Part shown: positions 1 to 64,000 of the stretch, one piece after another
Layout: each line of letters opens with the position of its first letter
Numbering within the stretch: the stretch's first letter is position 1
Assembly (NCBI GenBank): GCA_020632035.1
Contig: JACKGG010000002.1
Location: 88,095 to 152,094 of the forward strand
Source: Candidatus Nomurabacteria bacterium
GTDB taxonomy: Bacteria > Patescibacteriota > Minisyncoccia > Phycocordibacterales > UBA918
Direction of reading: 5' to 3'
Length of the DNA stretch: 64,000 nucleotides
Notes under the pieces: generated by a model
The model's database searches: none
What the model was told of the DNA's origin: nothing
The model's input: only the letters and a program-made list of their open reading frames with translations
Translations under genes and position numbers: made by a program

Positions 1-240
1 CACAGCTACCGGATAAAGCAAAGCGTACTTTAAGGCAGCCTGTGTATCTCCCACCTCAACAGCGTCAATAATTAGTTTGAAAAAATAGACTGCTCCTTGA
101 GAAATAATTGAAGCAACCACCACAACAAATATCACAGTCACCATCCACCATTTAAACGGCTTTGAAACATACCAAAAGAATGCAAATGGAGTTTGCGGTA
201 TAGCTTGATTTTCTGTTTGTCTAATGTCTTTGGTTTGCAT
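1..240 (-). CDS. N-terminal part of an ABC transporter (MsbA-like transmembrane domain); partial, continues off the window
   Basis: The reverse translation from ATG at 238-240 reads MQTKDIRQTENQAIPQTPFAFFWYVSKPFKWWMVTVIFVVVVASIISQGAVYFFKLIIDAV.., which resembles the N-terminal TM region of an ABC exporter. Not in the ORF track because it is truncated by the window edge. Confidence 0.35.
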   Translation of the reverse strand, partial: MQTKDIRQTENQAIPQTPFAFFWYVSKPFKWWMVTVIFVVVVASIISQGAVYFFKLIIDAVEVGDTQAALKYALLYPVAV

Positions 241-310
241 AGGTAGTATATAAGGACGTTATAGTACCTAGTTTCTTACTAATTACAAAATTTCTATCAA
301 GAATAGGTTA

Positions 311-1261
311 GTGATATACTCTAGAAATATGGAATCTTTTGCTTCTGCAGATAATAGTAGGTTTGATTATGATTTTGAGGACTTTGATGATAAGTCTTTT
401 TATAATCTACTTTTAAGACTACCCCGAGAGCTGGGAATAAGACATCTCGCTACAATAGTGGAGAGAAATATGTCGGATAACGAAGCGACCAATTACCTCG
501 AAGGGATTTTAGAAGCCAGAAAAGAAGCAGTGACCGAAACTGAAATAGGTGATGAGCAAGCTAGAGAATTATTTGAAGGGCAGTTTACAGAAATGTTACA
601 TTTGCTTGAGACCGACACACTTACGCGAGAAGGTAATTTTCTTGGGTCAGGACAGACAGCGCAGATAAAGCAATTCAATCTCACAAAGGGCGACAAAACA
701 ATACCAATGGCTATTAAGTACCTCATGACCCCTACGGCAAAAACATTAAGTGCATCTGCTGAGTATGACATGATAAAAGAAGTTGAAAGAATTCATGAAA
801 TCGAAGTTATCGAGGAGAGCGCACACCTGAAACAGATTGGTGTACCACATCCATACTTTCACCACCGAAACAGCCGTATCCAATGTTATGGAATGCAGTT
901 GATTAATGGTTCGGATTTAGAGGTGGCCATAGACGACATGAAAGACAATCGGTTTTCTTCTGAAATAGCAGAAATAGTTTCACATTTGGATGTTGATGAG
1001 TTGATGTCGGAAGTCGATATATTCTTTAAAAAAATGCACACTTATTGTTTACATGGCGACATAAAACCTAAGAACATAATGGTGGACGAAACAGGCAAGT
1101 TTTTTATAATTGATTTTGGACAATCATTATTAGTAAACGATATGACAGAAAGCACCAGAGATCAGTTTGAAAACATCATGGAAGATGAAATTAAAAAGTC
1201 CAAGGAAATACTTAGAGGATTCATAAAGCGAGCAAAACTTAGTCTGGCTCCTGAAAATTAA
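311..1261 (+). CDS. eukaryotic-like Ser/Thr protein kinase-fold protein
   Basis: Gly-rich loop FLGSGQTAQ, Lys motif MAIKYL, catalytic loop HGDIKPKN and DFG motif IIDFGQS are all visible. It is 316 aa with no extra domains. Confidence 0.5.
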   Translation: MIYSRNMESFASADNSRFDYDFEDFDDKSFYNLLLRLPRELGIRHLATIVERNMSDNEATNYLEGILEARKEAVTETEIGDEQARELFEGQFTEMLHLLETDTLTREGNFLGSGQTAQIKQFNLTKGDKTIPMAIKYLMTPTAKTLSASAEYDMIKEVERIHEIEVIEESAHLKQIGVPHPYFHHRNSRIQCYGMQLINGSDLEVAIDDMKDNRFSSEIAEIVSHLDVDELMSEVDIFFKKMHTYCLHGDIKPKNIMVDETGKFFIIDFGQSLLVNDMTESTRDQFENIMEDEIKKSKEILRGFIKRAKLSLAPEN

Positions 1262-1311
1262 TAGGAATTGCACCAGCTTGCATTTAAGTTATACTAACGC
1301 TGTCTTTAAAA

Positions 1312-1751
1312 GACCGATTAGCTCAGCTGGTAGCGGTGAATAAGTCCCCCAGACTAATTCACCATCTCCATTGTAGAGGTCTACTTTGGCAAAATAGTGT
1401 AGAATACCAGACAATCAAACCGACCGATTAGCTCAGCTGGTAGCGGTGAATAAGTCCCCCAGACTAATTCACCATCTCCATTGTAGAGGTCTACTTTGGC
1501 AAAATAGTGTAGAATACCAGACAATCAAACCGACCGATTAGCTCAGCTGGTAGCGGTGAATAAGTCCCCCAGACTAATTCACCATCTCCATTGTAGAGGT
1601 CTACTTTGGCAAAATAGTGTAGAATACCAGACAATCAAACCGACCGATTAGCTCAGCTGGTAGCGGTGAATAAGTCCCCCAGACTAATTCACCATCTCCA
1701 TTGTAGAGGTCTACTTTGGCAAAATAGTGTAGAATACCAGACAATCAAACC
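1312..1751 (+). repeat. four perfect tandem copies of a 110-bp unit made of tRNA-Val fragments
   Basis: Units start at 1312, 1422, 1532 and 1642 and are identical. Each is GACCGATTAGCTCAGCTGGTAG (tRNA-Val nt 1-22) + a 37-nt insert CGGTGAATAAGTCCCCCAGACTAATTCACCATCTCCA (inverted repeat GGTGAAT/ATTCACC) + TTGTAGAGGTC (anticodon-stem 3' half and variable loop) + 40 nt of non-tRNA sequence. Confidence 0.9.
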
Positions 1752-1824
1752 GACCGATTAGCTCAGCTGGTAGAGCGCTACATTGACATTGTAGAGGTCA
1801 CAAGTTCAAGTCTTGTATCGGTCA
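1752..1824 (+). tRNA. tRNA-Val (anticodon GAC)
   Basis: Cloverleaf GACCGAT/ATCGGTC acceptor, D-arm GCTC-AGCTGGTA-GAGC, anticodon arm CTACA-TTGACAT-TGTAG, T-arm ACAAG-TTCAAGT-CTTGT, discriminator A. CCA is not encoded. Confidence 0.85.
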
Positions 1825-1847
1825 CATTGCTTTTATTAAGAATTATC

Positions 1848-1907
1848 AGCTGGTAGCGGTGAATAAGTCCCCCAGACTAATTCACCATCTCCATTGTAGA
1901 GGTCACA
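1848..1907 (+). repeat. fifth, partial copy of the tRNA-Val-derived unit, immediately upstream of the DHH gene start
   Basis: AGCTGGTAG + the same 37-nt insert + TTGTAGAGGTCACA. Its GAGG lies 8 nt upstream of the ATG at 1912. Confidence 0.7.
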
Positions 1908-1911
1908 AATT

Positions 1912-2766
1912 ATGGAGAATCTAAAAGATATTGTTGTTATATATCACGCTCAGTGTCGCGACGGTTTCGGCTCTGCTTATGCTGCCTGGAAAAAGTTTGG
2001 TGACAATGCCTCTTACCTACCCCGCAAAAACCAAGCCGAACTACCAGCTGGTCTAGAGAACAAGGAAATATACATACTAGATTATAGTTTTTGCAAAGAA
2101 ATTCTGGAACAGCTTATAAGCAAGAACAAATCTGTCCTAGTAATCGATCATCATAAAAGCTCTGAAGAATCTGTGACGAGTTTCCCTGATAATATTTTTG
2201 ATTTGGAACATTCTGGGGCAGTCTTGTCTTGGAAATACTTTCACCCTGAGTCGCCTGTTCCTCCCCTACTCGAATACATAGAAGATCATGATCTCTGGAA
2301 TATGAAGCTCCCTCACAACCGTGAATACAATGCAGCCTTAAGAGAATATGACTCAACTTTTGAAGTCTGGGACGAGTTGGTAGAAAAACTAAAAGACGCA
2401 GATTTTTTACAAGCACACCTAAACACAGGACGTACTATTGCCCGGTTTGAAGATAAGTTAGTTGAAGATCTACTTCAGTATAAAGAGCGCGTACTGTTTG
2501 AAGGCTACGAAATATGGGCGATGAACGTCTCTAGAACATACCGCTCAATTCTAGGTAGCCATCTTGCCGAAATTAACGAAAAGGACGGTGGTGCACCCTT
2601 AGGTATCGTGTACTATCGTAATTTAGGAAAAGTTCACGTTTCCCTCAGAAGCAAAGGTGAGGTTGACGTAGGTGAAATTGCTAAAAAATACGGAGGTGGT
2701 GGGCACAAACACGCAGCTAGCATTCTGGTTGATTCATTTGCTGATCTCCCATTTACTTTTATATAA
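1912..2766 (+). CDS. DHH-family phosphoesterase (NrnA-like nanoRNase/pAp phosphatase)
   Basis: DHH motif (VIDHHKSSEE) and a DHHA1-type GGGGH motif near the C-terminus. Confidence 0.6.
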   Translation: MENLKDIVVIYHAQCRDGFGSAYAAWKKFGDNASYLPRKNQAELPAGLENKEIYILDYSFCKEILEQLISKNKSVLVIDHHKSSEESVTSFPDNIFDLEHSGAVLSWKYFHPESPVPPLLEYIEDHDLWNMKLPHNREYNAALREYDSTFEVWDELVEKLKDADFLQAHLNTGRTIARFEDKLVEDLLQYKERVLFEGYEIWAMNVSRTYRSILGSHLAEINEKDGGAPLGIVYYRNLGKVHVSLRSKGEVDVGEIAKKYGGGGHKHAASILVDSFADLPFTFI

Positions 2767-2844
2767 AAACAAAGACATAAACAAAGTTAGGCTTCTTAGA
2801 TTGACTGTCCATAGGACCTTTAATTATTACCTAGCCTTCTTTGT

Positions 2845-4083
2845 TTGCAACATTTCCTACGGTACCACACTTTTGCACTCTGGCAATATCTTCTGTATAG
2901 TAGCGCAATGATTATTTTATCGATCGAGACTTCATGCGACGAGACCGCCCTTACCTTCCTCAAGGCAGAGGGGGAATTTCCTCATGCTACCTATGAGATC
3001 TTGGGTGATGCGCTCTGGTCACAGATTGATGTCCACGCCGAATACGGTGGTGTTTTCCCTGCGCTTGCTAAACGTGAGCACGCCCGAACGATTGTACCCA
3101 TGCTTGAAAAAGCTCTCGAAGAAGCAGACGTAGAAACCGAAGAACCAGATGACGAAATTGATACCAATCTTGAAAATAAAATTCGCACCCTTCTAGACCG
3201 CGAACCCGGACTAGCTGATCTACTCTTGGATTTTCATAAGAAAAATGGAGTTCCAGAAATTAACCTGATTGCGGTAACCAACGGCCCTGGGCTCGAGCCA
3301 GCTCTTTGGGTCGGGGTAAATTTTGCTAAAGCGATCGGTCTGCTCTGGAACACATCTGTGGTTGGAATAAATCACATGGAGGGCCACATTCTGGCTAGTG
3401 TATACGATGCTGATCGTGACAATCAACTTTCCGATATTACCTTCCCTTCCATATCACTCTTAATCTCTGGCGGTCACACCGAACTGATTTTAATGAAAGA
3501 TTGGAGTAATTATGAAAAAGTGGGACAGACAAGAGACGATGCCGTAGGTGAAGCGTACGATAAAGTAGCTCGGCTAATTGGAGTCCCCTATCCGGGAGGA
3601 CCAGAAGTCGCCAGACTGGCAGGAGAAGCTAGAAAAAGAAATCTACCCGAGTTTGCCAGCCTTCCCTCTCCTATGCTGCACTCAAAAGACCTAGACTTTT
3701 CTTTCTCTGGCCTGAAGACCGCAGTCCGCTATGCAGTAGAGGGGAAAATTTTATCTGATGATGATAGATCTGCCATCGCTAGAGATTTTGAAAATGCCGT
3801 TACGGCTGTGTTGATAAAAAAGACAGTGTCTGCCATTGAAGAATACGGAGCTAAAACTTTAATCGTTGGCGGTGGGGTCAGTGCCAACACCCACATGAAG
3901 CGTATGATGGAAACGGCTCTTCTTGCTGAGTATCCTGAAGTAACTGTCTACTTCCCCCAGCCCGGACTCTCGACCGACAACAGCATAATGATCGGCTTAG
4001 CTGGGCACGCTCGAGCTAGTAGTGCACTACTCCCCACTGGGACAGATGTAATTCGGGCTGACGGAAATCGCTCTTTAGCTTAG
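2845..4083 (+). CDS. tsaD: tRNA N6-adenosine threonylcarbamoyltransferase TsaD (Kae1/TsaD family). The likely true start is the internal Met near 2908.
   Basis: ILSIETSCDETA N-terminus, GINHMEGH metal-binding motif and a GGGVSAN C-terminal motif. It carries an acidic ~50-aa insertion relative to typical TsaD. Confidence 0.8.
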   Translation: MQHFLRYHTFALWQYLLYSSAMIILSIETSCDETALTFLKAEGEFPHATYEILGDALWSQIDVHAEYGGVFPALAKREHARTIVPMLEKALEEADVETEEPDDEIDTNLENKIRTLLDREPGLADLLLDFHKKNGVPEINLIAVTNGPGLEPALWVGVNFAKAIGLLWNTSVVGINHMEGHILASVYDADRDNQLSDITFPSISLLISGGHTELILMKDWSNYEKVGQTRDDAVGEAYDKVARLIGVPYPGGPEVARLAGEARKRNLPEFASLPSPMLHSKDLDFSFSGLKTAVRYAVEGKILSDDDRSAIARDFENAVTAVLIKKTVSAIEEYGAKTLIVGGGVSANTHMKRMMETALLAEYPEVTVYFPQPGLSTDNSIMIGLAGHARASSALLPTGTDVIRADGNRSLA

Positions 4084-4136
4084 GCAGAAAAGACGGGTTT
4101 ATACTAATGTTTTTTCGTGTTAATATCGCTTGATAT

Positions 4137-6359
4137 ATGGAGGAAAAACAACAACCAAACATACCGGAGATTTTCTTGTCTCCATACAATCCAGTTAATC
4201 ACGAAAACTCACTGTACAAGATGTGGGAAGACTCTGGTTACTTTAATCCAGACAAATGTGTCGAAGATGGTATAGCTGATAGAGATGCTGAGACTTTTTC
4301 AATTGTCCTACCACCTCCTAATGTGACCGGCATCCTCCACATGGGCCACGCCGCTATGCTCGCGGTTGAAGATATTCTAGTTAGATACAATCGAATGCAA
4401 GGTAAGCGCACTCTCTGGATCCCAGGGACAGACTCAGCTGCTATTGCTACTCAATCAAAAGTTGAAAAGCTTGTCTCAAAAGAAGAAAAGAAAAGTCGGC
4501 ATGATTTAGGCCGAGAAGAATTCCTGAAGCGAGTGGATGTTTTTGTTGAAGATAGTAAGGCTACTATTGTGAATCAAATAAAAAAGATGGGTTCTAGTCT
4601 TGATTGGTCACGTTACGCTTTTACTTTAGATGACCAGCGCTACAAAGCTGTAATGACTGCCTTTGTAAATATGTACAACGACCAGCTCATCTACCGGGCC
4701 GACCGCATCGTAAACTGGGACCCAAAAGGCCAAACTACAATATCTGATGACGAAATAGTCCATGAGGAACGCCAAGGTAAGCTTTATACTTTTAAATACA
4801 ACAAGGAGTTTCCTATTACCATCGCTACTACCAGACCAGAAACCAAAGTTGGAGACACAGCGGTAGCGGTAAACCCAGACGATAAACGCTACCAAAAATA
4901 CATTGGGCAGACTTTTGATTTTGTTTTTTGCGATGTGCCGGTGAGTGTTACTGTCGTGGCTGATACGGAAGTTGATCCTGAGTTCGGTACTGGCGCGGTC
5001 GGCGTCACCCCTGCCCATAGTAAAATCGACTGGGATATAGCCGACCGATCTAATATCATCCGCCGGCCCCAAGTGATAAACGAATACGCCAAAATGACCG
5101 TGGCCGGACGACTCAATAACTTGAAGGTTGAAGCGGCTCGAGCGGAGGTGGTTAAGTGGCTTGAAGAAGAAGGCCTTTTAGAAAAAATCGAAGACACTAT
5201 TCAAAACATAGCAACGGCCGAGCGAACTGGAGGAATCGTTGAACCACTGCCCAAACTTCAGTGGTGGATTGATGTCAATAAGAAATTCACCCTCAAGCAC
5301 TCAGAAATAACCGGCATAGAAAGTGGTAGTGAAGTAACTTTGAAAGAACTGATGATCAAAGCTGTTGAAAACGGCGATACTGATATTTTTCCTGAACGCT
5401 TCAAGCGAGTATATTTTAACTGGATTGAAAATTTGAATGACTGGTGTATTTCACGCCAAATTTGGTACGGACACCGCATCCCAGCCTGGTACAAAGATGG
5501 TGAGACTAAAGTACAAATACAATCTCCAGGCGCTGATTGGGAGCAAGAATCCGATACTCTAGACACTTGGTTCTCATCTGGACTGTGGACTTTCTCTACC
5601 CTGGGTTGGCCAGAACAAACAGACGACCTAAAAACCTACCACCCAACTACAGTACTAGAAACCGGTTATGATATTATTTTCTTCTGGGTAGCTCGAATGA
5701 TTTTGATGAGTACTTACCACCTCGGACAAGTACCGTTTAAAAATGTATACTTGCACGGACTAGTCCGTGATGAAAAAGGGAAGAAAATGAGTAAATCAAT
5801 TGGCAACGTCATTGATCCACTCAACATGATTGAAAAGTTCGGTGCCGATGCAACTCGCCTGTCGCTGATAGTCGGAGCTGCTCCGGGTAATGACGTACCT
5901 CTTTCCGAAGACAAAATCCGCGCCTACAAAAAGTTTGCTAACAAGGTTTGGAATATTAGTCGATTTATCCTGACCAGCATCGATGATGCTGACTGGAGAC
6001 AAACTCCAGAACTAACCAAGAGAGATAACGAAATATTAACTGACCTTAGAAAAAACATTCTAGAAGTCACAGAAGATATTGAAAGGTTCAGTCTTTATCT
6101 TGGCGCAGAAAAAGCTTACCACTACGTTTGGCACGAGTTAGCTGATAAAGTTCTCGAGGAATCCAAAGACATTCTTAACGGGGACAATATGTCAGAAAAA
6201 TACGCAAGGCAATACGTACTAAAAGAATGTCTAGTTGCTTCACTTAAGACCCTCCACCCTTTCATGCCATTTGTCACAGAAACAATCTGGCAAGAGCTTC
6301 CAAAAGAATTGAAAGACCATGACATTCTTATGGTTGCAAAGTGGCCGATTGGTGAATAG
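4137..6359 (+). CDS. valS: valyl-tRNA synthetase (short form without the C-terminal coiled-coil)
   Basis: HIGH-type motif PPPNVTGILHMGHA and KMSKS motif (KMSKSIGNV); class I editing aaRS architecture; 740 aa. Confidence 0.9.
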   Translation: MEEKQQPNIPEIFLSPYNPVNHENSLYKMWEDSGYFNPDKCVEDGIADRDAETFSIVLPPPNVTGILHMGHAAMLAVEDILVRYNRMQGKRTLWIPGTDSAAIATQSKVEKLVSKEEKKSRHDLGREEFLKRVDVFVEDSKATIVNQIKKMGSSLDWSRYAFTLDDQRYKAVMTAFVNMYNDQLIYRADRIVNWDPKGQTTISDDEIVHEERQGKLYTFKYNKEFPITIATTRPETKVGDTAVAVNPDDKRYQKYIGQTFDFVFCDVPVSVTVVADTEVDPEFGTGAVGVTPAHSKIDWDIADRSNIIRRPQVINEYAKMTVAGRLNNLKVEAARAEVVKWLEEEGLLEKIEDTIQNIATAERTGGIVEPLPKLQWWIDVNKKFTLKHSEITGIESGSEVTLKELMIKAVENGDTDIFPERFKRVYFNWIENLNDWCISRQIWYGHRIPAWYKDGETKVQIQSPGADWEQESDTLDTWFSSGLWTFSTLGWPEQTDDLKTYHPTTVLETGYDIIFFWVARMILMSTYHLGQVPFKNVYLHGLVRDEKGKKMSKSIGNVIDPLNMIEKFGADATRLSLIVGAAPGNDVPLSEDKIRAYKKFANKVWNISRFILTSIDDADWRQTPELTKRDNEILTDLRKNILEVTEDIERFSLYLGAEKAYHYVWHELADKVLEESKDILNGDNMSEKYARQYVLKECLVASLKTLHPFMPFVTETIWQELPKELKDHDILMVAKWPIGE

Positions 6360-6417
6360 TACAAAACTTGGAAACTCCCCACTACTCCGGTAAACCTCTG
6401 GTACAATAATAAACAGC

Positions 6418-7122
6418 ATGGAGTCGACAAACTTTGCTATCGCTTTCTTAGCTGGTCTGATACCAGCTTTGTTTTGGGTGTGGTTTTGGCTGAGAGAAGA
6501 TGCAAATAAGCCAGAACCATACTTCTTAATTGCCATAGCGTTTATCGCTGGTATGGCCGTAGTACCGATTGCCCTACCTCTGCAAAAAGTCGCTGTCGAT
6601 CTATACGTTGATTTCGATGTAATGATAATCTGGGTAGCGATTGAAGAGATGATGAAATACGCAGCGGCTCTAGCATTAATTTTCTGGAACCGTGAAGTCG
6701 ACGAACCAATAGACATGGTCATTTATATGGTGGTACTGGCTTTGGGCTTTGCGGCCCTAGAAAACGCCTTGTTTATTTTTAACCCGCTCGATGCTGGCGA
6801 CTACTTTAATTCGGCTCTAACCGGAGGATTTAGATTTATGGGTGCCACCCTGCTTCATGTATTAGCCTCTGGTACGGTAGGAGTCTTCCTTGCTCTAACT
6901 TATTACCGGTCCAAATTAACCCAGGTAATAGCTGGTACATTTGGGTTATTCATGGCTATCGTATTGCACGCTTTATTCAACTTTTTTATAATGGATGCAA
7001 GTGGAGGAACCATCCTAATAGTTTTCCTCTTCGTCTGGATGGGCATCATCATCTTGTTTCTTTTATTTGAAAAAATCAAAATCCTCGAACGCAACCATAA
7101 TCTTCAACAACAATTATCATGA
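6418..7122 (+). CDS. polytopic membrane protein, PrsW/CPBP-like intramembrane protease family (putative)
   Basis: At least 6 TM helices, with EEMMKY, FxxxH-like and HALFN motifs spaced as in PrsW/CAAX-protease families. Confidence 0.4.
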   Translation: MESTNFAIAFLAGLIPALFWVWFWLREDANKPEPYFLIAIAFIAGMAVVPIALPLQKVAVDLYVDFDVMIIWVAIEEMMKYAAALALIFWNREVDEPIDMVIYMVVLALGFAALENALFIFNPLDAGDYFNSALTGGFRFMGATLLHVLASGTVGVFLALTYYRSKLTQVIAGTFGLFMAIVLHALFNFFIMDASGGTILIVFLFVWMGIIILFLLFEKIKILERNHNLQQQLS

Positions 7123-7628
7123 AAAAACCATCATTTTTAGAACGACTAACTGGCGGACAGTCTGAAGACTACGACAGAATTCTTGACGACGAACATCAAT
7201 TTGGAGACGAAGATGAGCTTGCCGTTGCTGATGAAGAAACCGATGAAAACTGGGCAGAAGAAGAGGATGCTCCAGACACTCAACAAGACGGCGAACTTCC
7301 CGTAGATATGTACCAAACAGACGACACAATCGTAATCCGAGCGTTGGTGGCTGGTGTGAGCCCGGCAGACCTAGAGATATCTATAACTAGAGATATGGTC
7401 ACAATCCGTGGCGTACGTGACGAATACCAAGAAGCGCATGACGATGGTTACTTCCATCGAGAACTATTCTGGGGAAGTTTTTCTCGCACACTTCTCCTAC
7501 CGGAAGAAGTTGCTATCGATGAGGCAGAGGCTCAGGAGAAACACGGTCTACTAGAAATCAAACTGCCAAAACTAGACAAGCATCGTACTACTCAGCTTAA
7601 AGTGAGAAGTAACGCAGGACATAAATAA
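7119..7628 (+). CDS. small heat-shock protein (Hsp20/alpha-crystallin domain) with an acidic N-terminal region
   Basis: C-terminal ~90 aa matches the ACD pattern (DMYQTDDTIVIRALVAGV..GLLEIKLPK). Overlaps the upstream gene by 4 nt. Confidence 0.75.
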   Translation: MKKPSFLERLTGGQSEDYDRILDDEHQFGDEDELAVADEETDENWAEEEDAPDTQQDGELPVDMYQTDDTIVIRALVAGVSPADLEISITRDMVTIRGVRDEYQEAHDDGYFHRELFWGSFSRTLLLPEEVAIDEAEAQEKHGLLEIKLPKLDKHRTTQLKVRSNAGHK

Positions 7629-7630
7629 AG

Positions 7631-7659
7631 TAAACCGGTCCACTTAGGACCGGTTTTAC
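7631..7659 (+). terminator. bidirectional intrinsic terminator hairpin
   Basis: AAACCGGTCC-ACTTA-GGACCGGTTTT with an A-run and a T-run on opposite sides. Confidence 0.6.
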
Positions 7660-7661
7660 AA

Positions 7662-7916
7662 CTAGTTGTGTCGTTCGGGATAAGCGTCAGGGTAGCTGAT
7701 ATATACCCTTCGATCGTCACCGGTTGTCACAGGAACTAACACTAAGCCCTGATTAACACCATAGCGAAACCTTATCATACCCTCTTCAATAATTGTTACG
7801 AATCCTGTGAACGTGACACTTCCTCTGCCAGATTTGTCGTAGATTCGCACATCACTTACATATACCTCTTGAGATACCTTTACTGCATTATCACCGACTT
7901 CCTTACAAATTGACAT
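7662..7916 (-). CDS. hypothetical small protein (84 aa)
   Basis: ORF only; no recognisable motifs. Confidence 0.3.
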   Translation of the reverse strand: MSICKEVGDNAVKVSQEVYVSDVRIYDKSGRGSVTFTGFVTIIEEGMIRFRYGVNQGLVLVPVTTGDDRRVYISYPDAYPERHN

Positions 7917-8193
7917 TGTAAGATACCTCTGACTAACTAATTTGTGATATACACGATATATGGGTTATAAAAAAAATACCCACTCCTGTTTCAACTACTG
8001 CTGGTTGTATGCGTGTACCCCACGCTGGACTATGGTGACAACCCCCGAAAAAGAACAATATTCTGCCTTTTATCATTAGGGTACGTCTACCAAATATGTC
8101 ATAACACTGTAAATCTTGGTATTTAAACATTTACGCCACCACTATGATTAAACGATCTGTATTACAGCATAAAGTATTATTCCGTTCAAGCCA

Positions 8194-8210
8194 GGAGCAG
8201 GCTCGGTCAC
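8194..8210. repeat. direct partial copy of the tRNA-Phe 3' segment (12 nt, GGAGCAGGCTCG) fused to GTCAC
   Basis: Matches the tRNA-Phe gene (antisense) at 8388-8399. The match stops inside the T-loop. It sits ~175 bp from the tRNA 3' end. Confidence 0.6.
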
Positions 8211-8312
8211 TCTCACGGCTATTTTCTTCGTAAACTCATAATATAGCTCGTTCCATTGACCTCCACTCGTCGCGTTCCTCGGCTCCGCCAGCGGACTTTA
8301 TCGCGACTCGGC

Positions 8313-8380
8313 TTCGAGCCTGCTTCCAAGCTACAAACGAAAACAGCCTATATGCGGAGCATATAGGCTGTACGTTTGTG
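8313..8380. repeat. inverted 19-nt copy of the tRNA-Phe 3' end (TTCGAGCCTGCTtCCAAGC) followed by a 48-nt perfect palindrome abutting the tRNA 3' end
   Basis: 8313-8331 reads in tRNA sense on the plus strand, opposite to the gene. The palindrome is TACAAACGAAAACAGCCTATATGC-GGAG-CATATAGGCTGTACGTTTGTG. Confidence 0.65.
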
Positions 8381-8451
8381 CTTGGGAGCAGGCTCGAACT
8401 GCTGACCCTTCGCTCTTCAGGCGAATGCTCTACCAACTGAGCTACCCAAGC
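8379..8451 (-). tRNA. tRNA-Phe (anticodon GAA)
   Basis: The reverse complement gives GCTTGGG-TA-GCTC-AGTTGGTA-GAGC-A-TTCGC-CTGAAGA-GCGAA-GGGTC-AGCAG-TTCGAGC-CTGCT-CCCAAGC-A. Confidence 0.85.
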
Positions 8452-8509
8452 AGGGTTTCATTTATTGAATAGGTGGGGGTATTGTACCGGTTTTTATAAT
8501 AATTTCAAT

Positions 8510-8815
8510 CTATTCTCCCCCACCATACTCTCCTCTCATTGCTTCATAAAACTGCTTCCATCCCGGCACTTCCTGAAGGCCGGTTTGAAAAGTGGCAAAA
8601 GATGACCCCAATGAGGTGAAATATGGCTCAATAATATAAAAGTAAACAAGAAACGGTGCGCCGATTATAATCAAAAACCAAACCACTCTAAACCAGAAAG
8701 ACCATATTGAACGACGATTTAGTTTTTTTATAATCTGATTATTTTCAGTCAACAGACGTTGATTCTCTAATAAGAGTTCCTGCAGCAACTGATGTTCATC
8801 TTTGTCGGGTACCAT
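8510..8815 (-). CDS. hypothetical membrane protein (101 aa, one TM segment)
   Basis: ORF with a hydrophobic central segment. Confidence 0.35.
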   Translation of the reverse strand: MVPDKDEHQLLQELLLENQRLLTENNQIIKKLNRRSIWSFWFRVVWFLIIIGAPFLVYFYIIEPYFTSLGSSFATFQTGLQEVPGWKQFYEAMRGEYGGGE

Positions 8816-8877
8816 ATTATGTATTATAACAAGCCGAGGTGACGAAATTTCTGTTTATGCTACTCTATTCCACATCC

Positions 8878-8930
8878 GCCCCTTTAGTTAAATGGATATA
8901 ACCGCTCACTCAGAGCGGGCATTGTAGGCT
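8878..8930 (+). repeat. pseudo-tRNA: a copy of the 5' two-thirds of tRNA-Arg (acceptor, D-arm, anticodon arm with an altered loop, start of T-stem), followed by a 27-nt hairpin
   Basis: GCCCCTTTAGTTAAATGGATATAACCGCTCAC is identical to 9062-9093, then diverges. It lacks a T-arm and 3' acceptor. The hairpin CTGAAAAAG..CTTTTTCAG is at 8931-8957. Confidence 0.7.
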
Positions 8931-9061
8931 GAAAAAGACTGGGAGACTTTTTCAGAAGGTTAACTAGCATTTTATGACGTAAGGAAATAAAATGGTGATA
9001 ACCTATACTGATCTCGTAGAGATAGATTCCGTTGGAATCGAACCTATTGGTTACAATTGAA

Positions 9062-9136
9062 TACTTAAGCCCCTTTAGTTAAATGGATATAACCGCTCAC
9101 TCCTAACGAGCAGTTGTAGGTTCGATTCCTGCAGGG
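9062..9136 (+). tRNA. tRNA-Arg (anticodon CCT)
   Basis: GCCCCTT-TA-GTTA-AATGGATA-TAAC-C-GCTCA-CTCCTAA-CGAGC-AGTT-GTAGG-TTCGATT-CCTGC-AGGGGGC-A. There is one A·C mismatch at the base of the anticodon stem. Confidence 0.75.
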
Positions 9137-9340
9137 GGCACTAAAACACAACTCAACGGTCTTTGCGTTTTTCTTGTGTACCACAATCGTTTTGGTGCGC
9201 ACATCGTTCATGTACCCCTCGGGTGCTTGGCCGGGAAACATGCCAAGGCGCACTTTTTGGCGTAATCCTTGCTTGGTGTTCTCGGAAAGAGAATCGACAT
9301 AATATTTACTTTGTCCGAAAGCCATGCTCAACATGAACTT
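9137..9340 (-). pseudogene. remnant of a large serine recombinase (end of the catalytic domain through the start of the recombinase domain), truncated at the tRNA-Arg 3' end
   Basis: ..YYVDSLSENTKQGLRQKVRLGMFPGQAPEGY.. resembles the E-helix plus the G-x-x-P-x-GY start of the large-serine-recombinase 'recombinase' domain. The catalytic N-terminus and the C-terminal ~350 aa are missing. The open frame runs on into the tRNA. Confidence 0.4.
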
Positions 9341-9454
9341 TCTTATTGAAAGGGATTTTTGGTTTGCTTCGCCATTCATTACACAATACAAAAAGTACCA
9401 CATGTATCATGTAAACACTGAAAGCTATATCCCTGGAACGATATGTTGAAACAA

Positions 9455-9988
9455 TTAGTCCTTCTCTCTATAATCATAAACATCAATTTCATCAAGATTC
9501 TTGTCCAAAAGACCGACAACTCTTGCTTCTCCGTCTAAGATACTCACTTTTACATATACATCGTTTCTTAACCTCTCTATAGGCGTACCAGCACCTTCTG
9601 GCACAAAGTATTGTTCTAAATCAGGGAACCTGACCCTTCTGCCATCTACTTCACCTCTCATCCACAAACCGTTGGAAAAATCTGGTCTAAATTTACTCAC
9701 CTCAGCAATAGACGCAATTTTATTGTTATCGACAGCCAGTCTAACGTAAACTGAGTTACCATCAGTTAGGTCATTGTTAGAAATTTCATCGTTCACTAAA
9801 GAGTCGTTTTCAATTTTGTAGCGGAGAATAACGTATTCACCTCGAAACAGATCCCTAGGGTCAACTGGCCTAGTCTCTAAAATAACTTCAGTACCCGTAG
9901 ACACTATGCGCTCTTGCACAAATATAAATCCTGCCAACACTAAGACCAGAAAAATTACCGATCCAAAGAAAACTTTATGTTTATTCAT
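9455..9988 (-). CDS. GDYXXLXY-family protein (N-terminal signal/TM)
   Basis: RGEYVILRY matches the G-[DE]-Y-x-x-L-x-Y signature. It is the last gene of a three-gene membrane operon. Confidence 0.5.
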   Translation of the reverse strand: MNKHKVFFGSVIFLVLVLAGFIFVQERIVSTGTEVILETRPVDPRDLFRGEYVILRYKIENDSLVNDEISNNDLTDGNSVYVRLAVDNNKIASIAEVSKFRPDFSNGLWMRGEVDGRRVRFPDLEQYFVPEGAGTPIERLRNDVYVKVSILDGEARVVGLLDKNLDEIDVYDYREKD

Positions 9989-10421
9989 AGTCCTGTCTGT
10001 TTACATTCTGAGGAGAAAAACCTGAATCAATATTACTAGTGGGCGGTTCAGTATTTTGCATCAAAACCATCAACTTCTGTTTATTTTTTTCTAGATACCA
10101 CGCACCAGCTATGAACATGATTCCACCAACAACAAACAATAAACCTGTATCCAGTATTCCTGAGAAGAGCGTGAAGTACTTAACAATGACATATATGAAC
10201 ATCATACGAACAGCTCCATACACCAATCTTTCTTCCTGATACTTAATAGCTTGAACAAGCACAAAAACCAAAAATCCTATGAAGAAAAGGTTGAACACGA
10301 TAGACAAAGGAATCCATCCCGATTCTCTGTATCCTGAATCAGTAACGAGTCTTGCATAAAATTCAAATGTAGTCACAAAGAGTGTCACTGTAGCAACCGA
10401 TGCACTCAGAAGTCTGAGCAC
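9981..10421 (-). CDS. integral membrane protein (DUF4401-like position in the operon)
   Basis: Four predicted TM helices. Overlaps the downstream gene by 8 nt. Confidence 0.35.
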   Translation of the reverse strand: MLRLLSASVATVTLFVTTFEFYARLVTDSGYRESGWIPLSIVFNLFFIGFLVFVLVQAIKYQEERLVYGAVRMMFIYVIVKYFTLFSGILDTGLLFVVGGIMFIAGAWYLEKNKQKLMVLMQNTEPPTSNIDSGFSPQNVNRQDYE

Positions 10422-10436
10422 CCCAGCTCCACTTCC

Positions 10437-11075
10437 CTAAACAACAGAGTTTCTGAGAGATTTCCCGACAAGGTATAGTAGTAGACAGTAGGCCGCAAAA
10501 ACGACTGTGATAGTGATGGTAAAAGACTGTTCATCTAGCCACCAGTCATCAAACCACTCAATAATACAGGTAAAAATCGCCAATCCACCCAGAACAGATG
10601 AAATGCCTACATTCTCAGGCCTCCTGAAAACAAATATAAACGGCATACTTAGGAGTAACCAGAAAAACATTAACGTCGTATAGCCAGATTCAAGGTGATA
10701 AATTTGTCCAATGAGCGAAAGAGCGCCACCTATGAGACCCACTCCGAACACGTTAGCTACGCGAGACAAAACTGATTCACTCTGCCTAACCTCAACCATG
10801 TAGTATGCAACACTAAGCGGAATTACAGGCAAAAGCAGGGCCAACAAAAGCTGGACGGTCTTACCTAGATAAGTCCAATTTGATGCGATTATTAATAAAA
10901 CACCAGCGGTTAAAACCGCTGCACCGACCAAAGAAACTATAGTGATGAGCTTTTTACCAGACTGCTCTGATGTCGATGTTTTTAGGTCTTGCAACATGTA
11001 GTTGGCTTGCTCAGGAGTAACCACCCCATTTCCTTGCCACCGACTTATTAGACCTTCAATGTCTTTCTGTTTCAT
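10437..11075 (-). CDS. membrane protein, DUF2157-like (soluble N-terminal domain + polytopic TM)
   Basis: N-terminal MKQKDIEGLISRWQGNGVVTPEQANYMLQDL, then ~5 TM helices. First gene of the operon. Confidence 0.4.
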   Translation of the reverse strand: MKQKDIEGLISRWQGNGVVTPEQANYMLQDLKTSTSEQSGKKLITIVSLVGAAVLTAGVLLIIASNWTYLGKTVQLLLALLLPVIPLSVAYYMVEVRQSESVLSRVANVFGVGLIGGALSLIGQIYHLESGYTTLMFFWLLLSMPFIFVFRRPENVGISSVLGGLAIFTCIIEWFDDWWLDEQSFTITITVVFAAYCLLLYLVGKSLRNSVV

Positions 11076-11246
11076 GGCTCAATTATACAATAAATTTAAT
11101 GTGAAAATAAGTGGGTAAACACACCTGTGTGCCAGACCGAAGCATGTTTTCTCTTCTTTTCTGAAGGGAAAAATAGATTATATGAAGCTTTTAATTTGTA
11201 AATTCTGTTCAATGTGCTATTAAAGTATTAGGCAAGCACAATAGAG

Positions 11247-11798
11247 GTGATCCAAATGATAACATTCGAAGAAGCTTTACGGGGTTCAAAAGCTTATCCA
11301 GAGATAGTCAAAGGCTTACAATTACTTTCAGTCGAACACTTTGGGTACGATGGCAAAGTTCATACCGGTCAATTAGTAGTTCCGATTATTGCAGCTATAG
11401 AGATTCGTGAAATTTTTGAGACACTATTTTTGTTTAGTGTACCAATTGAAAAAATTATCCCGATCTCAAAATATAACTGGGATGACAATGCTTCAATGGC
11501 TGACAACAATACCTCTGCATTTAATTTCCGTACCATTGATGATGGTACCAACAGACTTTCTCCTCACTCTTGCGTTGATTACGTAGCCATTGATATTAAT
11601 CCATTCACTAATCCTTGTGTAATTGGCAACAATAACTTTCCTACTAATGCAAAATACAAGCCCGAAGCTAAGGGAGCTATATACGAAGAAGGAGTAATAC
11701 TTAGCGTATTTGAAGATAAAGGCTGGACTTGGGGTGGAAGGTTTGAGAGTATCTCAGACTACCAGCACTTTGAAAAAAGATTGTCATCGTTTAAATAA
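11247..11798 (+). CDS. M15-family peptidase (VanY / D-Ala-D-Ala carboxypeptidase-like)
   Basis: SPHSCVDYVAID (S-x-H...D zinc ligands) and GWTWGGRFESISDYQHFE (the WGG...D-x-x-HFE end motif). Confidence 0.5.
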   Translation: MIQMITFEEALRGSKAYPEIVKGLQLLSVEHFGYDGKVHTGQLVVPIIAAIEIREIFETLFLFSVPIEKIIPISKYNWDDNASMADNNTSAFNFRTIDDGTNRLSPHSCVDYVAIDINPFTNPCVIGNNNFPTNAKYKPEAKGAIYEEGVILSVFEDKGWTWGGRFESISDYQHFEKRLSSFK

Positions 11799-11855
11799 GC
11801 ACACCTATACAAAGGCGAGTCATCAACTCGCCTTTTATATATTAACTACAATGTA

Positions 11856-14135
11856 TCACCTAGCTTGTTGGTATAGTTGACGCACTTCATCAGCCGATAA
11901 TTCTCTATCGTACATGCGAGCATCGTCGATTTTTCCATTCATAAACTTGTCCGGGGTACCGGCCGCAGCCCCTATTTTCAATACCGTAGAAGAATTATTA
12001 ATTTCATTAGCGCAACTCCCACTCGAATTACCCGAAGGCTCACCATCTATATAAAAAGTGGCACCATTAGTAGTAGACCAGGTTACTACCGTATGATGCC
12101 ACTCAAAAGCGGAAACTACTCCCGTAGAAGGTACATTGCAACCAGAACCACTATTAGTCTGTAAGTGAATTTTATTATTAGAATCGATAAAAATTTGATA
12201 GGTAGTAAAACTCTTTCCAAATGTTGCATAACTTCCGGAATTTGCCGTATCTAAGTACACCCAAGCAGACGTAGTCATGGCTCCATCAACATTAATATTG
12301 CCAACATCTACATAGTCATCTATTCCATCAAACTTAATAGCTTGGCCGATTTTACCGATAGCAGTGGTGTTGGTATGACCTATCCAATTACCTGTATTAG
12401 TACCACTCGAATCCGATACCTCACCGGTACTATTAGACAAATCCATATCTGAACCATCAAAAGTCCAGTGTCCGACTAGTCCAGTAGCTAAAGAACCGCT
12501 AGGTAAAGTTGTGGCGATTTTAGTTGGCACACCTTGTTGATAAAGATGTTGAACTTCAATATCTGAAAGTACACGATTGTATATTCTCATATCATCTAAG
12601 GTACCGTTAAACCTTTGACTAGCACCGGCATTGAAGGCTCCAATCAAAACATTTCCATCTTCTCCTGGATCAGGAAATCTAGTTCGATCCAGTGATGCAG
12701 TCCCCACCCTTACCCCATCCAGATAAAAAGTAGCGGTACTGTTGGTACTATCAATAACCGTATTCGTGACACAGGTGTGGTACCAACGATTTATCTGAAT
12801 ATTTAGATCTCCAAGCAGTGCGTCTGTGTATAAGTAAGCATTACCACCCCTAAATCTTAAAGTTTCGACTCCCCAGGCAGCACTAATAGAAAAGATGGAT
12901 TGAGTACCACCAATATACATCATTGAAAATATAGAGTAATCTTCCGCTGACGTAGCAGACAGAACATCTGTATTGAACCATGAACAAAGCGTACCCTCGG
13001 AATCATTTGTCATCACATCTAAAATATCCGCATCCTGTCCAAGACTAATGTAATCATTTACCCCATCGAAATCTATTGCCTGACCCACCTTACCAATAAC
13101 TGTACTTTTGGAATGATTAACCCAGTTGCCAATGTTCGAATTACCACTTTTGTCTAGAATCTCCCCTGACGCATTAGCTAAGTCCATATCCTGCCCATCA
13201 AACGTATAATGACCAAGGAGGCCGTCTGATAAAGAACCAGCTGAGTGGGTCGTGGCTATTCCCACCCCTTCACCTAACTGATATAGCCTAGCGGCTTCCT
13301 CCGAAGAAAGAACCCTATCATACACTCGTACATCGTCTATCTTTCCATCAAATGCTCTGACGGTGTTCCCAAACCCTATACTCCAGATATCTGTAGAAAA
13401 GACTACCATATCTCCCACTCCGGCTGTTTGAGTACTATAGTTTAATTCAGTACCATTTAGGTAAAGACGGATTACTTTATCTCCTGAATCATCATAGGTC
13501 ATTAAAACATGTTGCCATTCGTTAAGTGTTATTGATTCATTAGCTGCATTTGTAGATGAATGACTAGTATCATTTTGCACATAGGCTCTAAGTGATTGTT
13601 GACCCCCTTCATTATAAAGCCTAAATTGAACATGAATATTACTACAACGAGGACTAGCATTACTACAAATCGACATAATATGACCACCGTTACCCACTCC
13701 CCAGCCAGTAGGATATATCCATGCACTATAAGTAAAAGCGGATAGGTTATCGAGCTCGGTAGGACTCCCTAAATCAACCAAATCATCCACCCCATCAAAC
13801 GATAAAGCTTGGCCGATTTTACCAACAGTCACAGAGGGGGAAGATTCAGTAGAAGTACCAAGATTACCATCGTTATCACTCAGACTTCTATCACCAGTAA
13901 TAGAAGATGTGGTCACAGGTCCGTCAAACGTCCAGTGTCCAACTAGCCCATCGTCGAGTGTGAGTCCGCCGGTGTTGATGCGAAGAAGTCCGACTGTTGA
14001 TTGGTAGACACCGGCGGAGGCGGTGCCGAAGACACCGCCAAGAGGGGTCTGGGTCACCACTAGCACTAACAGCAAAATACCAAAAGTGACCTTAAAAACC
14101 TTGCTAGTAAATTTACTTGGTTCAAATTCTTCCAT
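11856..14135 (-). CDS. large secreted or surface protein with three LamG-like (concanavalin-A-like lectin/glucanase, Laminin_G_3) repeats
   Basis: N-terminal TM/signal. A ~230-aa module recurs three times (DGLVGHWTFDG .. GN[WI].GH[ST] .. IGK[IV]GQA[IL].FDG[VI]DDY ..[TL]S.W .. FY[IL]DG .. DD[VA]R[IVM]Y[DN]R.LS..E). 759 aa. Confidence 0.55.
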   Translation of the reverse strand: MEEFEPSKFTSKVFKVTFGILLLVLVVTQTPLGGVFGTASAGVYQSTVGLLRINTGGLTLDDGLVGHWTFDGPVTTSSITGDRSLSDNDGNLGTSTESSPSVTVGKIGQALSFDGVDDLVDLGSPTELDNLSAFTYSAWIYPTGWGVGNGGHIMSICSNASPRCSNIHVQFRLYNEGGQQSLRAYVQNDTSHSSTNAANESITLNEWQHVLMTYDDSGDKVIRLYLNGTELNYSTQTAGVGDMVVFSTDIWSIGFGNTVRAFDGKIDDVRVYDRVLSSEEAARLYQLGEGVGIATTHSAGSLSDGLLGHYTFDGQDMDLANASGEILDKSGNSNIGNWVNHSKSTVIGKVGQAIDFDGVNDYISLGQDADILDVMTNDSEGTLCSWFNTDVLSATSAEDYSIFSMMYIGGTQSIFSISAAWGVETLRFRGGNAYLYTDALLGDLNIQINRWYHTCVTNTVIDSTNSTATFYLDGVRVGTASLDRTRFPDPGEDGNVLIGAFNAGASQRFNGTLDDMRIYNRVLSDIEVQHLYQQGVPTKIATTLPSGSLATGLVGHWTFDGSDMDLSNSTGEVSDSSGTNTGNWIGHTNTTAIGKIGQAIKFDGIDDYVDVGNINVDGAMTTSAWVYLDTANSGSYATFGKSFTTYQIFIDSNNKIHLQTNSGSGCNVPSTGVVSAFEWHHTVVTWSTTNGATFYIDGEPSGNSSGSCANEINNSSTVLKIGAAAGTPDKFMNGKIDDARMYDRELSADEVRQLYQQAR

Positions 14136-14165
14136 ACTTGTATAAGTATTTTATCATGATTCTCT

Positions 14166-14200
14166 AAAAAGGCCGGGCCCAGGGGCCGGCCTTTTTAGAG
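14166..14200. terminator. bidirectional intrinsic terminator
   Basis: AAAAAGGCCGGGCCC-AGG-GGCCGGCCTTTTT. Confidence 0.65.
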
Positions 14201-14213
14201 TCACAAACCTATC

Positions 14214-14474
14214 TTATAGACCAAGCAGTTCCTTAACTTTTGGTTCATCGAAACCAATAACTACATCGTTACCGATCTGGATCACCGGGACGCCCATTTG
14301 ACCAGTCATATCGATCATTTCCTGGCGCTTATCTGTATCCGCGGCAACATCGTGCTCAGTGTATTCCACACCATTTTCAGAAAAAAATTCCTTAGCAGCA
14401 TGGCAAAAATGACACACCGGAGTACTATAAATCACTACTGCTCCTCCCTCTTTGTTTGTTTCTGGAGTATCCAT
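14214..14474 (-). CDS. glutaredoxin-like thiol-disulfide oxidoreductase
   Basis: CHFC active site after a beta-strand (VVIYSTPVCHFCHAAK), and a thioredoxin-fold-length of 86 aa. Confidence 0.65.
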   Translation of the reverse strand: MDTPETNKEGGAVVIYSTPVCHFCHAAKEFFSENGVEYTEHDVAADTDKRQEMIDMTGQMGVPVIQIGNDVVIGFDEPKVKELLGL

Positions 14475-14513
14475 AATTGAAAATTAAATCTTAATGTTTA
14501 ACAGTATATCAGT

Positions 14514-14894
14514 TTAACGCCAGAACTGATACCATTTACTGTCCTCATCATTAGTACTGCTAGACAACGGCATTATTTCAGTTTCGCTATCATCATCGAC
14601 AATCACTACGACTTGTTCCCCAGGCAATGCAACGTCAAATTGGCGCCGCATTTCAGCCTCTATACCCCTCTCACTTGATAAATATTCAACCTTCTCCTCT
14701 AACTCCTGCTTATGAGACTCTAGAGCAGTAGCCTGCTGCTCTGCCAGCTCTCTCCTGGCTAACATTTCCATGGCTATATCATAACGAACGTAGGCGCTCC
14801 AACCAATCAACAAAGCTACCGCCAAAATAGTCCCTTGAGTATAAGGTGAATTGATAATGCCTCTTAATTTTCTTTTTTGGTGAAAATCAAACAT
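14514..14894 (-). CDS. septum-formation initiator (FtsB/DivIC-like): N-terminal TM + coiled coil
   Basis: Single TM, a heptad-rich segment (LARRELAEQQATALESHKQELEEKVEYLSSE), and a typical size. Confidence 0.4.
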   Translation of the reverse strand: MFDFHQKRKLRGIINSPYTQGTILAVALLIGWSAYVRYDIAMEMLARRELAEQQATALESHKQELEEKVEYLSSERGIEAEMRRQFDVALPGEQVVVIVDDDSETEIMPLSSSTNDEDSKWYQFWR

Positions 14895-14960
14895 TACTAT
14901 TATTGTACCTGAAAACTATGCTCTTTTCCTATTTGTGCCAATCAGGTACAATATCGGACA

Positions 14961-15080
14961 TGAGTTTTTTATTTCATAGACGAACCAAGAAGGCTATCAA
15001 GTGGGTATGGGGAGTAATCGCCATCCTGATTGTTATCAGTATGATCTTTGCCTACTCTGGCGGTAGCGGATTGTTTTAAG
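14961..15080 (+). CDS. possible 39-aa single-TM small protein
   Basis: ATG..TAA ORF MSFLFHRRTKKAIKWVWGVIAILIVISMIFAYSGGSGLF. It is followed immediately by a REP-type terminator. Below the ORF-track size cut-off. Confidence 0.25.
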
Positions 15081-15096
15081 TCTAAAAGAAAGAAAT

Positions 15097-15123
15097 TCCC
15101 GAGGTCTAACCTCGGGTTTTTTC
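15097..15123 (+). terminator. REP-like palindrome acting as an intrinsic terminator
   Basis: TTCCCGAGGTCTAACCTCGGGTTTTTT. It has the same CCCGAGGtc..gaCCTCGGG core as the REPs flanking the RAYT at 55.3-56.3 kb. Confidence 0.6.
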
Positions 15124-15398
15124 AAGGAACAACGCGCGTCCAGGAAGTACCCTAATTTTGAGGAGAACTTATTCGACTATAAAAATGGAGATGCTGTTGG
15201 GGCGTGGCCTAGGAAAGGGGAGGAAAGCATATTCTATGATTATTTAAAGAAGTGGTTCTGTTTTACCTAATCACGCGCGTCCAGGAATTTGCCCTAGGAA
15301 AGGGGCAAATTCGGACGTACGTTCACCACAAGGGTACTTCCATTTTCACAGTCCTTTCCGTCCTTGAAAATTTGGTCGCGAATATGCCCTTCGGACAT

Positions 15399-17186
15399 TT
15401 ACTCACGCATCATTTTCATGAAAACTTCCGAAGGGATATGGACCTTTCCAAATTCGAGAGCTTTGGCCTTACCCTTCTTTTGTTTATCTCTAAGTTTATT
15501 TTTTCGAGATACATCTCCTCCATACAAGTGCGCAGTAACATCTTTACGTACTGCAGAAATTTTCTTAGTGGCAATAATCTTTCCCATCACTTTTGCTTGA
15601 ATCTTCACTGGAAATTGTTGCTTTGGTAAGGTATTGAACAGTTTTTCCGTAATCGCTTTAGCGTCTATTTCAGCTCGAGCAATACCAACCACTCGAGAAA
15701 AAGCAGGTACGGTCTCTTCAGCCACCAAAACCTCTAACTTGGTCACGGTCGCAGAACGCATTTCGGCTATTTCGTATGAGAGCGAGGCATACCCACTACT
15801 AGCATTCTTAAGACGATCGAAGAAACCGCGCATAAGTTCTCTTAAGGGCATTTCTATGGCTAACAACGTTCTTCCATCTTTAAAGACTTCGGTATCAATT
15901 ACACTTCCCTCGTGCTCATATAGTAGGGTCATTATATTGCCCATATAGTCTGGAGGGAGGATGATTTGGCCAAGTATCCAGGGCTCGCGAACAGTAACGT
16001 TTTGACCATGCTCTGGAAAGCGATTAGCAGCGTAGATATTCTCTACTTTTCCGTCTGACCAAGTGACTTCGTAAGAAATTGAAGGCGCGGTCACAATAAT
16101 ATCGATATTAAATTCTCGCCTAAGTCGCTCAGTAATTATTTCCATGTGGAGCATACCCAAGAAGCCACAGCGAAAACCCCTACCTAACACTCCAGAAGAC
16201 TCTTCTTCATAAGAAAGTGACGAGTCGGAAAGTTGCAGTCTATCAAGAGCCTGTCTTAGCTGAGTGAAGTCATCTTGATTGTCAGGAAAGATCGATGACC
16301 AGACTACTGGCTTAGCCAGCTGATACCCCACCAGTGGATCTGCTGTTCCTTTTTCACGCATTAGAGTATCTCCTACTCCAGCTACTCCCGGCTCCTTTAA
16401 TCCAGTCACTATGTAGCCAATTTCACCAGCCCCTAGTGATGCTACAGGCATTTCTTCTGGCTTAACTACTCCTACTTCAAGCGCCGTAAAAGTTCTTTTG
16501 CTAGCAGCAAATCTAAGTACATCACCTTTCTTTACTTCCCCATCAAAAACTCGCATAAAAACGATAATCCCGCGATGATTTGAATACTGAAAATCAAATA
16601 TAAGACCTCGGTAAGTATCTAATTTACTCGGGGTTGGAGGCGGAATTCGTAGTCTAATAGCTTCTAGTAGCTCTGGTACCCCAGCTCCAGTCTTACCTGA
16701 GACCAACATCATATCTTCTCTGGTACAGCCAAGAAGTCTGATTACTTCTTCTCCGACTTCATCTGGTCGCGAGTGAGGTACGTCTGTTTTGGTAAGAACA
16801 GGGATAATTGTCAAACCTAAATCTTTGGCCATCTGGAGGGTAGTTAGAGTCTGAGCCTGTATTCCTTGAGTACTGTCGACTAGAAGCAAAACCCCTTCCA
16901 CTGCCTGCAGAGCTCTTGAAACTTCGTAGGAGAAATCTATGTGACCAGGAGTATCGATTAAATTAAATTCGTATTCATCTGCTGGAGATGCCGGTGATCG
17001 GTAAACCATGCGAACTGGTTGCATTTTGATAGTGATCCCCCGCTCTCTCTCTAAGTCCATTGAATCCAAGACCTGTTCCTTCATTTTTCGAGCTTCGACA
17101 GTTTTGGTCACTTCCAACATACGGTCAGCCAAAGTGGACTTACCGTGGTCGATGTGCGCAATAATACTGAAATTTCTGATTTGCAT
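15399..17186 (-). CDS. lepA: translation elongation factor 4 (LepA)
   Basis: N-terminal GTPase IAHIDHGKSTL, DTPGHIDF, and the LepA-specific C-terminal domain; 595 aa. Confidence 0.9.
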   Translation of the reverse strand: MQIRNFSIIAHIDHGKSTLADRMLEVTKTVEARKMKEQVLDSMDLERERGITIKMQPVRMVYRSPASPADEYEFNLIDTPGHIDFSYEVSRALQAVEGVLLLVDSTQGIQAQTLTTLQMAKDLGLTIIPVLTKTDVPHSRPDEVGEEVIRLLGCTREDMMLVSGKTGAGVPELLEAIRLRIPPPTPSKLDTYRGLIFDFQYSNHRGIIVFMRVFDGEVKKGDVLRFAASKRTFTALEVGVVKPEEMPVASLGAGEIGYIVTGLKEPGVAGVGDTLMREKGTADPLVGYQLAKPVVWSSIFPDNQDDFTQLRQALDRLQLSDSSLSYEEESSGVLGRGFRCGFLGMLHMEIITERLRREFNIDIIVTAPSISYEVTWSDGKVENIYAANRFPEHGQNVTVREPWILGQIILPPDYMGNIMTLLYEHEGSVIDTEVFKDGRTLLAIEMPLRELMRGFFDRLKNASSGYASLSYEIAEMRSATVTKLEVLVAEETVPAFSRVVGIARAEIDAKAITEKLFNTLPKQQFPVKIQAKVMGKIIATKKISAVRKDVTAHLYGGDVSRKNKLRDKQKKGKAKALEFGKVHIPSEVFMKMMRE

Positions 17187-17232
17187 AGTAAATAGTTGCC
17201 CTACTCTACCTTAGTTGAGGAAAAAGGCTAGT

Positions 17233-18903
17233 CTAATTATCTTGCGGAGCTATGATGTCTGTTTTGAAAATCTTAGTGTGGAATGATCGGTATATTTCTT
17301 TTAGTTCTGGTGAATTAAAAGCCAAGTAAGTAAGCACAACAGCAATCAGACCCATAATAAAGGCCGTCAGACCCTGCAACATAATTCCCAAAAAAGTCTC
17401 TTTGTTTACCCCGTCAACAATAAACGAGAGTGTGACGTATGAAGATATTGCACCTGCAAACGAGGCCAGTATTGCCTGGGTTGTGAGCTTAATAAGAGGA
17501 CGATAGCTCACTTTGAACGTACGTCTAGAAATAGCCAGAAGAAGTACTAGCTGGATAAATTGACCAGCGATAAAAGCTAGTGCTAAGACTAGAATCTCGG
17601 ACCCTGGCACGTCATTTAACCGAAAAACATCCTTTAGTAATATCTGAAAATTAAAATTACTTACGTAAATATTTTTTAATACATAAGCGAAGGCAACAGA
17701 AGCACCTCCACCCAATAAAGCAACCAAGAGCGGTAACTTAGTTCGGCCTCCCGCATAAAAGGCTCTGATCAAAAGCAGAAGAATCGCCTGAGCAAACAGT
17801 GAAATCACGAAAATAGCTAGTACGGCCGCAGTCAAACGAGTATCACCCCAGTCAAATTCCCCGCTACCAAGCAGAACTCTGACTATCTGAGCGCGCAATA
17901 CCACGACCAAGCCAATGACTGGGACAGACCAAAATATAATATGTCTAAGAGCGGTTAGGAGCTGTAAGTTGAAACCTTCATGATCACTCTTAGAATAGAG
18001 ATAAGACAAGGTTGGGAAAGCCGCTACTGAATAACTCATACCAATTACTGCGAGGGGTACCGATTGGAGATTAAAAGCAAACTGAAAAACAGATACCGAA
18101 CCAACTGCCATACCGGAAGCAATCCCAACAAGCACCAAAAGAACAATTTGATTGACCGACAAAGTTAGAGCTCTCGGTACTGACACCGCTAGGATGCTTG
18201 ATATCAAGCGCCATTTAATACGTGGAGCAACCACAAAAGTATATTCGCTGGTGATTATAAACGGTAATTGGATCAACAAATGGCCAAATGCGCCAACTAC
18301 CACACCAACCGCTAGTCCATACATACCAATGACAGGATACAAAAAAACGATCCCTGAAATGATACCAATGTTGTATAAAAGCGGACTGAGGGCATACAAA
18401 ATAAACCGGTGATTCATTTGAGTGACAACTCCACACAAACTAGACAAGCCAAGTAAGAATGGTTGGAGCAAAAGTATCTGAAGTAACGTTACCAAAGTTT
18501 CATAATCACCGACAAAACCAGGAAACAAGTGTGGAACGTACCAAGTGGCTGTTAGAGCCAAGAGGCCAGCCACCAACACATAGACACACAAAAACAAAGT
18601 AAATACTTGACTTAATACTTCCGCACCCGCTTTTTTATCTTCTGTCTCTGTATACTTGTTTACAAATGGAAGAAGTACGTATATCGAAAGTACCGAAGCA
18701 AACAACACAAATAATAAGTCTGGTATGCGGAAAGCTGCGTAATAAAGATCTAGCTCAAAACCTGCCCCAAAAGTATGGGCCAGCAGTCGATCTCGCACGA
18801 TTGCTAATATTTGTGAACCAACTGAAAAAAGCGCAATGATATACGCGGCCTGGTGCAGACCGCGTACTTCTTGGTACACAAAATTAATCACTCGCTTTAC
18901 CAT
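17233..18903 (-). CDS. murJ: lipid II flippase MurJ (MviN family)
   Basis: About 14 TM helices. The N-terminus GSQILAIVRDRLLAHTFGAGFELDLYYAAFRIPDLLF matches the MurJ signature region. Confidence 0.7.
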   Translation of the reverse strand: MVKRVINFVYQEVRGLHQAAYIIALFSVGSQILAIVRDRLLAHTFGAGFELDLYYAAFRIPDLLFVLFASVLSIYVLLPFVNKYTETEDKKAGAEVLSQVFTLFLCVYVLVAGLLALTATWYVPHLFPGFVGDYETLVTLLQILLLQPFLLGLSSLCGVVTQMNHRFILYALSPLLYNIGIISGIVFLYPVIGMYGLAVGVVVGAFGHLLIQLPFIITSEYTFVVAPRIKWRLISSILAVSVPRALTLSVNQIVLLVLVGIASGMAVGSVSVFQFAFNLQSVPLAVIGMSYSVAAFPTLSYLYSKSDHEGFNLQLLTALRHIIFWSVPVIGLVVVLRAQIVRVLLGSGEFDWGDTRLTAAVLAIFVISLFAQAILLLLIRAFYAGGRTKLPLLVALLGGGASVAFAYVLKNIYVSNFNFQILLKDVFRLNDVPGSEILVLALAFIAGQFIQLVLLLAISRRTFKVSYRPLIKLTTQAILASFAGAISSYVTLSFIVDGVNKETFLGIMLQGLTAFIMGLIAVVLTYLAFNSPELKEIYRSFHTKIFKTDIIAPQDN

Positions 18904-18912
18904 AAAAGACTA

Positions 18913-21534
18913 TTACTCTGTCACTTCGGGTTCGGTTTCTTCTAATGTAGTGGTAATTTCTTCAAGTGGCTCTTCTGGAATAACTTCTTCGGTTCGTTCG
19001 GGTGGGTTACTAATTGTATTTATGGTAGAAATCAAATCTGTCTCTTCCGCCCTTTTGCTTGTCTCGTAGTCAACCGAATTTCCGGCAGGTGATACCTCAC
19101 TAACAGGAGTATCCAATCCTAGCTCGGGAGCGATGTTTAAGTCACCAGACTCTACTTTCTGAATAAGGTTTAATAGCTCTTTGTTCTCAGAATTAGTAAC
19201 AGCCACTATTTGCAACTGTTCCAAAGCTTCACTTTGTTTACCAGAATATAGATGAGCCAGGGCCAACAAGTAGCGGGCATTAGCGTACTGAGGGTCCAGT
19301 CTAATTGCCGTCTCCAACGCAAGAACAGCTTCATCATAGTTTTGAACTGAAGATAGCAACATACCAAGCTGGAAGTATCTGGTTGGATTTCTTGGTTCCA
19401 GGGTGATTATTGATTTTGTGGTGACAATCGCTGATTCAGTTTTCCCTTCTTTTATATCTATCTGAGCTGAAAGGAAAAGTGCCTCGGTATAGTTTGGCTT
19501 TAGTTTTAATGACTCTGTTATTTCACTTCGGGCCAAGTCTATATCACCAATCCGAGCCAACATCTGTGCCGCTATCAAGTGATAGCCAGGATTTTGTGGA
19601 TCTAATGTTGTTGCTTCCTCTAAAGCAGCTAGTGCCCTTTCCTTGGCACCACTAACTCCAGCTACAGCAAGACCACTGTACACCCCAGCCAAAATTGCAT
19701 GATTGTCTGGATTAGTGTTGTCTTGAGACAAAGCCTGGTCTACAAATATCTGTGCCTGCTCAACAATACTTAGAAAACGCTGCTGGTCTTCCTCGGTTGG
19801 ATTCTGTACGTTTAATAATGCGTTTAGATTCATAAGTTGAATCTGGGCGCGCAGACTAGCAAAACGATCGTCAGGATACATTTGGAAAGCATCTGTGGCC
19901 ACTTTTTCAAATTCTGCCACTGAAGGAGAGGTGGCCTGAGCTTCTGTGAAGCTCGCTTCAGCAACATACTGCTTACCGACAGAAAGTAGAGACACGCAAA
20001 GATTTGAGATGATAATGATAACGATTGCCATCATGAAAAAACCTCTTCTTCGGTTAGTTACTAATGGTATGGACTTATTCATTTTAGGTAAAAGCGCACT
20101 AGCCGAGACGAAGGTCAAACCAGTGAAAACTGCACCCAATAGTAGTATCGCGGCACCTGGAGTGTAGACATAAGACATGGCCCAAATGAAAAAGGCTGAG
20201 GAGAAGGATACTGCTCCAACAAAATACCAATACGGATCTTGGACATAATTTCGAGACAGGATTCGGAAACCTAAATAAACAAACCAAAGATGGAAAGCGA
20301 TTAACAATGCTCCCCCGACCAATCCAAGGTTAACAAACAGTGTTAACACAAATCCGTTACCAGCGTTAAAATCTGTATCCCAAAAAACAGTTTGGTTGAT
20401 CACTGGGTCTTTGTGTATTCGCCAAGCATCAGCAAATCTGTTTGGACCTATACCCAACAAAGGATCATCGTCAAACACTTTCCTGGCGATCCCCAGGGTA
20501 CCTTCGATCGAAGGTACCACTTCTGCATAATCAACTCGTACTATTTTACTAACAGTATTGCCAGCATAATCTCCCCCAATAACAAACACCGCACTCACTA
20601 TACAGACTATAGTGGTAGCAAATATTAATACACGCGAACTTTCGGCGCCCACTAAAGTTGAATCACTCTGAAACAAAGTGTCACGAGTTATCAGGAAAAG
20701 CAGCATCAAAAGCGCAAAGAAACCAACCACTACCCAGATATTAAAGAAATTTATCACTCCGAGCAATGACAAAGCGACTAAGATAATAACTAAAACCAAA
20801 CTCTGAAGTGAAAGACGAAGTGGTAGAAGAGCCAGGGTGATTAGGCCGAAGATCACCATCATCCCAGACAAGATGCCCAAGTCGTTGAAACCACCAATCG
20901 GTGACACTGTGATTGAACTAAAGCTACCAAAAGACAAAAAATCAGCGCCAAAAAATATTCTGGCCAGACTGTAGAGTAAGACCAAACTGGCAGACATAAC
21001 AAATAGTGAGATGGCCTTTAAAGTGATAGTTTTTGAATTTTGTAATACCAGTGTGATCGTCATAACAGAGGCGAGTGTGGCTAAGAAACCGGCAGTCTGT
21101 ACCTCAAAGGCACTGCCTCTTAGGGAGTCTAGGGTGTCGCCAGAAGAAAAACCAGACACAAAAGCAGTGACCACCACCAGCCAAAAAATGCCCAATGATA
21201 CAGGTAAGACGGTTTTAACCCTAAGCTTTCTTAAGGCCATGAAACAAGCTAGCGTCACCACCACAGCCACCACAGCCATGGATAACATCACTTTGTTAAA
21301 ACTTAAAGATGCCCACAGACCAGGAGCAAAAAAGATCGGTAATAAAAAAAGTAAAATCAAAACTGCATATCGTGACAACTTATGCAACAACTTTGACATC
21401 AGATCTTCTTTTGGTGCTGGCTGGTGTTCTACTTTTGTATGAGTAGAAGGCTTGAAGTTTGGAATAAATTGATTACCTGACATAAATATAACCCCTAAAT
21501 AATATGACTTAATATTAACACATACAAAAAACAC
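18913..21534 (-). CDS. large polytopic membrane protein with an O-antigen-ligase-like domain and C-terminal TPR repeats plus an acidic tail
   Basis: About 12 TM helices in the first 500 aa, then repeated TPR-like A/L/Y-rich 34-mers. The C-terminus is low-complexity and E/T-rich. Confidence 0.45.
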   Translation of the reverse strand: MFFVCVNIKSYYLGVIFMSGNQFIPNFKPSTHTKVEHQPAPKEDLMSKLLHKLSRYAVLILLFLLPIFFAPGLWASLSFNKVMLSMAVVAVVVTLACFMALRKLRVKTVLPVSLGIFWLVVVTAFVSGFSSGDTLDSLRGSAFEVQTAGFLATLASVMTITLVLQNSKTITLKAISLFVMSASLVLLYSLARIFFGADFLSFGSFSSITVSPIGGFNDLGILSGMMVIFGLITLALLPLRLSLQSLVLVIILVALSLLGVINFFNIWVVVGFFALLMLLFLITRDTLFQSDSTLVGAESSRVLIFATTIVCIVSAVFVIGGDYAGNTVSKIVRVDYAEVVPSIEGTLGIARKVFDDDPLLGIGPNRFADAWRIHKDPVINQTVFWDTDFNAGNGFVLTLFVNLGLVGGALLIAFHLWFVYLGFRILSRNYVQDPYWYFVGAVSFSSAFFIWAMSYVYTPGAAILLLGAVFTGLTFVSASALLPKMNKSIPLVTNRRRGFFMMAIVIIIISNLCVSLLSVGKQYVAEASFTEAQATSPSVAEFEKVATDAFQMYPDDRFASLRAQIQLMNLNALLNVQNPTEEDQQRFLSIVEQAQIFVDQALSQDNTNPDNHAILAGVYSGLAVAGVSGAKERALAALEEATTLDPQNPGYHLIAAQMLARIGDIDLARSEITESLKLKPNYTEALFLSAQIDIKEGKTESAIVTTKSIITLEPRNPTRYFQLGMLLSSVQNYDEAVLALETAIRLDPQYANARYLLALAHLYSGKQSEALEQLQIVAVTNSENKELLNLIQKVESGDLNIAPELGLDTPVSEVSPAGNSVDYETSKRAEETDLISTINTISNPPERTEEVIPEEPLEEITTTLEETEPEVTE

Positions 21535-21553
21535 CCTTGCGGGTGTTTTTTGT
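21525..21553 (-). terminator. intrinsic terminator at the rnpB 3' end
   Basis: AAAAAACACCC-TTGC-GGGTGTTTTTT. Confidence 0.6.
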
Positions 21554-21900
21554 ACACATAAGCCGGATTCTGTCAGGCCGAAGCCCGGATGATTATTTAC
21601 CTAGGATGTATATTGCTATACACCTCTTGCGACTCTCTTTGCCGGCTCAAAATCCCAGAAGGATATTGAGCCGGCAAAGCGCGGTCTTGCACGCAGGTAA
21701 GGATTTAGCCGTTTCACCCTCTTGGTTTCCCAAAAGGCTATTCCCGAAGGAACTCCTCAGCTTTCGCTTTGAACGTCTCTGCTCGCACCTCTTATACTGC
21801 TATACGACGGGTGTTACCCGCTACCATCCTCCACAAATAAATGTGGGCGTGTCCGGACTTTCCTCCTCGTATAAATACGAGGCAATCATCGTGTCTGTAC
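21552..21900 (-). ncRNA. rnpB: RNase P RNA (bacterial type), ~350 nt
   Basis: The minus strand carries a P3 hairpin CCTCGTATTTATACGAGG followed by P4 GAGGAAAGTCCGGAC. Near the 3' end it carries ACAGAATCCGGCTTATG (the P4'/P2' consensus ACAGAAUCCGGCUUA). Ends are approximate. Confidence 0.75.
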
Positions 21901-22300
21901 ATTATGCAATATTATTATAAAATTGCAACTTTAATATAAAAATAAAAGGACCCTAGTGGACTCTGCCGAGCATATTGCTACTCAGCGAGGCCCACGTTAG
22001 GGTACTTGACTTTTTCCTATGAGAAGTTGCGCTATTAAGCGTCATTCTCTTTAGCTGGCCAATAGGCTGCTTTTGTAGGGTTGTTTAGCTTGAATGCCGA
22101 TTCATAATTTTAATCAACGAACTGTCGGGTCATGACAGATCATGTTTTCCTCCCATTGTTGGTTGTTTTAAAAATGTCCTGCAGTTGCTAGTATATCGCT
22201 GGATTGAGCGAGCTAGTGGTTAAAACCCACCAGAACTTCAATTTCCCGCTCGAACTGCAGGAAAGGCATACTAGCATGTAATAGATAACTTGTCAACTAT

Positions 22301-22849
22301 TTATTTTACCAAGCTCACTTTATCTCCCACCAAAACAGAATTCCTTTCGACAAACCCTGCATTAGTTTCAATTACGAACCACGCAGGAATTGGCGACTCA
22401 AAGGAATCTGGGTATGTTTCAGGTGAAATATTTTCTTCAATGTGAACCACCTCCCCTTCCTCGGTAGCCCAAATAATATCAATAGCGTAATTCATGTCTT
22501 TCATCCAAATAGCGTGACTACCATAGGCACCAAACACAAACATTTTTACTACATTGTCGGGTAAGAACGGTGTGTTTGACAATCCTTTAATTCTTTCTGG
22601 CAAAGAGTCGGCGATTGAAGCTCTGACACTAGTGCTACCAATAGCCAAGGCAACGGTGTTCGGGTATACCAATTTCCAATCTTCTATTTTTACCTCTTCT
22701 TTTAGATCTTCTCTTTGTTCGTAGTCTCCCCTAGCCACAGCATCACGGACTGACTGTTGTTCATATTGGACAGCAAAGTATATCCAGGCGCCACCTCCAA
22801 TTAAAACCAAAACCAATATAACCATCACTATCCGTTCAGCAATTTTCAT
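22301..22849 (-). CDS. DUF192-domain protein with an N-terminal TM anchor
   Basis: C-terminal ~110 aa fit the DUF192 pattern (..FGAYGSHAIWMKDMNYAIDIIW..EGEVVHIEEN..P..PAWFVIETNAGF..GDKV). Confidence 0.45.
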   Translation of the reverse strand: MKIAERIVMVILVLVLIGGGAWIYFAVQYEQQSVRDAVARGDYEQREDLKEEVKIEDWKLVYPNTVALAIGSTSVRASIADSLPERIKGLSNTPFLPDNVVKMFVFGAYGSHAIWMKDMNYAIDIIWATEEGEVVHIEENISPETYPDSFESPIPAWFVIETNAGFVERNSVLVGDKVSLVK

Positions 22850-22869
22850 ATATTTATGAGTATAACATT

Positions 22870-24141
22870 TTACAGCATGATGAGCGTAGCCAGCCCTAAG
22901 AGGAAGAAAATACCTAGTACGTCTGTTGCAGTAGTTATAAAAATAGTGGAAGTGGCCGCTGGGTCATTACCCAATTGCTTCATAACAAGCGGTACTAAAG
23001 ATCCTGCTACTGCTGCTACTATATGCGCACCAATAAGAGCAAGAGCTACCACCAAACCGAGAATCGGCTCACCATTCCAGAGCGATGAGACAATAGCTAC
23101 AATACCTCCGATGATTATCCCGTTTATAAAGCCAGCCATAAGTTCTCGCCAGATAGCCGGCATGGCGTTTTGCAGCGAGATGGTACCCAAGGTAATACCA
23201 CGAACCATAATAGCAAATGACTGAGTGGCCGCGTTCCCTCCCATACCGGCAATGATCGGAATATAGACAGAAAGAATTGTGAGCTTATCTAACGTGCCTT
23301 GAAAAGCTAAGACAACCGAACCAGCCAAGAAACAAGTAGCTAAGTTAAGAATCAGCCATTTATATCTATTCCTCACTTTGCGGCCGACAGCGTCGAAAGG
23401 TCTTTCGGTATCAAGCACACCGGCATAATCGTATAGTGACTCAGCTGGTAAGTGGCCGAATAAAGTCCGGACAGCTTCAGCGTACACAATACCTAGCACA
23501 CTGGTATCGTGATCTAAGATAATAATTTTCTTACTATTAGTACTAACGATGTTATCAATGATTTCATTGACCTCAGACTGATAAGTCATGGTCTGAACAG
23601 GTGTAACGCACTTTTTTAGTAAGACGGTGTTTCTTTCTCTAACTATGACCGAAAGCGAGACCTCACCAATCAGTTCGCCATTATTATGAACCAAAACTTC
23701 GGGGTAATGGGCTGTTTCTTCGTAATGTTCGCCAATTATTTCAGAGGCTCTTTTAATAGTGATATTACCATCTAAAAAAAGGTAGTTAAAATTTATCAGA
23801 GACAAAGTGGCCTTAGGGTGGAAGCGTAAAAAGTAGTCGATTTTTTCCTTAACATCACCTTTTAGTCTTTGGACCACTTTGTCTCTTCGTTTTGCGTTAG
23901 TGATTCGAGCCAAGATATGCTGGGCTTGTTGCATATCCATATGGTCTAGCATCTCTACTATTTCGTGGATACTTAGTTGCTTAAGGATAGATTGTTGTAC
24001 ATAAGGCGACAATTTCTCAAATACTGCGCTCCGAGCCGGAACTCCCATTTCACGCAAAATATCCATCCTTCCGTGAGTGTTATAAGTAAGTCTCTTTACG
24101 TAATCGCTTTCACCCTTTGCCATGTATTTTAAGTATATCAA
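22870..24141 (-). CDS. mgtE: magnesium transporter MgtE
   Basis: MgtE N-domain, CBS pair, and a C-terminal 5-TM domain with GGNAATQS-like and D-rich pore motifs. Confidence 0.8.
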   Translation of the reverse strand: MIYLKYMAKGESDYVKRLTYNTHGRMDILREMGVPARSAVFEKLSPYVQQSILKQLSIHEIVEMLDHMDMQQAQHILARITNAKRRDKVVQRLKGDVKEKIDYFLRFHPKATLSLINFNYLFLDGNITIKRASEIIGEHYEETAHYPEVLVHNNGELIGEVSLSVIVRERNTVLLKKCVTPVQTMTYQSEVNEIIDNIVSTNSKKIIILDHDTSVLGIVYAEAVRTLFGHLPAESLYDYAGVLDTERPFDAVGRKVRNRYKWLILNLATCFLAGSVVLAFQGTLDKLTILSVYIPIIAGMGGNAATQSFAIMVRGITLGTISLQNAMPAIWRELMAGFINGIIIGGIVAIVSSLWNGEPILGLVVALALIGAHIVAAVAGSLVPLVMKQLGNDPAATSTIFITTATDVLGIFFLLGLATLIML

Positions 24142-24169
24142 GCAGATTTAAATAAAAGTGTGGTTGTAC

Positions 24170-24206
24170 AAATAAAACGGCGCACCTTTGGTGCGCCGTT
24201 TTATTC
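24170..24206 (-). terminator. intrinsic terminator downstream of the SurA_N-like gene
   Basis: AAATAAAACGGCGCACC-TTTG-GTGCGCCGTTTTATT. Confidence 0.6.
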
Positions 24207-24228
24207 AAAACTTAAAAAAGATTCTTAA

Positions 24229-25017
24229 TTATTCAACAATTTCAATCTCTGCCGTAGCTCTTAGTTCCGCCAAGTAAGTGTCGACTACTTCCTGTTCTTT
24301 AGAAGTTCGAATCTGTTCAGCTATTTGATCTGTTACATCTTCGAGTGCTGGCAATCCTGCCTCTTCCCCACCAGCTTGATTGTAAACATCTGAAATCTCT
24401 TCCTCAGTTACATTAATATTATTTTCACTGAAAACCTCATCTAGCAAAACCTTGATTAGTAACTCATCCTTAACGTCTTCTTGTAATTTCTCCACTCCGA
24501 TTCCAAGCGAATTCATTTTTTCATTCAAAACTTCTTCGCCGCCAAGCTCGGTCTTTATCTCCTCCAACCTTGTGTCTACTTGCTCATCAGAAATAGACAA
24601 TCCTCTCTCTGCCGCCGCCTGCTTTAGTAACTCTGTATTAACTAATACTTCTAGTGACTGTTTATGGATTTTTGCCTTAGTGTCTTCACTGGAAATATCA
24701 ACCCCTTGAGCAATAGCCATTTGGTTAAATTGTTCAATACTTATTTCTAGATTTTTGTTAAGTAAGTCTTCACCGTTTACAACCGCCACTACACGATTTG
24801 CTTCTTGATTAGCCAGGTAGGTACCAAAGAAATTTGTAGACGACCGTCCCTCTTTTTCTAATTGAAATAAAACTCCCAAAATTATCACTATTACGATAGC
24901 GATAGAAATAACATAAAATTTGACAGACAATTTACGTACTGGTTCAGAAACGGTAGTTGTTTCTGAAGAAGTCAGGGTAGACTCCGCGGATGTTGGTTTT
25001 GTTTCGTGTTCACTCAT
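24229..25017 (-). CDS. membrane-anchored SurA N-terminal-domain-like chaperone (no PPIase domain)
   Basis: Thr/Ser-rich N-terminus, one TM, then a SurA_N-type helical domain (..AVVNGEDLLNKNLEISIEQFNQMAIAQG..). Confidence 0.4.
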   Translation of the reverse strand: MSEHETKPTSAESTLTSSETTTVSEPVRKLSVKFYVISIAIVIVIILGVLFQLEKEGRSSTNFFGTYLANQEANRVVAVVNGEDLLNKNLEISIEQFNQMAIAQGVDISSEDTKAKIHKQSLEVLVNTELLKQAAAERGLSISDEQVDTRLEEIKTELGGEEVLNEKMNSLGIGVEKLQEDVKDELLIKVLLDEVFSENNINVTEEEISDVYNQAGGEEAGLPALEDVTDQIAEQIRTSKEQEVVDTYLAELRATAEIEIVE

Positions 25018-25107
25018 GATGAAATTTACTCATTATTATAATAGTCCGTTCTGTGCTCATACTAAAGACCAAAACGCATTAGCTAGAATATTACACTAGC
25101 TAGCCGA

Positions 25108-25857
25108 CTATGACAAAGCTCTCGGGTGTTGAGCACTCCAGCTAGCTAGGACAATCGCAGTTGCGGCAGCGGCGTTTAGAGACTCACATTGTGGATGAAT
25201 CGGTATAGAAATAAGCTCGTCACAGACCTCTTTGGTCTTCTCGCGGAGTCCACTTCCCTCGTTACCTAAAACAAAAACCGATGGTCTGGTGAACCTTTCC
25301 GTCACGGTCGAAGTGGTGCCCTTACCCTCGAGCCCATAGACCCAATAACCATCCTTTTGTAAGTCTCGGAGCACAGTGTTCACGTTTGAAATGGTGACTA
25401 ACGGAATTCGAAAAGCCATACCGGCCGAAACCTTAACTACCGTACCAGTAACTGGAGCTTGATTGTGTGGAGGAATTAGTACTCCCTTAATACCAAAAGC
25501 AGCCGCCGAACGAATCACAGCGCCGACATTGTGTGGGTCTTGCACTTCTCCTAGCACTAAAAGTGCGGTGTCGGGCGAGTTATTCAAAGAATCTTTGAAA
25601 TCTTTGTACGGTATAGTTAATTTTTCAGCCAAGATTCCAAGCACGATTCCTTGATGTGCGTCATTAGAAGAAATACGACGCGGCGGATTTTTTAGATTGA
25701 GAACTTTAGTGGCGACTTTATTCTTTTCCAAAAGCTTCAAAATCTTCTCCATCGAAAAATCCGCCGCTACATGAGCCTCCGCCACTACGTCCGGCCGCTC
25801 TTGCAGCACCTCTACAGCCGCGTGCTTACCAAAAATATATTCTACTTCCGCTTTCAT
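25108..25857 (-). CDS. TrmH/SpoU-family RNA 2'-O-methyltransferase (RlmB-like)
   Basis: N-terminal substrate-binding domain, LVLGNEGSGL and IPIHPQCESLNAAAATAIVL motifs. Confidence 0.75.
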   Translation of the reverse strand: MKAEVEYIFGKHAAVEVLQERPDVVAEAHVAADFSMEKILKLLEKNKVATKVLNLKNPPRRISSNDAHQGIVLGILAEKLTIPYKDFKDSLNNSPDTALLVLGEVQDPHNVGAVIRSAAAFGIKGVLIPPHNQAPVTGTVVKVSAGMAFRIPLVTISNVNTVLRDLQKDGYWVYGLEGKGTTSTVTERFTRPSVFVLGNEGSGLREKTKEVCDELISIPIHPQCESLNAAAATAIVLASWSAQHPRALS

Positions 25858-25885
25858 ATTGAGCGCATACTAGCACAAAATAAGA

Positions 25886-27292
25886 CTAGTGCGAGCTGTT
25901 AGCAATAGACTTTATGTATTCAATCAACTTATCTTGCATAGCTTGTGCCTCCCGCTTTTTAGACGACTCAAACATTACTTTAAGTGCGTACTCGGTAACA
26001 CTAGGCTTTACCCCTCCCCATACACCACCAAAATCAACCACCAAACCATCAAACCGTTTTAGATTTTTTGGTTTCATTTTTTTTATAAAAGCTTCTGTCT
26101 TGGCGAGCGCCACTTTCTTATCTTTCACTTTCACAATCACATCTTCTGTTTGCTGGTACTTCAAGTAGGGCTTCATCATCTCTCCAAATGTCTTTCCGGA
26201 CGCTTTAGCCTCGGCATAACAATCTAGTACAGAAAGTAAAGTAAAGGTAACTGAATCAGTGAAAAAATAATCTTTGAAATAAAAGTGCCCAGAATGCTCA
26301 CAAGCAAAAAGAACATCTTTCTTTCTCATGGTTTCCTTAATATAAGCGTGTCCTACTCGAGCTATCACTGGCTTACCTCCGCCGGCCTCAATTGCTTCTT
26401 GATAAGAACGACTAGTCAGCATTGTGTAGCCAATCTTTGCACCCGAGTTCTTTTTGAGCATCTGCTCAGCAATCAAGGCTCCTATCACAGCGCTGTTAAT
26501 ATACTTTCCATTTTCATCCAGGAAAGCGATTCGGTCAGAGTCTCCATCAAAAGCTACCCCAAAGTCATATTTGCCTTTCTTTAATTTTTCTCGGAGCGGT
26601 TTTTGGTGTTTAAGTAGCGTTGGGTCAGAACCTCGGTTCGGGAAGGCTCCGTCGAACTTAGGAAACATTACTTCAAATTTCATTGGTAGCTTTTCTTGAA
26701 GCAAAGGCAAAAGTACTCCTGCCATACCATTCCCAGCGTCTGCCACAATTCTGATTCCTTTTAACTTATTAGCCTTATAGCTTTTAAGTACAAACTTCTG
26801 ATAAGCCTTCAGAATTTTCTTTTGTGAAACCGTACCGCGCTTTTTACCGTCAACAAATTTACCTTTCTCTATCCGCCTGCGAAGTTTTCCTAGTCCAGAC
26901 TGCTCAGTCAGCGGGATGGCTTGAGCGTGCACCAATTTCATTCCATTAAATTCCTTTGGGCTATGTGAAGCGGTTATCATTACTCCCGGTAAGTTCATCG
27001 TGCCAGAAGCAAAGTACAGAGCTGGCGAATGCACCATGCCGACATCAACCACCGATGCGCCTGAGTCAGACGCACCCTTAAGAAAAGCTTCGTGTAGCTG
27101 AGGAGTAGATAGTCGCATATCCCTTGCTACTATAATTTTCTTGTATCCAAACTCCTCGACAAAAGCACGAGCGACGAAATAAACTAGCTCCTCATCAATT
27201 TCAGTCGGATAAATCCCCCTTATATCAGCTTCTTTAAAGGCCCGCCTATAATCTGCCTGCAATTTCATTTTCATATTGAACATATTATACAA
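25886..27292 (-). CDS. phosphohexomutase (phosphomannomutase/phosphoglucomutase family)
   Basis: Active-site serine loop TASHSPKEFNG, metal-binding DGDSDR, and a sugar-binding region. Confidence 0.75.
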   Translation of the reverse strand: MYNMFNMKMKLQADYRRAFKEADIRGIYPTEIDEELVYFVARAFVEEFGYKKIIVARDMRLSTPQLHEAFLKGASDSGASVVDVGMVHSPALYFASGTMNLPGVMITASHSPKEFNGMKLVHAQAIPLTEQSGLGKLRRRIEKGKFVDGKKRGTVSQKKILKAYQKFVLKSYKANKLKGIRIVADAGNGMAGVLLPLLQEKLPMKFEVMFPKFDGAFPNRGSDPTLLKHQKPLREKLKKGKYDFGVAFDGDSDRIAFLDENGKYINSAVIGALIAEQMLKKNSGAKIGYTMLTSRSYQEAIEAGGGKPVIARVGHAYIKETMRKKDVLFACEHSGHFYFKDYFFTDSVTFTLLSVLDCYAEAKASGKTFGEMMKPYLKYQQTEDVIVKVKDKKVALAKTEAFIKKMKPKNLKRFDGLVVDFGGVWGGVKPSVTEYALKVMFESSKKREAQAMQDKLIEYIKSIANSSH

Positions 27293-27325
27293 GACGAACG
27301 ATGAAACTATTTACCACAACAAACA

Positions 27326-27354
27326 TTGACAAAGAATCAAAATGTATTACTATA
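27326..27354 (+). promoter_or_regulatory. candidate sigma70-type promoter for the DEAD-box helicase, followed by a ~150-nt hairpin-rich leader
   Basis: TTGACA at 27326-31, then TACTAT/ACTATA 16-17 bp downstream. The leader contains the palindromes CAGACGTCTG and CACGTCTGGAG. Confidence 0.3.
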
Positions 27355-27502
27355 GCCGGACGCTTATGTTACTCGTGTAGATCTCATTAGCTACAGACGT
27401 CTGATTTTGATTACATTTTCAGGTTTCTGAATTTACAACCTGCACGTCTGGAGCAAACTATACGTTAAATACGTAACTACCCTCCATTAATAAAATAAAT
27501 AG

Positions 27503-28801
27503 ATGACAACACAAACATCTCGACGTCCTTCTGGACGCCGACCTTACTCTGGTTCAGGAAAACCTGGATCTTCATTTAATAATAATCGACGCCCCCATGG
27601 TGGCGGTCGTTCTGGTGGAAGCCGTTTTAGCGGTAGCCGATCAGGCGGTGGTAGCCGAGGCGGAAATCGTGGTGGTGGCGGTGGCCGAAAGCAACCAACC
27701 TTCGACCCTTCACAATTCATTAATAAAAATCCGATTGAAGTGAAAGAAGAAGCCTATGTGCCTAAGCATACTTTCGCTGATTTTGGACTACATGCAGATA
27801 TTGTAGCGACTGTTACCAAACAAGGTATTACTTCACCTTCTCCAATTCAGGATCAAACTATTCCTCTAGCGATGGAAGGCAAAGATATCATTGGTCTAGC
27901 CGAAACCGGTACTGGAAAAACAGCCGCTTTCCTACTTCCTCTTATCCAAAAGACTTTAGTTGAGAAAAATCAACAAACCCTTATTCTTACCCCAACACGA
28001 GAACTTGCGCTTCAAGCTGAAGCTGAGTTCCGTAAGTTTGGCGCGGCATTCAAACTCTATGCAACCTCTTGTGTCGGTGGAACTAGTATCCAACCACAAA
28101 TCCGAGCTCTGAAGAGAAACAATCACTTTATTATCGGTACACCAGGAAGAATCTTAGACTTGATTGAAAGAGGAAACCTTCGACCAGAGCGAATTACAAA
28201 TATAGTTCTAGACGAAGCTGACCGAATGTTAGACATGGGATTCATTCATGATATGCGAAGGATCTTAAGTGGAGTAACAAAGAATCGACAAACACTTTTC
28301 TTCTCGGCTACCATGACTAAAGAAGCAGAGGGTCTGGTCAATGACTTCATGCGCTCTCCAGTCACTGTCTCAGTTAAGAAAAAAGATGTGACTAACAGTA
28401 TTGCTCAAGACGTCGTCCCTTATGAGCACGTTCATAAGTTCGATACCCTACTGGCTCTCTTGGCTAAAGATGAACTCAAGCGAGTTATTATCTTCGGTTC
28501 AATGAAGCATAGTGTTGAGAAACTTTCTCAAGAATTAACCCGAAATGGTATTAAGGCTGAGTCTATTCACGGCAACAAGAGCCATGGGCAACGACAGCGT
28601 TCGCTAGGTGCTTTCAAGAGTGGAAACGCTAGAGTACTGGTAGCGACAGACGTCGCGGCTAGAGGAATTCACGTTGATAATGTGTCTCATGTAATCAACT
28701 ACGATTTGCCAAATACTTTCGAAGATTATGTTCACCGTATCGGTCGAACTGGTCGCGGAATATACAAAGGTCAAGCTTTGACTTTTGTACCTAAAAAGTA
28801 A
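27503..28801 (+). CDS. DEAD-box ATP-dependent RNA helicase with an N-terminal Gly/Arg-rich tail
   Basis: Q-motif, AETGTGKT, DEAD (VLDEADRM), SAT, and HRIGRTGR. The first ~60 aa are an RGG/SGG repeat. Confidence 0.85.
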   Translation: MTTQTSRRPSGRRPYSGSGKPGSSFNNNRRPHGGGRSGGSRFSGSRSGGGSRGGNRGGGGGRKQPTFDPSQFINKNPIEVKEEAYVPKHTFADFGLHADIVATVTKQGITSPSPIQDQTIPLAMEGKDIIGLAETGTGKTAAFLLPLIQKTLVEKNQQTLILTPTRELALQAEAEFRKFGAAFKLYATSCVGGTSIQPQIRALKRNNHFIIGTPGRILDLIERGNLRPERITNIVLDEADRMLDMGFIHDMRRILSGVTKNRQTLFFSATMTKEAEGLVNDFMRSPVTVSVKKKDVTNSIAQDVVPYEHVHKFDTLLALLAKDELKRVIIFGSMKHSVEKLSQELTRNGIKAESIHGNKSHGQRQRSLGAFKSGNARVLVATDVAARGIHVDNVSHVINYDLPNTFEDYVHRIGRTGRGIYKGQALTFVPKK

Positions 28802-28813
28802 CGTACACTTGTT

Positions 28814-28850
28814 AAAACAAAAGGGCGGTCGCATTGCGACCGCCCTTTTG
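28814..28850. terminator. bidirectional intrinsic terminator between the helicase and msrA
   Basis: AAAAGGGCGGTCGC-ATT-GCGACCGCCCTTTTG. Confidence 0.7.
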
Positions 28851-29348
28851 TTAATCTAGATAACTATCAAAATACACTGCGTGGCAGGTGTAGCCACCTG
28901 GGTTCTTCTGGAGATAATCTTGGTGGAAATCTTCAGCTGGCCAAAATCTGGTGAGGGGTTCTAGAGTGGTCACAACCTCCCCGTCCCATCTCTCAGATTC
29001 ATTCACTATTTCTATCATTTCTTCAGCGATTTTTTTCTCCTCTTCGTTACTAAAAAATATTGCTGACCGATACGAAGTGCCTTTATCGTTCCCCTGTTGA
29101 TTAAGTGTAGTCGGATTGTGTATCTGAAAAAAGAAATCAAGTATGTGTCGGTAGTCGGTTAGTTCGTCATCATACTCTATCTCAACGGCTTCAGCGTGGC
29201 CTGGGTGATTTTCGTAGGTTGGATTGTCGTTTCTGCCTCCGGTGTAGCCGGCTTCGGTCGAGATAATGCCTGGTTGGGAGCGGATGAGGTCTTCGAGTCC
29301 CCAGAAGCATCCACCTGCTAGTACTGATTTTTTAATCATGAGTTGCAA
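28851..29348 (-). CDS. msrA: peptide methionine sulfoxide reductase MsrA
   Basis: GCFWG active-site motif near the N-terminus; typical length. Confidence 0.85.
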
Positions 29349-29818
29349 TTATAGATTTTCTTCTCTCTACGAGAGCTGTACACCTTGTCGCCATCTTACT
29401 TCGTAAACTCGTAAGATTGCTGGCAAGGTCTTGCGAAATGGGGCCCGTCCCATTTCTCACCCAGAAGCATCCACCTGCTAGTACTGATTTTTTAATCATG
29501 AGTTGCAATTATAGATTTTCTTCTCTCTACGAGAGCTGTACACCTTGTCGCCATCTTACTTCGTAAACTCGTAAGATTGCTGGCAAGGTCTTGCGAAATG
29601 GGGCCCGTCCCATTTCTCACCCAGAAGCATCCACCTGCTAGTACTGATTTTTTAATCATGAGTTGCAATTATAGATTTTCTTCTCTCTACGAGAGCTGTA
29701 CACCTTGTCGCCATCTTACTTCGTAAACTCGTAAGATTGCTGGCAAGGTCTTGCGAAATGGGGCCCGTCCCATTTCTCACCCAGAAGCATCCACCTGCTA
29801 GTACTGATTTTTTAATCA
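29300..29818. repeat. three perfect 160-bp tandem units plus a 38-bp partial unit. Each contains the msrA start region and a ~106-nt hairpin-rich element.
   Basis: Units begin at 29301, 29461 and 29621, with a partial at 29781. Each unit is the msrA first 13 codons + 5' flank, followed by the element TCTCTACGAGAGCTGTACACCTTGTCGCCATCTTACTTCGTAAACTCGTAAGATTGCTGGCAAGGTCTTGCG + GAAATGGGGCCCGTCCCATTTC + TCAC. Confidence 0.9.
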
Positions 29819-29821
29819 CAA

Positions 29822-30097
29822 CTAATCTTTTAGATGTTCTGCAAAATACTTTTTAATATTCTCAATATCATCCGCTTCCAATTTGTGCTTACTCGGGTTT
29901 GCCTCCAGCCAAGCCATAGCGGCATCAAATTCAAGCTGGCTGATGCCATACTCAATCCCTGGCTCATTGAGGTCTGCTCTAAATAACTTCTCTACTTCAA
30001 TCCTTTCTTCTTCATCCAACTTCCCATAAAGATTACTCATAATTTCCTTCATCTCTTCCTTCGTGACTCGCTTTGGAGTACTATCAAAAAAACCCAT
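29822..30097 (-). CDS. hypothetical small acidic protein (91 aa)
   Basis: ORF only. Confidence 0.3.
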   Translation of the reverse strand: MGFFDSTPKRVTKEEMKEIMSNLYGKLDEEERIEVEKLFRADLNEPGIEYGISQLEFDAAMAWLEANPSKHKLEADDIENIKKYFAEHLKD

Positions 30098-30114
30098 TGT
30101 TTCATTGTATCAAA

Positions 30115-30146
30115 AGACAAAAGAAATACCCCGCATGGCGGGGTAA
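30115..30146 (-). terminator. intrinsic terminator after the CSD-protein gene
   Basis: TACCCCGC-CAT-GCGGGGTA, followed on the minus strand by TTTCTTTTGTCTTTTG. Confidence 0.55.
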
Positions 30147-30171
30147 GTTCGGCGAACAAATGGGTTTTGCA

Positions 30172-30723
30172 TTATGGAGGGAACTGGACATGTTTGGCTT
30201 CGGTCGTACCTGGTTTATGGCCAGGGCCTAACACAATAAGAACAGGAACATCTTCAGTCATGCCGGCAGGATCAATACAGCAATCACGCAAGACGGAAAC
30301 GTGAACAAAGACATCCCTGTTTCCAAAAGTGGTAACAAAGAATCCAAATCCTTTAGTTTGCGAAAACCACTTCACTGTTGCTTCTACGACTTTCCTAGAA
30401 CTACCACGGACTATTCCCAGAGCAGTTGCTGCTTCTGTTCTGAGTACTTTATCATACCTGATTATAAATCTGACATGTAATCCGTTTTGGGGGTTAATGT
30501 GCTTAGTCTCAAACGCGGCTCGGGTGACCGGAATCACATAACCAGTCCCATCCGTTTTGATTGCGCCAATTCCTTGACTACCTCCAAAACTAAATACTCC
30601 AGTTACTGGATTTCGTGGAAATTTGAATGTTCTTTTCTTTGTTTTCTTGGGTGCTTTCTTTTCCCTCTTTTCAACACTATCACCAGTTAACTGACCATTT
30701 ACACTTTTGACTTTTGAAGTCAT
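30172..30723 (-). CDS. cold-shock-domain-containing protein with a basic N-terminal tail and a C-terminal extension
   Basis: The central segment ATVKWFSQTKGFGFFVTTFGNRDVFVHVSVL matches the CSD RNP motifs. The N-terminus is Lys-rich (KREKKAPKKTKKR). Confidence 0.5.
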   Translation of the reverse strand: MTSKVKSVNGQLTGDSVEKREKKAPKKTKKRTFKFPRNPVTGVFSFGGSQGIGAIKTDGTGYVIPVTRAAFETKHINPQNGLHVRFIIRYDKVLRTEAATALGIVRGSSRKVVEATVKWFSQTKGFGFFVTTFGNRDVFVHVSVLRDCCIDPAGMTEDVPVLIVLGPGHKPGTTEAKHVQFPP

Positions 30724-31029
30724 TACAATCTCCTTCCTACTGTTGTGGACACACTCAATTCTTATGAGCCCTCACATAAAACCATATTTACAATAATAAT
30801 CAAGATAAAACAAAAGCCGCCTTATACAAGCACGGCCTTATTATTTGTCGTCCTCGGCGACATTTGAATCACTCAATACTCAACGATAAAACGGAGAACT
30901 TTCCGGGAGTCCGTTCTGTAATTTTTGCCCTTACTCCCAGTTCTGAATATGGATAATCAGGAGAAAAATTGTTTTTACTCAAGACTTTGGCACTCAAATT
31001 AGCCTTGGTTGGTTCGAAAGTTACAGGGT

Positions 31030-31608
31030 TTACAAAAGTGACAAAACCACTCTGCGATTACGACAGAAAGTAAGCCCTCCATCTACCCAATAATTTCTTT
31101 TACCACGCCCTTTTATTGATACGAGCGAGCCAACTTTAGCGCCTTTGCCCTCGACCCACTTGGGAATGAACTCCACGCGATCTCCTCCCTTCGGTAAATA
31201 ATGAGGGTCGAAGTCCACATAGTAGAACCTCAGTTTAACTCCATCCTCAGTTAAAACCATTACATAATCACATTGATCTAAAGGAGGTAGTTGGACCACT
31301 CCAGTCATTGACTCCGGATGAGTAGGTTTTGCCCAATCAGGCTTAGGGATACCGCACCCTGTTGAACTGACTCTCTTATTTTTTCTGGAGCCGGGCAACT
31401 TACCCTTAGGGCCTGACTGACCAGATGCAGGCTTTCGAGACAATTCTTGAATCGCACCTTTTTTCAGCAACTTTCGTTGAGCTTTGAAGATTCTCCAGTC
31501 CTCCAGGCTCATTTTTTCTTTGCCAACACCTTCCTGTGAGGCTATTACTTGTGCTGCCTTTCGTCTTCTTTTGCACGCAACCATTTTTATCCCCTTTATA
31601 AATAACAA
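31030..31608 (-). CDS. hypothetical basic protein (likely start at the internal Met ~31584)
   Basis: ORF; Lys/Arg-rich N-half and a beta-rich C-half. No recognisable family. Confidence 0.3.
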   Translation of the reverse strand: MLFIKGIKMVACKRRRKAAQVIASQEGVGKEKMSLEDWRIFKAQRKLLKKGAIQELSRKPASGQSGPKGKLPGSRKNKRVSSTGCGIPKPDWAKPTHPESMTGVVQLPPLDQCDYVMVLTEDGVKLRFYYVDFDPHYLPKGGDRVEFIPKWVEGKGAKVGSLVSIKGRGKRNYWVDGGLTFCRNRRVVLSLL

Positions 31609-31761
31609 AAAGTGTACACACTCACACCCATGAGCTTATTAAACATATAAGCATCATCTAAAAATACCGTCAATAATTTTCATTAACAGAACACAATATT
31701 TTTAACTGTCTCCATACATAAAAGCACTTATGCACTTCATGCATCGGTGCTTTTATTTAGC

Positions 31762-32151
31762 CTAAGCCCCTAGACCAAAGCCGTTGTAGGCCAAATAACA
31801 TCCAGCCAGTAGAGCAATGGTTAACACCCATTTAATTTTTCCTCCATCAAAGACTTTATCTGCAATACCCGATAAAAACTTGGGAAAAGCAATAAATGAG
31901 ATTCCTTTTAGTAGGGCTGCCCAACCAAAAAATGTAATCAGGCCAACCCAGCTAAACTCCCAGATGTTGTGATTAAGTATCACGGCTAAGCCACCCAAGA
32001 CACCAGCAAAACCAGTCATCAAGACGACCAGAGAAGGTGTCTTAATATCCTTCATCACACCTTCGATCAGGCTGGGTCTAAATAAAGCTACTAAAGTAAA
32101 AATGATCATCGTTAGCCCAAAAAGTTGAGCCAGAAATAGTGAAAGTTCCAT
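31762..32151 (-). CDS. small 4-TM membrane protein, unknown function
   Basis: Four hydrophobic helices; 129 aa. Confidence 0.3.
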   Translation of the reverse strand: MELSLFLAQLFGLTMIIFTLVALFRPSLIEGVMKDIKTPSLVVLMTGFAGVLGGLAVILNHNIWEFSWVGLITFFGWAALLKGISFIAFPKFLSGIADKVFDGGKIKWVLTIALLAGCYLAYNGFGLGA

Positions 32152-32393
32152 AAATATGTATTCTTAATGGATAAGCCTCACTTATAAGTATACTCCTATT
32201 TACAAAGTTGTGAATATGTCCTATTCTACGTGTTAATAAAGCTGTGTATAACTCTGTGGGTAAATATGTATAAGTAATAGGGTTATTTGTACATTACCTG
32301 TGAGTTATGCACTTATAACCCTTTACAAGCTTTGTTTACAGGAATATATTGCAAGTAGGTGTTCCGATATCAACCCTATGGAGGTGCCGTACC

Positions 32394-32588
32394 ATGGACA
32401 CTAAACCAGTCCTCTCAATGGAGGAGTACATGCAACGCCAAATAACTGGTATTCTGAATTCAGAACAAATCAAAAAAGCGTGTTGTCAAGAGCTTGGCAA
32501 CGACAGCCCAACCGATAATCAGATTGTCGAATACGGTGTCACTCACGGTTTTTCTGAGGAGTTCTCGCAACAATACGCCCACCAATAG
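32394..32588 (+). CDS. hypothetical small protein (64 aa from the ATG with a GGAGG RBS; the ORF-track version starts at an upstream TTG)
   Basis: GGAGG at 32381-85, 8 nt before the ATG at 32394; a CC pair (KKACCQELG). Confidence 0.25.
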   Translation: MDTKPVLSMEEYMQRQITGILNSEQIKKACCQELGNDSPTDNQIVEYGVTHGFSEEFSQQYAHQ

Positions 32589-32682
32589 AATGGGCTGAAT
32601 ATCAGCAAAACACCTTGCAGGCCTCAACATAAGGCCTGTTTGTTTTTATACTAAAAATCGTTCGTTATGCTATCTTATTTAT

Positions 32683-33057
32683 ATGACAGACAGAAAAGTA
32701 CTCATAATTGAGGATGACGAGGCTTTGCGAAATCTGTATTCTACAATCCTAGAAAATGCCGATATAAAAGTTTTGTCAGCTAGCAGAGGAAAGGAAGGTG
32801 TGGATATGGCGCTTAAGCACCACCCCGATGTAATTTTAATGGATGTAATGTTGCCTGATTTTTCAGGGCACGATGCCATGAAGAAGATTCGCCTCGATAG
32901 TTGGGGCAAAAAAGCTACTGTCATTTTTCTTACTAATCGTAGCGACGCCGAAAGTATTGTCAACGCTGTAGAAAAAGGTAGCGAGGAATATATAATAAAA
33001 TCTCATGTATCAAACAAAGAACTTCTCAACAAAGTACGAAGTGTGATGTTTTCTTAA
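32683..33057 (+). CDS. stand-alone response-regulator receiver domain (CheY-like)
   Basis: Acidic pocket (IIEDDE), phospho-acceptor Asp in ILMDVMLPD, T/S and K motifs in register. No output domain. Confidence 0.7.
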   Translation: MTDRKVLIIEDDEALRNLYSTILENADIKVLSASRGKEGVDMALKHHPDVILMDVMLPDFSGHDAMKKIRLDSWGKKATVIFLTNRSDAESIVNAVEKGSEEYIIKSHVSNKELLNKVRSVMFS

Positions 33058-33142
33058 TCTCAGGTTGAGTTAGTAAAATATCAATAGCGCCTGTATTCCG
33101 TATACTTCTCTAAGCTATTTGTACCTAAGTAACTTTTCTAGT

Positions 33143-33859
33143 TTATACTTTTTCTATCTCCGCAACCACCGCCATATGGTCGCTAACACCACTAACCAAC
33201 CGGACGTTACTTACCTCATATTGTTTCGTTGTAAACAATCCGTCTACCATGTAGGGCAGCGGCCCGGCCTTATGTATATTTCCGTCTATACTAGTTAGGT
33301 ACTTAAGTGGAACATTGTCTTTTAGCTGTTCTGTTATCTTTGTAAAAATCTCTCTTCCTCTAGGGGCGTTAAAATCACCACAAAGAACTAACTCCTTACT
33401 ACTATTCAGTATATCTAGCATGTTTTTCAAAGCGTCTCTTTGATATTGAGTCACCTCCCCTTTTTCAGTAACTGGCAAGTGCGTTGTTACTATATTATAG
33501 TTCAAGCCACTTATTTCAATGCTTGCTTGTAAAATAAAATATTGTGAGGATAAGATTCTGTCTAACTCTAACATTTCAACTTTTACTGGAGCAGGTTTTT
33601 CTAGCTGGCCAAAGATAAGATGTCTATTTTCATCAATAATGGATTTTGCAAAAATCCCGATTCCTTTAGTCAAATCATTATCAGCATATTTTCTCATGGG
33701 AGCAAATACAGAATCCATATGCAACAAATCTTCAAAAAATTTGATGTCATGATCATAAAGTTCTTGCAGACAAATAACGTCCGGTTTCTCTTTTTCGAGA
33801 AGATTTTTAATTTTATCTAAGTGTTTACTTCCTTCAATGTTGACTGAGACAAATTTCAT
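33143..33859 (-). CDS. endonuclease/exonuclease/phosphatase (EEP) family protein
   Basis: N-terminal E in VNIEG, ICLQEL, GDFNAP and C-terminal SDHMAV motifs. Confidence 0.65.
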   Translation of the reverse strand: MKFVSVNIEGSKHLDKIKNLLEKEKPDVICLQELYDHDIKFFEDLLHMDSVFAPMRKYADNDLTKGIGIFAKSIIDENRHLIFGQLEKPAPVKVEMLELDRILSSQYFILQASIEISGLNYNIVTTHLPVTEKGEVTQYQRDALKNMLDILNSSKELVLCGDFNAPRGREIFTKITEQLKDNVPLKYLTSIDGNIHKAGPLPYMVDGLFTTKQYEVSNVRLVSGVSDHMAVVAEIEKV

Positions 33860-33871
33860 TTTGAAGATAAT

Positions 33872-34141
33872 TTAGTTGGTTAGTTTTTTATACTTAAAAT
33901 AGATTATCACCACCACAAAAGCAGTAAACAACTTTATCGAATTACCAATAATTAAAGGTATGCTATTGATAATTATTCCGTAATACAGCCATAATCCGCC
34001 AATGATAAATATAGATAAAAAAGTCCAGACTGAAACATCTGCTACGCTTTTAGTACGGACGCTCTTAACTGCTTGAAAAAGAGGATTGAATTCTAAAACT
34101 GTAGATACAATAAGTATGAGTTCAAACGAGATTAGCTCCAC
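33872..34141 (-). CDS. small 3-TM membrane protein
   Basis: ORF, hydrophobic. Confidence 0.3.
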   Translation of the reverse strand: MELISFELILIVSTVLEFNPLFQAVKSVRTKSVADVSVWTFLSIFIIGGLWLYYGIIINSIPLIIGNSIKLFTAFVVVIIYFKYKKLTN

Positions 34142-34160
34142 TTTCTGATTATATCACTGA

Positions 34161-34913
34161 TTAATATTTAGAATATATTAAGTATTTAGGAAAAATAGTA
34201 AGATTTCTGGCCCCTGTGGCTGTAACCAAAAGCATATCTTCTAGGCGTATACCACCGATATCTTTATAATATAATCCTGGTTCTATGGTTATCACGTCCC
34301 CCTCCTCGAGCACATCTTCACTACTTCTACTTAAAGTTGGTGCTTCATGAATATTGATACCCACACCATGACCAACACTATGTACAAAGCCTTCCGCAAA
34401 AGGAAATTCTTTCCCCTTACCAGAAGTTATGTACCCTAATTCGGCAAAAAGATTTTCCACTGCTGTCTGTATGTCCGCACATATTACTTTTGGTTTTATC
34501 ATAGAAATTGCTAATTCTTGAGCCTGTAGAACGGCATTGTACATATTCTTTAACCTTTCTTCTGGTTCTCCAATACAAACTGTGCGACTCATATCGGCGT
34601 AGTATCCCGTCTCTTTTGATCGAGGAAAAATATCTATGACAATCGGAGCGCCTTTTTCAAGTAAGCCACTACCCCTCTCATGTGGTTCAAAACTTTTAAT
34701 ACCGCCCGCAACAATGTGACCTTCCGGCGACTCACAGTTATGTTGTGCTAACACCACGTCAATAATCTCATGGGCTTCTTCAGCAGTAGGGTCGCTAGCC
34801 GTCTGTATATAATCTATGACACTTTTCATTGCTGCCTCGGTGGCCTTTTGTACACCTTCAATTTTCCTTATCTGTTCAGGTGTTTTCTTTCTTAGTGAGG
34901 TTGGTTTGTTCAT
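34161..34913 (-). CDS. M24-family metallopeptidase (Xaa-Pro aminopeptidase/prolidase-like catalytic domain only)
   Basis: Pita-bread fold motifs HSVGHGVGINIHE, GDVITIEPGLY and a terminal E in IRLEDM. Confidence 0.7.
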   Translation of the reverse strand: MNKPTSLRKKTPEQIRKIEGVQKATEAAMKSVIDYIQTASDPTAEEAHEIIDVVLAQHNCESPEGHIVAGGIKSFEPHERGSGLLEKGAPIVIDIFPRSKETGYYADMSRTVCIGEPEERLKNMYNAVLQAQELAISMIKPKVICADIQTAVENLFAELGYITSGKGKEFPFAEGFVHSVGHGVGINIHEAPTLSRSSEDVLEEGDVITIEPGLYYKDIGGIRLEDMLLVTATGARNLTIFPKYLIYSKY

Positions 34914-34967
34914 TTCGTGGAAATTATTATGATAATATCCGCATAATTAAAGAGCACGCCAAACTGC

Positions 34968-35384
34968 TTACACCAGGTTAGGATGATCTGTATTACTTGC
35001 GTCAACTTCGGCTGGTATAGTGTAATTAATACTCTCCTCAGTGCCCCTTATCTTACCCAGACTGACAAATTCTTTTACTTCTAAATCCTTGGCTAAATAT
35101 ACGAAAATATCAAGGCCATTGATTGTTTTGAAATCTTCATAACGAACATATTTTTCACCATCAACCTCTATCAGCCTGGTTGTGCCGGAAACTGGATGTC
35201 CACTAGTACCGATTACTTCTGCTGGCTTGCTTTCTAGGATTTCAGTCTCTATCGTGCCTTCTGTTATTGGACTCGCTTCATCTACTACAATATCTATAAA
35301 AAGTGGCGATATTGTGTAATACGCGAACGCCTGCGCAAACAATAGTATTAATGAGCTCAGTAGGTAGTAAAATTTATTTTTCAT
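34968..35384 (-). CDS. hypothetical secreted protein (signal peptide)
   Basis: N-terminal hydrophobic signal; no motifs. Confidence 0.3.
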   Translation of the reverse strand: MKNKFYYLLSSLILLFAQAFAYYTISPLFIDIVVDEASPITEGTIETEILESKPAEVIGTSGHPVSGTTRLIEVDGEKYVRYEDFKTINGLDIFVYLAKDLEVKEFVSLGKIRGTEESINYTIPAEVDASNTDHPNLV

Positions 35385-35476
35385 TCTTTAAGTATAACAA
35401 GTGTATTTAAAGTTCAAATATATATCTTAATACACTCACTAATTTGTGAATTTTAGACATATGTCACTTTTATTAA

Positions 35477-35695
35477 GTGAGGAGTGTTTTAAATAATATG
35501 GAAAAAATAACCTTAAAACTTTTTTGGTCTTGTATGATTATCTGCGCCAGTATAATAATAGCCGGCATATGGCTTGGAGAGTTTGCACCAGAAGCTTTAT
35601 TTAAAACAGCAGCCACTTTCTTTATAGTTGGTCTGGCCAACTTCCTGCTCTGGGGACCAACCGTTACTTATCGTTTACTTGGTAAGTTGTCTTAG
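35477..35695 (+). CDS. small 2-TM membrane protein
   Basis: ORF, hydrophobic. Confidence 0.3.
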   Translation: MRSVLNNMEKITLKLFWSCMIICASIIIAGIWLGEFAPEALFKTAATFFIVGLANFLLWGPTVTYRLLGKLS

Positions 35696-35752
35696 CTTAA
35701 TATATCTTCATTAGAAGAATGAAAAGAGACTTATTAATATACTTTATAAATT

Positions 35753-35781
35753 AAAAAAACATCCTGCAGGATGTTTTTTAG
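35753..35781. terminator. bidirectional intrinsic terminator
   Basis: AAAAAAACATCCTGCAGGATGTTTTTT. Confidence 0.65.
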
Positions 35782-36043
35782 CGTTCCTTAGCTTTACTAC
35801 GCTTGGTTTTTATCGTCAGTACTTTCTTTTTTTGTTTCGTTCGATTGAGTGACTGGTGCTTGTGTAGCGTTATTGTTCTGGTCTTTTTTCTCTTCTTTCA
35901 TATCTATAAAGATTAGCTACTAAACCGCGGCCTAGTCAGTATACTCTTATCTACATTAATAGATACTCTTCGTGTTTAATTTTAAATTTTTTAGAGTATG
36001 TACAAAAAAGTCCAAACTACGTATTCTGTCTTTAAAATTAAAA

Positions 36044-36610
36044 CTATTCTTTACTAATTACTCGAAGCCTATGTAGGTACACAACTATCAAAAACAGAAA
36101 CAAAACCCCCGACAAAAAAGGAAATGTGACAAATCCAAACACTTCTATAATTTTTTTAGAGCAATCAGCCGTCCCATCGGCTAGACATGGCATCAGTCCC
36201 GATTCGTACAAGTCTTGAGGCAAGGCCTGTAGAACATATTGATATACAGCAACCACGAGACCAAAAATAGATAGTACCGTACCATAGACTGAGGAATGCT
36301 TCGCGTCCTTTAGTTTAAATGCAGCTAATACTAAGAGGACCTGCGGGTACAAAGCTACACGCTGAAGCCAGCAGAGTGAACACGGCACAAAGCCTAGTAC
36401 CTCTGAGTAAAGCAGCGAGGTCGATACTCCTCCAATCGTGACCAGTATAATAATCCCCCAAACATAATGGGCCAGGAACTTACAGTAGAGTTTTTGATCA
36501 TTAAAAAAATAATCAAAAATGAAAACAAAAGTGACCGCAAGCAGTGCCAGTCCAGCCACTGAGTACCAGAAGCTTATTAAGTGCGTGTTAAAAAGTAGCC
36601 AACTTATCAT
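36044..36610 (-). CDS. DsbB/BdbC-family disulfide-bond-formation membrane protein
   Basis: 4-TM topology with the first-loop motif GFVPCSLCWLQRVALYP (the C-x-x-C-W-x-QR signature of BdbC/DsbB), and a second Cys pair (C..DGTADC). Confidence 0.55.
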   Translation of the reverse strand: MISWLLFNTHLISFWYSVAGLALLAVTFVFIFDYFFNDQKLYCKFLAHYVWGIIILVTIGGVSTSLLYSEVLGFVPCSLCWLQRVALYPQVLLVLAAFKLKDAKHSSVYGTVLSIFGLVVAVYQYVLQALPQDLYESGLMPCLADGTADCSKKIIEVFGFVTFPFLSGVLFLFLIVVYLHRLRVISKE

Positions 36611-36679
36611 ATTTGTTCAAGCATATCACAAAGCGAACTAATTTTTAACTACTAATTACGTGGCTCTATTGGGGAGTCA

Positions 36680-37240
36680 CTAGCCAAACTTTACACTTTT
36701 TGATTTTATTTCTTTCAGATACTGATGATACCGTGCTTCAGTTAGATTCAATTTGTAGTTTAAACGGTTAAAAATAATTTTATAAACTTTTCCAAATTTA
36801 CCATTTATAGTGGCTCGCACTTGAAACGCACAGGTTTTCCCAGCCGGTATTTTTGCATACAGCAGAGTACCGATAGTAACCTGGGACACCCCTTCTCCGC
36901 GGATTTTTAAATTGGCGTTTGCGATAGAGCCAGCAGCCGTTCCTTCAATAATATACATGAAGCCAGCAGTCTTTTTGCCCGAAGCGATAGAAACTGGGAC
37001 AAAAACGTCTCCCTGCTTAGCGGTAATCTCTATCTCCATATAAAACTTTCCGATTGCTTTGTCTTCAGCGTTCTTTCTCCTAACCTTTTCAAATCGCGCT
37101 TGATTCTTTTTTAATTTTACACTTATATAGTCATCCTTCCCCTCTAGTTTCTCCGCTTGAGCCAATTTTATCCGCAGTATCTTTATCTCCGAGTTCAATT
37201 CCTTTAATAGTTTTTTCTCCTCTGCCGTTAATTTTTTCAT
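36680..37240 (-). CDS. hypothetical protein with an N-terminal coiled coil
   Basis: ORF only. Confidence 0.3.
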   Translation of the reverse strand: MKKLTAEEKKLLKELNSEIKILRIKLAQAEKLEGKDDYISVKLKKNQARFEKVRRKNAEDKAIGKFYMEIEITAKQGDVFVPVSIASGKKTAGFMYIIEGTAAGSIANANLKIRGEGVSQVTIGTLLYAKIPAGKTCAFQVRATINGKFGKVYKIIFNRLNYKLNLTEARYHQYLKEIKSKSVKFG

Positions 37241-37399
37241 TAATTAATTATAAAACATTGAATTAACCATTTTACTAACTCTGGGAATAAGGCAGCATAT
37301 CATTAGTGATATAAAAAAGGTTGTTAACTGCTTCTGTAATGATGTTAGAACTTTTGTTTCTAAATAAAAAACCACCTCCATGTGGCTTCATGAAGGTGG

Positions 37400-37858
37400 C
37401 TACCAGTCTTTGCGTTCAAATTGTTCTGGGCGAGCGCCGAACTTGAGTCTTACGGCAGGTATCACACCATAATTTTCAATATCATCACCAAAAGGTCCTG
37501 ACAAAATGTAGTCACCAACCCTTACTACAACCAGGAGCACGAATGCTAAAGGTGCTAGTAAAAAAGATAATGTAAACACCGTCAGCACAAATGACCAAAA
37601 AGTATTCAGACCAAGTGAGTACCACCGAGTCACAAAGTCCATACGGATTTTGAATGGAATAACGCTACGCACAAATGGGAACAGGCTGAGCAAACCAACT
37701 ACTGAGAGTTGAAGCGCTTTTAACAACGACAAATTTGAATCGTCATCTCTTAGTGAAATAATTACTATACTAATTGATGTCACTCCACCCAGCACAAGCC
37801 ACCACCAAGACGAAAGTAATTGTACATACTGAAAGAACACTGCAGATATAGTTTCCAT
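37400..37858 (-). CDS. hypothetical 4-TM membrane protein
   Basis: ORF, hydrophobic. Confidence 0.3.
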   Translation of the reverse strand: METISAVFFQYVQLLSSWWWLVLGGVTSISIVIISLRDDDSNLSLLKALQLSVVGLLSLFPFVRSVIPFKIRMDFVTRWYSLGLNTFWSFVLTVFTLSFLLAPLAFVLLVVVRVGDYILSGPFGDDIENYGVIPAVRLKFGARPEQFERKDW

Positions 37859-37983
37859 TTCATTCTCCTGTAGAAATTATGAATCAATCTCAATTCTCAG
37901 GTTACCACAAGTAAATAAAAAAATCATGCGTAAGACATGATTTTTTACATACGTTGCTGGCAGTTTGGGACGAAGTCGAACTT

Positions 37984-38481
37984 TTATTTCTGAGAATCTA
38001 GAAGTTCTTTAGTCAGTCCAACCAATTTTTCTCTATCAGCCATAGGACCACCGGCAGAAGAAATCCATCCTTCATACTCATCAAACCAGTGCTCGACATC
38101 TGATAAACATTGCTTCCATTCACCTTTCTTCATATGTTCAGTACCATGCATTGGCACTAATTTAATGTGAGCATGGTCTATACCAGTCCCCTCCATAATT
38201 AAACCAACGCGACCCACATCTTCATAAAAATTCTCTAAAACTAGAGAAACTTTTTTTGCTGCAACTATAAAATCCTTTAAGGCCACGTCATCCATCTTTA
38301 AAATATCACTACCGTGGTGAATTTTAGGAACAACAAGACTAAAGCCATTTGTGTTTGGGTCTATTGATAAAAAAGCTACATGTTTTTCATCTTGCCAAAA
38401 AATTGCATCCGAATCATTTTTTGCCACAATTTCACAGAATACACATCTATCATCTTCAGTCCTCGGATTATATTGACCCAT
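37984..38481 (-). CDS. HIT-family (histidine triad) hydrolase
   Basis: C-x-x-C zinc motif (CVFCEI) and the histidine triad DHAHIKLVPM. Confidence 0.6.
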   Translation of the reverse strand: MGQYNPRTEDDRCVFCEIVAKNDSDAIFWQDEKHVAFLSIDPNTNGFSLVVPKIHHGSDILKMDDVALKDFIVAAKKVSLVLENFYEDVGRVGLIMEGTGIDHAHIKLVPMHGTEHMKKGEWKQCLSDVEHWFDEYEGWISSAGGPMADREKLVGLTKELLDSQK

Positions 38482-38507
38482 ATCTGATTATTATACATGG
38501 ATTCAAT

Positions 38508-38583
38508 CAGGGACTCGAACTTTTATAGGTTTCTATATATAGCTCAAATGAATTTTCTGCCGGACAGGGACTCGGTCACGAAT
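38508..38583. repeat. direct partial copies of the tRNA-Gln 3' segment (13 nt at 38508-20; 18 nt at 38557-74), the second fused to GTCACGAAT
   Basis: CTGCCGGACAGGGACTCG is identical to 38735-38752 of the tRNA-Gln gene (antisense). The match ends in the T-loop. Confidence 0.65.
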
Positions 38584-38663
38584 AAATTTTCTACGAAAAT
38601 TTTTCTCGACCCCGACTCGCCGACAAGCCCTCCCTTCGGTCGTCTTGTATACCGGCTCCGTCT

Positions 38664-38718
38664 TTCGAGTCCCTGCGGTCAGGTAATTTAGTAAAACCCC
38701 AATGCATACGCATTGGGG
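38664..38718. repeat. inverted 12-nt copy of the tRNA-Gln T-arm (TTCGAGTCCCTG) plus a hairpin (CCCCAATGC-ATA-CGCATTGGGG) abutting the tRNA 3' end
   Basis: It reads in tRNA sense on the plus strand, whereas the gene is on the minus strand. Same layout as the Phe and CAT loci. Confidence 0.6.
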
Positions 38719-38733
38719 TCAAACTAAATTATG

Positions 38734-38804
38734 CTGCCGGACAGGGACTCGAACCCCGATAGACGGCACCAAAAACCGTAGTCCTACCATTAGACGATCC
38801 GGCA
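38734..38804 (-). tRNA. tRNA-Gln (anticodon TTG)
   Basis: The reverse complement gives TGCCGGA-TC-GTCT-AATGGTA-GGAC-T-ACGGT-TTTTGGT-GCCGT-CTAT-CGGGG-TTCGAGT-CCCTG-TCCGGCA-G. Confidence 0.8.
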
Positions 38805-38909
38805 AGGGATCTGTTCCTTTCTGTAACTGGTTTTATAGATTCAAACTCAGTTACTTTGGTGGGGCTAGAATAACATAAAAGTATTAAGTATTGAAGTGGT
38901 TTATTGACC

Positions 38910-40583
38910 TTAGTCAGCCTCATAAGATGCTTTTACAAAAGCTGTAAAAAGTGGGTGTGGGTCCAGCGGACGAGCTTGAAGCTCAGGATGAAACTGCACT
39001 CCTACAAAAAATGGATGGTCCTCAACTGGAAGCTCAGCAATTTCCATTAATCTGCCATCTGGTGACTTACCTGAGAAGCGAAGACCCCTAGCTTCTAGCT
39101 TTTCTATGTAGTTTGGATTAACTTCATAACGGTGACGATGGCGCTCGACTATTTCTTTTGCACGATAGGCTTTAGAAGCAATTGAACCGCTGGAAAGCAC
39201 TGCCGGATAAGCGCCGAGGCGCATGGTACCTCCCATGTTGTTTTCCGCAATATTTTCTCTTTGTTCATCCATCACACCTATTACCAAGTGATCTGCTTTA
39301 GGGTTAATCTCTTCGGTACTAGCATTTTTAATCTTAACTACATTTTTGGCAAATTCTAGAACAGCAAGTTGCATACCATAACAAATTCCAAAATAAGGAA
39401 TCTTGTTCTTACGTACGTACTCGATTACATTCAACTTCCCTTCAATACCTGTTATGCCAAATCCGCCTGGTACCAAAACCCCGTCGTATTTCTTCAAATT
39501 CTTAAGATTCTTTTTGTCTTCAAAGTGTTGTGAAGGTAAGTATGATATCTCCGGGGTAAGCTTGAGCTTATAGGCTGAAAACTTAATTGCTTCTAAGACC
39601 GACAAATATACGTCGGACAATACAAAGTCTCCCGAGCTAAAATACTTACCAACCACAGCAATTTTCACCACGTCGTGCCCCCCTTTTGAGCCGCTTACAA
39701 ATTTTTTCCAAGCCTTGAGATCAGCCTTCTTTCTGGTTGGTAAACCCAATGTTTCAAGCAATCGAGTTGACAGTTGGTCCTCCTCATAATGTAGAGGAAT
39801 ATCATAAATACTATCCACATCTGGAGCCGAAATAACATTTTCTACTTTTACATCGCAAAATTTAGCAATTTTTTCTTTACGTTTCCTATCGACAGCAACT
39901 TTACTCCTAGCGATGATTATGTCTGGTCTTACTCCCGTCGAACCCAATGTCCTAACCGCGTGCTGAGTTGGCTTGGTTTTCATTTCCCCAATAGAGCCTG
40001 GGACCGGTAAATAACTGGCCATAACAACAGCCACATCGCCCGGATGATCACTCTTCAGGCTACGAATAGCTTCTATAAACAAAATATTTTCGTACTCACC
40101 CACAGTTCCACCGATTTCAATCAAAACAATATCAGCCTTGGCTACTTTTGCGGCTTTTTTAATACGACTTATTACTTCGTTGGGTATATCTGGTACTACT
40201 TGAACATTTTTCCCTCCGTATTCTAAGTTACGTTCTTTTTGGATAACGGCCTGGTACACACTACCAGTAGTCATATAGTTGATAGAAGGCAGGTCAGTGT
40301 TTAGGAAACGCTCATAATTACCCATATCTTGGTCAGTCTCAAGACCATCTTTCAAAACAAAAACCTCTCCGTGCTCGGTTGGATTCATAGTGCCAGCATC
40401 AACATTAATGTATGGATCAACTTTCATTGCGGTCACTTTGTGTCCACGCGACTGCAGGAGGTTGGCAATTGAAGACGAAGCGACTCCCTTTCCTACCCCG
40501 CTCATAACTCCACCCACAATGAAGATGTACTTCGTAGCCGGCTGTTTAGCAGTCGTCTTTTTTTGTTTTGGTTTCTTAGTCAT
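38910..40583 (-). CDS. pyrG: CTP synthase (with a Lys-rich N-terminal extension)
   Basis: Synthetase domain (GGVMSGVGKG), glutamine amidotransferase GICYGMQ, and ERHRHRYEVN. Confidence 0.9.
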   Translation of the reverse strand: MTKKPKQKKTTAKQPATKYIFIVGGVMSGVGKGVASSSIANLLQSRGHKVTAMKVDPYINVDAGTMNPTEHGEVFVLKDGLETDQDMGNYERFLNTDLPSINYMTTGSVYQAVIQKERNLEYGGKNVQVVPDIPNEVISRIKKAAKVAKADIVLIEIGGTVGEYENILFIEAIRSLKSDHPGDVAVVMASYLPVPGSIGEMKTKPTQHAVRTLGSTGVRPDIIIARSKVAVDRKRKEKIAKFCDVKVENVISAPDVDSIYDIPLHYEEDQLSTRLLETLGLPTRKKADLKAWKKFVSGSKGGHDVVKIAVVGKYFSSGDFVLSDVYLSVLEAIKFSAYKLKLTPEISYLPSQHFEDKKNLKNLKKYDGVLVPGGFGITGIEGKLNVIEYVRKNKIPYFGICYGMQLAVLEFAKNVVKIKNASTEEINPKADHLVIGVMDEQRENIAENNMGGTMRLGAYPAVLSSGSIASKAYRAKEIVERHRHRYEVNPNYIEKLEARGLRFSGKSPDGRLMEIAELPVEDHPFFVGVQFHPELQARPLDPHPLFTAFVKASYEAD

Positions 40584-40593
40584 GAATTGGAAG

Positions 40594-41514
40594 TTAGGTT
40601 CGTAAGTAGCGGGCTACGGCAAAAGTACTGGAAACTAGTCCAAGCACAACGCCAATTCCTACTAGCATTCCAAATATTTCGCCAAAGTTTGCGACATAGT
40701 AGTTAAACAAGTTCAGGTCAAAGAAGGCTTCAGTACGTGGACCAAGCCAAACTAGTAGTGGGTAAAATAGTAGTAAGGTTAGAACACCAGAAATAAATCC
40801 ATACATAATACCTTGAAGCATAAATGGCCCCCGAATAAACATATTACCGGCTCCAACCAAACGCATGATGGAAATTTCTTCTCGTGAAGTATAAATGGCT
40901 AAGCGTATAGTATTAAACGTAATCAGTACCGCTGCTATAAGCAAGACGCCCATAATAATAAGACTAGCTCGTTTGGTGGCGTTGATGATATTGGTAAGAG
41001 TATCGATCGAGTCTTTGTTCCTGTCAAAGTTGATCTCATCGATCACTTGTACTTGGGGTTGTTCTAGATCGCGTTGTTCTTCCAGGAAGCGAGCAATATT
41101 TTGGTACTGGTATGTCTCATTAGCTTGAATGGCTATATTGGCCCCAAGCGGATTCTCGTCTAGTTCTTCAAGGGCTTGGAGGGAAATTTCGTTGTCTTGG
41201 TTGCGTTCTCTATATTGTTTAAGGGCGTCCTCTTTTGAAATGAAAGTCACCTTAGATACGTCTGGCAAAGCCTCAACGGCTTGGAAGATTCGCTGAACCT
41301 CTTCCTCTGGAGCATCTGGTACAAAATAAACGTTTATGTCTACTTTTGATTGCAGTATGGAAAGGGACGTACCAAGTAATTGGTTTATAAAAACAGTGGC
41401 ACCAATCACAAACAGAGCAATTGTTAGAACAAAAATAGAAGCGAGAGAAACATAAGCGTTTCGCCAAAATCCGACAAAACCAGCTTTTACTACTCTACGA
41501 ATTGCAGTTACCAT
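40594..41514 (-). CDS. ftsX: cell-division ABC transporter permease FtsX
   Basis: N-terminal TM, a large periplasmic loop and 3 C-terminal TMs. It is immediately downstream of ftsE. Confidence 0.7.
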   Translation of the reverse strand: MVTAIRRVVKAGFVGFWRNAYVSLASIFVLTIALFVIGATVFINQLLGTSLSILQSKVDINVYFVPDAPEEEVQRIFQAVEALPDVSKVTFISKEDALKQYRERNQDNEISLQALEELDENPLGANIAIQANETYQYQNIARFLEEQRDLEQPQVQVIDEINFDRNKDSIDTLTNIINATKRASLIIMGVLLIAAVLITFNTIRLAIYTSREEISIMRLVGAGNMFIRGPFMLQGIMYGFISGVLTLLLFYPLLVWLGPRTEAFFDLNLFNYYVANFGEIFGMLVGIGVVLGLVSSTFAVARYLRT

Positions 41515-41520
41515 AATTTA

Positions 41521-42204
41521 TTATAAAACGTATTTACCTGATGTGTCATCTCTAACAATTCGCCCGTCGTCCATAGTAATGACTCTTCTTTCAATCTCAT
41601 CTATCACCCCCTTGTTGTGTGTAGTCATTATAACAGTTGTGCCGAGATCATTAATCTTTCTTAAAATCTGCACTACTTCATAAGTAGCAATTGGGTCGAG
41701 GTTTCCGGTCGGCTCGTCGGCAATTATGATGTCTGGTTGGTTAACAATTGCTCTGGCTATAGCGACTCTTTGCTTTTCTCCCCCGGAAAGCTCGTTGGGG
41801 AAATTCCAGGCTTTGTCGTCTAAGTCTACCAGAGAAAGTGCGTATGGTACGTTTTCGGCTATCTCTGCATCGGTCCGACCATTGGCCTCCATAGCAAAGG
41901 CTACGTTTTCGTAAGCAGTTTTATGAGGAAGGAGTTTGAAATCTTGAAAAATAGTTCCAATCTTACGTCGATAGTTTGGTAGCTTAGTGCGAGGAATCCG
42001 ATGGATATCTAACGATTCAAAAAAAACCTGACCCTGGGAAGGTTTGTCTTCAGCGATGATCATCTTTAGGAGAGTTGTTTTACCAGCTCCAGAATGACCG
42101 ACGATCGAAACAAACTCCTTGGGAGCAACTTGAAAAGTTACCTCTTGCAAGGCGGCCGATCGGCCGTCGTTATACATCTTAGAAACGTTATCAAAGTAGA
42201 TCAT
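41521..42204 (-). CDS. ftsE: cell-division ATP-binding protein FtsE
   Basis: Walker A GHSGAGKTT, signature LSGGEKQR, Walker B IIIADEPTGNLD; 227 aa. Confidence 0.85.
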   Translation of the reverse strand: MIYFDNVSKMYNDGRSAALQEVTFQVAPKEFVSIVGHSGAGKTTLLKMIIAEDKPSQGQVFFESLDIHRIPRTKLPNYRRKIGTIFQDFKLLPHKTAYENVAFAMEANGRTDAEIAENVPYALSLVDLDDKAWNFPNELSGGEKQRVAIARAIVNQPDIIIADEPTGNLDPIATYEVVQILRKINDLGTTVIMTTHNKGVIDEIERRVITMDDGRIVRDDTSGKYVL

Positions 42205-42258
42205 ACTCGACAGTATATCACGTCGAAGCTGAGCAATAAAATATTTATTAATAACAGC

Positions 42259-43143
42259 TTAACTAGCCGTATTGACTCCCATTGAATCTATAAAAGGTTG
42301 AATATCACCAGCTAAAACCTTATCGACATTCCTCACTTCTAGATCATTTCGGTGATCTTTCACTAACTGGTATGGATGAAGTACGTAAGAGCGAATCTGA
42401 CTCCCCCACTCAATTTTAAGAGTTTTTTCTATCGATAATCCCTGAAGTTCTCTTTTACGTTGAGCTTCGTGAAAAGCAAAAATCTTACCAGCTAAAAGAG
42501 ACATGCCCTTTTCGCGATTTTGCTGTTGAGAGCGCTCGGAAGAAATATTCACAGAAATGTTTGTCGGCCGGTGCACAATCCGTACAGCGGTCTCGCGCTT
42601 GTTTACATTTTGACCACCAGCTCCACCAGAGCGAGCAAAGGATATCTCCAAGTCATCTTCGTTTAATTCTACCGCACTAACATCTTCCAATTTCGGCGAA
42701 ACTTCAACCAACACAAAAGATGTCTGACGTTTACCGTTGCTGTTAAAAGGAGATATCCTCACCAGGCGGTGAACACCGGATTCATTTTGTAAAGTTCCGT
42801 AAGCATTTTTCCCTTGTATTTCAAAAGTAATATTACGATAACCATTTTCATCGTTGGTGTTGCTGTCTATTATAATTACTCCCCAGTTTTTTCCCTCGGC
42901 GTACTTTTGATACATCTCCACCAACATCCGAGCAAAATCTTCGGCGTCGTCACCCCCAGCCCCGGCCACAATGGTGAAGACGGCATCATTTCGATCGTAC
43001 TTACCTTTCCCTTCAGATTGATCCTTCAACTCCTGCAATTCTTTTATCATCGCTTGAGCTACCTGAGAATCATTCCAAAAATCCGGCCTAAGCATGGCCG
43101 CCTCGATTTCTTGTATACGTGATCGATTATCGATTTTATTCAT
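42259..43143 (-). CDS. prfB: peptide chain release factor 2 (short N-terminus, no visible frameshift site)
   Basis: SPF tripeptide (RISPFNS) and GGQ motif ([22 protein letters not shown]); 294 aa. Confidence 0.8.
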
Positions 43144-43633
43144 AAGGAATAACTGTCTCTTTTATTACTGGGATCGGAGCCGGGGAAATTGCCATAAGCC
43201 ATTGTTTACAGTCTTCATATTTGTCAAAAGTCCACCGACTTAGGAAATCATCAATCTGGTACTCTTGCGATGGGCCACTCCAAGGATCGTGTATTTTAAG
43301 CACAAAATCATTGGCACCTACCACCACCCCATAATGATCTTCATTTTCACCAACTTCCAGGAAGCGTACAATCGGGGGGATTCTTAGCGAGAGCAGGTGG
43401 CGTATGTCAGAGATTTCGGAACCTTCATTTTCATAGCAGTATAGACCAAGCCTAACTGCTATTTCATACATGCGAGATCGCCACGTACCCACATCTTCGT
43501 TTGTCTTTAGTTTTTCTACTAATAGTTTTTCTGGGTAATAAGCGCCGTAATATGCCAATACCATCTGTAGTGTAGTTGGACCACAAGTGTATGGTTTAGC
43601 TTGCTTATAGTACGGTACGTTTAATTCCTTCAT
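43136..43633 (-). CDS. C39-like peptidase-domain protein (Peptidase_C39_2-like)
   Basis: N-terminal [23 protein letters not shown] contains the catalytic-Cys context of C39-like domains. Confidence 0.45.
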
Positions 43634-43696
43634 AATAATAATTATATCAACAAAAACGGAGTGTTCCTTTCTGGAAACACTCCTTGGAGCATATTT

Positions 43697-44197
43697 CTAC
43701 ATATCTTTGCACCATAACACAGTGTAGCCGGTTGTTTCCAGCACACCGGGATCGGTTAGGGGTCTGTACCCAAGCGATACGTAGAAACCAGAGTTTCGCT
43801 TTGAAGGACTGTTTGTTAAAAACAACCTAAGTGATTGTCCTTTTACTTTCCAGAGTTCGACAGCTCTCCTTTCCAGATATTCCATTGTGATCCTGCCATA
43901 TCCACAACTACGACAATCTCTATGAGTTACGACATTGTTTATCATAGCCCTTGTGGTCACTAGATCTGGTATCAAATTTGCCTGAGCAGTAGAAACCAAA
44001 GCTCCAGTCTCTAGTAACTTAGTAAAAACGAGCAGGGTATGCGTGTCCTTACACAAGTATTGAAATAAGGCTGGCTGAATCGTAAAATTTGAGTGTAATT
44101 GACCCATCAGCTCCTGATACTGTTCAATGGTGTTTATCCAAAAAACGATTTTGTGCTGATTGTCTGAAACAATCGTTTGACTATCAAGAAATTGCAT
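43697..44197 (-). CDS. GNAT-family N-acetyltransferase
   Basis: Acetyl-CoA-binding region VVTHRDCRSCGYGRITMEYLE (the R-x-x-G-x-G/A motif) in a ~165-aa protein. Confidence 0.45.
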   Translation of the reverse strand: MQFLDSQTIVSDNQHKIVFWINTIEQYQELMGQLHSNFTIQPALFQYLCKDTHTLLVFTKLLETGALVSTAQANLIPDLVTTRAMINNVVTHRDCRSCGYGRITMEYLERRAVELWKVKGQSLRLFLTNSPSKRNSGFYVSLGYRPLTDPGVLETTGYTVLWCKDM

Positions 44198-44291
44198 TGA
44201 AAGAGCTCCTTTTAAAGTTACTAAATCAAAGACTATACTAGGTAATCAAGAAACACAAGGACCAGGCTTTCCCAGCCCTTGTTTCATTTCA

Positions 44292-44365
44292 GAGCCAACA
44301 CACAGAATCGAACTGTGGACCTCGTCCTTACCATGGACGCGCTCTACCGACTGAGCTATGTTGGC
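44292..44365 (-). tRNA. tRNA-Thr (anticodon GGT)
   Basis: The reverse complement gives GCCAACA-TA-GCTC-AGTCGGTA-GAGC-G-CGTCC-ATGGTAA-GGACG-AGGTC-CACAG-TTCGATT-CTGTG-TGTTGGC-T. Confidence 0.85.
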
Positions 44366-44593
44366 AATACGGAAAACAGGATACCAAATAATACTTAAAA
44401 GTCCTAGTCTTTTATATTATTAGTCATAATTAAACCAGTCAAAACAATTGCAAAATTGCTGCAAAACGGCTATACTCTTGCCACTTACGTTTTTGAGTAT
44501 AATCTATACGTAAATACGCGGTCGTAAGAGAAATCTTTCTACCGCCACATTCGGAAAGAATGTAAAAGTAAAATTTTCTATTTTTCCTCATTT

Positions 44594-44667
44594 GCGGTCG
44601 TAGCTCAGCTGGTTAGAGCGTCCGCCTGTCACGCGGAAGGCCGAGGGTTCGAGTCCCTTCGACCGCG
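44594..44667 (+). tRNA. tRNA-Asp (anticodon GTC)
   Basis: GCGGTCG-TA-GCTC-AGCTGGTTA-GAGC-G-TCCGC-CTGTCAC-GCGGA-AGGCC-GAGGG-TTCGAGT-CCCTT-CGACCGC-G. Confidence 0.9.
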
Positions 44668-44675
44668 CAGTTTAT

Positions 44676-44706
44676 AAAAACCTCAATCTTCTAGATTGAG
44701 GTTTTT
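44676..44706 (+). terminator. intrinsic terminator after tRNA-Asp
   Basis: AAAAACCTCAATCT-TCTAG-ATTGAGGTTTTT. Confidence 0.75.
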
Positions 44707-44727
44707 ATTTATCATCAGTATACAAAG

Positions 44728-44964
44728 CTATTTGTTCTTCCTCTTTACAACATCTCTAAAGGCAACAATAAACCAAACCGTATTCAAAACCATAAACGGA
44801 TAGCTGGTAATCAAATGCGCATAAATAATTAGAATAAATGCTCCGAATGTGTTTACAGCATCATAAGAAAAGGAATCTTTTGACCATTTACCGAACTGAT
44901 TGAGAACAAAAGCAACCAATATGCTACCCGCGCCAAGCAGACCTAAAAGTGTGAAGTTGTCCAT
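44728..44964 (-). CDS. small 2-TM membrane protein
   Basis: ORF, hydrophobic. Confidence 0.3.
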   Translation of the reverse strand: MDNFTLLGLLGAGSILVAFVLNQFGKWSKDSFSYDAVNTFGAFILIIYAHLITSYPFMVLNTVWFIVAFRDVVKRKNK

Positions 44965-44970
44965 AAATTG

Positions 44971-45044
44971 TGTCGATGGGAGGAATTGAACCTCCGACCT
45001 TAGCTTTATGAGTGCTACGCTCTAACCAACTGAGCTACATCGAC
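44971..45044 (-). tRNA. tRNA with a CAT anticodon (elongator Met or Ile2/lysidine type)
   Basis: The reverse complement gives GTCGATG-TA-GCTC-AGTTGGTTA-GAGC-G-TAGCA-CTCATAA-AGCTA-AGGTC-GGAGG-TTCAATT-CCTCC-CATCGAC-A. Confidence 0.8.
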
Positions 45045-45094
45045 ATGTGTATGTGGGGCTAGAGTACACTATTTTGTTCATTGCTTCAACACTT

Positions 45095-45790
45095 TTATGC
45101 TAGTTTTCCACCAAACTTTTCTAGTATATATTCAGCCTTCTTAATATCTTCCGGGTAGCCAATTGGTAGCCATTTTTTTTGCTCAATTATTTTAACTTTT
45201 TTAAAACTGGCACACTGAGTCAACATATCAGTTGCATACAGCTCACCAGCATCAGAAACAGCAACATCATTTTCAAACAACGCCAAATCAGTAACAAAAC
45301 CTCCGGTGTTGACTAAGTTAGATGTTGGCTCTTTTGGTTTCTCAACAATAGCTTTCAGGGTGCCATCTTCATTTTTTTCCAATACACCAAACAACTCTGG
45401 GGTTTCAGAATATACTGCCAAAATTGAATACGGCTCCTGTACCGCCTCAACCAAAGCTTCAGCTCCGTGTATATCATCTCCATTAAGCACAATGAACTTA
45501 CCAGTTAATAAATTTTTTGTACATAAGAGAGCGTTACCAGTTCCTCCCGCTGGATTATCTTGATGAACATAAGTTACTTTACGTCCGTAAAACTCTTCGC
45601 CACAATGAGCTCTGATTTGCTCCTCTAGATAATTGGTCACAATAACCAATTCTGTAATATTAGCTGGAAGAGCCTCAACAATGTGATCTAGGATTGGTTT
45701 TCCACAAACTTTGATTAATGGTTTAGGTATAGTTTTGGTCAAAGGGAGCATTCTCGTTCCCTTTCCAGCAGCTAATATTACACATTGCAT
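45095..45790 (-). CDS. sugar-phosphate nucleotidyltransferase (NTP_transferase family)
   Basis: N-terminal ILAAGKGTRMLPLT..PKPL nucleotide-binding loop; 231 aa. Confidence 0.65.
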   Translation of the reverse strand: MQCVILAAGKGTRMLPLTKTIPKPLIKVCGKPILDHIVEALPANITELVIVTNYLEEQIRAHCGEEFYGRKVTYVHQDNPAGGTGNALLCTKNLLTGKFIVLNGDDIHGAEALVEAVQEPYSILAVYSETPELFGVLEKNEDGTLKAIVEKPKEPTSNLVNTGGFVTDLALFENDVAVSDAGELYATDMLTQCASFKKVKIIEQKKWLPIGYPEDIKKAEYILEKFGGKLA

Positions 45791-45813
45791 AAGTATTACT
45801 ATTACTAAATTGT

Positions 45814-46677
45814 TTATCTATCGCAATACTCCACCATTACTTTCTTCAGCTCTGGATAATCAACAGCGTAGGTAAGGATTGCTCTTAAGTAGTTTTCTGG
45901 GTCACCTGTAGTTATCCATTTACCGTCTTCTACTTCTTTTGCCAAAAATCTTCCTCCTTCTTGAATATAGTTTCTAATAGCGTCAATGATCCACAACTCG
46001 TTTCCTTTACCGCAAGCTGTTCGAGCAAGAATGTCTACAATTTCACGATTTAGAATCATTCGACCAAAGTCTGCATGACGTGAAGGTGCTTCTTCTTTGG
46101 CTGGTTTTTCAACAATGTCTTCGAGCTCAATTCCATCTCCTCGGTATTTAACTATTCCGTATTTATCTACCACATCTTCAGACACTTCTTGAACACCAAT
46201 CATCGGAGACTTTTCTAGTTTATAGAGATCAACCAACTGCTTAGTGAAAGACACTTTACTCTTCACCAAATCATCTCCAAAGGCATAAATAAATGGTTCG
46301 TCACCAATCAAAGTTGAAGCTGATAAAAGTGGAGTGCCGTTCCCATATGGACCTTTCTGACGCACATAAATAAAATTAGCCATTTCAGATAATTTTTGTA
46401 CTTCTTTAAGAATTTCTACTTTTCCTGTTTTTTCTAGACTTTGCTCTAGTTCAAAAGATCGGTCAAAATGATCCTCAAGTGCTTTCTTGTCCCAGCGCGT
46501 AACCATTATGATGTCTTTAATCCCGGCTTCCACCAGCTCTTCCACCAAATACTGAACTATCGGTTTATTTATAATCGGCAACATTTCTTTTGGTTGAGCT
46601 TTAGTGGCCGGTAATAATCTAGTTCCTGAGCCGGCTACTGCTATGACTGCTTTTGTTATTTCCATATATGCGGGCAT
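45814..46677 (-). CDS. galU: UTP--glucose-1-phosphate uridylyltransferase
   Basis: VIAVAGSGTRLLPATKAQPKEMLPI and the VQEV.E..VDKYGIV motifs; 287 aa. Confidence 0.8.
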   Translation of the reverse strand: MPAYMEITKAVIAVAGSGTRLLPATKAQPKEMLPIINKPIVQYLVEELVEAGIKDIIMVTRWDKKALEDHFDRSFELEQSLEKTGKVEILKEVQKLSEMANFIYVRQKGPYGNGTPLLSASTLIGDEPFIYAFGDDLVKSKVSFTKQLVDLYKLEKSPMIGVQEVSEDVVDKYGIVKYRGDGIELEDIVEKPAKEEAPSRHADFGRMILNREIVDILARTACGKGNELWIIDAIRNYIQEGGRFLAKEVEDGKWITTGDPENYLRAILTYAVDYPELKKVMVEYCDR

Positions 46678-46877
46678 TATAACATCATATATTTATAATT
46701 ATAAACTGACCCCTACAGTTCTATAGCAGAGAAAAGGGCAGCTATAATAAAGAAAAGACTGAGTATAAAGCCAATTATTTTCTTATTGCAGAATGAGAAA
46801 GTCTAGGAGACTTATGAAGGCTTATTAAGGGTATTTTGAAGAATGAAAAATACCTAATGAGTGGACAGGTTCTGTAA

Positions 46878-46899
46878 GGACCGGAATCGAGTCACGAAT
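46878..46899. repeat. direct partial copy of the tRNA-CAT(47054..47124) T-arm (CCGGAATCGA) fused to GTCACGAAT
   Basis: Identical to 47063-47072 of the tRNA gene (antisense). The break falls in the T-loop. GTCACGAAT is the same 9-mer as at the tRNA-Gln locus. Confidence 0.55.
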
Positions 46900-46991
46900 C
46901 ACTAAGTATATTTATTCGGATTGCTCCAAATCTACAAGTGTTCTTGACCCCGCCTCAGCCTATTTCGTCTCCCAGACGAAGGCTTCCGGCC

Positions 46992-47050
46992 GTTCGATTC
47001 CTCCCGCTGGAATAAAAACAAAACCAGCATGAAGCTGGTTTTGTTTTTAT
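46992..47050. repeat. inverted partial copy of the tRNA-CAT 3' end (GTTCGATTCC-TCCCGC) plus a bidirectional terminator hairpin abutting the tRNA 3' end
   Basis: In tRNA sense on the plus strand. The hairpin is AAAACCAGC-ATGA-GCTGGTTTT with a T-run. Confidence 0.55.
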
Positions 47051-47053
47051 TTG

Positions 47054-47124
47054 TTGCGGGGCCCGGAATCGAACCGGGGTCTGGAGGTTATGAGCCTCCC
47101 GAGGTACCTCTCCTCTACCCCGCT
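47054..47124 (-). tRNA. tRNA with a CAT anticodon and an A1·A72 mismatch (initiator-like acceptor end; could also be Ile2)
   Basis: The reverse complement gives AGCGGGG-TA-GAGG-AGAGGTA-CCTC-G-GGAGG-CTCATAA-CCTCC-AGAC-CCCGG-TTCGATT-CCGGG-CCCCGCA-A. Position 1 A does not pair with 72 A. Confidence 0.7.
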
Positions 47125-47310
47125 ATGTATTTAACTTTACTTTTTCTGCAACGTTGGAGCAATCTCTCCTCATCTCTACGAGATCTGTACACCTTGTCGC
47201 CATTTTATTTCGTAAACTCACAAAATTGCTGGCAAGGTCTTGCGGAAGCGTCCCACGCTTCCTCACCCCGCTATGTATTTAACTTTACTTTTTCTGCAAC
47301 GTTGGAGTAC
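47117..47310. repeat. the same ~106-nt element as in the 29.3-kb array, flanked by a 43-bp perfect direct repeat that includes the first 8 nt of the tRNA-CAT 5' end
   Basis: DR CCCCGCTATGTATTTAACTTTACTTTTTCTGCAACGTTGGAG at 47117-47159 and 47266-47308. The element at 47161-47265 has the same 5' core as the 29-kb copy, then a different hairpin, GGAAGCGTCCCACGCTTCC, and the same TCAC end. Confidence 0.85.
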
Positions 47311-47345
47311 GTGTGAAAATACACTATTTTTAGTGAGTTGGCAAC

Positions 47346-47969
47346 CTAAGATACCCCAAACTCATTGAAAACACGCTTGTAACGGGCGATGGTTTCCTCA
47401 ACTATTCTCTTGGTTAAAACGAAATCAGCACCCTGATGAGCAATCTTGTTACGCACAATATGAGCTTCCCATGCGTCGTTAATAGTAGCTAATTGATTTG
47501 AAGAAATCCCCTTAAGTCGCTCGCCTAATGAATTCCCTACATATCCTCGCTTCTTCAGAATATCATCAAGGATGATGTCTGCCTCGATAATAGCCAGGCG
47601 CCAGTCATTGGGATTGTCTGACGTGGAGTGAGTAATAACATCTTGCAAGCGACTGTTTCGAGCATTTCCTCTGAACTGCTCGTCATACAATTGTTCAGCA
47701 TCTCTTAATTCTTGAGTGATGAGATCAGAGTAAAGACTTCTTCGTACTGACGCAAAGACATAAAGCACTACCAATATAATGGTCACCAAATATGACAAAA
47801 CCACAAAAACTGTCCAGAGTGAACTGAAAAACCCTAGTATTCCTCCCCCCGAGAGTGATCCGGCCCCACCAAACATTCCACCAATTACAGCAAAAATATC
47901 GAAACCAAAAGAAGGCACGACTGAGGCATCTGCTGCTGTTGTACTTGCAACGTATGTAACTGGTTCCAT
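47346..47969 (-). CDS. hypothetical membrane-anchored protein
   Basis: Gly-rich N-terminus, one TM, then a helical soluble domain. No family recognised. Confidence 0.3.
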   Translation of the reverse strand: MEPVTYVASTTAADASVVPSFGFDIFAVIGGMFGGAGSLSGGGILGFFSSLWTVFVVLSYLVTIILVVLYVFASVRRSLYSDLITQELRDAEQLYDEQFRGNARNSRLQDVITHSTSDNPNDWRLAIIEADIILDDILKKRGYVGNSLGERLKGISSNQLATINDAWEAHIVRNKIAHQGADFVLTKRIVEETIARYKRVFNEFGVS

Positions 47970-47975
47970 AGAGCG

Positions 47976-49391
47976 TTATTTGCGCTCGTCGTACATTGAT
48001 TTTCCAATCTCAAACAGACGAGCATCGCCACCGTGTGGTCCAATATATTGTACCCCAACTGGCAACGACTTTCCGTCTCGTTCCACTGTACCCACGGGAA
48101 AGGTGATGGCAGGCACTCCAGTTAGGTTTACTGGCACAGTAAAGATGTCTTGTTTATACATAGCTAACGGCTCGGACTTCTCGCCTAATTTAAACGCCGG
48201 TGTTGGAGCAGTTGGAGTGAGGATGAAATCGACTTTTTTAAATGTGCTAGCTAGTTCTTCTCGCATTTTCTTCCGAGCTAATTCGGCTTTGCCATAATAG
48301 GCGTCATAATACCCAGACGAAAGAACGTGGGTGCCAAGGAGAATCCTCCGCTTCACTTCGGCACCAAAACCTTTAGCGCGTGATTTTTCATAAACTGCTA
48401 GCAGATCGTCTCCGTCAACCGACAATCCATAACGGATCCCGTCGTAGCGAGCTAAGTTTGAAGAGACTTCGGCTGGCATAACGACGTAGTAGGCAGCTAG
48501 ACCTTGTTCAAAGAGAGGTAAGTCAATGTCTACCACCTCATGTCCGGCTTCCTTAAGTAATTGGACGTGTTCTTCAAAAGCTTTTAGTACATCAGGATCC
48601 ACTCCCTCAGCTAGGAAATGCTTCGGTACACCAAAAGTATATTTGTCTTTATTTTTTACCTCTTCATAGGTATCAGGTGAAATTGTTGTAGCGTCCATCG
48701 GATCTTTTCCAGCCATAATATTATGAAGGGTCTCAGCGTCCGCTACCAAGTTGGTCAGTGGGCCGGCCTGGTCTAGCGAAGAACCCATAGCCATTAGTCC
48801 ATAGCGAGAGACAGCGCCATAAGTAGGCTTAAACCCTACCAGTCCGCAGTAGCTAGCTGGCTGGCGGATCGATCCGCCGGTGTCGGTACCAATCGCAGCT
48901 GGGACAGCGCCCATAGCGACCGCTGCAGCCGACCCACCCGAAGAACCTCCAGGTACCCTAGAAGTATCAACCGGGTTCTTGGTTGGACCAAAGGCTGAGT
49001 TTTCGGTCGACCCACCCATGGCAAATTCATCCATATTGGTTGCACCGACAAAAATAGCTCCTGCCTCCTTAAGTTTCTTTACAATCGTGGCGTCGTAGAC
49101 GGCGGTATAGTTCTCCAGTATTTTTGATGCTCCAGTAGTTTTTTTTCCTTTTAGGAGAATATTGTTCTTCAGAGCAATTGGTACACCGAGTAAGGCCGGT
49201 GTATCGACCCCCTTTTCTTTATACAGTGCGGTAGCTTTTTCAGCTTCTTCTATAGCGTCTTCATAAACTGCTAAGAAAGCGTGAATCTCTCCGTCTTTCT
49301 CTTTTATGGTGGCTAGGGTAGCTTTGACTATTTCAGTTGGCGTAGTCTCACCAGAAATAAACTTGGCTCTCAGTTCGGTAATAGTATTCAT
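47976..49391 (-). CDS. gatA: Glu-tRNA(Gln)/Asp-tRNA(Asn) amidotransferase subunit A
   Basis: Amidase signature GGSSGGSAAAVA with the Ser-cisSer-Lys context. gatC is immediately upstream. Confidence 0.9.
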   Translation of the reverse strand: MNTITELRAKFISGETTPTEIVKATLATIKEKDGEIHAFLAVYEDAIEEAEKATALYKEKGVDTPALLGVPIALKNNILLKGKKTTGASKILENYTAVYDATIVKKLKEAGAIFVGATNMDEFAMGGSTENSAFGPTKNPVDTSRVPGGSSGGSAAAVAMGAVPAAIGTDTGGSIRQPASYCGLVGFKPTYGAVSRYGLMAMGSSLDQAGPLTNLVADAETLHNIMAGKDPMDATTISPDTYEEVKNKDKYTFGVPKHFLAEGVDPDVLKAFEEHVQLLKEAGHEVVDIDLPLFEQGLAAYYVVMPAEVSSNLARYDGIRYGLSVDGDDLLAVYEKSRAKGFGAEVKRRILLGTHVLSSGYYDAYYGKAELARKKMREELASTFKKVDFILTPTAPTPAFKLGEKSEPLAMYKQDIFTVPVNLTGVPAITFPVGTVERDGKSLPVGVQYIGPHGGDARLFEIGKSMYDERK

Positions 49392-49392
49392 A

Positions 49393-49689
49393 TTATTCTT
49401 CAGTTTGGAGAATCTTTTTTACCTGTAAAAATCTACCGTCAGTGGCGGGCATTTCGGCCAGAATATCCTTGGTGTACTGGTCGGCTTTGTTAGTCACTTC
49501 ATCTTTACGAAAGACGTTATGTACCGCCCCCACCGCTGGAGCTGTGTCCACATCATCGGACACAATATCGCTAACCACACTGACATAAGAAACGATTGAA
49601 GATAGCTCTCCTTCAAGACTAACTTTTTCCTCTTCGGTTAATTCTATGCGCGCTAGCAATGATAAATGCTCAATATCTTCTCTTTTCAT
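49393..49689 (-). CDS. gatC: amidotransferase subunit C
   Basis: A 98-aa GatC-like protein (MKREDIEHLSLLARIELTEEEK..) preceding gatA with a 1-nt spacer. Confidence 0.7.
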   Translation of the reverse strand: MKREDIEHLSLLARIELTEEEKVSLEGELSSIVSYVSVVSDIVSDDVDTAPAVGAVHNVFRKDEVTNKADQYTKDILAEMPATDGRFLQVKKILQTEE

Positions 49690-49714
49690 AGGTCATAGCA
49701 TACCATTTGAGTTG

Positions 49715-52357
<2,643 letters not shown>

Positions 52358-52368
<11 letters not shown>

Positions 52369-53113
52369 AGATATTATATAAATACGTATCCACTACTACT
52401 TCCTGTTGCTGTCGTTGATTACCGGTATACCAGGTTACCCTTGATTCGACCCTAACCTCATTGTCATTTGCACCCTTTTCTAATTTAATTACTCTGGTGT
52501 AAGGAGTACTTTCGTTAGGAGGACCATTGTTCTGACCATTAATGTTGTAGGTGTACCTGGATCTGGGTCCGTTTGGGGTTGGATCAAATTTTATTTGACA
52601 AGTTTCACCAGTACACTCTCCTTTATTTACAACCTTTGGATTATTTGTGTTGGCCACAATAAGTCCACAGCCATTATTTGAAAAACATTGTTTATAAGTT
52701 CCACCTCCATCGTCAGTAAACTTATCCCAGCCTATGTAGGGCTCAGAACTATCTACATAAAAATTTTCTAAAAGGAAATCATCACGCGCTTTTTGAGCTA
52801 ATTCTGCTCCTTCCTGGGCTAGGAAATAAGCCACGACTTGCTCACTAGCGAAGCTGGTGCTACGGGCAGTAGAAGAGCTTATGGTCATAGGGCCAATTAT
52901 TATGATTAGTAGAATCGTGATGGCGACCAGAGTCTCGACTAGGCTAAACCCCTGACACTGACTTTTTAGCGGCACAGACTGTTTGCTGTGTTGTTTAGAT
53001 AGCGATACTGAAAGAGAATTAATATATGAATTTACTTTAGCTTTTGTCACTGACAACAGCTTAAAAGTTGGTGTGGTAATCATGCCAGATTGTGAAGATT
53101 GTTTGTATTTCAT
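52358..53113 (-). CDS. type IV minor pilin-like protein with an unusually long (~55 aa) leader
   Basis: QGFSLVETLVAITILLIIIIG prepilin cleavage/methylation motif. Confidence 0.5.
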
Positions 53114-53787
53114 ATATCAAGAGTTCGTTGCGTTACAGTAGTCTGTATTCTATAGGTTTTAGTCGGTAACGTGTCACTTTTTTCATGTGCTTCAATAAAG
53201 ATTGTAACACTTGGTTGATCTACATATCCGTCTAGGTTTCCTAGTGCATCAGCAAGCCTATCGCTTCCAGACACAAAAAACTCTGCATCATCAATTTCAA
53301 TCCCTGAAGAGATAATAGATTGTGCTTTCTGAGATCCTATTCTACGATATATACTTTTTTCATCTTTATCAAAATAATAAAGAATTCGTTTTCCTGTATC
53401 GCCAGTTATGCTCTCCCCCGATTCAATAAAAGCCACTCCATTAAAAACAGTATTTTCACCCTTTCCAAAAGGACAATTCTTTGTATCATTAACTTCAAGG
53501 ATTGAGTCTAAATCTTTATCTCCATTGTAAATATTTTTATTACCAGTAGCACTATTTTTATTGTCACAGTAATAATTAGTACCCGTACGTATCTCCCTAG
53601 TCATACTATCTAGAGCAAAAGACAGGTTGGTCATGACGCTTTGCTCGGCTTGGAGCTGGAGGTTGGTGGCAATGAGTGAAAGTAAGGCGCCTACAGCAAT
53701 AGTGACCACTACCGAAAAAACAGCCAACGAAACAATCATTTCGATTAGAGTGAAGCCTTGTTGTCTTTGGTGGATTTTTTTCATAAT
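53110..53787 (-). CDS. type IV minor pilin-like protein (start taken at MKKIHQRQQGFTLIEM, not the upstream Met of the ORF track)
   Basis: GFTLIEMIVSLAVFSVVV prepilin motif 9 aa after the proposed start. This removes a 50-nt overlap with the upstream gene. Confidence 0.55.
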   Translation of the reverse strand: MMKKIHQRQQGFTLIEMIVSLAVFSVVVTIAVGALLSLIATNLQLQAEQSVMTNLSFALDSMTREIRTGTNYYCDNKNSATGNKNIYNGDKDLDSILEVNDTKNCPFGKGENTVFNGVAFIESGESITGDTGKRILYYFDKDEKSIYRRIGSQKAQSIISSGIEIDDAEFFVSGSDRLADALGNLDGYVDQPSVTIFIEAHEKSDTLPTKTYRIQTTVTQRTLDI

Positions 53788-53788
53788 T

Positions 53789-54436
53789 TTAAGGACTGCA
53801 AGGAAGCACGGAAATCTGACCAGTCTTAGTAAACTCAATGGTTCTTACTTCCCCACAACTAGTACCAGCTCTACCCCTAACTCCAACCTTTATAAAGAGC
53901 GTATCTGCATCTAACGATGCTCCAAATCTATTATAAAACTTTGCGTCAAAATTTGGGCGTTGGAAAACAATTGATACTTCTTCGGGTGATGAAAAAATGG
54001 TTCCATCATGTGTTATATTTTTTACCTCAAATCGGGTATCTAGTATCCCTGGTACTCCGAATTCATTGGCAGAATCATACACCACACTGTTATCAGCTCT
54101 AAAAGTCCTATACACTCCGTTATACAACAGATCAGTCTGTGATTTTTTACTAAAACTTAACCCCAGTGCCGAGCGGAAATCTTGACCAGCGGTCGTGTCA
54201 CCGCTGGCACTGATGGCCGTCAGCTGTACCTCGCGCGCAGCTAGAGCTATGTCATAAGCTTGACCTCGAAGCAAAACTGCACTATTGAAGGTGCTCTGGC
54301 TAACAATAATAGTGGTTGAGATAATGACCATAATGCTGATACTAACCATCAGCTCTACCAAGCCAAAACCACCCTGCGAGCCGGTCTTTCCGGCTTGGTT
54401 GGTCTTACTATATAAAGCTGAAAAGTTCCAAAGCAT
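53789..54436 (-). CDS. type IV minor pilin-like protein
   Basis: GGFGLVELMVSISIMVII prepilin motif. Confidence 0.55.
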   Translation of the reverse strand: MLWNFSALYSKTNQAGKTGSQGGFGLVELMVSISIMVIISTTIIVSQSTFNSAVLLRGQAYDIALAAREVQLTAISASGDTTAGQDFRSALGLSFSKKSQTDLLYNGVYRTFRADNSVVYDSANEFGVPGILDTRFEVKNITHDGTIFSSPEEVSIVFQRPNFDAKFYNRFGASLDADTLFIKVGVRGRAGTSCGEVRTIEFTKTGQISVLPCSP

Positions 54437-55250
54437 TGAAATGTGTAAATAAAATAATCAGACAGCTTGCCACCAGAAATGGCGCAAACGGAACCGCACT
54501 CTTCATTGTAAGGTCAATCCCAAGTAAATGTAAGCGGTCTTTTCCCCTACTCCACTTGGCGACCCCTATTATAAGGAGACTAATCGCCGCCCCCACCCAA
54601 AAAGCTAAGACAACAAAGGAAAAGACCGCCCCCGGGCCGACCAGAAGCCCAAGTGGAAAAGCCAGCTTTACATCACCAAAACCAAGCCATCGGCCTTTAG
54701 AAATAACCCACAAAAATAAGAAAAAGGCTGAGCCTAAAATCGCCGCGCCAAAAGTCCATGCTAATCGGTTTTGGTCGCCACCGAAAACAAAATACTCATA
54801 TGCAAGCAATACTATCGCCGAGACACTAAGCGCTAGCGTTAGGCCATCTGGGATAATAAAGTGATACAAATCGTAGACAGTGATAACTACTAGTATCGAA
54901 CAAATAGTCCAGAAGATTAAAATCTGCCACAAGTCAGTGGTAATGGTAAGTACCAGAGAAAACAAAGCTCCAGTCAAAAACTCCACCAAGAAATACCTTG
55001 GGGTCACCCTGCAACTACAAGTCCGGCAACGAGCACGTAAAACGACATAGGACATAAGCGGGAAAAGTTCAAACCACCGCAAGCGAGTACCGCACGACAT
55101 ACAGTGCGAATGCCCAGACAAAGACTTACCCGTGTGAAAGCGATAAATATAGACATTAAGAAAACTACCAATAATGATCCCAAAACCAAAAGCCACCACG
55201 TACCAGAAAGACATAGGCACCAAGAGTGAGTCGAGAGTGTAACTTAACAT
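54408..55250 (-). CDS. pilD: prepilin peptidase / N-methyltransferase (A24 family)
   Basis: N-terminal C-x-x-C...C-x-x-C zinc cluster (CMSCGTRL..CRTCSCRV), polytopic TM, and catalytic Asp context. Confidence 0.8.
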   Translation of the reverse strand: MLSYTLDSLLVPMSFWYVVAFGFGIIIGSFLNVYIYRFHTGKSLSGHSHCMSCGTRLRWFELFPLMSYVVLRARCRTCSCRVTPRYFLVEFLTGALFSLVLTITTDLWQILIFWTICSILVVITVYDLYHFIIPDGLTLALSVSAIVLLAYEYFVFGGDQNRLAWTFGAAILGSAFFLFLWVISKGRWLGFGDVKLAFPLGLLVGPGAVFSFVVLAFWVGAAISLLIIGVAKWSRGKDRLHLLGIDLTMKSAVPFAPFLVASCLIILFTHFNALELFSFI

Positions 55251-55325
55251 CAGATAATTATACCTAATAATAGAGACAGAAAATCACCTTGCAAACAAAA
55301 AACGCCAGCAGACGCTTTTTACTTT

Positions 55326-55465
55326 GTCCCGAGGACCGAATTGTTATTTTTGTCCCGAGGTCGGTCCTCGGGACAAACAGACCTCGGGCAAAGTGGCATT
55401 AGAGAACATCAGGACAAAGCTTCATCCTATGCCCCGCTATCCCGAGGTCCGACCTCGGGATAGGT
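55326..55465. repeat. cluster of REP-type palindromes (GTCCCGAGGtcgGtCCTCGGGAC family) 3' of the RAYT gene
   Basis: Copies or half-copies at 55326-38, 55352-75, 55376-88 and 55438-65. Confidence 0.8.
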
Positions 55466-56130
55466 TTGCGCTTGAGTAGTCAAGCCAATGAGTGATCTGA
55501 TCATTGAAAGAATTTTCCTCCAGAAAGTATTGAGGAAAACTATCTTTAGAGAGAACATTAGACACAACTCTATTCACTCCCTGATAATCAAGGTAGCTTG
55601 AATATTTATATTCCTGCAAGTGTTTCAAAGCTTCATTTCTATTTTTAATACCAGTCTCTTTCCACTCTGGCTCAATTAATTTGATTGGATTTAGATGAAT
55701 GTACGAAAATAAATATTTTAGATATTCATCTGTATCAGCTCGCTTAGCTTTGTATCTACCTTCAAATAAGACACCTGTGCGATCATGTTTCTTATTAAAG
55801 TACATGGAGTATCCAGTTGAAAGTTTTTTCATAAACTGACTAATTCCTCCTTCGTTTACTTCTTTTATTAAAATATGAAAATGATTGGGCATTAATACGT
55901 AAGCACCAATGTCAACAAGGACCTTATTTCTATCAATTAAAAATAAATCGTCATATTTTTTACCTGCTTTATATTCATCCTTTATTGAAACAGGATTTGT
56001 ACTGTTGCATAAATACAGCAATGCCATAAAACGGTCATAGTCTGACTTTGTTTTGTATATTACCCTTTTCTCTGTACCTCGATTATAAATGTGGTAATAC
56101 TCATCGACAGCAATAGAGTTATCTTTCAAC
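55437..56130 (-). mobile_element. REP-associated tyrosine transposase (RAYT, IS200/IS605-like Y1 HuH transposase). The start is probably the internal Met (MLKDNS..), because the upstream part of the ORF reads through a REP palindrome.
   Basis: YHIYNRG, HuH motif MPNHFHILI, and a catalytic-Tyr region (RYKAKRADTDEYLKYLFSYIHLNP). REP palindromes flank it on both sides. Confidence 0.7.
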
Positions 56131-56149
56131 ATACAATTAATATACCACA

Positions 56150-56257
56150 CTGTCCCGAGGACCGACCTCGGGACAGATAAACATTTACTTACAAACAACA
56201 CAAAAAGTGGCCAGAAAGCGCTTTTTGATATTGTCCCGAGGTCGGACCTCGGGACAG
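56150..56257. repeat. two REP palindromes 5' of the RAYT gene
   Basis: CTGTCCCGAGGACCGACCTCGGGACAG (56150-77) and TTGTCCCGAGGTCGGACCTCGGGACAG (56231-57). Confidence 0.8.
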
Positions 56258-56312
56258 ATTTTCATTACTTATATTATAACTTAGCTATAAATCAAGTATT
56301 TTAACTTACAAA

Positions 56313-56340
56313 CAAAAAACCGCCCGAGGGCGGTTTTTGT
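56313..56340 (-). terminator. intrinsic terminator after the major pilin gene
   Basis: AAAAACCGCCC-TCG-GGCGGTTTTTTG on the minus strand. Confidence 0.7.
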
Positions 56341-56354
56341 TTGTAATGCATTTT

Positions 56355-56822
56355 CTACGATGCTGGACAAGATGTTCCACCAGAACCATTCGCCGCATAC
56401 GCAGCCAAAGGAAGGGTACGATTCCCTCCAAAACCTGTACTGTCTACACAGAAGAACCCACCTCCAGTCAGTGGGGTTGATGCTGCCCATTCATCCACCA
56501 AATCGTTACAATTGTAAGTAGTCGTTGTTTGCTGGGCTCCATCAAGCACTTCTGATGCTGCAGGTGTATTGGCTTGCACTGCTAAAGCCAAAGCGTCTAG
56601 AGCTGCATGGCCACATTGACCATCATAAGAGAAATTATTATTATTATATCTTAACTCCATTTGGTTTCTGATACTATTCATACTTCCTTTTGCAGAAGCA
56701 TCTCTTCCATTGTCTCGTGCGTCATTTAGAGAGGCAAGCACTACAGCTGCCAATATACCAATAATCGCGATTACTACGAGGAGTTCGATAAGTGTGAAAC
56801 CTCGTTGAAATATCTTTTTCAT
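56355..56822 (-). CDS. type IV major pilin (PilA-like)
   Basis: MKKIFQRGFTLIELLVVIAIIGILAAVVL is a canonical type IVa prepilin N-terminus. It has its own strong terminator and a C-terminal Cys pair. Confidence 0.7.
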   Translation of the reverse strand: MKKIFQRGFTLIELLVVIAIIGILAAVVLASLNDARDNGRDASAKGSMNSIRNQMELRYNNNNFSYDGQCGHAALDALALAVQANTPAASEVLDGAQQTTTTYNCNDLVDEWAASTPLTGGGFFCVDSTGFGGNRTLPLAAYAANGSGGTSCPAS

Positions 56823-57185
56823 AATTTTTTGTTAAATTTAAATTTAATACTCATTTCAGATATCAGCTGCGTATCTGAAATGTGTTTGCCTACGTTGTTC
56901 TAGGCTTATTACTATTATAGAACGTTGTCAGAAGAAAAAATTGACACCTGGGGAAAAGATACTTGTTTGTGTGCACCTCTACTCATTCATATAATAAACC
57001 ACTCACACCCGACATATTTCTCACTACTCCGATGAAAACCATTTTTCTACAAACATTCTCTCTGCATATACTCAAAATATGTCAGGTGTGAGTGGCTATG
57101 GCGTTTCACTTTTTATCAGAGCATTAGAAATAGGTTAATCGACATGGGCCATAAAATTGTTAAGTTCAGCCATGTTACAAAGACC

Positions 57186-57215
57186 GGCGCCCGAAGGGCG
57201 CCGGTCTTTACATAA
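57186..57215 (-). terminator. intrinsic terminator after pilC
   Basis: AAAGACCGGCGCCC-TTCG-GGCGCCGGTCTTTG on the minus strand. Confidence 0.65.
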
Positions 57216-57227
57216 ATATCTTTCAGC

Positions 57228-58445
57228 TTAGAAAGCGCTAGAAAGATTGTAGATAGGCATCAATACAGAAGCCAAAAGTACTCCCACGCCAAGGCCAAGC
57301 AATACAATCATCGCTGGCTCGATGAGGCCAATTAAGGTGTCAACAGCGTTGTTTACTTCTCTGCGATAGAAGTTTGAGAGAGTTTTAAGAATTTTACCTA
57401 AACTTCCGGTTTCTTCTCCTACTTTAGCCATTTGCGCTAATACACCAGGTATCTCTGGGTACTCAGCGATAGCATCAGCAAACGAACGACCACCGGTCAC
57501 CTCTACCAGGGCAGATTCGATAATTTCTTTGTAGACGGTGTTGTCTACTACGTCGGCAGTTACTTCGAGTGCTTGTACGATAGTAATACCACTATCGAGC
57601 ATGGTCGACATGTTGTCGCAAATACGAGTTAGTAGAAGCTTTCGTTGTAGGTCACCTAAGTATGGAATAGAGATCATGAACTCATCGACTGCTCTCTTAC
57701 CAACGTCTGTTTTTGAAAACCTCCATAAGGCTACTCCACCACCAGCGACAGCAATTAGGATTAGTCCGATATAAGTGGTCATAAAGTCTGATAGACCAAT
57801 GACGATCTTGGTATAGATGGGAAGCTCTTGGCCTGAGTCTGTAAGGATCTTGGCGACACTTGGTATAACTAGGGTAAGCATCATACCCATAACTACAAAG
57901 AAAATAGATATAACAAAAGCTGGGTAGACTAAGGCATTTCGAGCTTTAGAAATAACTTCGTATTGACGGTCTAGATAATCGGCCAGGTAGTCGAAAGACT
58001 TCTCCAGAGAACCAGATTCTTCTCCAGCCCGCACTAGATTTACGTAAAAAGAAGAGAAGATATCTGGATGAGCGGCTAGAGCTCGAGAGATAGAACTACC
58101 ACCTTGCAGATCTTCAACGATTTTGTTCATGGCATTTTGGAGCTGTGGATTTTCTATTTCGGCCGAAAGTAAGCGAAAAATCCGCAGTGGAGAAACTTGA
58201 GCTTGGAAAAGTGTAGCAATCTGCCGAGAGAGGATAACAATGTCTTTGTTAGAGACAGACTGCATAAATGAAAACTCAATATTAAGGAGTCCTGCTAGCC
58301 CTTGTTTGCTACCAGTTTCGTCAATAGAAAGAATGGTGTAGCCGCGCTTTTGTACGGCCGAGATAGCAGCATCTACAGTCGGAGCCTCGACCGTCCCCTC
58401 ACGCTGGATGTTGTTGCCGTCGATTGCTTTGTAGTTAAAGAGCAT
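57228..58445 (-). CDS. pilC: type IV pilus platform protein PilC (GspF family)
   Basis: Two GspF repeats with 3 TM segments; 405 aa. Confidence 0.85.
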   Translation of the reverse strand: MLFNYKAIDGNNIQREGTVEAPTVDAAISAVQKRGYTILSIDETGSKQGLAGLLNIEFSFMQSVSNKDIVILSRQIATLFQAQVSPLRIFRLLSAEIENPQLQNAMNKIVEDLQGGSSISRALAAHPDIFSSFYVNLVRAGEESGSLEKSFDYLADYLDRQYEVISKARNALVYPAFVISIFFVVMGMMLTLVIPSVAKILTDSGQELPIYTKIVIGLSDFMTTYIGLILIAVAGGGVALWRFSKTDVGKRAVDEFMISIPYLGDLQRKLLLTRICDNMSTMLDSGITIVQALEVTADVVDNTVYKEIIESALVEVTGGRSFADAIAEYPEIPGVLAQMAKVGEETGSLGKILKTLSNFYRREVNNAVDTLIGLIEPAMIVLLGLGVGVLLASVLMPIYNLSSAF

Positions 58446-58454
58446 AAAATTTTA

Positions 58455-59522
58455 TTAAATAAGTCTTTCTAATCCCTTAGGGTTGTTTGAATAAGTGAAA
58501 GCGTTCTCAACAGTAATGTCACCATTTTGTACCAAGCGGGCTAGTGAACGGTTCATATCTATCATACCTTGTTCTAGCCCAGTCTCAATCACTGACGGTA
58601 TCTCATGAATACGATTTTCCCGAATCAAATTGCTGACAGCATTGTTATTAATAAGAAGCTCATAGGCTGGTACTAGTCCACCAGTAATATGTGGGATGAG
58701 GCGTTGTGAAAAGATGGCAATCAGTGAGCCGGCTAGTTGAACCCGAATTTGGTCTTGCTGATCACCTGGGAAAGAGTCCACAATACGGTTAATGGTCTGA
58801 GCGGCATCGTTGGTGTGTAGAGTCGAGTACACCAAGTGTCCAGTCTCAGCTGCCGTAACAGCGGCAGCTATAGTCTCGGTGTTTCGCATCTCACCCACCA
58901 AAATAACATCCACATCTTGGCGCAAAGAGGCAGTCAAAGCAGTCTGAAAATCGCTAGTGTCAATGCCGATTTCACGTTGGTCGATGAGAGCTTTTTCTTC
59001 TTGATAAACATACTCAATAGGATCCTCAATGGTCACGATGTGTTCTGACCTAGTTTTGTTGATAGTGTTTACCATGGCCGCCAAGGTGGTCGACTTACCT
59101 TGACCAACTGGCCCTACACAGAGAAAGAAACCTTGTGAGCGTTGGGTAAAACTTTCTAAAATTGGTGGAAGGTTGAGCTCTTCATAATTTCGTATGACAT
59201 TAGGAATAAGTCTCAAAGCAATACCCATTCGCCCTCGTTGGTGAAAGGCATTGCCACGGAAGCGCACTCCTTCGGTATTTTCGTAGGAAAAGTCAACTTC
59301 GTTGAGTTCAGTAAAACGAGCGTATTGATCCTCTCGCATCAAGATCTTAACAAAAGCATTTACATCTGAGTCGGTTAGAATCGGTTTTTTAATTAGTGGT
59401 ATAAGTGTACCTGACACGCGAATCAGTGGGTGTGCCCCAACAGAAAAGTGTAGGTCTGATGCTTTCTCTTGAAGGATCAGTTCTATTAGTGCGTTAAGTT
59501 CCTTTTTGTAATCTACTGCCAT
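58455..59522 (-). CDS. pilT: type IV pilus retraction ATPase PilT
   Basis: Walker A GPVGQGKST, Asp box, and His box (GHLVYSTLHTNDAAQTINRIVD); 355 aa. Confidence 0.85.
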   Translation of the reverse strand: MAVDYKKELNALIELILQEKASDLHFSVGAHPLIRVSGTLIPLIKKPILTDSDVNAFVKILMREDQYARFTELNEVDFSYENTEGVRFRGNAFHQRGRMGIALRLIPNVIRNYEELNLPPILESFTQRSQGFFLCVGPVGQGKSTTLAAMVNTINKTRSEHIVTIEDPIEYVYQEEKALIDQREIGIDTSDFQTALTASLRQDVDVILVGEMRNTETIAAAVTAAETGHLVYSTLHTNDAAQTINRIVDSFPGDQQDQIRVQLAGSLIAIFSQRLIPHITGGLVPAYELLINNNAVSNLIRENRIHEIPSVIETGLEQGMIDMNRSLARLVQNGDITVENAFTYSNNPKGLERLI

Positions 59523-59527
59523 AAAAT

Positions 59528-59893
59528 TTATTTAGAAAGTTCTTCAACTTTTTTAACTACGTCGCTTGGTACGGACTCTGCCTTAATTATATACCCTACC
59601 GCCCCGGCATCCATAGCTTCTTTAATGTCTTCTGGCTGGCCTTGGTTTGACAAAACTATGCACTTGGCTTTCAAGCTTGGAAACTGCGTGTTGATTTCTT
59701 TTATGAGTTCCACGCCGGTCATGGCTGGCATGACCATATCAAGTAGAATTATGTCTAATTCTTGATTGTTTTGGATAACCCGCAAAGCATTTACAGCACT
59801 GTCAGCAACCTCAACCTCATAGCCACAAGAGGTAAATTTAGTTGCATACATATCACGCAAAAATGCGTCATCATCAATTAGAAGTAACTTCAT
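59528..59893 (-). CDS. CheY-like response-regulator receiver embedded in the pilus operon (PilH/PilG-like)
   Basis: LLIDDD, the phospho-acceptor in ILLDMVMP, and a conserved K; 121 aa. Confidence 0.65.
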   Translation of the reverse strand: MKLLLIDDDAFLRDMYATKFTSCGYEVEVADSAVNALRVIQNNQELDIILLDMVMPAMTGVELIKEINTQFPSLKAKCIVLSNQGQPEDIKEAMDAGAVGYIIKAESVPSDVVKKVEELSK

Positions 59894-60003
59894 CCCGTTA
59901 TAAATCGGAAGTTATCCTTCCAATTTTATTATTAGATCTAATAAATAAGAATCGACCAGTTTTGGTTTTGGACGTATAGAGGCAATAGCAACTTTCGTAA
60001 TTT

Positions 60004-61839
60004 CTAACGGGATTCATCACTTCCCATTATAGCCTCTCCCACCTCAATCTCTTGCAGGTTATCGACAGTGTCGTAATCTGGAAAAGTCTCATCTTCTGTG
60101 ACGTCGCTCCCTAGAGTAGTGCTGAAGGCGTTCATTTCTTCAAGTGGTATCTCGTGATTCAAGGCTTTTATGATTGCGTCTTCCTGGATTGTGACAAAAC
60201 CGTTCTTGCGCGCCGATTGGAAGAATTCTTCTTCCGAGGCATTTTTTAAAATTAACTCTTGCATCTCTTCGTCTATTTCAAGCACCTCTGTTACCGCTGT
60301 TCGACCACGATATCCGGTCGCACAAGTGGCTGTGATCTCTGGGTGTAACACAGTACGGCTTTCGGGTATTTGCTTGTGATACTTTGTCGGGAGTGATTTA
60401 AAAGTTTTTTCAATACGTAATTTTGTGCTCACATCTATTTCTTTTTCGATACCTGTGCCGGAACAAAGGGTACGAGCTAGTCTCTGAGCGATAGCCATTT
60501 TCAGAGTCGGAGCAATCAAGTACGGATCAACACCCATGTCGATAAGACGCGGTATCACTCCAATCGCATTGTTAGTGTGAATGGTAGACAGTACCAAGTG
60601 CCCAGTAAGAGCGGCCTGGATGGCCAATTGAGCTGTTTCAGTGTCTCGGATCTCTCCCACCATGATGATGTCTGGGTCCTGACGAAGCGCAGCTCTGAGA
60701 CCCTTTGCAAAAGTGTATCCAATCTCCGGTCGGACCTGAGACTGACTGACGTTATCCATATTGTACTCAACCGGATCCTCTAGCGACATTACGTTTTTGG
60801 TCAGAGTGTCAACTTCCTGAATCATCCCGCGTAGAGTAGTAGACTTACCTGAACCTGTCGGACCAGAGATCAAAATAATCCCGTACGGTTCTTTAACCAC
60901 TTTCTTTATGATCTCCATGTTGGCTTTTGAGATACCACTTTCTACCAAGGTACGAACACCTTTGCTAGTATCCAAAATACGCATAACGACCTTCTCACCG
61001 TGGTTAGTAGGAAGAACCGAGACTCGAAAGTCGATCTTTCGGTCATCGAAAGTGGCTGAGAAACGTCCGTCTTGTGGTTTACGACGTTCATCTAGACGCA
61101 TAGAAGAAAGGATCTTCACTCTAGCGACTACTGCCATGTGGACGTTTTTAGGAAGCTCAAGACTTTTTGCTAAATTACCGTCTACTCGAAATCTGACTCC
61201 GACTTTTTTAGGAGTAGGTTCAATATGAATATCGGAAGCTCCGCCATCTACTGCATAACGCAAAATAGTAGCCACGATTTTAGTTACCGGAGCATCTTCT
61301 TCGATGTGCTCGTATGACTGCTGTGAACCTTCAGCAGACTCCTCTAAGCTAGCAGCGATTTCTGCATCCAGCTCAGTCTCTAAAGTCTCTAGCGCTTGCC
61401 CCACATCTCCTTCTAAGTTGGCATACAAAGCTTGTACTTTTGCAATATCAGCAAAAAGCATATACGACAAACGAAAAGGTAAATTGTGCTTAGTGCTGAT
61501 GTAGTTTAGTGCCTCGCGCATTTGGAGATCATCTGGGTTATTGACTCCAATCACCAAAACATCATCCTCGATTTTGAGAGGTACCATCTTGTAGTAAGTA
61601 GCAGATTCTTCTGAGACGTAATTCAATAAATCTTGAGGGACAGTAAAACCATCTGGTAACTCAAAAGCTGGAACTTGATAAAAGTCAGCCATAAAATTAC
61701 GGACAGCTTCTTTAGTCATTCCTAATTCTTGGAAAACTACCTCGTAGCTCTTCCCTGTCTCTGCAACCATAGCCTCAGCCTTAGTAATGAAGGCTTCGTC
61801 GACACTACCGCTTTCTCTTAAGGCTTGTAGTGGGTCCAT
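60004..61839 (-). CDS. pilB: type IV pilus assembly ATPase PilB (GspE family)
   Basis: N-terminal GSPII-type domain, Walker A GPTGSGKST, Asp and His boxes; 611 aa. Confidence 0.85.
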   Translation of the reverse strand: MDPLQALRESGSVDEAFITKAEAMVAETGKSYEVVFQELGMTKEAVRNFMADFYQVPAFELPDGFTVPQDLLNYVSEESATYYKMVPLKIEDDVLVIGVNNPDDLQMREALNYISTKHNLPFRLSYMLFADIAKVQALYANLEGDVGQALETLETELDAEIAASLEESAEGSQQSYEHIEEDAPVTKIVATILRYAVDGGASDIHIEPTPKKVGVRFRVDGNLAKSLELPKNVHMAVVARVKILSSMRLDERRKPQDGRFSATFDDRKIDFRVSVLPTNHGEKVVMRILDTSKGVRTLVESGISKANMEIIKKVVKEPYGIILISGPTGSGKSTTLRGMIQEVDTLTKNVMSLEDPVEYNMDNVSQSQVRPEIGYTFAKGLRAALRQDPDIIMVGEIRDTETAQLAIQAALTGHLVLSTIHTNNAIGVIPRLIDMGVDPYLIAPTLKMAIAQRLARTLCSGTGIEKEIDVSTKLRIEKTFKSLPTKYHKQIPESRTVLHPEITATCATGYRGRTAVTEVLEIDEEMQELILKNASEEEFFQSARKNGFVTIQEDAIIKALNHEIPLEEMNAFSTTLGSDVTEDETFPDYDTVDNLQEIEVGEAIMGSDESR

Positions 61840-61842
61840 AGT

Positions 61843-62148
61843 TTATCTTGTATCTACATCAGCAAATGGGTCTTCTCTACCAATAGTAGTTTCTACGATA
61901 GGAGTTGAGTAACTAACTAGATAGCGGAACCGAGCGTCATCAAAAATATCTATATCCAGGGCAATCTTTTTCAAAATAGCATCTCGCTCAATAAAGACGC
62001 GTGTTCTTTCTAGCATTGTCTGCATAGTCTGATCACTAACATCATACTCAGAAACAGAATTAGTGTATTGTGTGTATAGATAGAATCCACCAAATGCAAT
62101 AGTGATAAGGCCAAGTACTACAGAAATGTTTGTTGCTGTTTTTCCCAT
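61843..62148 (-). CDS. small single-TM protein inside the pilus assembly operon
   Basis: Hydrophobic N-terminus; sits where a PilP-like component would be. No sequence support beyond that. Confidence 0.3.
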   Translation of the reverse strand: MGKTATNISVVLGLITIAFGGFYLYTQYTNSVSEYDVSDQTMQTMLERTRVFIERDAILKKIALDIDIFDDARFRYLVSYSTPIVETTIGREDPFADVDTR

Positions 62149-62152
62149 ACGA

Positions 62153-62746
62153 TTATTCTTGATTATCTATTGCACTAATAAGTGAATCATCATTGTATGC
62201 ATATGTCACTAGAGTAATGTCAGCTGAGAGGAATCCTCCGTCTAGTTGGGTGATATTCATTCCATGCAACTCGAGCGGATAGTTGTTATGTTCAATGAGC
62301 TTAAACAAATCTTTTATCTGTGTGTAAGTTCCCTCAACAACGAGTTGGAAAGAATAAGGGGTTGGTCCTTCATCACTTTGAGGTAAAGGATTTGATGAAC
62401 GTCGGCTATTATTAGCCACAGAATCTTGTGACAATCCATTGATGTAAATAACACCAGCCTCTTCTGAAATTATCTGCAGATCACGCACTACTGCTATGGT
62501 GTCGACTTCATCCGGCATATAATCTCGCAATCGAGTACGATCGTCTGTAGATATGCTATTGAGCTGTACGGTGAGTGATTTTAATTTGTTATTTACGTTA
62601 GAAACTTCTCCTAACTTACTTATGTAAGTTTCTGTATCAGCCTGGACGACCTTAATGTCTTCAAAAATTGGCTGAATGTAAGTGATTATAATTGCGACCG
62701 AAACTATAACCATCCCGATTTGGGTAAAAAGACCTTGTGGAATCAT
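62153..62746 (-). CDS. pilO: PilO-like pilus assembly protein (N-terminal TM + coiled coil)
   Basis: Topology and its position between the pilN-like gene and pilB; 4-nt overlap with the upstream gene. Confidence 0.45.
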   Translation of the reverse strand: MIPQGLFTQIGMVIVSVAIIITYIQPIFEDIKVVQADTETYISKLGEVSNVNNKLKSLTVQLNSISTDDRTRLRDYMPDEVDTIAVVRDLQIISEEAGVIYINGLSQDSVANNSRRSSNPLPQSDEGPTPYSFQLVVEGTYTQIKDLFKLIEHNNYPLELHGMNITQLDGGFLSADITLVTYAYNDDSLISAIDNQE

Positions 62747-63432
62747 ATATCAAGTTGATTATTTTCTTCAACAACCGCTTCTCCTGGACTTGATTGGGTA
62801 ATGTTTTCTAAATTCACTTCGTACGGCACCGCCTCAACAGGGACCTCGAGCTCTGCAGTAAAGGTAACCAGAGGTTCATCACTAGAAGCACCTGGTGATA
62901 CCGTGTTACCGCTGGCTACGCCTGAATTACTTAGTTGCTTTATTGTTACTGAAGAAATGGCCGGGGCACTTCGATATCCGTCATCTCTTTGGAAGATAGT
63001 TGAGTCAAAGGTGTCTGTCTCAATAGCGACTGTAAGTAAGAATGCGTCGTCGAGTTGTCTCTCTATACCTAGAGTTTTGATTTTTACAGTATCAATAGTA
63101 GCTGCTTCTAATGCGTTGAATATAGAAACCACAGACACGCTACTGTTTACTCGACCTACTGCCTGCCTCAAACGAGAATCAAAATCTTGAACTCGACGCA
63201 TATCTGCCTCGTTAAAGTTTGCTATTTCGGTATCTAGTTCGGTCAGAGCTTTAGTTCTATTGAGTTCAATGTGCTTGCTGTAAAGGAACGCTCCACCGGC
63301 TCCAATTAAAGTAGCAAACATTAAGGTGTAGCTTATAAATGTAAAAATGTATACCTGTTTAGAAGCCGAGTTTCGCACTCGCTTAGCTGGACCTCGCTTA
63401 GGAATAAATGAACTGTTTGAAGGATCTTCCAT
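62743..63432 (-). CDS. pilN: PilN-like pilus assembly protein (short cytoplasmic N-terminus, TM, periplasmic coiled coil)
   Basis: Topology, and its position immediately after the pilM-like gene. Confidence 0.45.
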   Translation of the reverse strand: MEDPSNSSFIPKRGPAKRVRNSASKQVYIFTFISYTLMFATLIGAGGAFLYSKHIELNRTKALTELDTEIANFNEADMRRVQDFDSRLRQAVGRVNSSVSVVSIFNALEAATIDTVKIKTLGIERQLDDAFLLTVAIETDTFDSTIFQRDDGYRSAPAISSVTIKQLSNSGVASGNTVSPGASSDEPLVTFTAELEVPVEAVPYEVNLENITQSSPGEAVVEENNQLDI

Positions 63433-63485
63433 ATTTATTATTATACGCGTGCAAAATTAAAAAAGGCGAATAGACTGTGGACACT

Positions 63486-64000
63486 CTATTCGTAAGCACG
63501 AAGCGCCGCACCCAAAGCTACTGCAAACGAGGGGCCAATTTCTTTCATGGTGTCCTCCATAAAAGCTGGATAAGCGACTTTTGAAAAAGGGTTGGCAATA
63601 GAAACATCCCTACCTAAGACAGATTTTAGTTGAGCATCTATACCTGGAAACAGAGCCCCTCCCCCAGTCAAATAAACTGAACCAATGGTGACTCCAGTTT
63701 TTTGTTCATACTCTTTGATCACCTGGTTGAATTCACGAAATGCTCGTTCGTAGCTTTCATCGTGACATCTTTTTATTTTAGAAAATTCTTCTGAATTTCG
63801 GTCAATAGAACATTTTAGTGATTCTGCTTTTTCGAAATCAACTTCCAGAGCCTCTGAGATTTTGTTGGTAGCAATTACTCCCCCAGATCGAATACGGTAC
63901 ATGCGCATCAGGAGTCCCTTTCTTGAAATATAGAGCTTGGAAGATACTGCCCCAACATCTACGATGGCAACATCTTCTTCTTCACTATTATAAATTGCTC
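63486..64000 (-). CDS. pilM: PilM-like actin-fold pilus assembly ATPase; partial, the N-terminus lies beyond the window edge
   Basis: C-terminal actin-like motifs (VYLTGGGALFPGIDAQL..). The frame stays open to the window end. Confidence 0.65.
   Translation of the reverse strand, partial: AIYNSEEEDVAIVDVGAVSSKLYISRKGLLMRMYRIRSGGVIATNKISEALEVDFEKAESLKCSIDRNSEEFSKIKRCHDESYERAFREFNQVIKEYEQKTGVTIGSVYLTGGGALFPGIDAQLKSVLGRDVSIANPFSKVAYPAFMEDTMKEIGPSFAVALGAALRAYE

What the first reader, a model, noticed from the sequence alone, without database searches (positions are those of the whole stretch)
38508..38804. tRNA-Gln carries the same tail layout: direct 18-nt 3'-end copy fused to GTCACGAAT, an inverted T-arm copy, and a hairpin
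CTGCCGGACAGGGACTCG (tRNA nt 56-73+ in antisense) recurs 160 bp from the gene, and a 13-nt version a further 50 bp away. Both stop in the T-loop, as at tRNA-Phe. It is followed by GTCACGAAT, the identical 9-mer found at the tRNA-CAT locus. An inverted TTCGAGTCCCTG and a GC-rich hairpin then abut the tRNA 3' end. The same layout, built from different tRNA-specific sequence, points to a mechanism acting on tRNA genes rather than copies of one mobile element.
Basis: seen in the sequence. Interest (0 to 1): 0.7.

Follow-up and report, generated by a model that had tools for sequence, protein, structure and literature searches.

The report
Tiny structured insert in tRNA gene
The tail behind tRNA-Gln is a 177-bp gene-less insert in the tRNA's T-loop; it belongs to a widespread, apparently undescribed family of small folded elements that sit behind at least 19 kinds of tRNA (and tmRNA) in Patescibacteria, each copy carrying arms matched to its own tRNA.

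Summary
An exact 18-nt copy of the tRNA-Gln 3' end, the GTCAC junction, an inverted T-arm copy and a hairpin are all present.

A relative (L022) with an identical tRNA-Gln has an empty site. The window therefore carries a 177-bp insertion (38575-38751) at T-loop position 55|56. The insert brings a replacement tRNA 3' end and a terminator-like hairpin. It also brings an arm complementary to the tRNA 3' end and two conserved hairpins (P2, P3) ending in GTGAC. The distal 18-mer lies in the native flank.

The tRNA-Phe and tRNA-Met tails are homologous copies (covariance model). The same core lies 130-360 nt behind 19 tRNA types, and behind tmRNA in one locus, in more than 60 metagenomic contigs. 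It is often in tandem arrays, and the fold shows strong covariation.

A sister type forms the distal end of 4.6-4.9-kb islands that encode a large serine recombinase and a rolling-circle Rep. A relic of such a recombinase abuts tRNA-Arg in the window.

Best reading: a non-autonomous, site-specific insertion module moved in trans. The enzyme for this type is not identified. No Rfam family and no paper in the searchable library matches it.

The parts
38733..38804 (-). tRNA-Gln (anticodon UUG), complete and predicted functional. Its last 18 nt (38734-38751) lie inside the inserted unit.
   Evidence: ARAGORN; Rfam tRNA model, 53.9 bits.
38575..38751 (-). The 177-bp inserted unit. In the tRNA sense it runs from T-loop C56 through the tRNA 3' end, hairpin, inverted arm, P2 and P3 to ...GTGAC.
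   Evidence: Repeat spacing is 177 nt. The empty orthologous site in L022 aligns with the post-repeat flank (score 19; shuffles -0.25 +/- 3.6, maximum 12.5) and not with the post-tRNA sequence (-6.5).
38684..38731 (-). Terminator-like hairpin brought in by the insert (stem CCCCAATGC / GCATTGGGG, then TTTT on the tRNA strand). Together with the tRNA 3' end and the inverted arm it forms one long imperfect palindrome.
   Evidence: Inverted repeat I1, 22-nt arms, 86% complementary. The terminator function is inferred from the sequence; the simple scan did not call it.
38664..38683 (-). Inverted arm (IR-b 38664-38675 plus an IR-a-like part 38676-38683). It is complementary to the T-loop, T-stem and acceptor 3' strand of tRNA-Gln, and it forms helix P1 with either copy of the tRNA 3' end.
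   Evidence: I3, I4, I7; folds; helix 1 of the family alignment covaries with tRNA identity.
38614..38663 (-). Hairpin P2 (GAC-GGA-...-GA-GUC) with a conserved asymmetric G/A-rich internal loop.
   Evidence: The base helix covaries across 38 elements: GAC/GUC, GCC/GGC, ACC/GGU, AGC/GCU, GGC/GCC, GUC/GAC.
38575..38613 (-). Hairpin P3 (GGGGUCGAG...UUCGUGAC). Its 3' end is the insert/flank junction.
   Evidence: The G.U pair in the P3 base is conserved in 32 of 33 sequences.
38557..38574 (-). Distal direct repeat of the tRNA-Gln 3' end (C56 to G73). It lies at the start of the native flank and is read as the displaced native 3' end. It is 19 nt (from 38556) in most other strains.
38508..38520 (-). 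13-nt partial T-arm copy in the native flank. It is older than the insertion and is also present at the empty site of L022 (GGTTCGAGTCTCAGG).
8196..8324 (-). Homologous element core behind tRNA-Phe (8378-8451, minus strand). Its distal repeat CGAGCCTGCTCC is preceded by GTGAC.
   Evidence: Covariance-model hit of 19 bits, E = 0.0015; this copy was not in the model.
46881..47003 (-). Homologous element core behind tRNA-Met (47053-47124, minus strand). Junction ...ATTCGTGAC|TCGATTCCGG.
   Evidence: 77 bits. The post-junction flank is shared with L013.
9065..9403 (-). Relic of a large serine recombinase gene abutting and overlapping the 3' end of tRNA-Arg (9069-9141, + strand). It shows that recombinase-bearing elements targeting tRNAs have been in this genome. 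It is not part of the Gln insert.
   Evidence: phmmer hit to the L008 recombinase, E = 1.6e-15; translation; relatives are all 38-109 aa.

Best explanation
The tail is a 177-bp, gene-less, non-autonomous insertion module. It was placed by site-specific recombination into the T-loop of tRNA-Gln, between T55 and C56.

The module carries its own copy of the tRNA from C56 to the 3' end, so the gene stays intact. It also carries a terminator-like hairpin, an arm complementary to that tRNA 3' end, and two conserved hairpins (P2, P3). The end of P3 (GTGAC) is the crossover-proximal site. Under this reading the native tRNA 3' end was pushed 177 bp downstream and survives as the 18/19-nt direct repeat.

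The module folds, on the tRNA-sense strand, into three hairpins around a junction. Helix P1 is a duplex copy of the target tRNA's 3' end.

What is shown:
- the insertion, and the position of the distal repeat at the start of the native flank;
- family membership;
- the selected fold;
- arms specific to each tRNA;
- tandem arrays;
- a sister type that forms the distal end of autonomous islands carrying a serine recombinase and a Rep.

What is inferred:
- that the tRNA-proximal copy came in with the insert and the distal repeat is the displaced native end (the two are identical in this window);
- that this type is moved in trans by a recombinase encoded elsewhere;
- that the fold is the form the enzyme recognises, as single-stranded DNA or as RNA;
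- that solo units arose from autonomous elements by loss of their genes.
For: Insertion. L022 has a 100% identical tRNA-Gln followed directly by sequence homologous to the window's post-repeat flank.

Polymorphism at the orthologous tRNA-Gln. Different species show type A, type B, recombinase islands or nothing.

Family in the window. The covariance model finds exactly three hits, behind Gln, Met and Phe.

Spread. A 16-mer from the P3 end gave more than 120 metagenomic stretches. 60 elements have a tRNA within 450 nt upstream, covering 19 tRNA types, and one locus has a 4-unit array behind tmRNA.

Arms specific to each tRNA. The 12 nt after the junction match the cognate tRNA at 8.07 of 12 positions, against 6.22 +/- 0.13 in swapped controls. 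An exact inverted copy of 11 nt or more is present in 33 of 60 elements, against about 1% of controls.

Fold. 94% of cells are paired against 25-38% in slid controls, with 88 double-change cells against 8-11. The P3 base has a conserved G.U pair. The tRNA-sense strand folds 9-17 kcal/mol better than the antisense strand.

Arrays and hybrids of different types occur.

Autonomous relatives. The type B unit sits at the distal end of 4.6-4.9-kb islands in L008 and L097/L098. These islands begin with a large serine recombinase whose ORF runs into tRNA-Gln; those of L097-L099 also carry REP_ORF2-G2P. A recombinase relic lies at tRNA-Arg in the window.
Against: - No recombinase was found next to type A units: only 2 distant hits among 81 cores, neither adjacent. 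Cargo-bearing type A units also lack one.
- One protein is unlikely to recognise targets as different as 19 tRNAs and two sublocations (GTGAC|CGA.. or CAA.. in the T-loop; GTGAC|CAC at the 3' terminus).
- No excised or circular form has been seen.
- In L009 the distal repeat behind tRNA-Asp is incompatible with that tRNA's 5' acceptor strand. It therefore cannot be a recently displaced native end.
- Some elements look old and fixed. The Met flank is shared by the window and L013.
- The strong conservation of the fold would also fit a host function.
Confidence: 0.6

Rival explanations
1. Target choice is guided by base pairing. The element's inverted arms (IR-a and IR-b) act as guides that pair with the sense strand of the target. 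The target is the tRNA 3' end or, in some copies, the trailer. One core family can then be directed to any tRNA. This would resemble the guide sequences of IS608-type single-strand transposons or the bridge RNAs of IS110 elements. The enzyme could be an HUH/Rep-type nuclease, a tyrosine recombinase acting on folded single strands, or something new.
For: - The same core, with an identical 16-mer at its end, sits at 19 tRNA types, at tmRNA and at two sublocations. The only common property of the sites is complementarity between the arm and the sequence after the junction.
- In L009 two cores differ at 1 nt over about 116 nt, yet have entirely different arms that each pair within their own unit: a trailer target after tRNA-Asp and a T-loop target in tRNA-Thr.
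- Type B has three separate segments complementary to the tRNA.
- Folding is strand-specific.
- The sister-type islands of L097-L099 carry a rolling-circle Rep.
Against: - No enzyme has been identified.
- Identical cores with different arms can also arise by gene conversion between copies. In L101 the Arg and Gly copies share 98% of P3 but only 56% of P2, a mosaic pattern.
- The arm usually matches the tRNA-proximal copy at least as well as the distal copy. That is expected simply from a palindrome carried by the element.
- Nothing here shows pairing in trans.
Confidence: 0.2
2. The unit is a host-beneficial structured non-coding RNA. One possibility is a mimic of the acceptor/T-arm half of its neighbouring tRNA, acting as a decoy, a processing signal or a regulator. 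It would have arisen by partial tRNA duplication and be kept by selection, not by mobility.
For: - Strong covariation, conserved asymmetric G/A-rich internal loops, and a conserved G.U pair on the tRNA-sense strand.
- The fold appears to persist at an old, probably orthologous site (Met in the window and in L013).
- The elements lie in streamlined genomes, where useless DNA is usually lost.
Against: - A terminator-like hairpin lies directly upstream, and no promoter is predicted on either strand.
- The orthologous tRNA-Gln shows presence or absence and different types.
- Many copies have decayed distal repeats and arms.
- There are tandem arrays of up to 4 units, A/B hybrids, and cargo-bearing copies.
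- The inverted arm is an exact complement of the 3' strand, not a copy of the tRNA 5' half.
- The sister type is part of recombinase islands.
Confidence: 0.12
3. The units are inert scars. They would be what remains of the distal (attR) side of larger integrated islands after deletion of their genes, with no independent mobility or function.
For: - The type B unit is the distal end of islands, and these islands contain an internal pseudo tRNA 3' end that could mediate such deletions.
- A recombinase relic lies in the window.
- Many copies are degenerate.
Against: - Solo units have a uniform, complete architecture at dozens of sites. The tRNA 3' end is matched to the arm and an own terminator-like hairpin is present. 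Random deletions would not reproduce that.
- The fold is kept through compensatory changes.
- Several different units sit in one array.
- No type A island was found at all.
Confidence: 0.07
4. Chance similarity or local replication slippage.
For: None beyond the short length of some repeats.
Against: - The exact 18-mer has a chance expectation of 0.02.
- Homologous copies exist at three tRNAs in the window and at more than 60 metagenomic loci.
- The insertion has defined ends relative to an empty site.
Confidence: 0.01

Closest known systems
Site-specific integrative elements that target the T-loop / 3' end of tRNA and tmRNA genes (sublocation classes of Williams 2002, Nucleic Acids Res 30:866; cited from memory and listed as reference 29 in bioRxiv 10.1101/2020.12.28.424599)
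   Same: The insertion lies inside the tRNA gene. The identity block runs from the T-loop to the 3' end. The tRNA is regenerated by a copy carried in the insert. A partial tRNA is left as a direct repeat. tmRNA is also a target.
   Different: The unit is 110-180 bp and has no genes. It has a conserved, covarying three-hairpin fold whose arm is complementary to the tRNA 3' end. One family covers at least 19 tRNA types.
Tycheposons and their tRNA-seeded islands in Prochlorococcus (bioRxiv 10.1101/2020.12.28.424599, read)
   Same: Repeated integrations occur at one tRNA. Newer elements push older ones distally. Units are separated by partial tRNA copies. Degenerate remnants and cargo-only pieces are present.
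   Different: Tycheposons carry integrases that are each specific for one tRNA, mostly tyrosine recombinases. No small structured gene-less unit is described for them. The hosts here are Patescibacteria, and the autonomous relatives found carry a large serine recombinase, in L097-L099 with a rolling-circle Rep.
Non-autonomous derivatives of integrative elements and transposons (CIMEs of Streptococcus, MITEs; from memory)
   Same: No recombinase gene. Both recombination ends are retained. Several copies per genome. For type B, an autonomous relative shares the end structure.
   Different: The ends are not simple terminal inverted repeats. One end is a copy of the target tRNA. No autonomous partner was found for type A.
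Folded single-strand recombination sites: integron attC sites and the CTX-phi attP(+) hairpin (from memory)
   Same: The fold is strand-specific. A hairpin stem reproduces the duplex of the target site. The crossover lies at the base of a hairpin. Head-to-tail arrays exist, with or without small cargo.
   Different: The junction motif is GTGAC|C, not GTTRRRY. No integron integrase or Xer site is seen. The target is a tRNA T-loop. Single-strand recombination has not been shown.
IS200/IS605-type single-strand transposons and their gene-less PATE derivatives, which read the target by DNA base pairing (IS608; from memory)
   Same: Subterminal hairpins, strand specificity, gene-less derivatives, and target-complementary sequence inside the element.
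   Different: The complementary arms are 8-20 nt rather than 4 nt, and they pair with sequence 3' of the insertion point. No Y1 transposase or TnpB was found nearby. The element duplicates part of its target.

Membership tests
tRNA-targeting site-specific integrative element (att-flanked insert) | The insert is flanked by direct repeats made of the tRNA 3' segment, and the tRNA gene remains intact | tested here: met
   An 18/19-nt exact repeat starts at T-loop C56. The tRNA scores as a normal tRNA.
tRNA-targeting site-specific integrative element (att-flanked insert) | An empty site exists in a relative, with the flank joined directly to the tRNA | tested here: met
   L022: identical tRNA-Gln, and its flank is homologous to the window's post-repeat flank (score 19 against shuffles -0.25 +/- 3.6). 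The relative is distant (PyrG 68% identical), so this is not a same-species comparison.
tRNA-targeting site-specific integrative element (att-flanked insert) | A recombinase gene is encoded inside the element, next to the att site | tested here: not met
   The 177-bp unit has no room for a gene. Only 2 distant recombinase hits were found among 81 type A cores. The feature is met for the sister type B in L008 and L097.
tRNA-targeting site-specific integrative element (att-flanked insert) | Excision gives a circular junction and a restored site | not testable with these tools
   No read data are available. Several assemblies break inside the unit, which may reflect repeats or variation.
Non-autonomous (MITE/CIME-like) derivative | Several homologous gene-less copies per genome retain both ends | tested here: met
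   Three copies in 64 kb. 20 hits in 971 kb of related loci.
Non-autonomous (MITE/CIME-like) derivative | An autonomous partner shares the same ends | tested here: inconclusive
   Found for type B. Not found for type A in 80 metagenomic loci, 87 genomic loci or the IMG/VR viral contigs.
Integron cassette / attC site | R''-L''...L'-R' hairpin with a GTTRRRY crossover box and an IntI integrase | tested here: not met
   The junction is GTGAC|C(G/A)A. No conserved GTTRRRY box is seen. IntI was not searched genome-wide.
Known RNA families (Rfam 15), including ribozymes, tmRNA, Y RNA-like and HEARO/omega RNAs | Match to a curated covariance model | tested here: not met
   Only tRNAs and RNase P reach the gathering score. 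A permissive scan of the unit gave only weak hits far below each family's gathering score (microRNA, sRNA and similar hairpin models).
Large serine recombinase attP site | About 50 bp of duplex with two half-sites around a 2-nt crossover, recognised by a cognate large serine recombinase | not testable with these tools
   In L023 the repeat boundaries fall symmetrically around the T-loop TCGA with a 2-nt offset, which is suggestive only. The variable right half-site across 19 tRNAs argues against recognition by one protein.
IS200/IS605-type single-strand transposon derivative (PATE) | Subterminal hairpins on one strand, and a Y1 transposase or TnpB partner | tested here: inconclusive
   Hairpins and strand bias are present. 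No partner was seen near the elements. No genome-wide search was possible.

The most novel reading that the evidence does not exclude
These are programmable mini-elements. A conserved three-hairpin core carries exchangeable arms that base-pair with the sequence 3' of the insertion point. One element family, with one enzyme yet to be identified, can thereby home to the T-loop or 3' end of any tRNA or tmRNA gene while always restoring the gene. This would be a nucleic-acid-guided insertion system in Patescibacteria, distinct from known integrases, IS110 bridge-RNA systems and IS605 systems.
Probability: 0.2. Interest if true: 0.88.

Novelty: new variant of a known kind. Interest (0 to 1): 0.68.

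Why it matters
Integration into tRNA genes is a classic theme. It is normally explained by an integrase that is specific for one tRNA.

Here a tiny gene-less unit with a selected fold is found behind at least 19 tRNA types and tmRNA in the reduced genomes of Patescibacteria. These organisms are uncultured, and their mobile elements are poorly known.

If the arms direct the insertion, this would be a compact, naturally retargetable insertion system. It would also explain how such elements spread without destroying essential single-copy tRNA genes.

Even on the conservative reading, three practical points follow:
- The family explains frequent assembly breaks next to tRNA genes in these genomes.
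- It marks tRNA genes as cassette-accumulating sites in this lineage.
- It supplies a new covarying structured motif that is absent from Rfam.

Tried and rejected
- Known RNA families. Rfam at gathering score on the window and on 7 loci, and a permissive scan on the unit itself, gave nothing relevant.
- Hammerhead or other ribozyme cores, a degenerate tRNA pseudogene, a retroviral-type primer-binding site. All were considered by eye and rejected. The arm is the exact complement of the 3' strand, not a copy of the tRNA 5' half. The repeat lacks CCA and does not stop at A58.
- Phage origin. Scans of IMG/VR with a type B motif and with the type A 16-mer gave only chance hits inside coding regions.
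- Recombinase next to type A units. phmmer with the L008 recombinase against all ORFs of 80 metagenomic loci gave 2 non-adjacent hits. Pfam on cargo and neighbouring genes gave HTH proteins, SmpB, FtsH, RecG and an ABC transporter.
- Full-length relatives of the window's recombinase relic. Only 38-109-aa fragments exist.
- Promoter for an RNA of the unit. None is predicted on either strand.
- Literature. Five full-text searches found nothing describing the element (one further query was rejected on syntax). The corpus is limited to open-access papers and bioRxiv.
- L081, a contig of the same strain group with unrelated sequence upstream of the last 6 nt of the tRNA. It could not be resolved as variant or chimera.
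- A model with a long target-site duplication (U-V-U in L023, 50-nt duplication in L009). Considered, but it does not fit the empty site in L022.

Full report
**1. What is in the window**

The window is a roughly 42% G+C bacterial segment with housekeeping genes (CTP synthase, HIT, FtsX/FtsE) and eight tRNAs. The closest genomes are all Patescibacteria MAGs variously labelled Paceibacteria, Parcubacteria or Saccharibacteria. Their PyrG is at most 78% identical.

tRNA-Gln(UUG) lies on the minus strand at 38733/4-38804.

- The 18-mer CTGCCGGACAGGGACTCG occurs at 38557-38574 and inside the tRNA at 38734-38751. The chance expectation is 0.02.
- GTCACGAAT is fused to the distal copy. It recurs at the tRNA-Met tail.
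- The inverted TTCGAGTCCCTG is at 38664-38675.
- A hairpin at 38684-38731 abuts the tRNA.
- A 13-nt third copy is at 38508-38520.

In six of eight other assemblies of the same strain group the repeat is 19 nt.

**2. It is an insertion with defined ends**

Among 54 tRNA-Gln genes from the 80 related loci and the window, most lying downstream of pyrG, L022 has a tRNA-Gln identical to the window's. It is followed directly by AACACAATTTAGCTATATTTAGCAACATTAATTTGGTTCGAGTCTCAGG.

That sequence aligns with what follows the distal repeat in the window. The score is 19, against -0.25 +/- 3.6 for 500 shuffles (maximum 12.5). It does not align with what follows the tRNA (score -6.5).

So 177 bp (38575-38751) are extra in the window. 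In the tRNA sense the insert runs from T-loop C56 through the tRNA 3' end to ...GTGAC. It contains a hairpin followed by TTTT, an arm complementary to the tRNA 3' end, and two hairpins, P2 and P3.

The distal 18/19-mer and everything beyond it are the native flank. The 13-nt third copy belongs to that old flank and is not part of this event. The other species at this orthologous tRNA carry type A units, a different type B unit, recombinase-bearing islands, or nothing.

**3. The three tails in the window are one family**

All three tails fold the same way on the tRNA-sense strand. A long closing helix P1 is formed by the arm with the tRNA 3' end. It is followed by GAA, then P2, then GGG, then P3 ending in GTGAC at the junction.

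I built a covariance model from 33 cores, including Gln and Met but not Phe. It finds exactly three significant hits in the 64 kb:

| Element | Score | E-value |
|---|---|---|
| Met | 77 bits | 5.2e-21 |
| Gln | 72 bits | 2.1e-19 |
| Phe | 19 bits | 0.0015 |

**4. The family is widespread and its arms follow the tRNA**

In the 80 pyrG loci and the window, about 35 of 169 tRNAs (Gln, Met, Thr, Asp, Phe) have a downstream direct and/or inverted copy of their own 3' end.

- Sixty elements have a tRNA within 450 nt upstream. These cover 19 tRNA types.
- One four-unit array follows a tmRNA gene next to smpB.
- The base after GTGAC is almost always C. It continues as CGA.. or CAA.. (T-loop position 56) in 40 of 60. 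In 12 of 60 it continues as CAC at the very 3' end of the tRNA.
- The 12 nt after the junction match the cognate tRNA at 8.07 of 12 positions, against 6.22 +/- 0.13 when swapped among tRNA types.
- An exact inverted copy of 11 nt or more of the cognate 3' end lies upstream of the core in 33 of 60, against about 1% of swapped controls.

The arm is the Watson-Crick complement of the 3' strand. It is not a copy of the tRNA's 5' half. For example it reads CAGGG where the tRNA T-stem has CGGGG, and GCGAG.. where the L009 tRNA-Asp 5' strand has GCGGG...

**5. The fold is under selection**

On the alignment of 33 cores, 23 consensus pairs are 94.1% paired, against 25-38% when the partners are slid. 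There are 88 cells with changes on both sides, against 8-11 in the slid controls. The covariation score is 0.312 against 0.05-0.08.

The P2 base helix appears as GAC/GUC, GCC/GGC, ACC/GGU, AGC/GCU, GGC/GCC and GUC/GAC.

A G.U pair in the P3 base is kept in 32 of 33 sequences. For types A and C the tRNA-sense strand folds 9-17 kcal/mol better than the antisense strand. The tRNA-sense strand is therefore the one that folds, whether as RNA or as single-stranded DNA.

No Rfam family matches. No promoter is predicted in or around the unit.

**6. Link to autonomous elements**

A sister type, type B, has the junction motif ..GUACUGAA-NN-UGUAAG|UUCGA... It shares the arm / H1 hairpin / arm layout, and the GAGCGAAGCGAA loop motif recurs in the hairpins of all types. 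It occurs solo, for example in L023 and L045.

It also occurs as the distal end of 4.6-4.9-kb islands in L008 and L097/L098. These islands start at tRNA-Gln with a 480-500-aa large serine recombinase whose ORF runs into the antisense of the tRNA. Those of L097-L099 also carry a REP_ORF2-G2P rolling-circle replication protein and a zeta-toxin gene. This recombinase family has more than 4,700 members.

In the window, a fragment of such a recombinase abuts tRNA-Arg. The island-borne unit has an internal pseudo tRNA 3' end. Recombination between it and the real 3' end could delete the genes and leave a solo unit. This step is inference.

For type A no recombinase neighbour was found. Some type A units carry 1.6-2.2 kb of cargo without one.

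**7. Arrays, hybrids and open points**

Units occur head to tail, up to four in L164, and also in L132, L128 and L123. Subtypes are mixed within arrays. A/B hybrids exist in L126, and a B-then-C array follows tRNA-Asp in L009. This fits repeated insertion at one site, as described for tycheposon islands.

Three things remain unexplained.

- In L009, two cores differing at 1 nt over about 116 nt have unrelated arms, each complementary to its own flank. This could be recent spread with arm replacement. It could also be gene conversion between copies; the mosaic in L101 favours conversion or recombination.
- Some duplications are long: 95 nt in L023 and about 50 nt in L009.
- The L009 distal repeat behind tRNA-Asp cannot be that tRNA's native end.

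**8. Verdict**

There is a process specific to tRNA genes, but it is carried out through copies of one family of small mobile modules.

The most likely mechanism is site-specific insertion at T-loop 55|56 of a non-autonomous unit that restores the tRNA and is moved in trans. The enzyme is unknown for this type, and a large serine recombinase is implicated for the sister type.

The fold and the target-matched arms leave room for a guided, retargetable mechanism, to which I give a probability of about 0.2. I found no description of the unit in Rfam or in the searchable literature, but that corpus is limited.

Noticed in passing
window 8878-8921, 8929-8955, 9034-9046, with tRNA-Arg at 9069-9141 (+): The first 34-44 nt of tRNA-Arg are duplicated 191 nt upstream of the gene (91% identical over 44 nt). 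The copy is followed by a hairpin and by a 13-nt exact inverted copy of the tRNA-Arg T-arm. This is a tail-like layout on the 5' side, as if an insert sat in the anticodon loop.
   Followed up: partly
window 9065-9403 (-): A 112-aa ORF is a fragment of a large serine recombinase (end of the catalytic domain and start of the recombinase domain) fused to the antisense of tRNA-Arg. Its closest relatives in the 5.8-billion-protein set are all short (38-109 aa) and 52-98% identical. A truncated form therefore seems conserved across related genomes.
   Followed up: partly
L081 1-410 (GCA_020632025.1, end of contig JACKGK010000005.1): An assembly of the same strain group is identical to the window from the last 6 nt of tRNA-Gln onward. 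Upstream it has 410 nt of unrelated sequence with no tRNA, containing GTGACCGAGG and GTGACCGAAG motifs. It is either a structural variant at the tRNA 3' end or a chimera.
   Followed up: partly
L082, L083, L084, L088 (contig ends, equivalent to window ~38579-38597): Four independent assemblies end inside the 177-bp unit, in the P3 hairpin. In the pyrG set, L001, L003 and L009 end at or just after tRNA-Gln. These elements seem to break assemblies.
   Followed up: no
L027 519-2650: tRNA-Thr is followed by a 2-kb insert holding a single ABC-transporter gene and no recombinase. After it comes a copy of about 33-36 nt of the tRNA 3' part, starting in the anticodon stem / variable region. It is a single-gene cassette in a tRNA gene.
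   Followed up: partly
L164 13154-14240: A tmRNA gene next to smpB is followed by four head-to-tail units of the same family. They have different P3 variants (junction ends GAGAC, GTGAC, GGGAC, GTGAC) and P1 hairpins of very different length.
   Followed up: yes
L009 446-581 and 1430-1565: Two cores in one genome differ at 1 nt over about 116 nt. Their arms are unrelated: one pairs with the trailer after tRNA-Asp, the other with the T-loop and 3' end of tRNA-Thr.
   Followed up: partly
window 38508-38556 and L022 7830-7880: The native flank behind tRNA-Gln (an AT-rich stretch with AGCTATAT(A/T)TAG, then a partial T-arm copy GTTCGAGTC) is conserved between two species whose downstream genes differ. 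It could be an older relic or a functional signal.
   Followed up: no
window 46868-46890 and L013 ~2020-2050: Behind the tRNA-Met that carries the element, the post-junction sequence TCGATTCCGGTYCTTACAGAACCTGT is shared by the window and L013. The cores, however, are of different subtype (A-like and C-like). This suggests an old, possibly fixed element whose fold was kept.
   Followed up: no
L008 8190-8250; L093, L097 near 11425-11443: The large serine recombinase ORFs end inside the antisense of tRNA-Gln. In L008 the ORF as listed reaches about 60 nt into the gene; the called genes in L093 and L097 overlap it by about 13 nt. The L008 C-terminus reads ...LADRDSNPD..., the antisense of the T-arm.
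   Followed up: no
L045 95-321 (-): A group I intron (Rfam, 63 bits) lies near the tRNA cluster of a related genome.
   Followed up: no
window 21547-21901 (-): The RNase P RNA only just passes the Rfam class A threshold (106.4 bits against 100). This fits a divergent, reduced lineage.
   Followed up: no

Follow-up and report, generated by a model that had tools for sequence, protein, structure and literature searches.

In integron attC sites and in the attP(+) site of CTXphi, imperfect inverted repeats fold on one strand, the stem so formed is the recombination site, unpaired bases are conserved and one strand is preferred; after integration by CTXphi or into integrons, an inverted copy is separated from a hybrid direct copy by a spacer of about 90 nt at one junction. 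REP/REPIN sequences with their RAYT and the miniatures of IS200/IS605 are small, non-coding, hairpin-rich and strand-specific and lie at the 3' ends of genes; their hairpins are fixed and similar at the ends, their fixed target is short (4-5 nt) and they make no long target duplication. In tRNA-like RNAs (the tmRNA domain, bacterial Y RNA, viral TLS) acceptor and T-stem pairs form one helix. Elements with a tyrosine integrase and their integrase-less derivatives occupy the 3' ends of tRNA, tmRNA and rplL genes, supply a replacement 3' end and accrete in tandem. The direct repeats of tyrosine-integrase elements, 12-54 bp long, hold the exact 3' end of tRNA genes or of rplL (PMC4701971).

The window analysed here is a stretch of 64,000 nucleotides in which eight tRNAs were identified using ARAGORN. 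Behind one of them, a tRNA-Met(CAT) separated from galU by a long spacer, lies a non-coding tail that can be aligned with a family of cassettes of about 190 bases which is absent from Rfam. The targeting of tRNA, tmRNA and rplL 3' ends by this family follows a logic that is already known; hairpin arms derived from the target and placed around a conserved core have, to our knowledge, not been known before. Full-text literature searches returned no description of such cassettes, and a paper on tRNA introns of Patescibacteria does not mention them. The parts of the tail are as follows:

47053-47124, minus strand: tRNA-Met(CAT), here tRNA-Met2, with no encoded CCA (ARAGORN; Rfam tRNA model, 57.3 bits)
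47053-47071, minus strand: segment D, from C56 to the 3' end of tRNA-Met2
47011-47052, minus strand: A-tract/hairpin/T-tract, the terminator-like tip hairpin, directly 3' of tRNA-Met2 (from the sequence)
46993-47010, minus strand: antisense arm CCAGCGGGAGGAATCGAA (sequence comparison and fold)
46950-46992, minus strand: P2 domain (RNAfold; its architecture is that of the conserved P2 of the family)
46891-46948, minus strand: P3 domain, a long AT-rich hairpin (fold)
46879-46890, minus strand: D2, a displaced second sense copy of the tRNA 3' part (TCGATTCCGG, diverged beyond), which pairs with the antisense arm as P1

Along the tRNA strand the order is tRNA-Met, tip hairpin, antisense copy (T loop to 3' end), P2, P3 and a second sense copy beginning in the T loop, and segment D, the tip hairpin and the antisense arm make up a single long quasi-palindrome. 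The direct copy of the antisense T arm at 47062-47071 is CCGGAATCGA at 46881-46890, which is joined to GTCACGAAT at 46891-46899; the inverted copy is GTTCGATTCC at 46992-47001, with an imperfect continuation to 47010. Within CCAGCGGGAGGAATCGAA an exact 9-nt complement of the tRNA T loop and T stem is followed by a small internal loop and then by the complement of the acceptor 3' strand, CCCGC. P2 consists of an outer helix GCC/GGC, an internal loop GGA/GA and an inner hairpin TTCGTC-TGGGA-GACGAA, and the base of P3 is formed by GTCA (46945-46948) paired with TGAC (46891-46894). A metagenome (Logan) contig matches window positions 45009-47078 at 99.9% identity, and the strain is present in the read set SRR12358675. 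The GalU encoded in the window shows 100% identity to a protein assigned to Candidatus Nomurabacteria, which places the window in a CPR bacterium.

Two sister cassettes with the same layout are present in the window:

8190-8377, minus strand: cassette of tRNA-Phe (tip hairpin 8332-8377, antisense arm 8313-8331, core 8206-8312, D2 8190-8205)
38557-38732, minus strand: cassette of tRNA-Gln (tip hairpin 38685-38732, antisense arm 38664-38684, core 38575-38663, D2 38557-38574)

The copies of the tRNA end at these two sites are longer than at tRNA-Met2 (12-18 nt), the direct and inverted copies lying at 8194-8205 and 8313-8324 for tRNA-Phe and at 38557-38574 and 38664-38675 for tRNA-Gln. About 36 nt past D2 the T arm of tRNA-Gln is repeated in sense orientation a third time, as a short copy (GTTCGAGTCCCTG, 13 nt) that is kept in two Nomurabacteria genomes (window 38508-38520 and L023 5114-5140, where L and a number denote a comparison locus).

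The original prediction, that the spacer between galU and tRNA-Met2 is not featureless, was borne out: every piece that it named is in place and the layout lies beyond chance, a direct match and an inverted one, each of 10 nt or more, occurring together 1, 0 and 1 times per 20,000 shuffles of each 400-nt flank for the three tails. Nor are such fragments scattered at random, since among the 51 tRNAs of the window and 26 loci the pattern of an inverted followed by a direct copy is found solely downstream of tRNAs and never upstream. Recurrence of the layout at every minus-strand tRNA with a free 3' flank, which had also been claimed, describes the window correctly: it is present at all three such tRNAs (Met2, Phe and Gln) and absent at tRNA-Thr and the other tRNA-Met, both of which abut genes, as well as at the three plus-strand tRNAs. 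The minus strand is incidental: in other genomes the tail takes the strand of its tRNA, whichever that is. The direct T-arm copy joined to GTCACGAAT is likewise present, but the 9-mer GTCACGAAT was rejected as a signature, being not significant by itself (14 matches at up to one mismatch against 12.3 expected) and common to only two of the three tails. As for the proposed terminator hairpin, the structure with its flanking A and T tracts exists at 47011-47052 and recurs in the same stereotyped form in 58 unique metagenome cassettes among the matches listed, but a simple consensus terminator scan makes no call there because the T run belongs to the stem.

Secondary structures were predicted using RNAfold, which returns one and the same three-way junction for every tail folded. 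The junction is closed by P1, in which the antisense arm, complementary in the tails generally to the tRNA from T54 to its 3' end, is paired with D2. The consensus P2 is GC-rich and consists of an inner hairpin separated by a GGA/GA internal loop from a short outer helix. At the base of P3, GGUCR pairs with YGACC, so that GTCAC forms one helix with the GGTCA/TTGACC found 50 nt away. The original prediction had missed both this single folded junction on the sense strand and its GTCAC/GGTCA pairing, as it had missed the absence of the insertion from close relatives that is described below. The sense strand of the Met2 tail folds at -49.5 kcal/mol (z = -3.85) and the opposite strand at -40.8 kcal/mol; over all 33 aligned cassettes the sense strand is without exception the more stable one (mean difference -7.9 kcal/mol, p=5e-7). 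In an RNAalifold alignment of 19 cassettes, including the Met2 tail, 25 of the 39 consensus pairs show compensatory changes. The outer helix of P2 occurs in seven Watson-Crick combinations (196 of 206 pairs Watson-Crick, 6 G·U and 1 A·C), and 17 of the 19 sequences retain a sense-strand G·U pair at the base of P3. Compensatory changes, the conserved G·U and the strand asymmetry together indicate selection on single-strand pairing. Unpaired bases also recur across targets, namely a bulged A beside the complement of nucleotide 73 and a TT bulge in the tip hairpin.

In its inverted repeats (P1), these bulges and the sense-strand preference the cassette resembles attC and the CTXphi attP. It differs from both in that its stem is derived from the target and contains no fixed R or L box and no dif mimic. 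It further departs from integrons in lacking GTTRRRY (the T loop, GTTCGA, does not conform), a cargo gene and, among the ORFs next to the cassettes examined, IntI, and nothing links it with XerCD, unlike CTXphi attP. The likeness to tRNA-like RNAs is that P1 also joins acceptor and T-stem pairs in one helix, from which in some cases a side hairpin branches where the two stems meet; unlike in those RNAs, the core takes the place of the T loop and the antisense arm covers the complements of the T loop and of the trailer. The Rfam models for tmRNA, Y RNA and tRNA do not match the cassette.

The tRNA-Gln arm pattern was scanned in one genome per species and yielded 19 loci, about 14 of which are tails just behind a tRNA. 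Those in CPR bacteria belong to Saccharibacteria, Campbellbacteria, Paceibacterota and Nomurabacteria and those outside CPR to Eggerthellaceae, Eubacteriales, Clostridia and Oscillospiraceae MAGs; the non-CPR copies have other cores but the same GA-minihairpin-GA motifs and housekeeping genes as neighbours. A 21-mer from P2 of the tRNA-Gln tail in the window matches at least 120 metagenome contigs. Among the matches listed, P2 starts 65-75 nt after a tRNA on the same strand in 72 of 126, at least 27 tRNA anticodons carry P2 cassettes, and D2 begins at C56 in 39 of 51 unique complete cassettes with a modal exact length of 19 nt. The tRNA boundary of the cassette accordingly falls between nucleotides 55 and 56, in the T loop. 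The nucleotides before D2 vary from junction to junction, with no conserved tetranucleotide, and D2 is decayed in many copies. Where the 21-mer match had no tRNA, the targets included the 3' end of tmRNA and the end of the rplL reading frame (last codons and stop codon); hairpin, antisense arm, P2, P3 and duplicate succeed one another there as they do at tRNAs. The target is therefore the last ~19-25 nt of a conserved gene and is not defined by the T loop. In viral contigs the searches found neither the tRNA-Gln tail pattern nor the P2 21-mer, on which ground a phage origin was rejected. The boundary of a genomic island was rejected on account of the housekeeping genes next to the cassettes. 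No recombinase, transposase or reverse transcriptase lies beside any cassette examined, the neighbouring ORFs being housekeeping genes or genes of unknown function.

With tyrosine-integrase elements the cassette shares the range of targets, the replacement 3' end, the tandem accretion and the direct repeat of the exact gene end (modally 19 nt from C56, and also at tmRNA and rplL). It could on that account be an ordinary double-stranded att remnant, that is, a CIME-like miniature of tyrosine-integrase prophages or elements, in which the core is the arm-binding region of the integrase and the structure is incidental; the replacement 3' end together with the terminator, and the occurrence of accretion, are what such a remnant would offer. 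We nevertheless regard this as improbable. The cassette has only ~190 bp and no gene, and it carries an added antisense copy of the target, for which a duplex att site would have no use. The core is conserved and covaries on a single strand, with the compensatory changes, G·U pair and asymmetry that speak for selection on single-strand pairing, and one core family serves at least 27 targets, integrases being target-specific. No integrase gene is present in the cassettes or among the neighbouring ORFs, and no larger parent element was seen.

Comparison loci were retrieved via GalU homologues of 83-86% identity, and they show that the tail is an insertion missing from close relatives. In L005, L006 and L007 the tRNA-Met2 orthologue is followed by a hairpin only, extended 11 nt into the tRNA and without a core, and then by the galU promoter; the orthologue in L002 has no tail and contains a group I intron instead. 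At the other tRNA-Met a cassette of ~205 nt is present in L002, whereas the identical tRNA with the same downstream gene stands without a cassette in L005 and L006. At tRNA-Gln the window, L002, L013 and L023 carry a cassette and L005 and L006 do not, and in L025 a chain of three cassettes with two different cores stands behind a single tRNA-Gln. Tail-like cassettes, possibly orphan or ectopic copies, also occur in L023 at 2680-2870 and 4214-4395, 1-2.7 kb from the tRNA-Gln gene; one of them immediately follows a protein-coding gene. The intron of L002 (9617-9860, in the anticodon loop; RF00028, 65.8 bits) has a degenerate pseudo-tRNA copy upstream and agrees with the recent report that tRNA introns are frequent in Patescibacteria.

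The coreless sites of L005, L006 and L007, where the terminator stem reaches into the tRNA, and the continuous quasi-palindrome of tRNA end, hairpin and antisense arm would also result if template switching at a palindromic terminator extended its hairpin into the tRNA, in which case the tails would be by-products of replication error, neither element nor function. This process cannot give a conserved and covarying core on at least 120 contigs and at many targets, nor a boundary at C56; core conservation largely refutes it and we judge it very improbable as an account of the tails. Template switching may be the way in which the antisense arm stays matched to its gene.

The cassettes are more alike between genomes than the DNA around them: the housekeeping DNA of L013, L023 and L025 is 66-70% identical to that of the window and the cassette modules are 80-97% identical. 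Modules have been recombined between loci. P3 of the Met2 tail is ~80% identical to P3 of the tRNA-Gln cassette of another Nomurabacteria genome (L023 5176-5249), P2 of the tRNA-Gln tail in the window is 97% identical to that of L025, and families of tip hairpins are common to cassettes at different tRNAs. Over its 50 nt P2 is almost invariant and about as conserved as the tRNAs themselves. Within the window the three cassettes are mutually dissimilar, which argues against a recent burst in this genome.

Conservation of this degree could equally be sought in a structured RNA useful to the host, co-transcribed by read-through with the tRNA, tmRNA or rplL; it might act, for example, in 3'-end processing, as an insulator or stabiliser of the transcript or as a mimic of the tRNA acceptor and T stem. 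Its arms would have to match the upstream gene, and the patchy distribution would be due to loss. The cassette always lies on the sense strand at a fixed 65-75 nt from the gene end (among the matches listed), it covaries strongly and keeps its G·U pair, P2 is conserved about as tRNAs are when neighbouring genes are at 66-70%, and some copies have a hairpin precisely where the acceptor complement meets the T-stem complement, as in a tRNA-like junction. Set against these are a terminator-like hairpin between gene and cassette, the finding of no promoter of the cassette's own and of no terminator after D2 in the tails of the window, and the decay of D2 in many copies. Past the acceptor end the antisense arm, moreover, simply continues as a palindrome into the trailer and does not take the shape of a tRNA 5' end, identical tRNAs exist without a cassette, and tandem chains and shuffled modules resemble accretion. 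We consider an RNA of this kind a serious but rather unlikely alternative.

Known RNA families were searched for using the Rfam 15 covariance models at gathering and at permissive thresholds in the window and 10 loci. Apart from tRNAs, the searches returned only RNase P and a single group I intron. In the spacer of the window only the tRNA itself scores, the next-best hits (E>0.1) overlapping the tRNA or the hairpin; no family covers the region even at permissive thresholds, so that the suspicion raised with the original prediction, that a known non-coding RNA might explain the conserved pieces, is not supported. Eight loci with other cassettes had no match either. The tmRNA and SRP RNA were rejected as occupants of the spacer by the ARAGORN and Rfam searches, and 6S RNA, ribozymes, Drum and the other families of Rfam 15 did not come near or reach their family thresholds. 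A group I intron was rejected because the cassettes give no RF00028 hit, against 65.8 bits for the true intron of L002, and because the last core nucleotide is C or A. By inspection, a hammerhead ribozyme does not fit (the GAA strand exists, but CUGAC-C is located within P3 and an A-U closing pair is missing; Rfam gives no hit), and neither do K-turn, box C/D or H/ACA guide designs fit the junction. TIGR arrays and the IS110 bridge RNA (PMC12045711) have a different architecture, and no Tas or IS110 gene is present. A MITE was rejected since the inverted arms are copies of each target and not a fixed TIR. Two other RNAs of the window came up in these searches: RNase P RNA at 21547-21901 (minus strand) reaches only 106 bits against a threshold of 100, and tRNA-Thr at 44292-44365 is missed by the Rfam fast filters at gathering level and obtains 66 bits in the permissive run.

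Structured non-coding additions are found at five of the eight tRNA genes in the 64-kb window, and other repeats accompany the tails. A second structured element, core A, is located as follows:

47160-47267, minus strand: core A upstream of tRNA-Met2
8912-9068, plus strand: core A in an upstream pseudo-copy of tRNA-Arg, after G53
29345-29820, minus strand: core A, three times, in the msrA array
L006 9640-9740: orthologue of core A, with compensatory changes

Core A contains a hairpin with loop TGGGA, and a helix ACCTTG/CAAGGT around a hairpin whose loop is GAGTTTACGAA; GTACAG and TCTC-GTA-GAGA come next. On its 5' side there is always a duplicated 5' fragment of a gene, and on its 3' side a promoter-like stretch and the intact gene; in L025 it fills the slot of the tail core, and it has three matches in viral contigs. 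The msrA array (window 29300-29820, minus strand) comprises three perfect 160-bp tandem units before the intact msrA, each combining the initial 40 nt of the msrA coding sequence with core A and a spacer bearing TATAAT. The msrA gene natively holds GGGGACTCGAAGACC, which resembles the antisense T arm joined to the start of core A; it may be a site of ectopic recombination. Upstream of tRNA-Val (window 1312-1908, plus strand) there are four perfect 110-bp tandem units, each with tRNA nucleotides 1-22, a 35-nt hairpin (CGGTGAATAAGTCCCCCAGACTAATTCACCATCTC), tRNA nucleotides 36-48 and a spacer; an extra partial unit at 1846-1908 reaches the start of the ORF at 1912-2766.

For window 46879-47052 our best reading, which we hold tentatively and as somewhat short of probable, is that of a worn member of a group of non-autonomous, site-specific insertion cassettes that act as a folded single strand. 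The group consists of non-coding cassettes of ~190 bp at the 3' ends of conserved, highly expressed genes (tRNA, tmRNA, rplL) of CPR bacteria. In gene orientation such a cassette has its own copy of the last ~19-25 nt of the gene, followed by the A-tract/hairpin/T-tract, the antisense copy and the two-hairpin core; by virtue of this copy the gene stays intact, and the original gene end, displaced behind the cassette, is D2. On the sense strand the antisense arm pairs with either sense copy, producing a stem that presents the target sequence as a duplex closed by the core. The data show the anatomy, the distribution, the covariation, the strand bias and the filled and empty sites; how the cassette would move, by which enzyme and as what kind of single strand is inferred. 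The active form would be the folded single strand, either ssDNA or RNA made by read-through from a strong host promoter. By analogy with attC and the CTXphi attP, both sites of tyrosine recombinases, the target-derived stem may serve as the recognition or recombination site. An enzyme would act in trans; a tyrosine recombinase and the Y1/RAYT-type HUH protein encoded at 55437-56201 are candidates.

The insertion cassette is favoured as a reading by the three-way junction, covariation and strand bias, by the filled and empty sites, the tandem accretion and the C56 boundary, and by the target range, the sharing of modules, the conserved unpaired bases and a repeat geometry like that of tyrosine-integrase elements (PMC4701971). 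It is weakened by the lack of a recombinase, transposase or reverse transcriptase beside the cassettes examined and by the fact that no circular or excised form was seen, and it leaves the re-matching of both arms to each new target unaccounted for. The conserved G·U pair and the near-invariant P2 of 50 nt are features seen more typically in functional RNAs than in DNA sites. The dissimilarity of the three cassettes in the window, the lack of an R-box GTTRRRY and the absence of the tRNA-Gln pattern and the P2 21-mer from viral contigs weaken it as well.

The RAYT-like ORF at 55437-56201 (minus strand; Pfam Y1_Tnp, E=9e-9), a candidate only as far as the cassette enzyme is concerned, is flanked within 55300-56260 by four REP-like palindromes (GTCCCGAGGTCNGACCTCGGGAC) and lies between type IV pilus genes, as it does in L005 and L006. 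A Y1 HUH gene with REP palindromes of its own is thus present in the window, and the cassettes share with REP/RAYT and IS200/IS605 elements their small size, lack of coding capacity, richness in hairpins, strand specificity and position at gene 3' ends. In contrast to those elements, the cassette has target-derived arms and a duplication of ~19 nt, and its tip hairpin is unlike P3. The REP of the RAYT of L006 is absent from the window. At L006 580-1100 the 5' end of the RAYT gene is partially duplicated four times together with its upstream REP (GGGGTCAGACACC), another case of the habit of duplicating gene 5' ends.

Taken further, the cassettes may represent a new class of miniature mobile element, perhaps acting via a self-propagating RNA, whose recognition stem is made of a sense and an antisense copy of the gene end that it occupies, with one core and arms re-templated for each target, in CPR bacteria and apparently in some Firmicutes and Actinobacteria; we think this possible, if doubtful. 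CPR genomes measure no more than about 1 Mb. A mobile cassette would be a compact element that re-matches its arms to each target and integrates without disrupting it, and it may be of interest for the evolution of reduced genomes and as a recombination tool. If it acts as an RNA, it would constitute an abundant and highly conserved non-coding family, not in Rfam, that is tied to the expression of tRNAs, tmRNA and rplL. Either reading accounts for the tRNA-fragment "debris" that can confuse tRNA annotation and the prediction of att sites in CPR genomes.

Follow-up and report, generated by a model that had tools for sequence, protein, structure and literature searches.

Structured repeat modules at duplicated tRNA and protein gene ends in a Candidatus Nomurabacteria genome

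The window, the whole stretch of 64,000 nucleotides of Candidatus Nomurabacteria DNA analysed here, contains on its minus strand an intact tRNA-Met(CAT) gene that, from its A1.A72 mismatch, looks like an initiator tRNA and is called tRNA-fMet below. Upstream of the gene, a short module (E) that forms three hairpins (A, B and C) stands between two identical copies of a direct repeat (X) in which the start of the tRNA is joined to its leader. Scores marked R1 refer to the covariance model described further on, and the features of the locus are the following:

47053-47124, minus strand: tRNA-Met(CAT), intact copy (ARAGORN; Rfam tRNA 57.3 bits)
47117-47159, minus strand: X, gene-proximal copy, consisting of tRNA nt 1-8 and 35 nt of native leader (perfect 43-nt direct repeat)
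47160-47264, minus strand: module E, 105 nt (R1 model 93 bits, E = 5e-20; folding z = -3.9; covariation)
47264-47244, minus strand: hairpin A of E, GGAAGCG-UGGGA-CGCUUCC
47243-47239, minus strand: linker of E between hairpins A and B
47238-47191, minus strand: hairpin B of E, long and bulged
47190-47185, minus strand: spacer of E between hairpins B and C
47184-47172, minus strand: hairpin C of E, AUCUC-GUA-GAGAU
47171-47160, minus strand: tail of E, GAGGAGAGAUUG
47265-47307, minus strand: X, distal copy, leader and nt 1-8, a truncated tRNA pseudo-start (perfect 43-nt direct repeat)
47316-47344, minus strand: promoter-like site TTGCCA-17 nt-TATTTT with motif AAATAGTGTAnnnT, upstream of the whole X-E-X

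The junctions of the fMet copy read ..AGCGGGGU|GAG.. and ..|CUCCAACG, and a native-like leader is also seen at the empty site of a relative (L010). The identical X-E-X is present in two independent assemblies from this species (L003 and L004), so that the arrangement is not an assembly artefact. The original prediction had described a perfect 43-bp direct repeat that includes 8 nt of the tRNA, and this stands, the first 8 nt of the repeat being nt 1-8 of tRNA-Met(CAT); the spacing of the duplicated segment, in contrast, is 148 nt and not 149 nt. Repeats of this kind also create spurious open reading frames, for example at 47029-47316. The genes around the fMet copy and the msrA copies described next encode GatCAB, LigA, NTP-transferases, MsrA and a DEAD-box helicase.

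The same X-E-X form had been attributed to an array at the start of msrA and is found there as a perfect (X-E)3-X:

29300-29818, minus strand: msrA array (X-E)3-X (TRF period 160, 3.2 copies, 100% identity)
within this array: X, 39 nt, corresponding to msrA codons 1-13 minus the first base
29339-29459, 29499-29619 and 29659-29779, minus strand: E, 121 nt (R1 93.9 bits each)

Here hairpin A is GAAAUGGG..CCCAUUUC and the tail has 24 nt. The A of the new msrA ATG comes from the module, and the truncated upstream frame stops at a TAA that overlaps this ATG. A promoter in the msrA tail was considered and rejected, the tail holding a lone TATAAT 8 nt before the ATG without a full sigma-70-type site.

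Over a core of 75 nt, the fMet module and the msrA units (47173-47247 versus 29364-29438) share 91% identity (blastn E = 1e-22), in agreement with the roughly 90% proposed earlier. Two further proposals are borne out by this comparison: the inner stem changes from AUCUUAC/GUAAGAU to AUUUUAU/ACAAAAU with two compensatory pairs, and the terminal hairpin is exchanged for a different sequence of the same shape. A third position of the inner stem, overlooked at the time, is A.C on the plus strand and thus G.U on the minus strand. The polarity of the original description has to be reversed, however: the functional strand is the minus, gene-sense strand, so that the labels '5' core' and 'terminal hairpin' read backwards. 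Likewise, the remark that both copies end in TCAC is true across the boundary of insert and flank, but in gene-sense reading this sequence is the conserved 5' end of the module, (T)GAG.

The family is also larger than the fMet and msrA copies that had been recognized, the copies at 8929-9024 and 46791-46882, those at tRNA 3' ends (3'-type) and the pairing with tRNA fragments having been missed. The additional copies in the window are:

8878-9068, plus strand: tRNA-Arg locus of the 5'-type (R1 86.2 bits)
8878-8930, plus strand: pseudo 5' copy of tRNA-Arg, nt 1 to about 52 (nt 1-34 identical, the remainder diverged)
8929-9024, plus strand: module A-B-C of the tRNA-Arg locus, found by sensitive search
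9025-9068, plus strand: tail of the tRNA-Arg locus, with sense and antisense T-arm fragments
9069-9141, plus strand: intact tRNA-Arg
46791-46882, plus strand: diverged complete A-B-C copy (UGAG; hairpin A with UAGGA loop; B; C) (R1 28.7 bits, E = 8.5e-5)

The diverged copy runs antisense to its current neighbours, amid tRNA-like fragments, and is also present in L003, and the tRNA-Gln locus of the window (38508-38675) is a degenerate form of the 3'-type arrangement. The R1 matches within the window are at 29362-29754 (three), 47171-47243, 8952-9024 and 46815-46882.

R1 itself was built from five aligned cores with the structure set by hand; it recovered every known copy as well as new ones, at no fewer than seven loci in Nomurabacteria-like CPR genomes. 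These include tRNA-fMet (L011-L014, L021/L022), the 3' side of an elongator-type tRNA-Met (L025/L026) and the 3' side of tRNA-Gln (L011-L013). A scan of public metagenomes added a shorter relative beside tRNA-Leu (L008/L009), the sole real matches of that scan. Among 185,579 species-representative genomes, an exact-pattern scan with the core returned two chance matches (Prevotella and Aquimarina) without a model match, and three scans of viral contigs returned nothing, or chance matches without a model match or a tRNA, and these scans thus give no indication that a phage carries a parent element. No family in Rfam 15 matched the module or whole units at gathering or at permissive thresholds, and a literature search, which retrieved material other than the original tyrT papers, did not find the family described. 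A self-cleaving ribozyme, group II intron domains and an integron attC site were dropped as candidates, their defining motifs and an Rfam signal being absent, and a CRISPR-like array is ruled out because its 'spacers' would be identical and cas genes are absent. The module is therefore a real family of structured repeats, and apparently one that has so far gone undescribed.

In gene-sense order, the module of about 95-120 nt consists of (U)GAG, hairpin A, a UCGnAAG linker, hairpin B, GUACWG and hairpin C. Hairpin A has a variable stem of 5-9 bp, with eight different stems and a UGGGA loop in seven of ten copies; in hairpin B, an internal loop separates an outer stem of 6 bp from an inner stem of 10 bp, which carries a loop of 3-13 nt; and hairpin C has 5 bp closed by a GUA loop. 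That structure is preserved while sequence changes, as first proposed from two copies, is very strongly supported by covariation among 11 distinct ones. Specifically, in the model-made alignment of the B/C core from these 11 sequences, pairing holds for 95.2% of cells, and both sides have changed in 19 of the 21 pairs; none of 500 shuffles reaches the observed value, and sliding the partners by 1-3 columns lowers pairing to 39-46%. Because the alignment was fitted to the model, its pairing is somewhat inflated, but the margin is large and a hand-checked MAFFT alignment of five sequences agrees (96% of cells paired, 12 of 21 pairs changed on both sides). The full-length MAFFT alignment (A3) is too poor in hairpin A for pair counts, and covariation of this hairpin was judged by inspection only. 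The fold is thus kept by compensatory change. Among non-Watson-Crick cells read on the sense strand, G.U outnumbers A.C by 9 to 2 (approximately 7 to 1 in independent events), which indicates that it is the sense strand that folds, either as RNA or in single-stranded DNA; the covariation would be explained equally well by a DNA intermediate folded in single-stranded form. The module is in sense to the adjacent gene at nine of ten loci, the exception being the degenerate copy at 46791-46882.

At every copy of the module, 22-75 nt of a gene end are duplicated in tandem, with the module at the newly formed junction and one copy of the gene left intact, and two arrangements can be distinguished. 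At 5'-type loci (tRNA-fMet, tRNA-Arg and msrA), the order is truncated gene start, A-B-C, tail and intact gene, and hairpin A abuts the truncated copy. At 3'-type loci, seen in relatives at elongator-type tRNA-Met (tRNA-Met-e), tRNA-Gln and tRNA-Leu, the intact tRNA and its trailer are followed by a head, A-B-C and a duplicated piece that starts in the T-loop and extends past the 3' end of the tRNA, and it is hairpin C that abuts the duplicated piece. The tRNA-Met junction of L026 reads ..GAGUUC|AAUUCCUCCCAUCGACAC, the tRNA-Gln copies of L011/L012 comprise the fragment and a second, different terminator, and the tRNA-Leu copy of L008 retains a short TCGATCCC remnant. The 3' tails and 5' heads vary among copies, and a search of the junctions for a conserved target motif or a shared tetranucleotide found none.

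In the 3'-type copies, an extended linker between hairpins A and B is complementary to the T-loop/T-stem fragment, forming duplexes of 8-11 bp (P1) that enclose hairpins B and C. The partners, given as linker and as fragment after hairpin C, are GGGACUCGAA and UUCGAGUCCC for tRNA-Gln, GGGGGUCGAA and UUCGAUCCCC for tRNA-Leu, and GGGGAAUUGAA and UUCAAUUCCUCC for tRNA-Met. The linker tracks the T-loop of its own tRNA, with UCGAA for Gln and Leu and UUGAA for Met-e, which is suggestive of specificity for the cognate tRNA across three tRNAs with partial cross-reactivity. In L026, the 5' head GUCGUGG is additionally able to pair with the 3' strand of the acceptor, giving a tRNA-like outline. The P1 pairing of linker and fragment is absent from the 5'-type copies, and a single RNA function for both types is accordingly not established. 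A complete tRNA-like fold of the 5'-type unit was considered as well and rejected, since the 3' acceptor strand is absent and only a weak T-arm-like hairpin (GGAG-AGAUUG-CUCC) can form with the start of X.

The relatives also give insights into when copies were gained and lost, and the alleles without the element that had been suggested as a check exist both for fMet (L010, L025/L026) and for msrA (L029-L032). At msrA, the gene start is uninterrupted in the closest available relatives, namely L029/L030 (neighbouring protein 82% identical) and L031/L032 (75%), whereas the site is occupied in all six contigs of the same species, and the msrA copy was thus inserted specifically in this lineage, accompanied by a perfect duplication of 39 nt. 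L010 (neighbour 74% identical) and L025/L026 (64%) lack the module at tRNA-fMet, but L011 (67%) and L021 (66%) have it there with the same junctions, and in both of these the two X copies have drifted apart. As the same junctions recur across three lineages, the fMet copy is old, and its history must include either repeated losses or more than one gain; repeated loss is conceivable because recombination between the X repeats would restore the exact empty site. Different 5' pseudo-copies of tRNA-fMet, whose spacers are unrelated, exist in L023 and L027, and these module-free copies mark the fMet site itself as a duplication hotspot. Comparison of the sites shows the module to be mobile and to have moved recently, as judged from the lineage-specific insertion at msrA, and some copies, such as that at fMet, to be old and maintained.

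Arrays gain and lose whole E+X units: L025 has two 142-nt units and L026, which encodes an identical protein, has one. The msrA array counts one, at least two or three units in different assemblies, differences that may partly be an artefact, given that short-read assemblers can collapse tandem repeats. The original prediction that the element spreads or amplifies together with its left flank is thus right only for amplification of E+X within arrays (L025 versus L026; msrA), whereas the flank is not taken along to new sites, each of which duplicates its own local gene end. Perfect arrays of 110-160-nt units also break short-read assemblies at tRNA genes (L004-L007, L016, L017 and L020).

The transcription context at tRNA-fMet suggests how such a module might be expressed. 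The distal X begins 9 nt after the -10 box of the promoter-like site, and the motif AAATAGTGTAnnnT within that site has six matches in the window against 0.08 expected, all of them upstream of tRNA genes; at the fMet site it is kept in relatives. As the module lies between this site and the tRNA, it would be part of the leader of the tRNA-fMet precursor. The available data are compatible with a model in which a transcribed and processed structured module is multiplied by rare copy-and-insert events, and this model is ranked first, with a probability somewhat short of even. According to this model, the fMet module would be transcribed within the tRNA precursor and would probably act or propagate as a structured sense-strand RNA freed by tRNA-processing enzymes, with the duplicated piece of tRNA supplying part of the context for processing or folding, much like RttR from the tyrT repeats of E. 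coli. New copies would arise through rare events that copy and insert the module and duplicate the target, either by way of staggered breaks or through a template switch that copies the gene end again, and recombination or slippage at the perfect repeats would subsequently make arrays grow or shrink. Co-transcription and processing are inferred here from position, and a function or propagation at the RNA level is likewise an inference. We know of no mechanism that produces target duplications of 39-43 nt around an insert of 100 nt.

As for candidate enzymes, the search of the window for proteins of mobile elements yielded just one, a Y1/HUH transposase-like protein at 55437-56201 (Pfam Y1_Tnp 35.9 bits against a cut-off of 23). 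Its gene is a RAYT flanked by GTCCCGAGG..CCTCGGGAC palindromes, the whole forming a RAYT/REP system at 55341-56257, and the RAYT homologue of L011 is flanked by palindromes of its own, CACCGAGGTC/GACCTCGGTG. A role of the RAYT as the mobilising enzyme was rejected, its own REP palindromes being unlike hairpins A-C and conserved with the RAYT gene, and the Y1 protein of the window is taken to belong to a RAYT/REP system distinct from the module. Neither the neighbours nor 20 further open reading frames scanned in the window included an integrase or a reverse transcriptase.

Several other explanations have to be weighed against this model. The module could be a non-autonomous DNA transposon of the MITE or PATE type, with hairpins A and C as subterminal recognition sites in single-stranded DNA for an enzyme supplied in trans, whose unusually long staggered cuts would yield duplications of 22-43 nt. 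This would account for the defined 5' end ((T)GAG and hairpin A), for hairpin C near the other end, for strand-specific folding and for X copies that are perfectly identical at msrA (39 nt) and fMet (43 nt), as fresh target duplications would be, and a Y1/HUH transposase gene scoring 35.9 bits does lie in the window. Nevertheless, that protein is a RAYT with its own unrelated REP palindromes both in the window and in L011, and enzymes of the IS200/IS605 type leave no target duplication. The length of the duplications moreover varies between 22 and 75 nt, the element ends are not constant because 3' tails and 5' heads differ between copies, the junctions share no conserved target motif and the genome, metagenome and viral scans returned no autonomous relative, all of which leaves a transposon doubtful. 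Insertion could alternatively be mediated by RNA, if a reverse transcriptase joined the module RNA to the RNA of a host gene by end-to-end template switching and the chimeric, sometimes concatemeric cDNA then recombined into the gene. Module and gene fragment always having the same sense fits this well, as do the outer edges of X, which fall at tRNA nt +1 (at Arg and at a differently built Val array), at the msrA start codon and, at fMet, 9 nt after the -10 box, the probable transcription start; the preferred partners are tRNAs, the most abundant small RNAs, and the perfect (X-E)3-4 concatemers are typical of repeated template jumps. Yet the window reading frames examined include no reverse transcriptase, the untemplated CCA is absent from the 3' fragments, the X of the L011 tRNA-Gln runs about 10 nt past the U-tract of the terminator and thus beyond the likely 3' end of the RNA, and a boundary at +1 is also expected if homology merely stops at the edge of the tRNA, so that this route appears unlikely. 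A further conceivable reading, considered rather improbable, sees a new kind of small mobile element inside tRNA transcription units that chooses its targets by base pairing between the linker (UCGAA or UUGAA with its extension) and the T-loop/T-stem, and that inserts in sense by a single-strand mechanism (RNA/cDNA or ssDNA) which copies 20-75 nt of the target again and lets essential genes survive; such an element would bear a guide and spare genes without belonging to a known enzyme family.

Two further explanations are more improbable still. Integrase scars would result if an element had integrated into tRNA genes in the Campbell manner and been lost, leaving attL/attR with the module as a surviving attP arm. 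The 3'-type duplications do start in the T-loop and extend past the 3' end of the tRNA, which is the classical identity block of tRNA-targeting integrases; both terminators of the L011 tRNA-Gln are intact with differing stems, as if they came from two alleles, and a phage-type integrase adjoins tRNA-Thr in L025. What makes this account very doubtful is that the duplications of 39 nt of msrA coding sequence and 35 nt of fMet leader are lineage-specific and would have been carried by no incoming element, that whole units measure just 110-160 bp, that no integrase adjoins any copy, and that strongly covarying hairpins point to a single-stranded form rather than to double-stranded arm sites. A comparably slim chance is given to the absence of any dedicated mobility, with template switching during replication at hairpin-rich, highly transcribed loci repeatedly placing copies of the module as filler in short tandem duplications that arise spontaneously. 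In its favor, the module is always found precisely where the duplicated copies meet, the duplications differ in length and the modules in their tails, the msrA and fMet junctions show short G-rich microhomology (GGG/GGGGT before UGAG), and the fMet pseudo-copies of L023 and L027 with their unrelated spacers represent duplication without the module. Against this, one and the same module with a constant 5' end recurs at five or more independent loci, and structural selection has been maintained across lineages in which the neighbouring protein is only 66-67% identical.

CPR bacteria (Patescibacteria) have tiny genomes with little room for junk, and this lineage nevertheless keeps a module of about 100 nt under clear selection for its fold, embedded, judging from its placement, in tRNA precursors. 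If the first-ranked model of a transcribed and processed module holds and the RNA is freed by tRNA processing, it would constitute a new family of CPR small RNAs. It would then also be a second and much richer case of the tyrT/RttR architecture of E. coli, which to our knowledge has long been unexplained, with many loci, both gene ends and gains and losses that can be dated. If the module is instead a mobile element, target duplications of 22-75 nt that always regenerate an intact gene would represent an unusual, gene-sparing mode of insertion. As such, interest is moderate as the findings stand and would be high if a dedicated mechanism of insertion lay behind the pairing of the linker with its target and the duplication that spares the gene.

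Among known systems, several share individual properties with the module. REP/REPIN, MITE, ERIC, BOX, RUP and Correia elements as well as Rickettsia palindromic elements are likewise short, non-coding, hairpin-forming, present in multiple copies and occasionally mobile, and some of them enter genes but do not destroy them. In contrast to the module, these families produce target duplications of 0-10 bp, insert in either orientation and are not tied to duplicated gene ends. A comparison with MITEs specifically found no terminal inverted repeats and no duplication of fixed length, but at most a 4-nt UGAG/CUCA symmetry in the msrA copy only, and a comparison with PATEs and REPINs found neither module hairpins flanking the Y1 gene nor a duplication-free insertion beside a fixed target of 4-5 nt. 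The att sites of tyrosine integrases also place partial tRNA copies beside an intact tRNA, including 3' fragments that start in the T-loop; the module differs in having only 105-121 nt between its repeats, in lacking an integrase and in its duplications at 5' ends, in a protein gene and of lineage-specific non-tRNA sequence. Retron ncRNAs, the TR-spacer RNA of DGRs and tRNA-derived SINEs are, as is proposed for the module, sense RNAs of approximately 100-200 nt with multiple hairpins that lie by a target repeat, and they involve mimicry of tRNAs or association with them. The module has no adjacent reverse transcriptase, no adenine mutagenesis between repeats and no a1/a2 repeats, and its copies, unlike these retroelement RNAs, are dispersed and lie inside host transcription units.

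The closest parallel is provided by the tyrT/tyrV repeats of E. coli. In K-12, 3.1 tandem units of 178 bp lie downstream of tyrV, each with the last 19 nt of tRNA-Tyr from the T-loop onwards, and each unit includes an antisense segment, GGGGAAGGAU, that is able to pair with the tRNA fragment; the sRNA RttR is annotated there. The 3'-type units (L025/L026, L011/L012 Gln and L008) have the same (X-E)n-X architecture as tyrT/tyrV, whereas the 5'-type copies at fMet and msrA resemble it by mirror image only. The two share no sequence similarity, and the Rfam family RtT remained unmatched in permissive scans. Furthermore, the E. coli repeat occupies a single locus, while the CPR module occurs at many, including tRNA 5' ends and a protein gene, and has a covarying three-hairpin core. 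Taken together, tyrT/RttR is the closest known architecture, and by analogy it supports a reading in which the module would be transcribed with its tRNA and released by processing.

The tRNA-fMet gene is a recurrent duplication hotspot across the clade. Specifically, 5' pseudo-copies lie upstream of the real gene on two contigs from relatives (L023, 10640-11100, and L027, 2893-3100); these retain nt 1-12 or 1-19 together with the anticodon loop CTCATAACC, while the intervening sequence is unrelated, and L023 additionally carries 3' fragments of the tRNA downstream of the gene. In the window, tRNA-like debris separates the gene from a diverged copy of the three-hairpin module:

46791-46882 (+), diverged module copy
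46883-47050, tRNA-like debris, in which CCGGAATCGAG reads antisense to the T-arm of tRNA-fMet and GGCCGTTCGATTCCTCCCGCTGGAA resembles, in sense orientation, the 3' end of some tRNA
47011-47051, 18-bp perfect hairpin after the debris, which serves as the tRNA-fMet terminator
47053-47124 (-), tRNA-fMet

At 10740-11004 on L021, from a further relative, tRNA-fMet is interrupted in the anticodon loop, after CTCATA, by a group I intron (Rfam Intron_gpI, 60.2 bits, threshold 50), and it is because of this interruption that ARAGORN missed the gene.

Upstream of tRNA-fMet, the motif AAATAGTGTAnnnT is kept in relatives. It has six matches in the window, against 0.08 expected, and these are found solely upstream of tRNA genes (1392-1405 plus three repeats, 45061-45074 and 47316-47329); it is probably a tRNA promoter element of the lineage.

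Fragments also accompany other tRNA genes. The stretch 3' of tRNA-Gln (38508-38675) comprises two sense tRNA 3'-end fragments, one antisense T-arm fragment (cagggactcgaa) and the GTA-loop hairpin AATTTTC-GTA-GAAAATT, and looks like a decayed unit of the type located after a tRNA. About 50 nt downstream of tRNA-Phe, at 8313-8331, lies a 19-nt inverted copy of that tRNA's 3' end, 95% identical.

Between 55341 and 56257 there is a RAYT/REP arrangement, in which GC-rich palindrome pairs (GTCCCGAGGnCnGnCCTCGGGAC) stand on either side of a gene for a Y1/HUH transposase-like protein (55437-56201; Pfam Y1_Tnp, 35.9 bits); the homologous protein on L011 is 47% identical and has a related palindrome (CACCGAGGTC/GACCTCGGTG) at its flanks. 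On L025, a phage-type integrase gene (17583-18485) sits immediately 3' of tRNA-Thr and is absent there from L026 of the same species, which looks like a strain-specific integrated element. Bacterial class A RNase P RNA (21547-21901) reaches just 106 bits, with the threshold at 100, and is therefore a divergent CPR form. Overlapping it on the opposite strand, the mechanical ORF 21537-21920 is probably spurious, as is probably the ORF 47029-47316, spanning tRNA-fMet and the module.

The window furthermore contains a perfect tandem array upstream of tRNA-Val(GAC), with a period of 110 and 4.2 copies, and an extra chimeric fragment on the other side of the gene:

1312-1773, tandem array, each unit built from two tRNA segments (nt 1-22 and nt 36-48) with a 36-nt hairpin inserted between them, as well as TAC and a native-type tRNA promoter with leader
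1846-1908, immediately 3' of tRNA-Val, tRNA nt 12-22, the array's hairpin and nt 36-52

The array's insert gave no match to R1, the covariance model built from the module's B/C core. The tRNA-Val array differs from the module loci in its insert but shares their X-E-X logic, in which a gene-end duplication stands on both sides of an inserted element.
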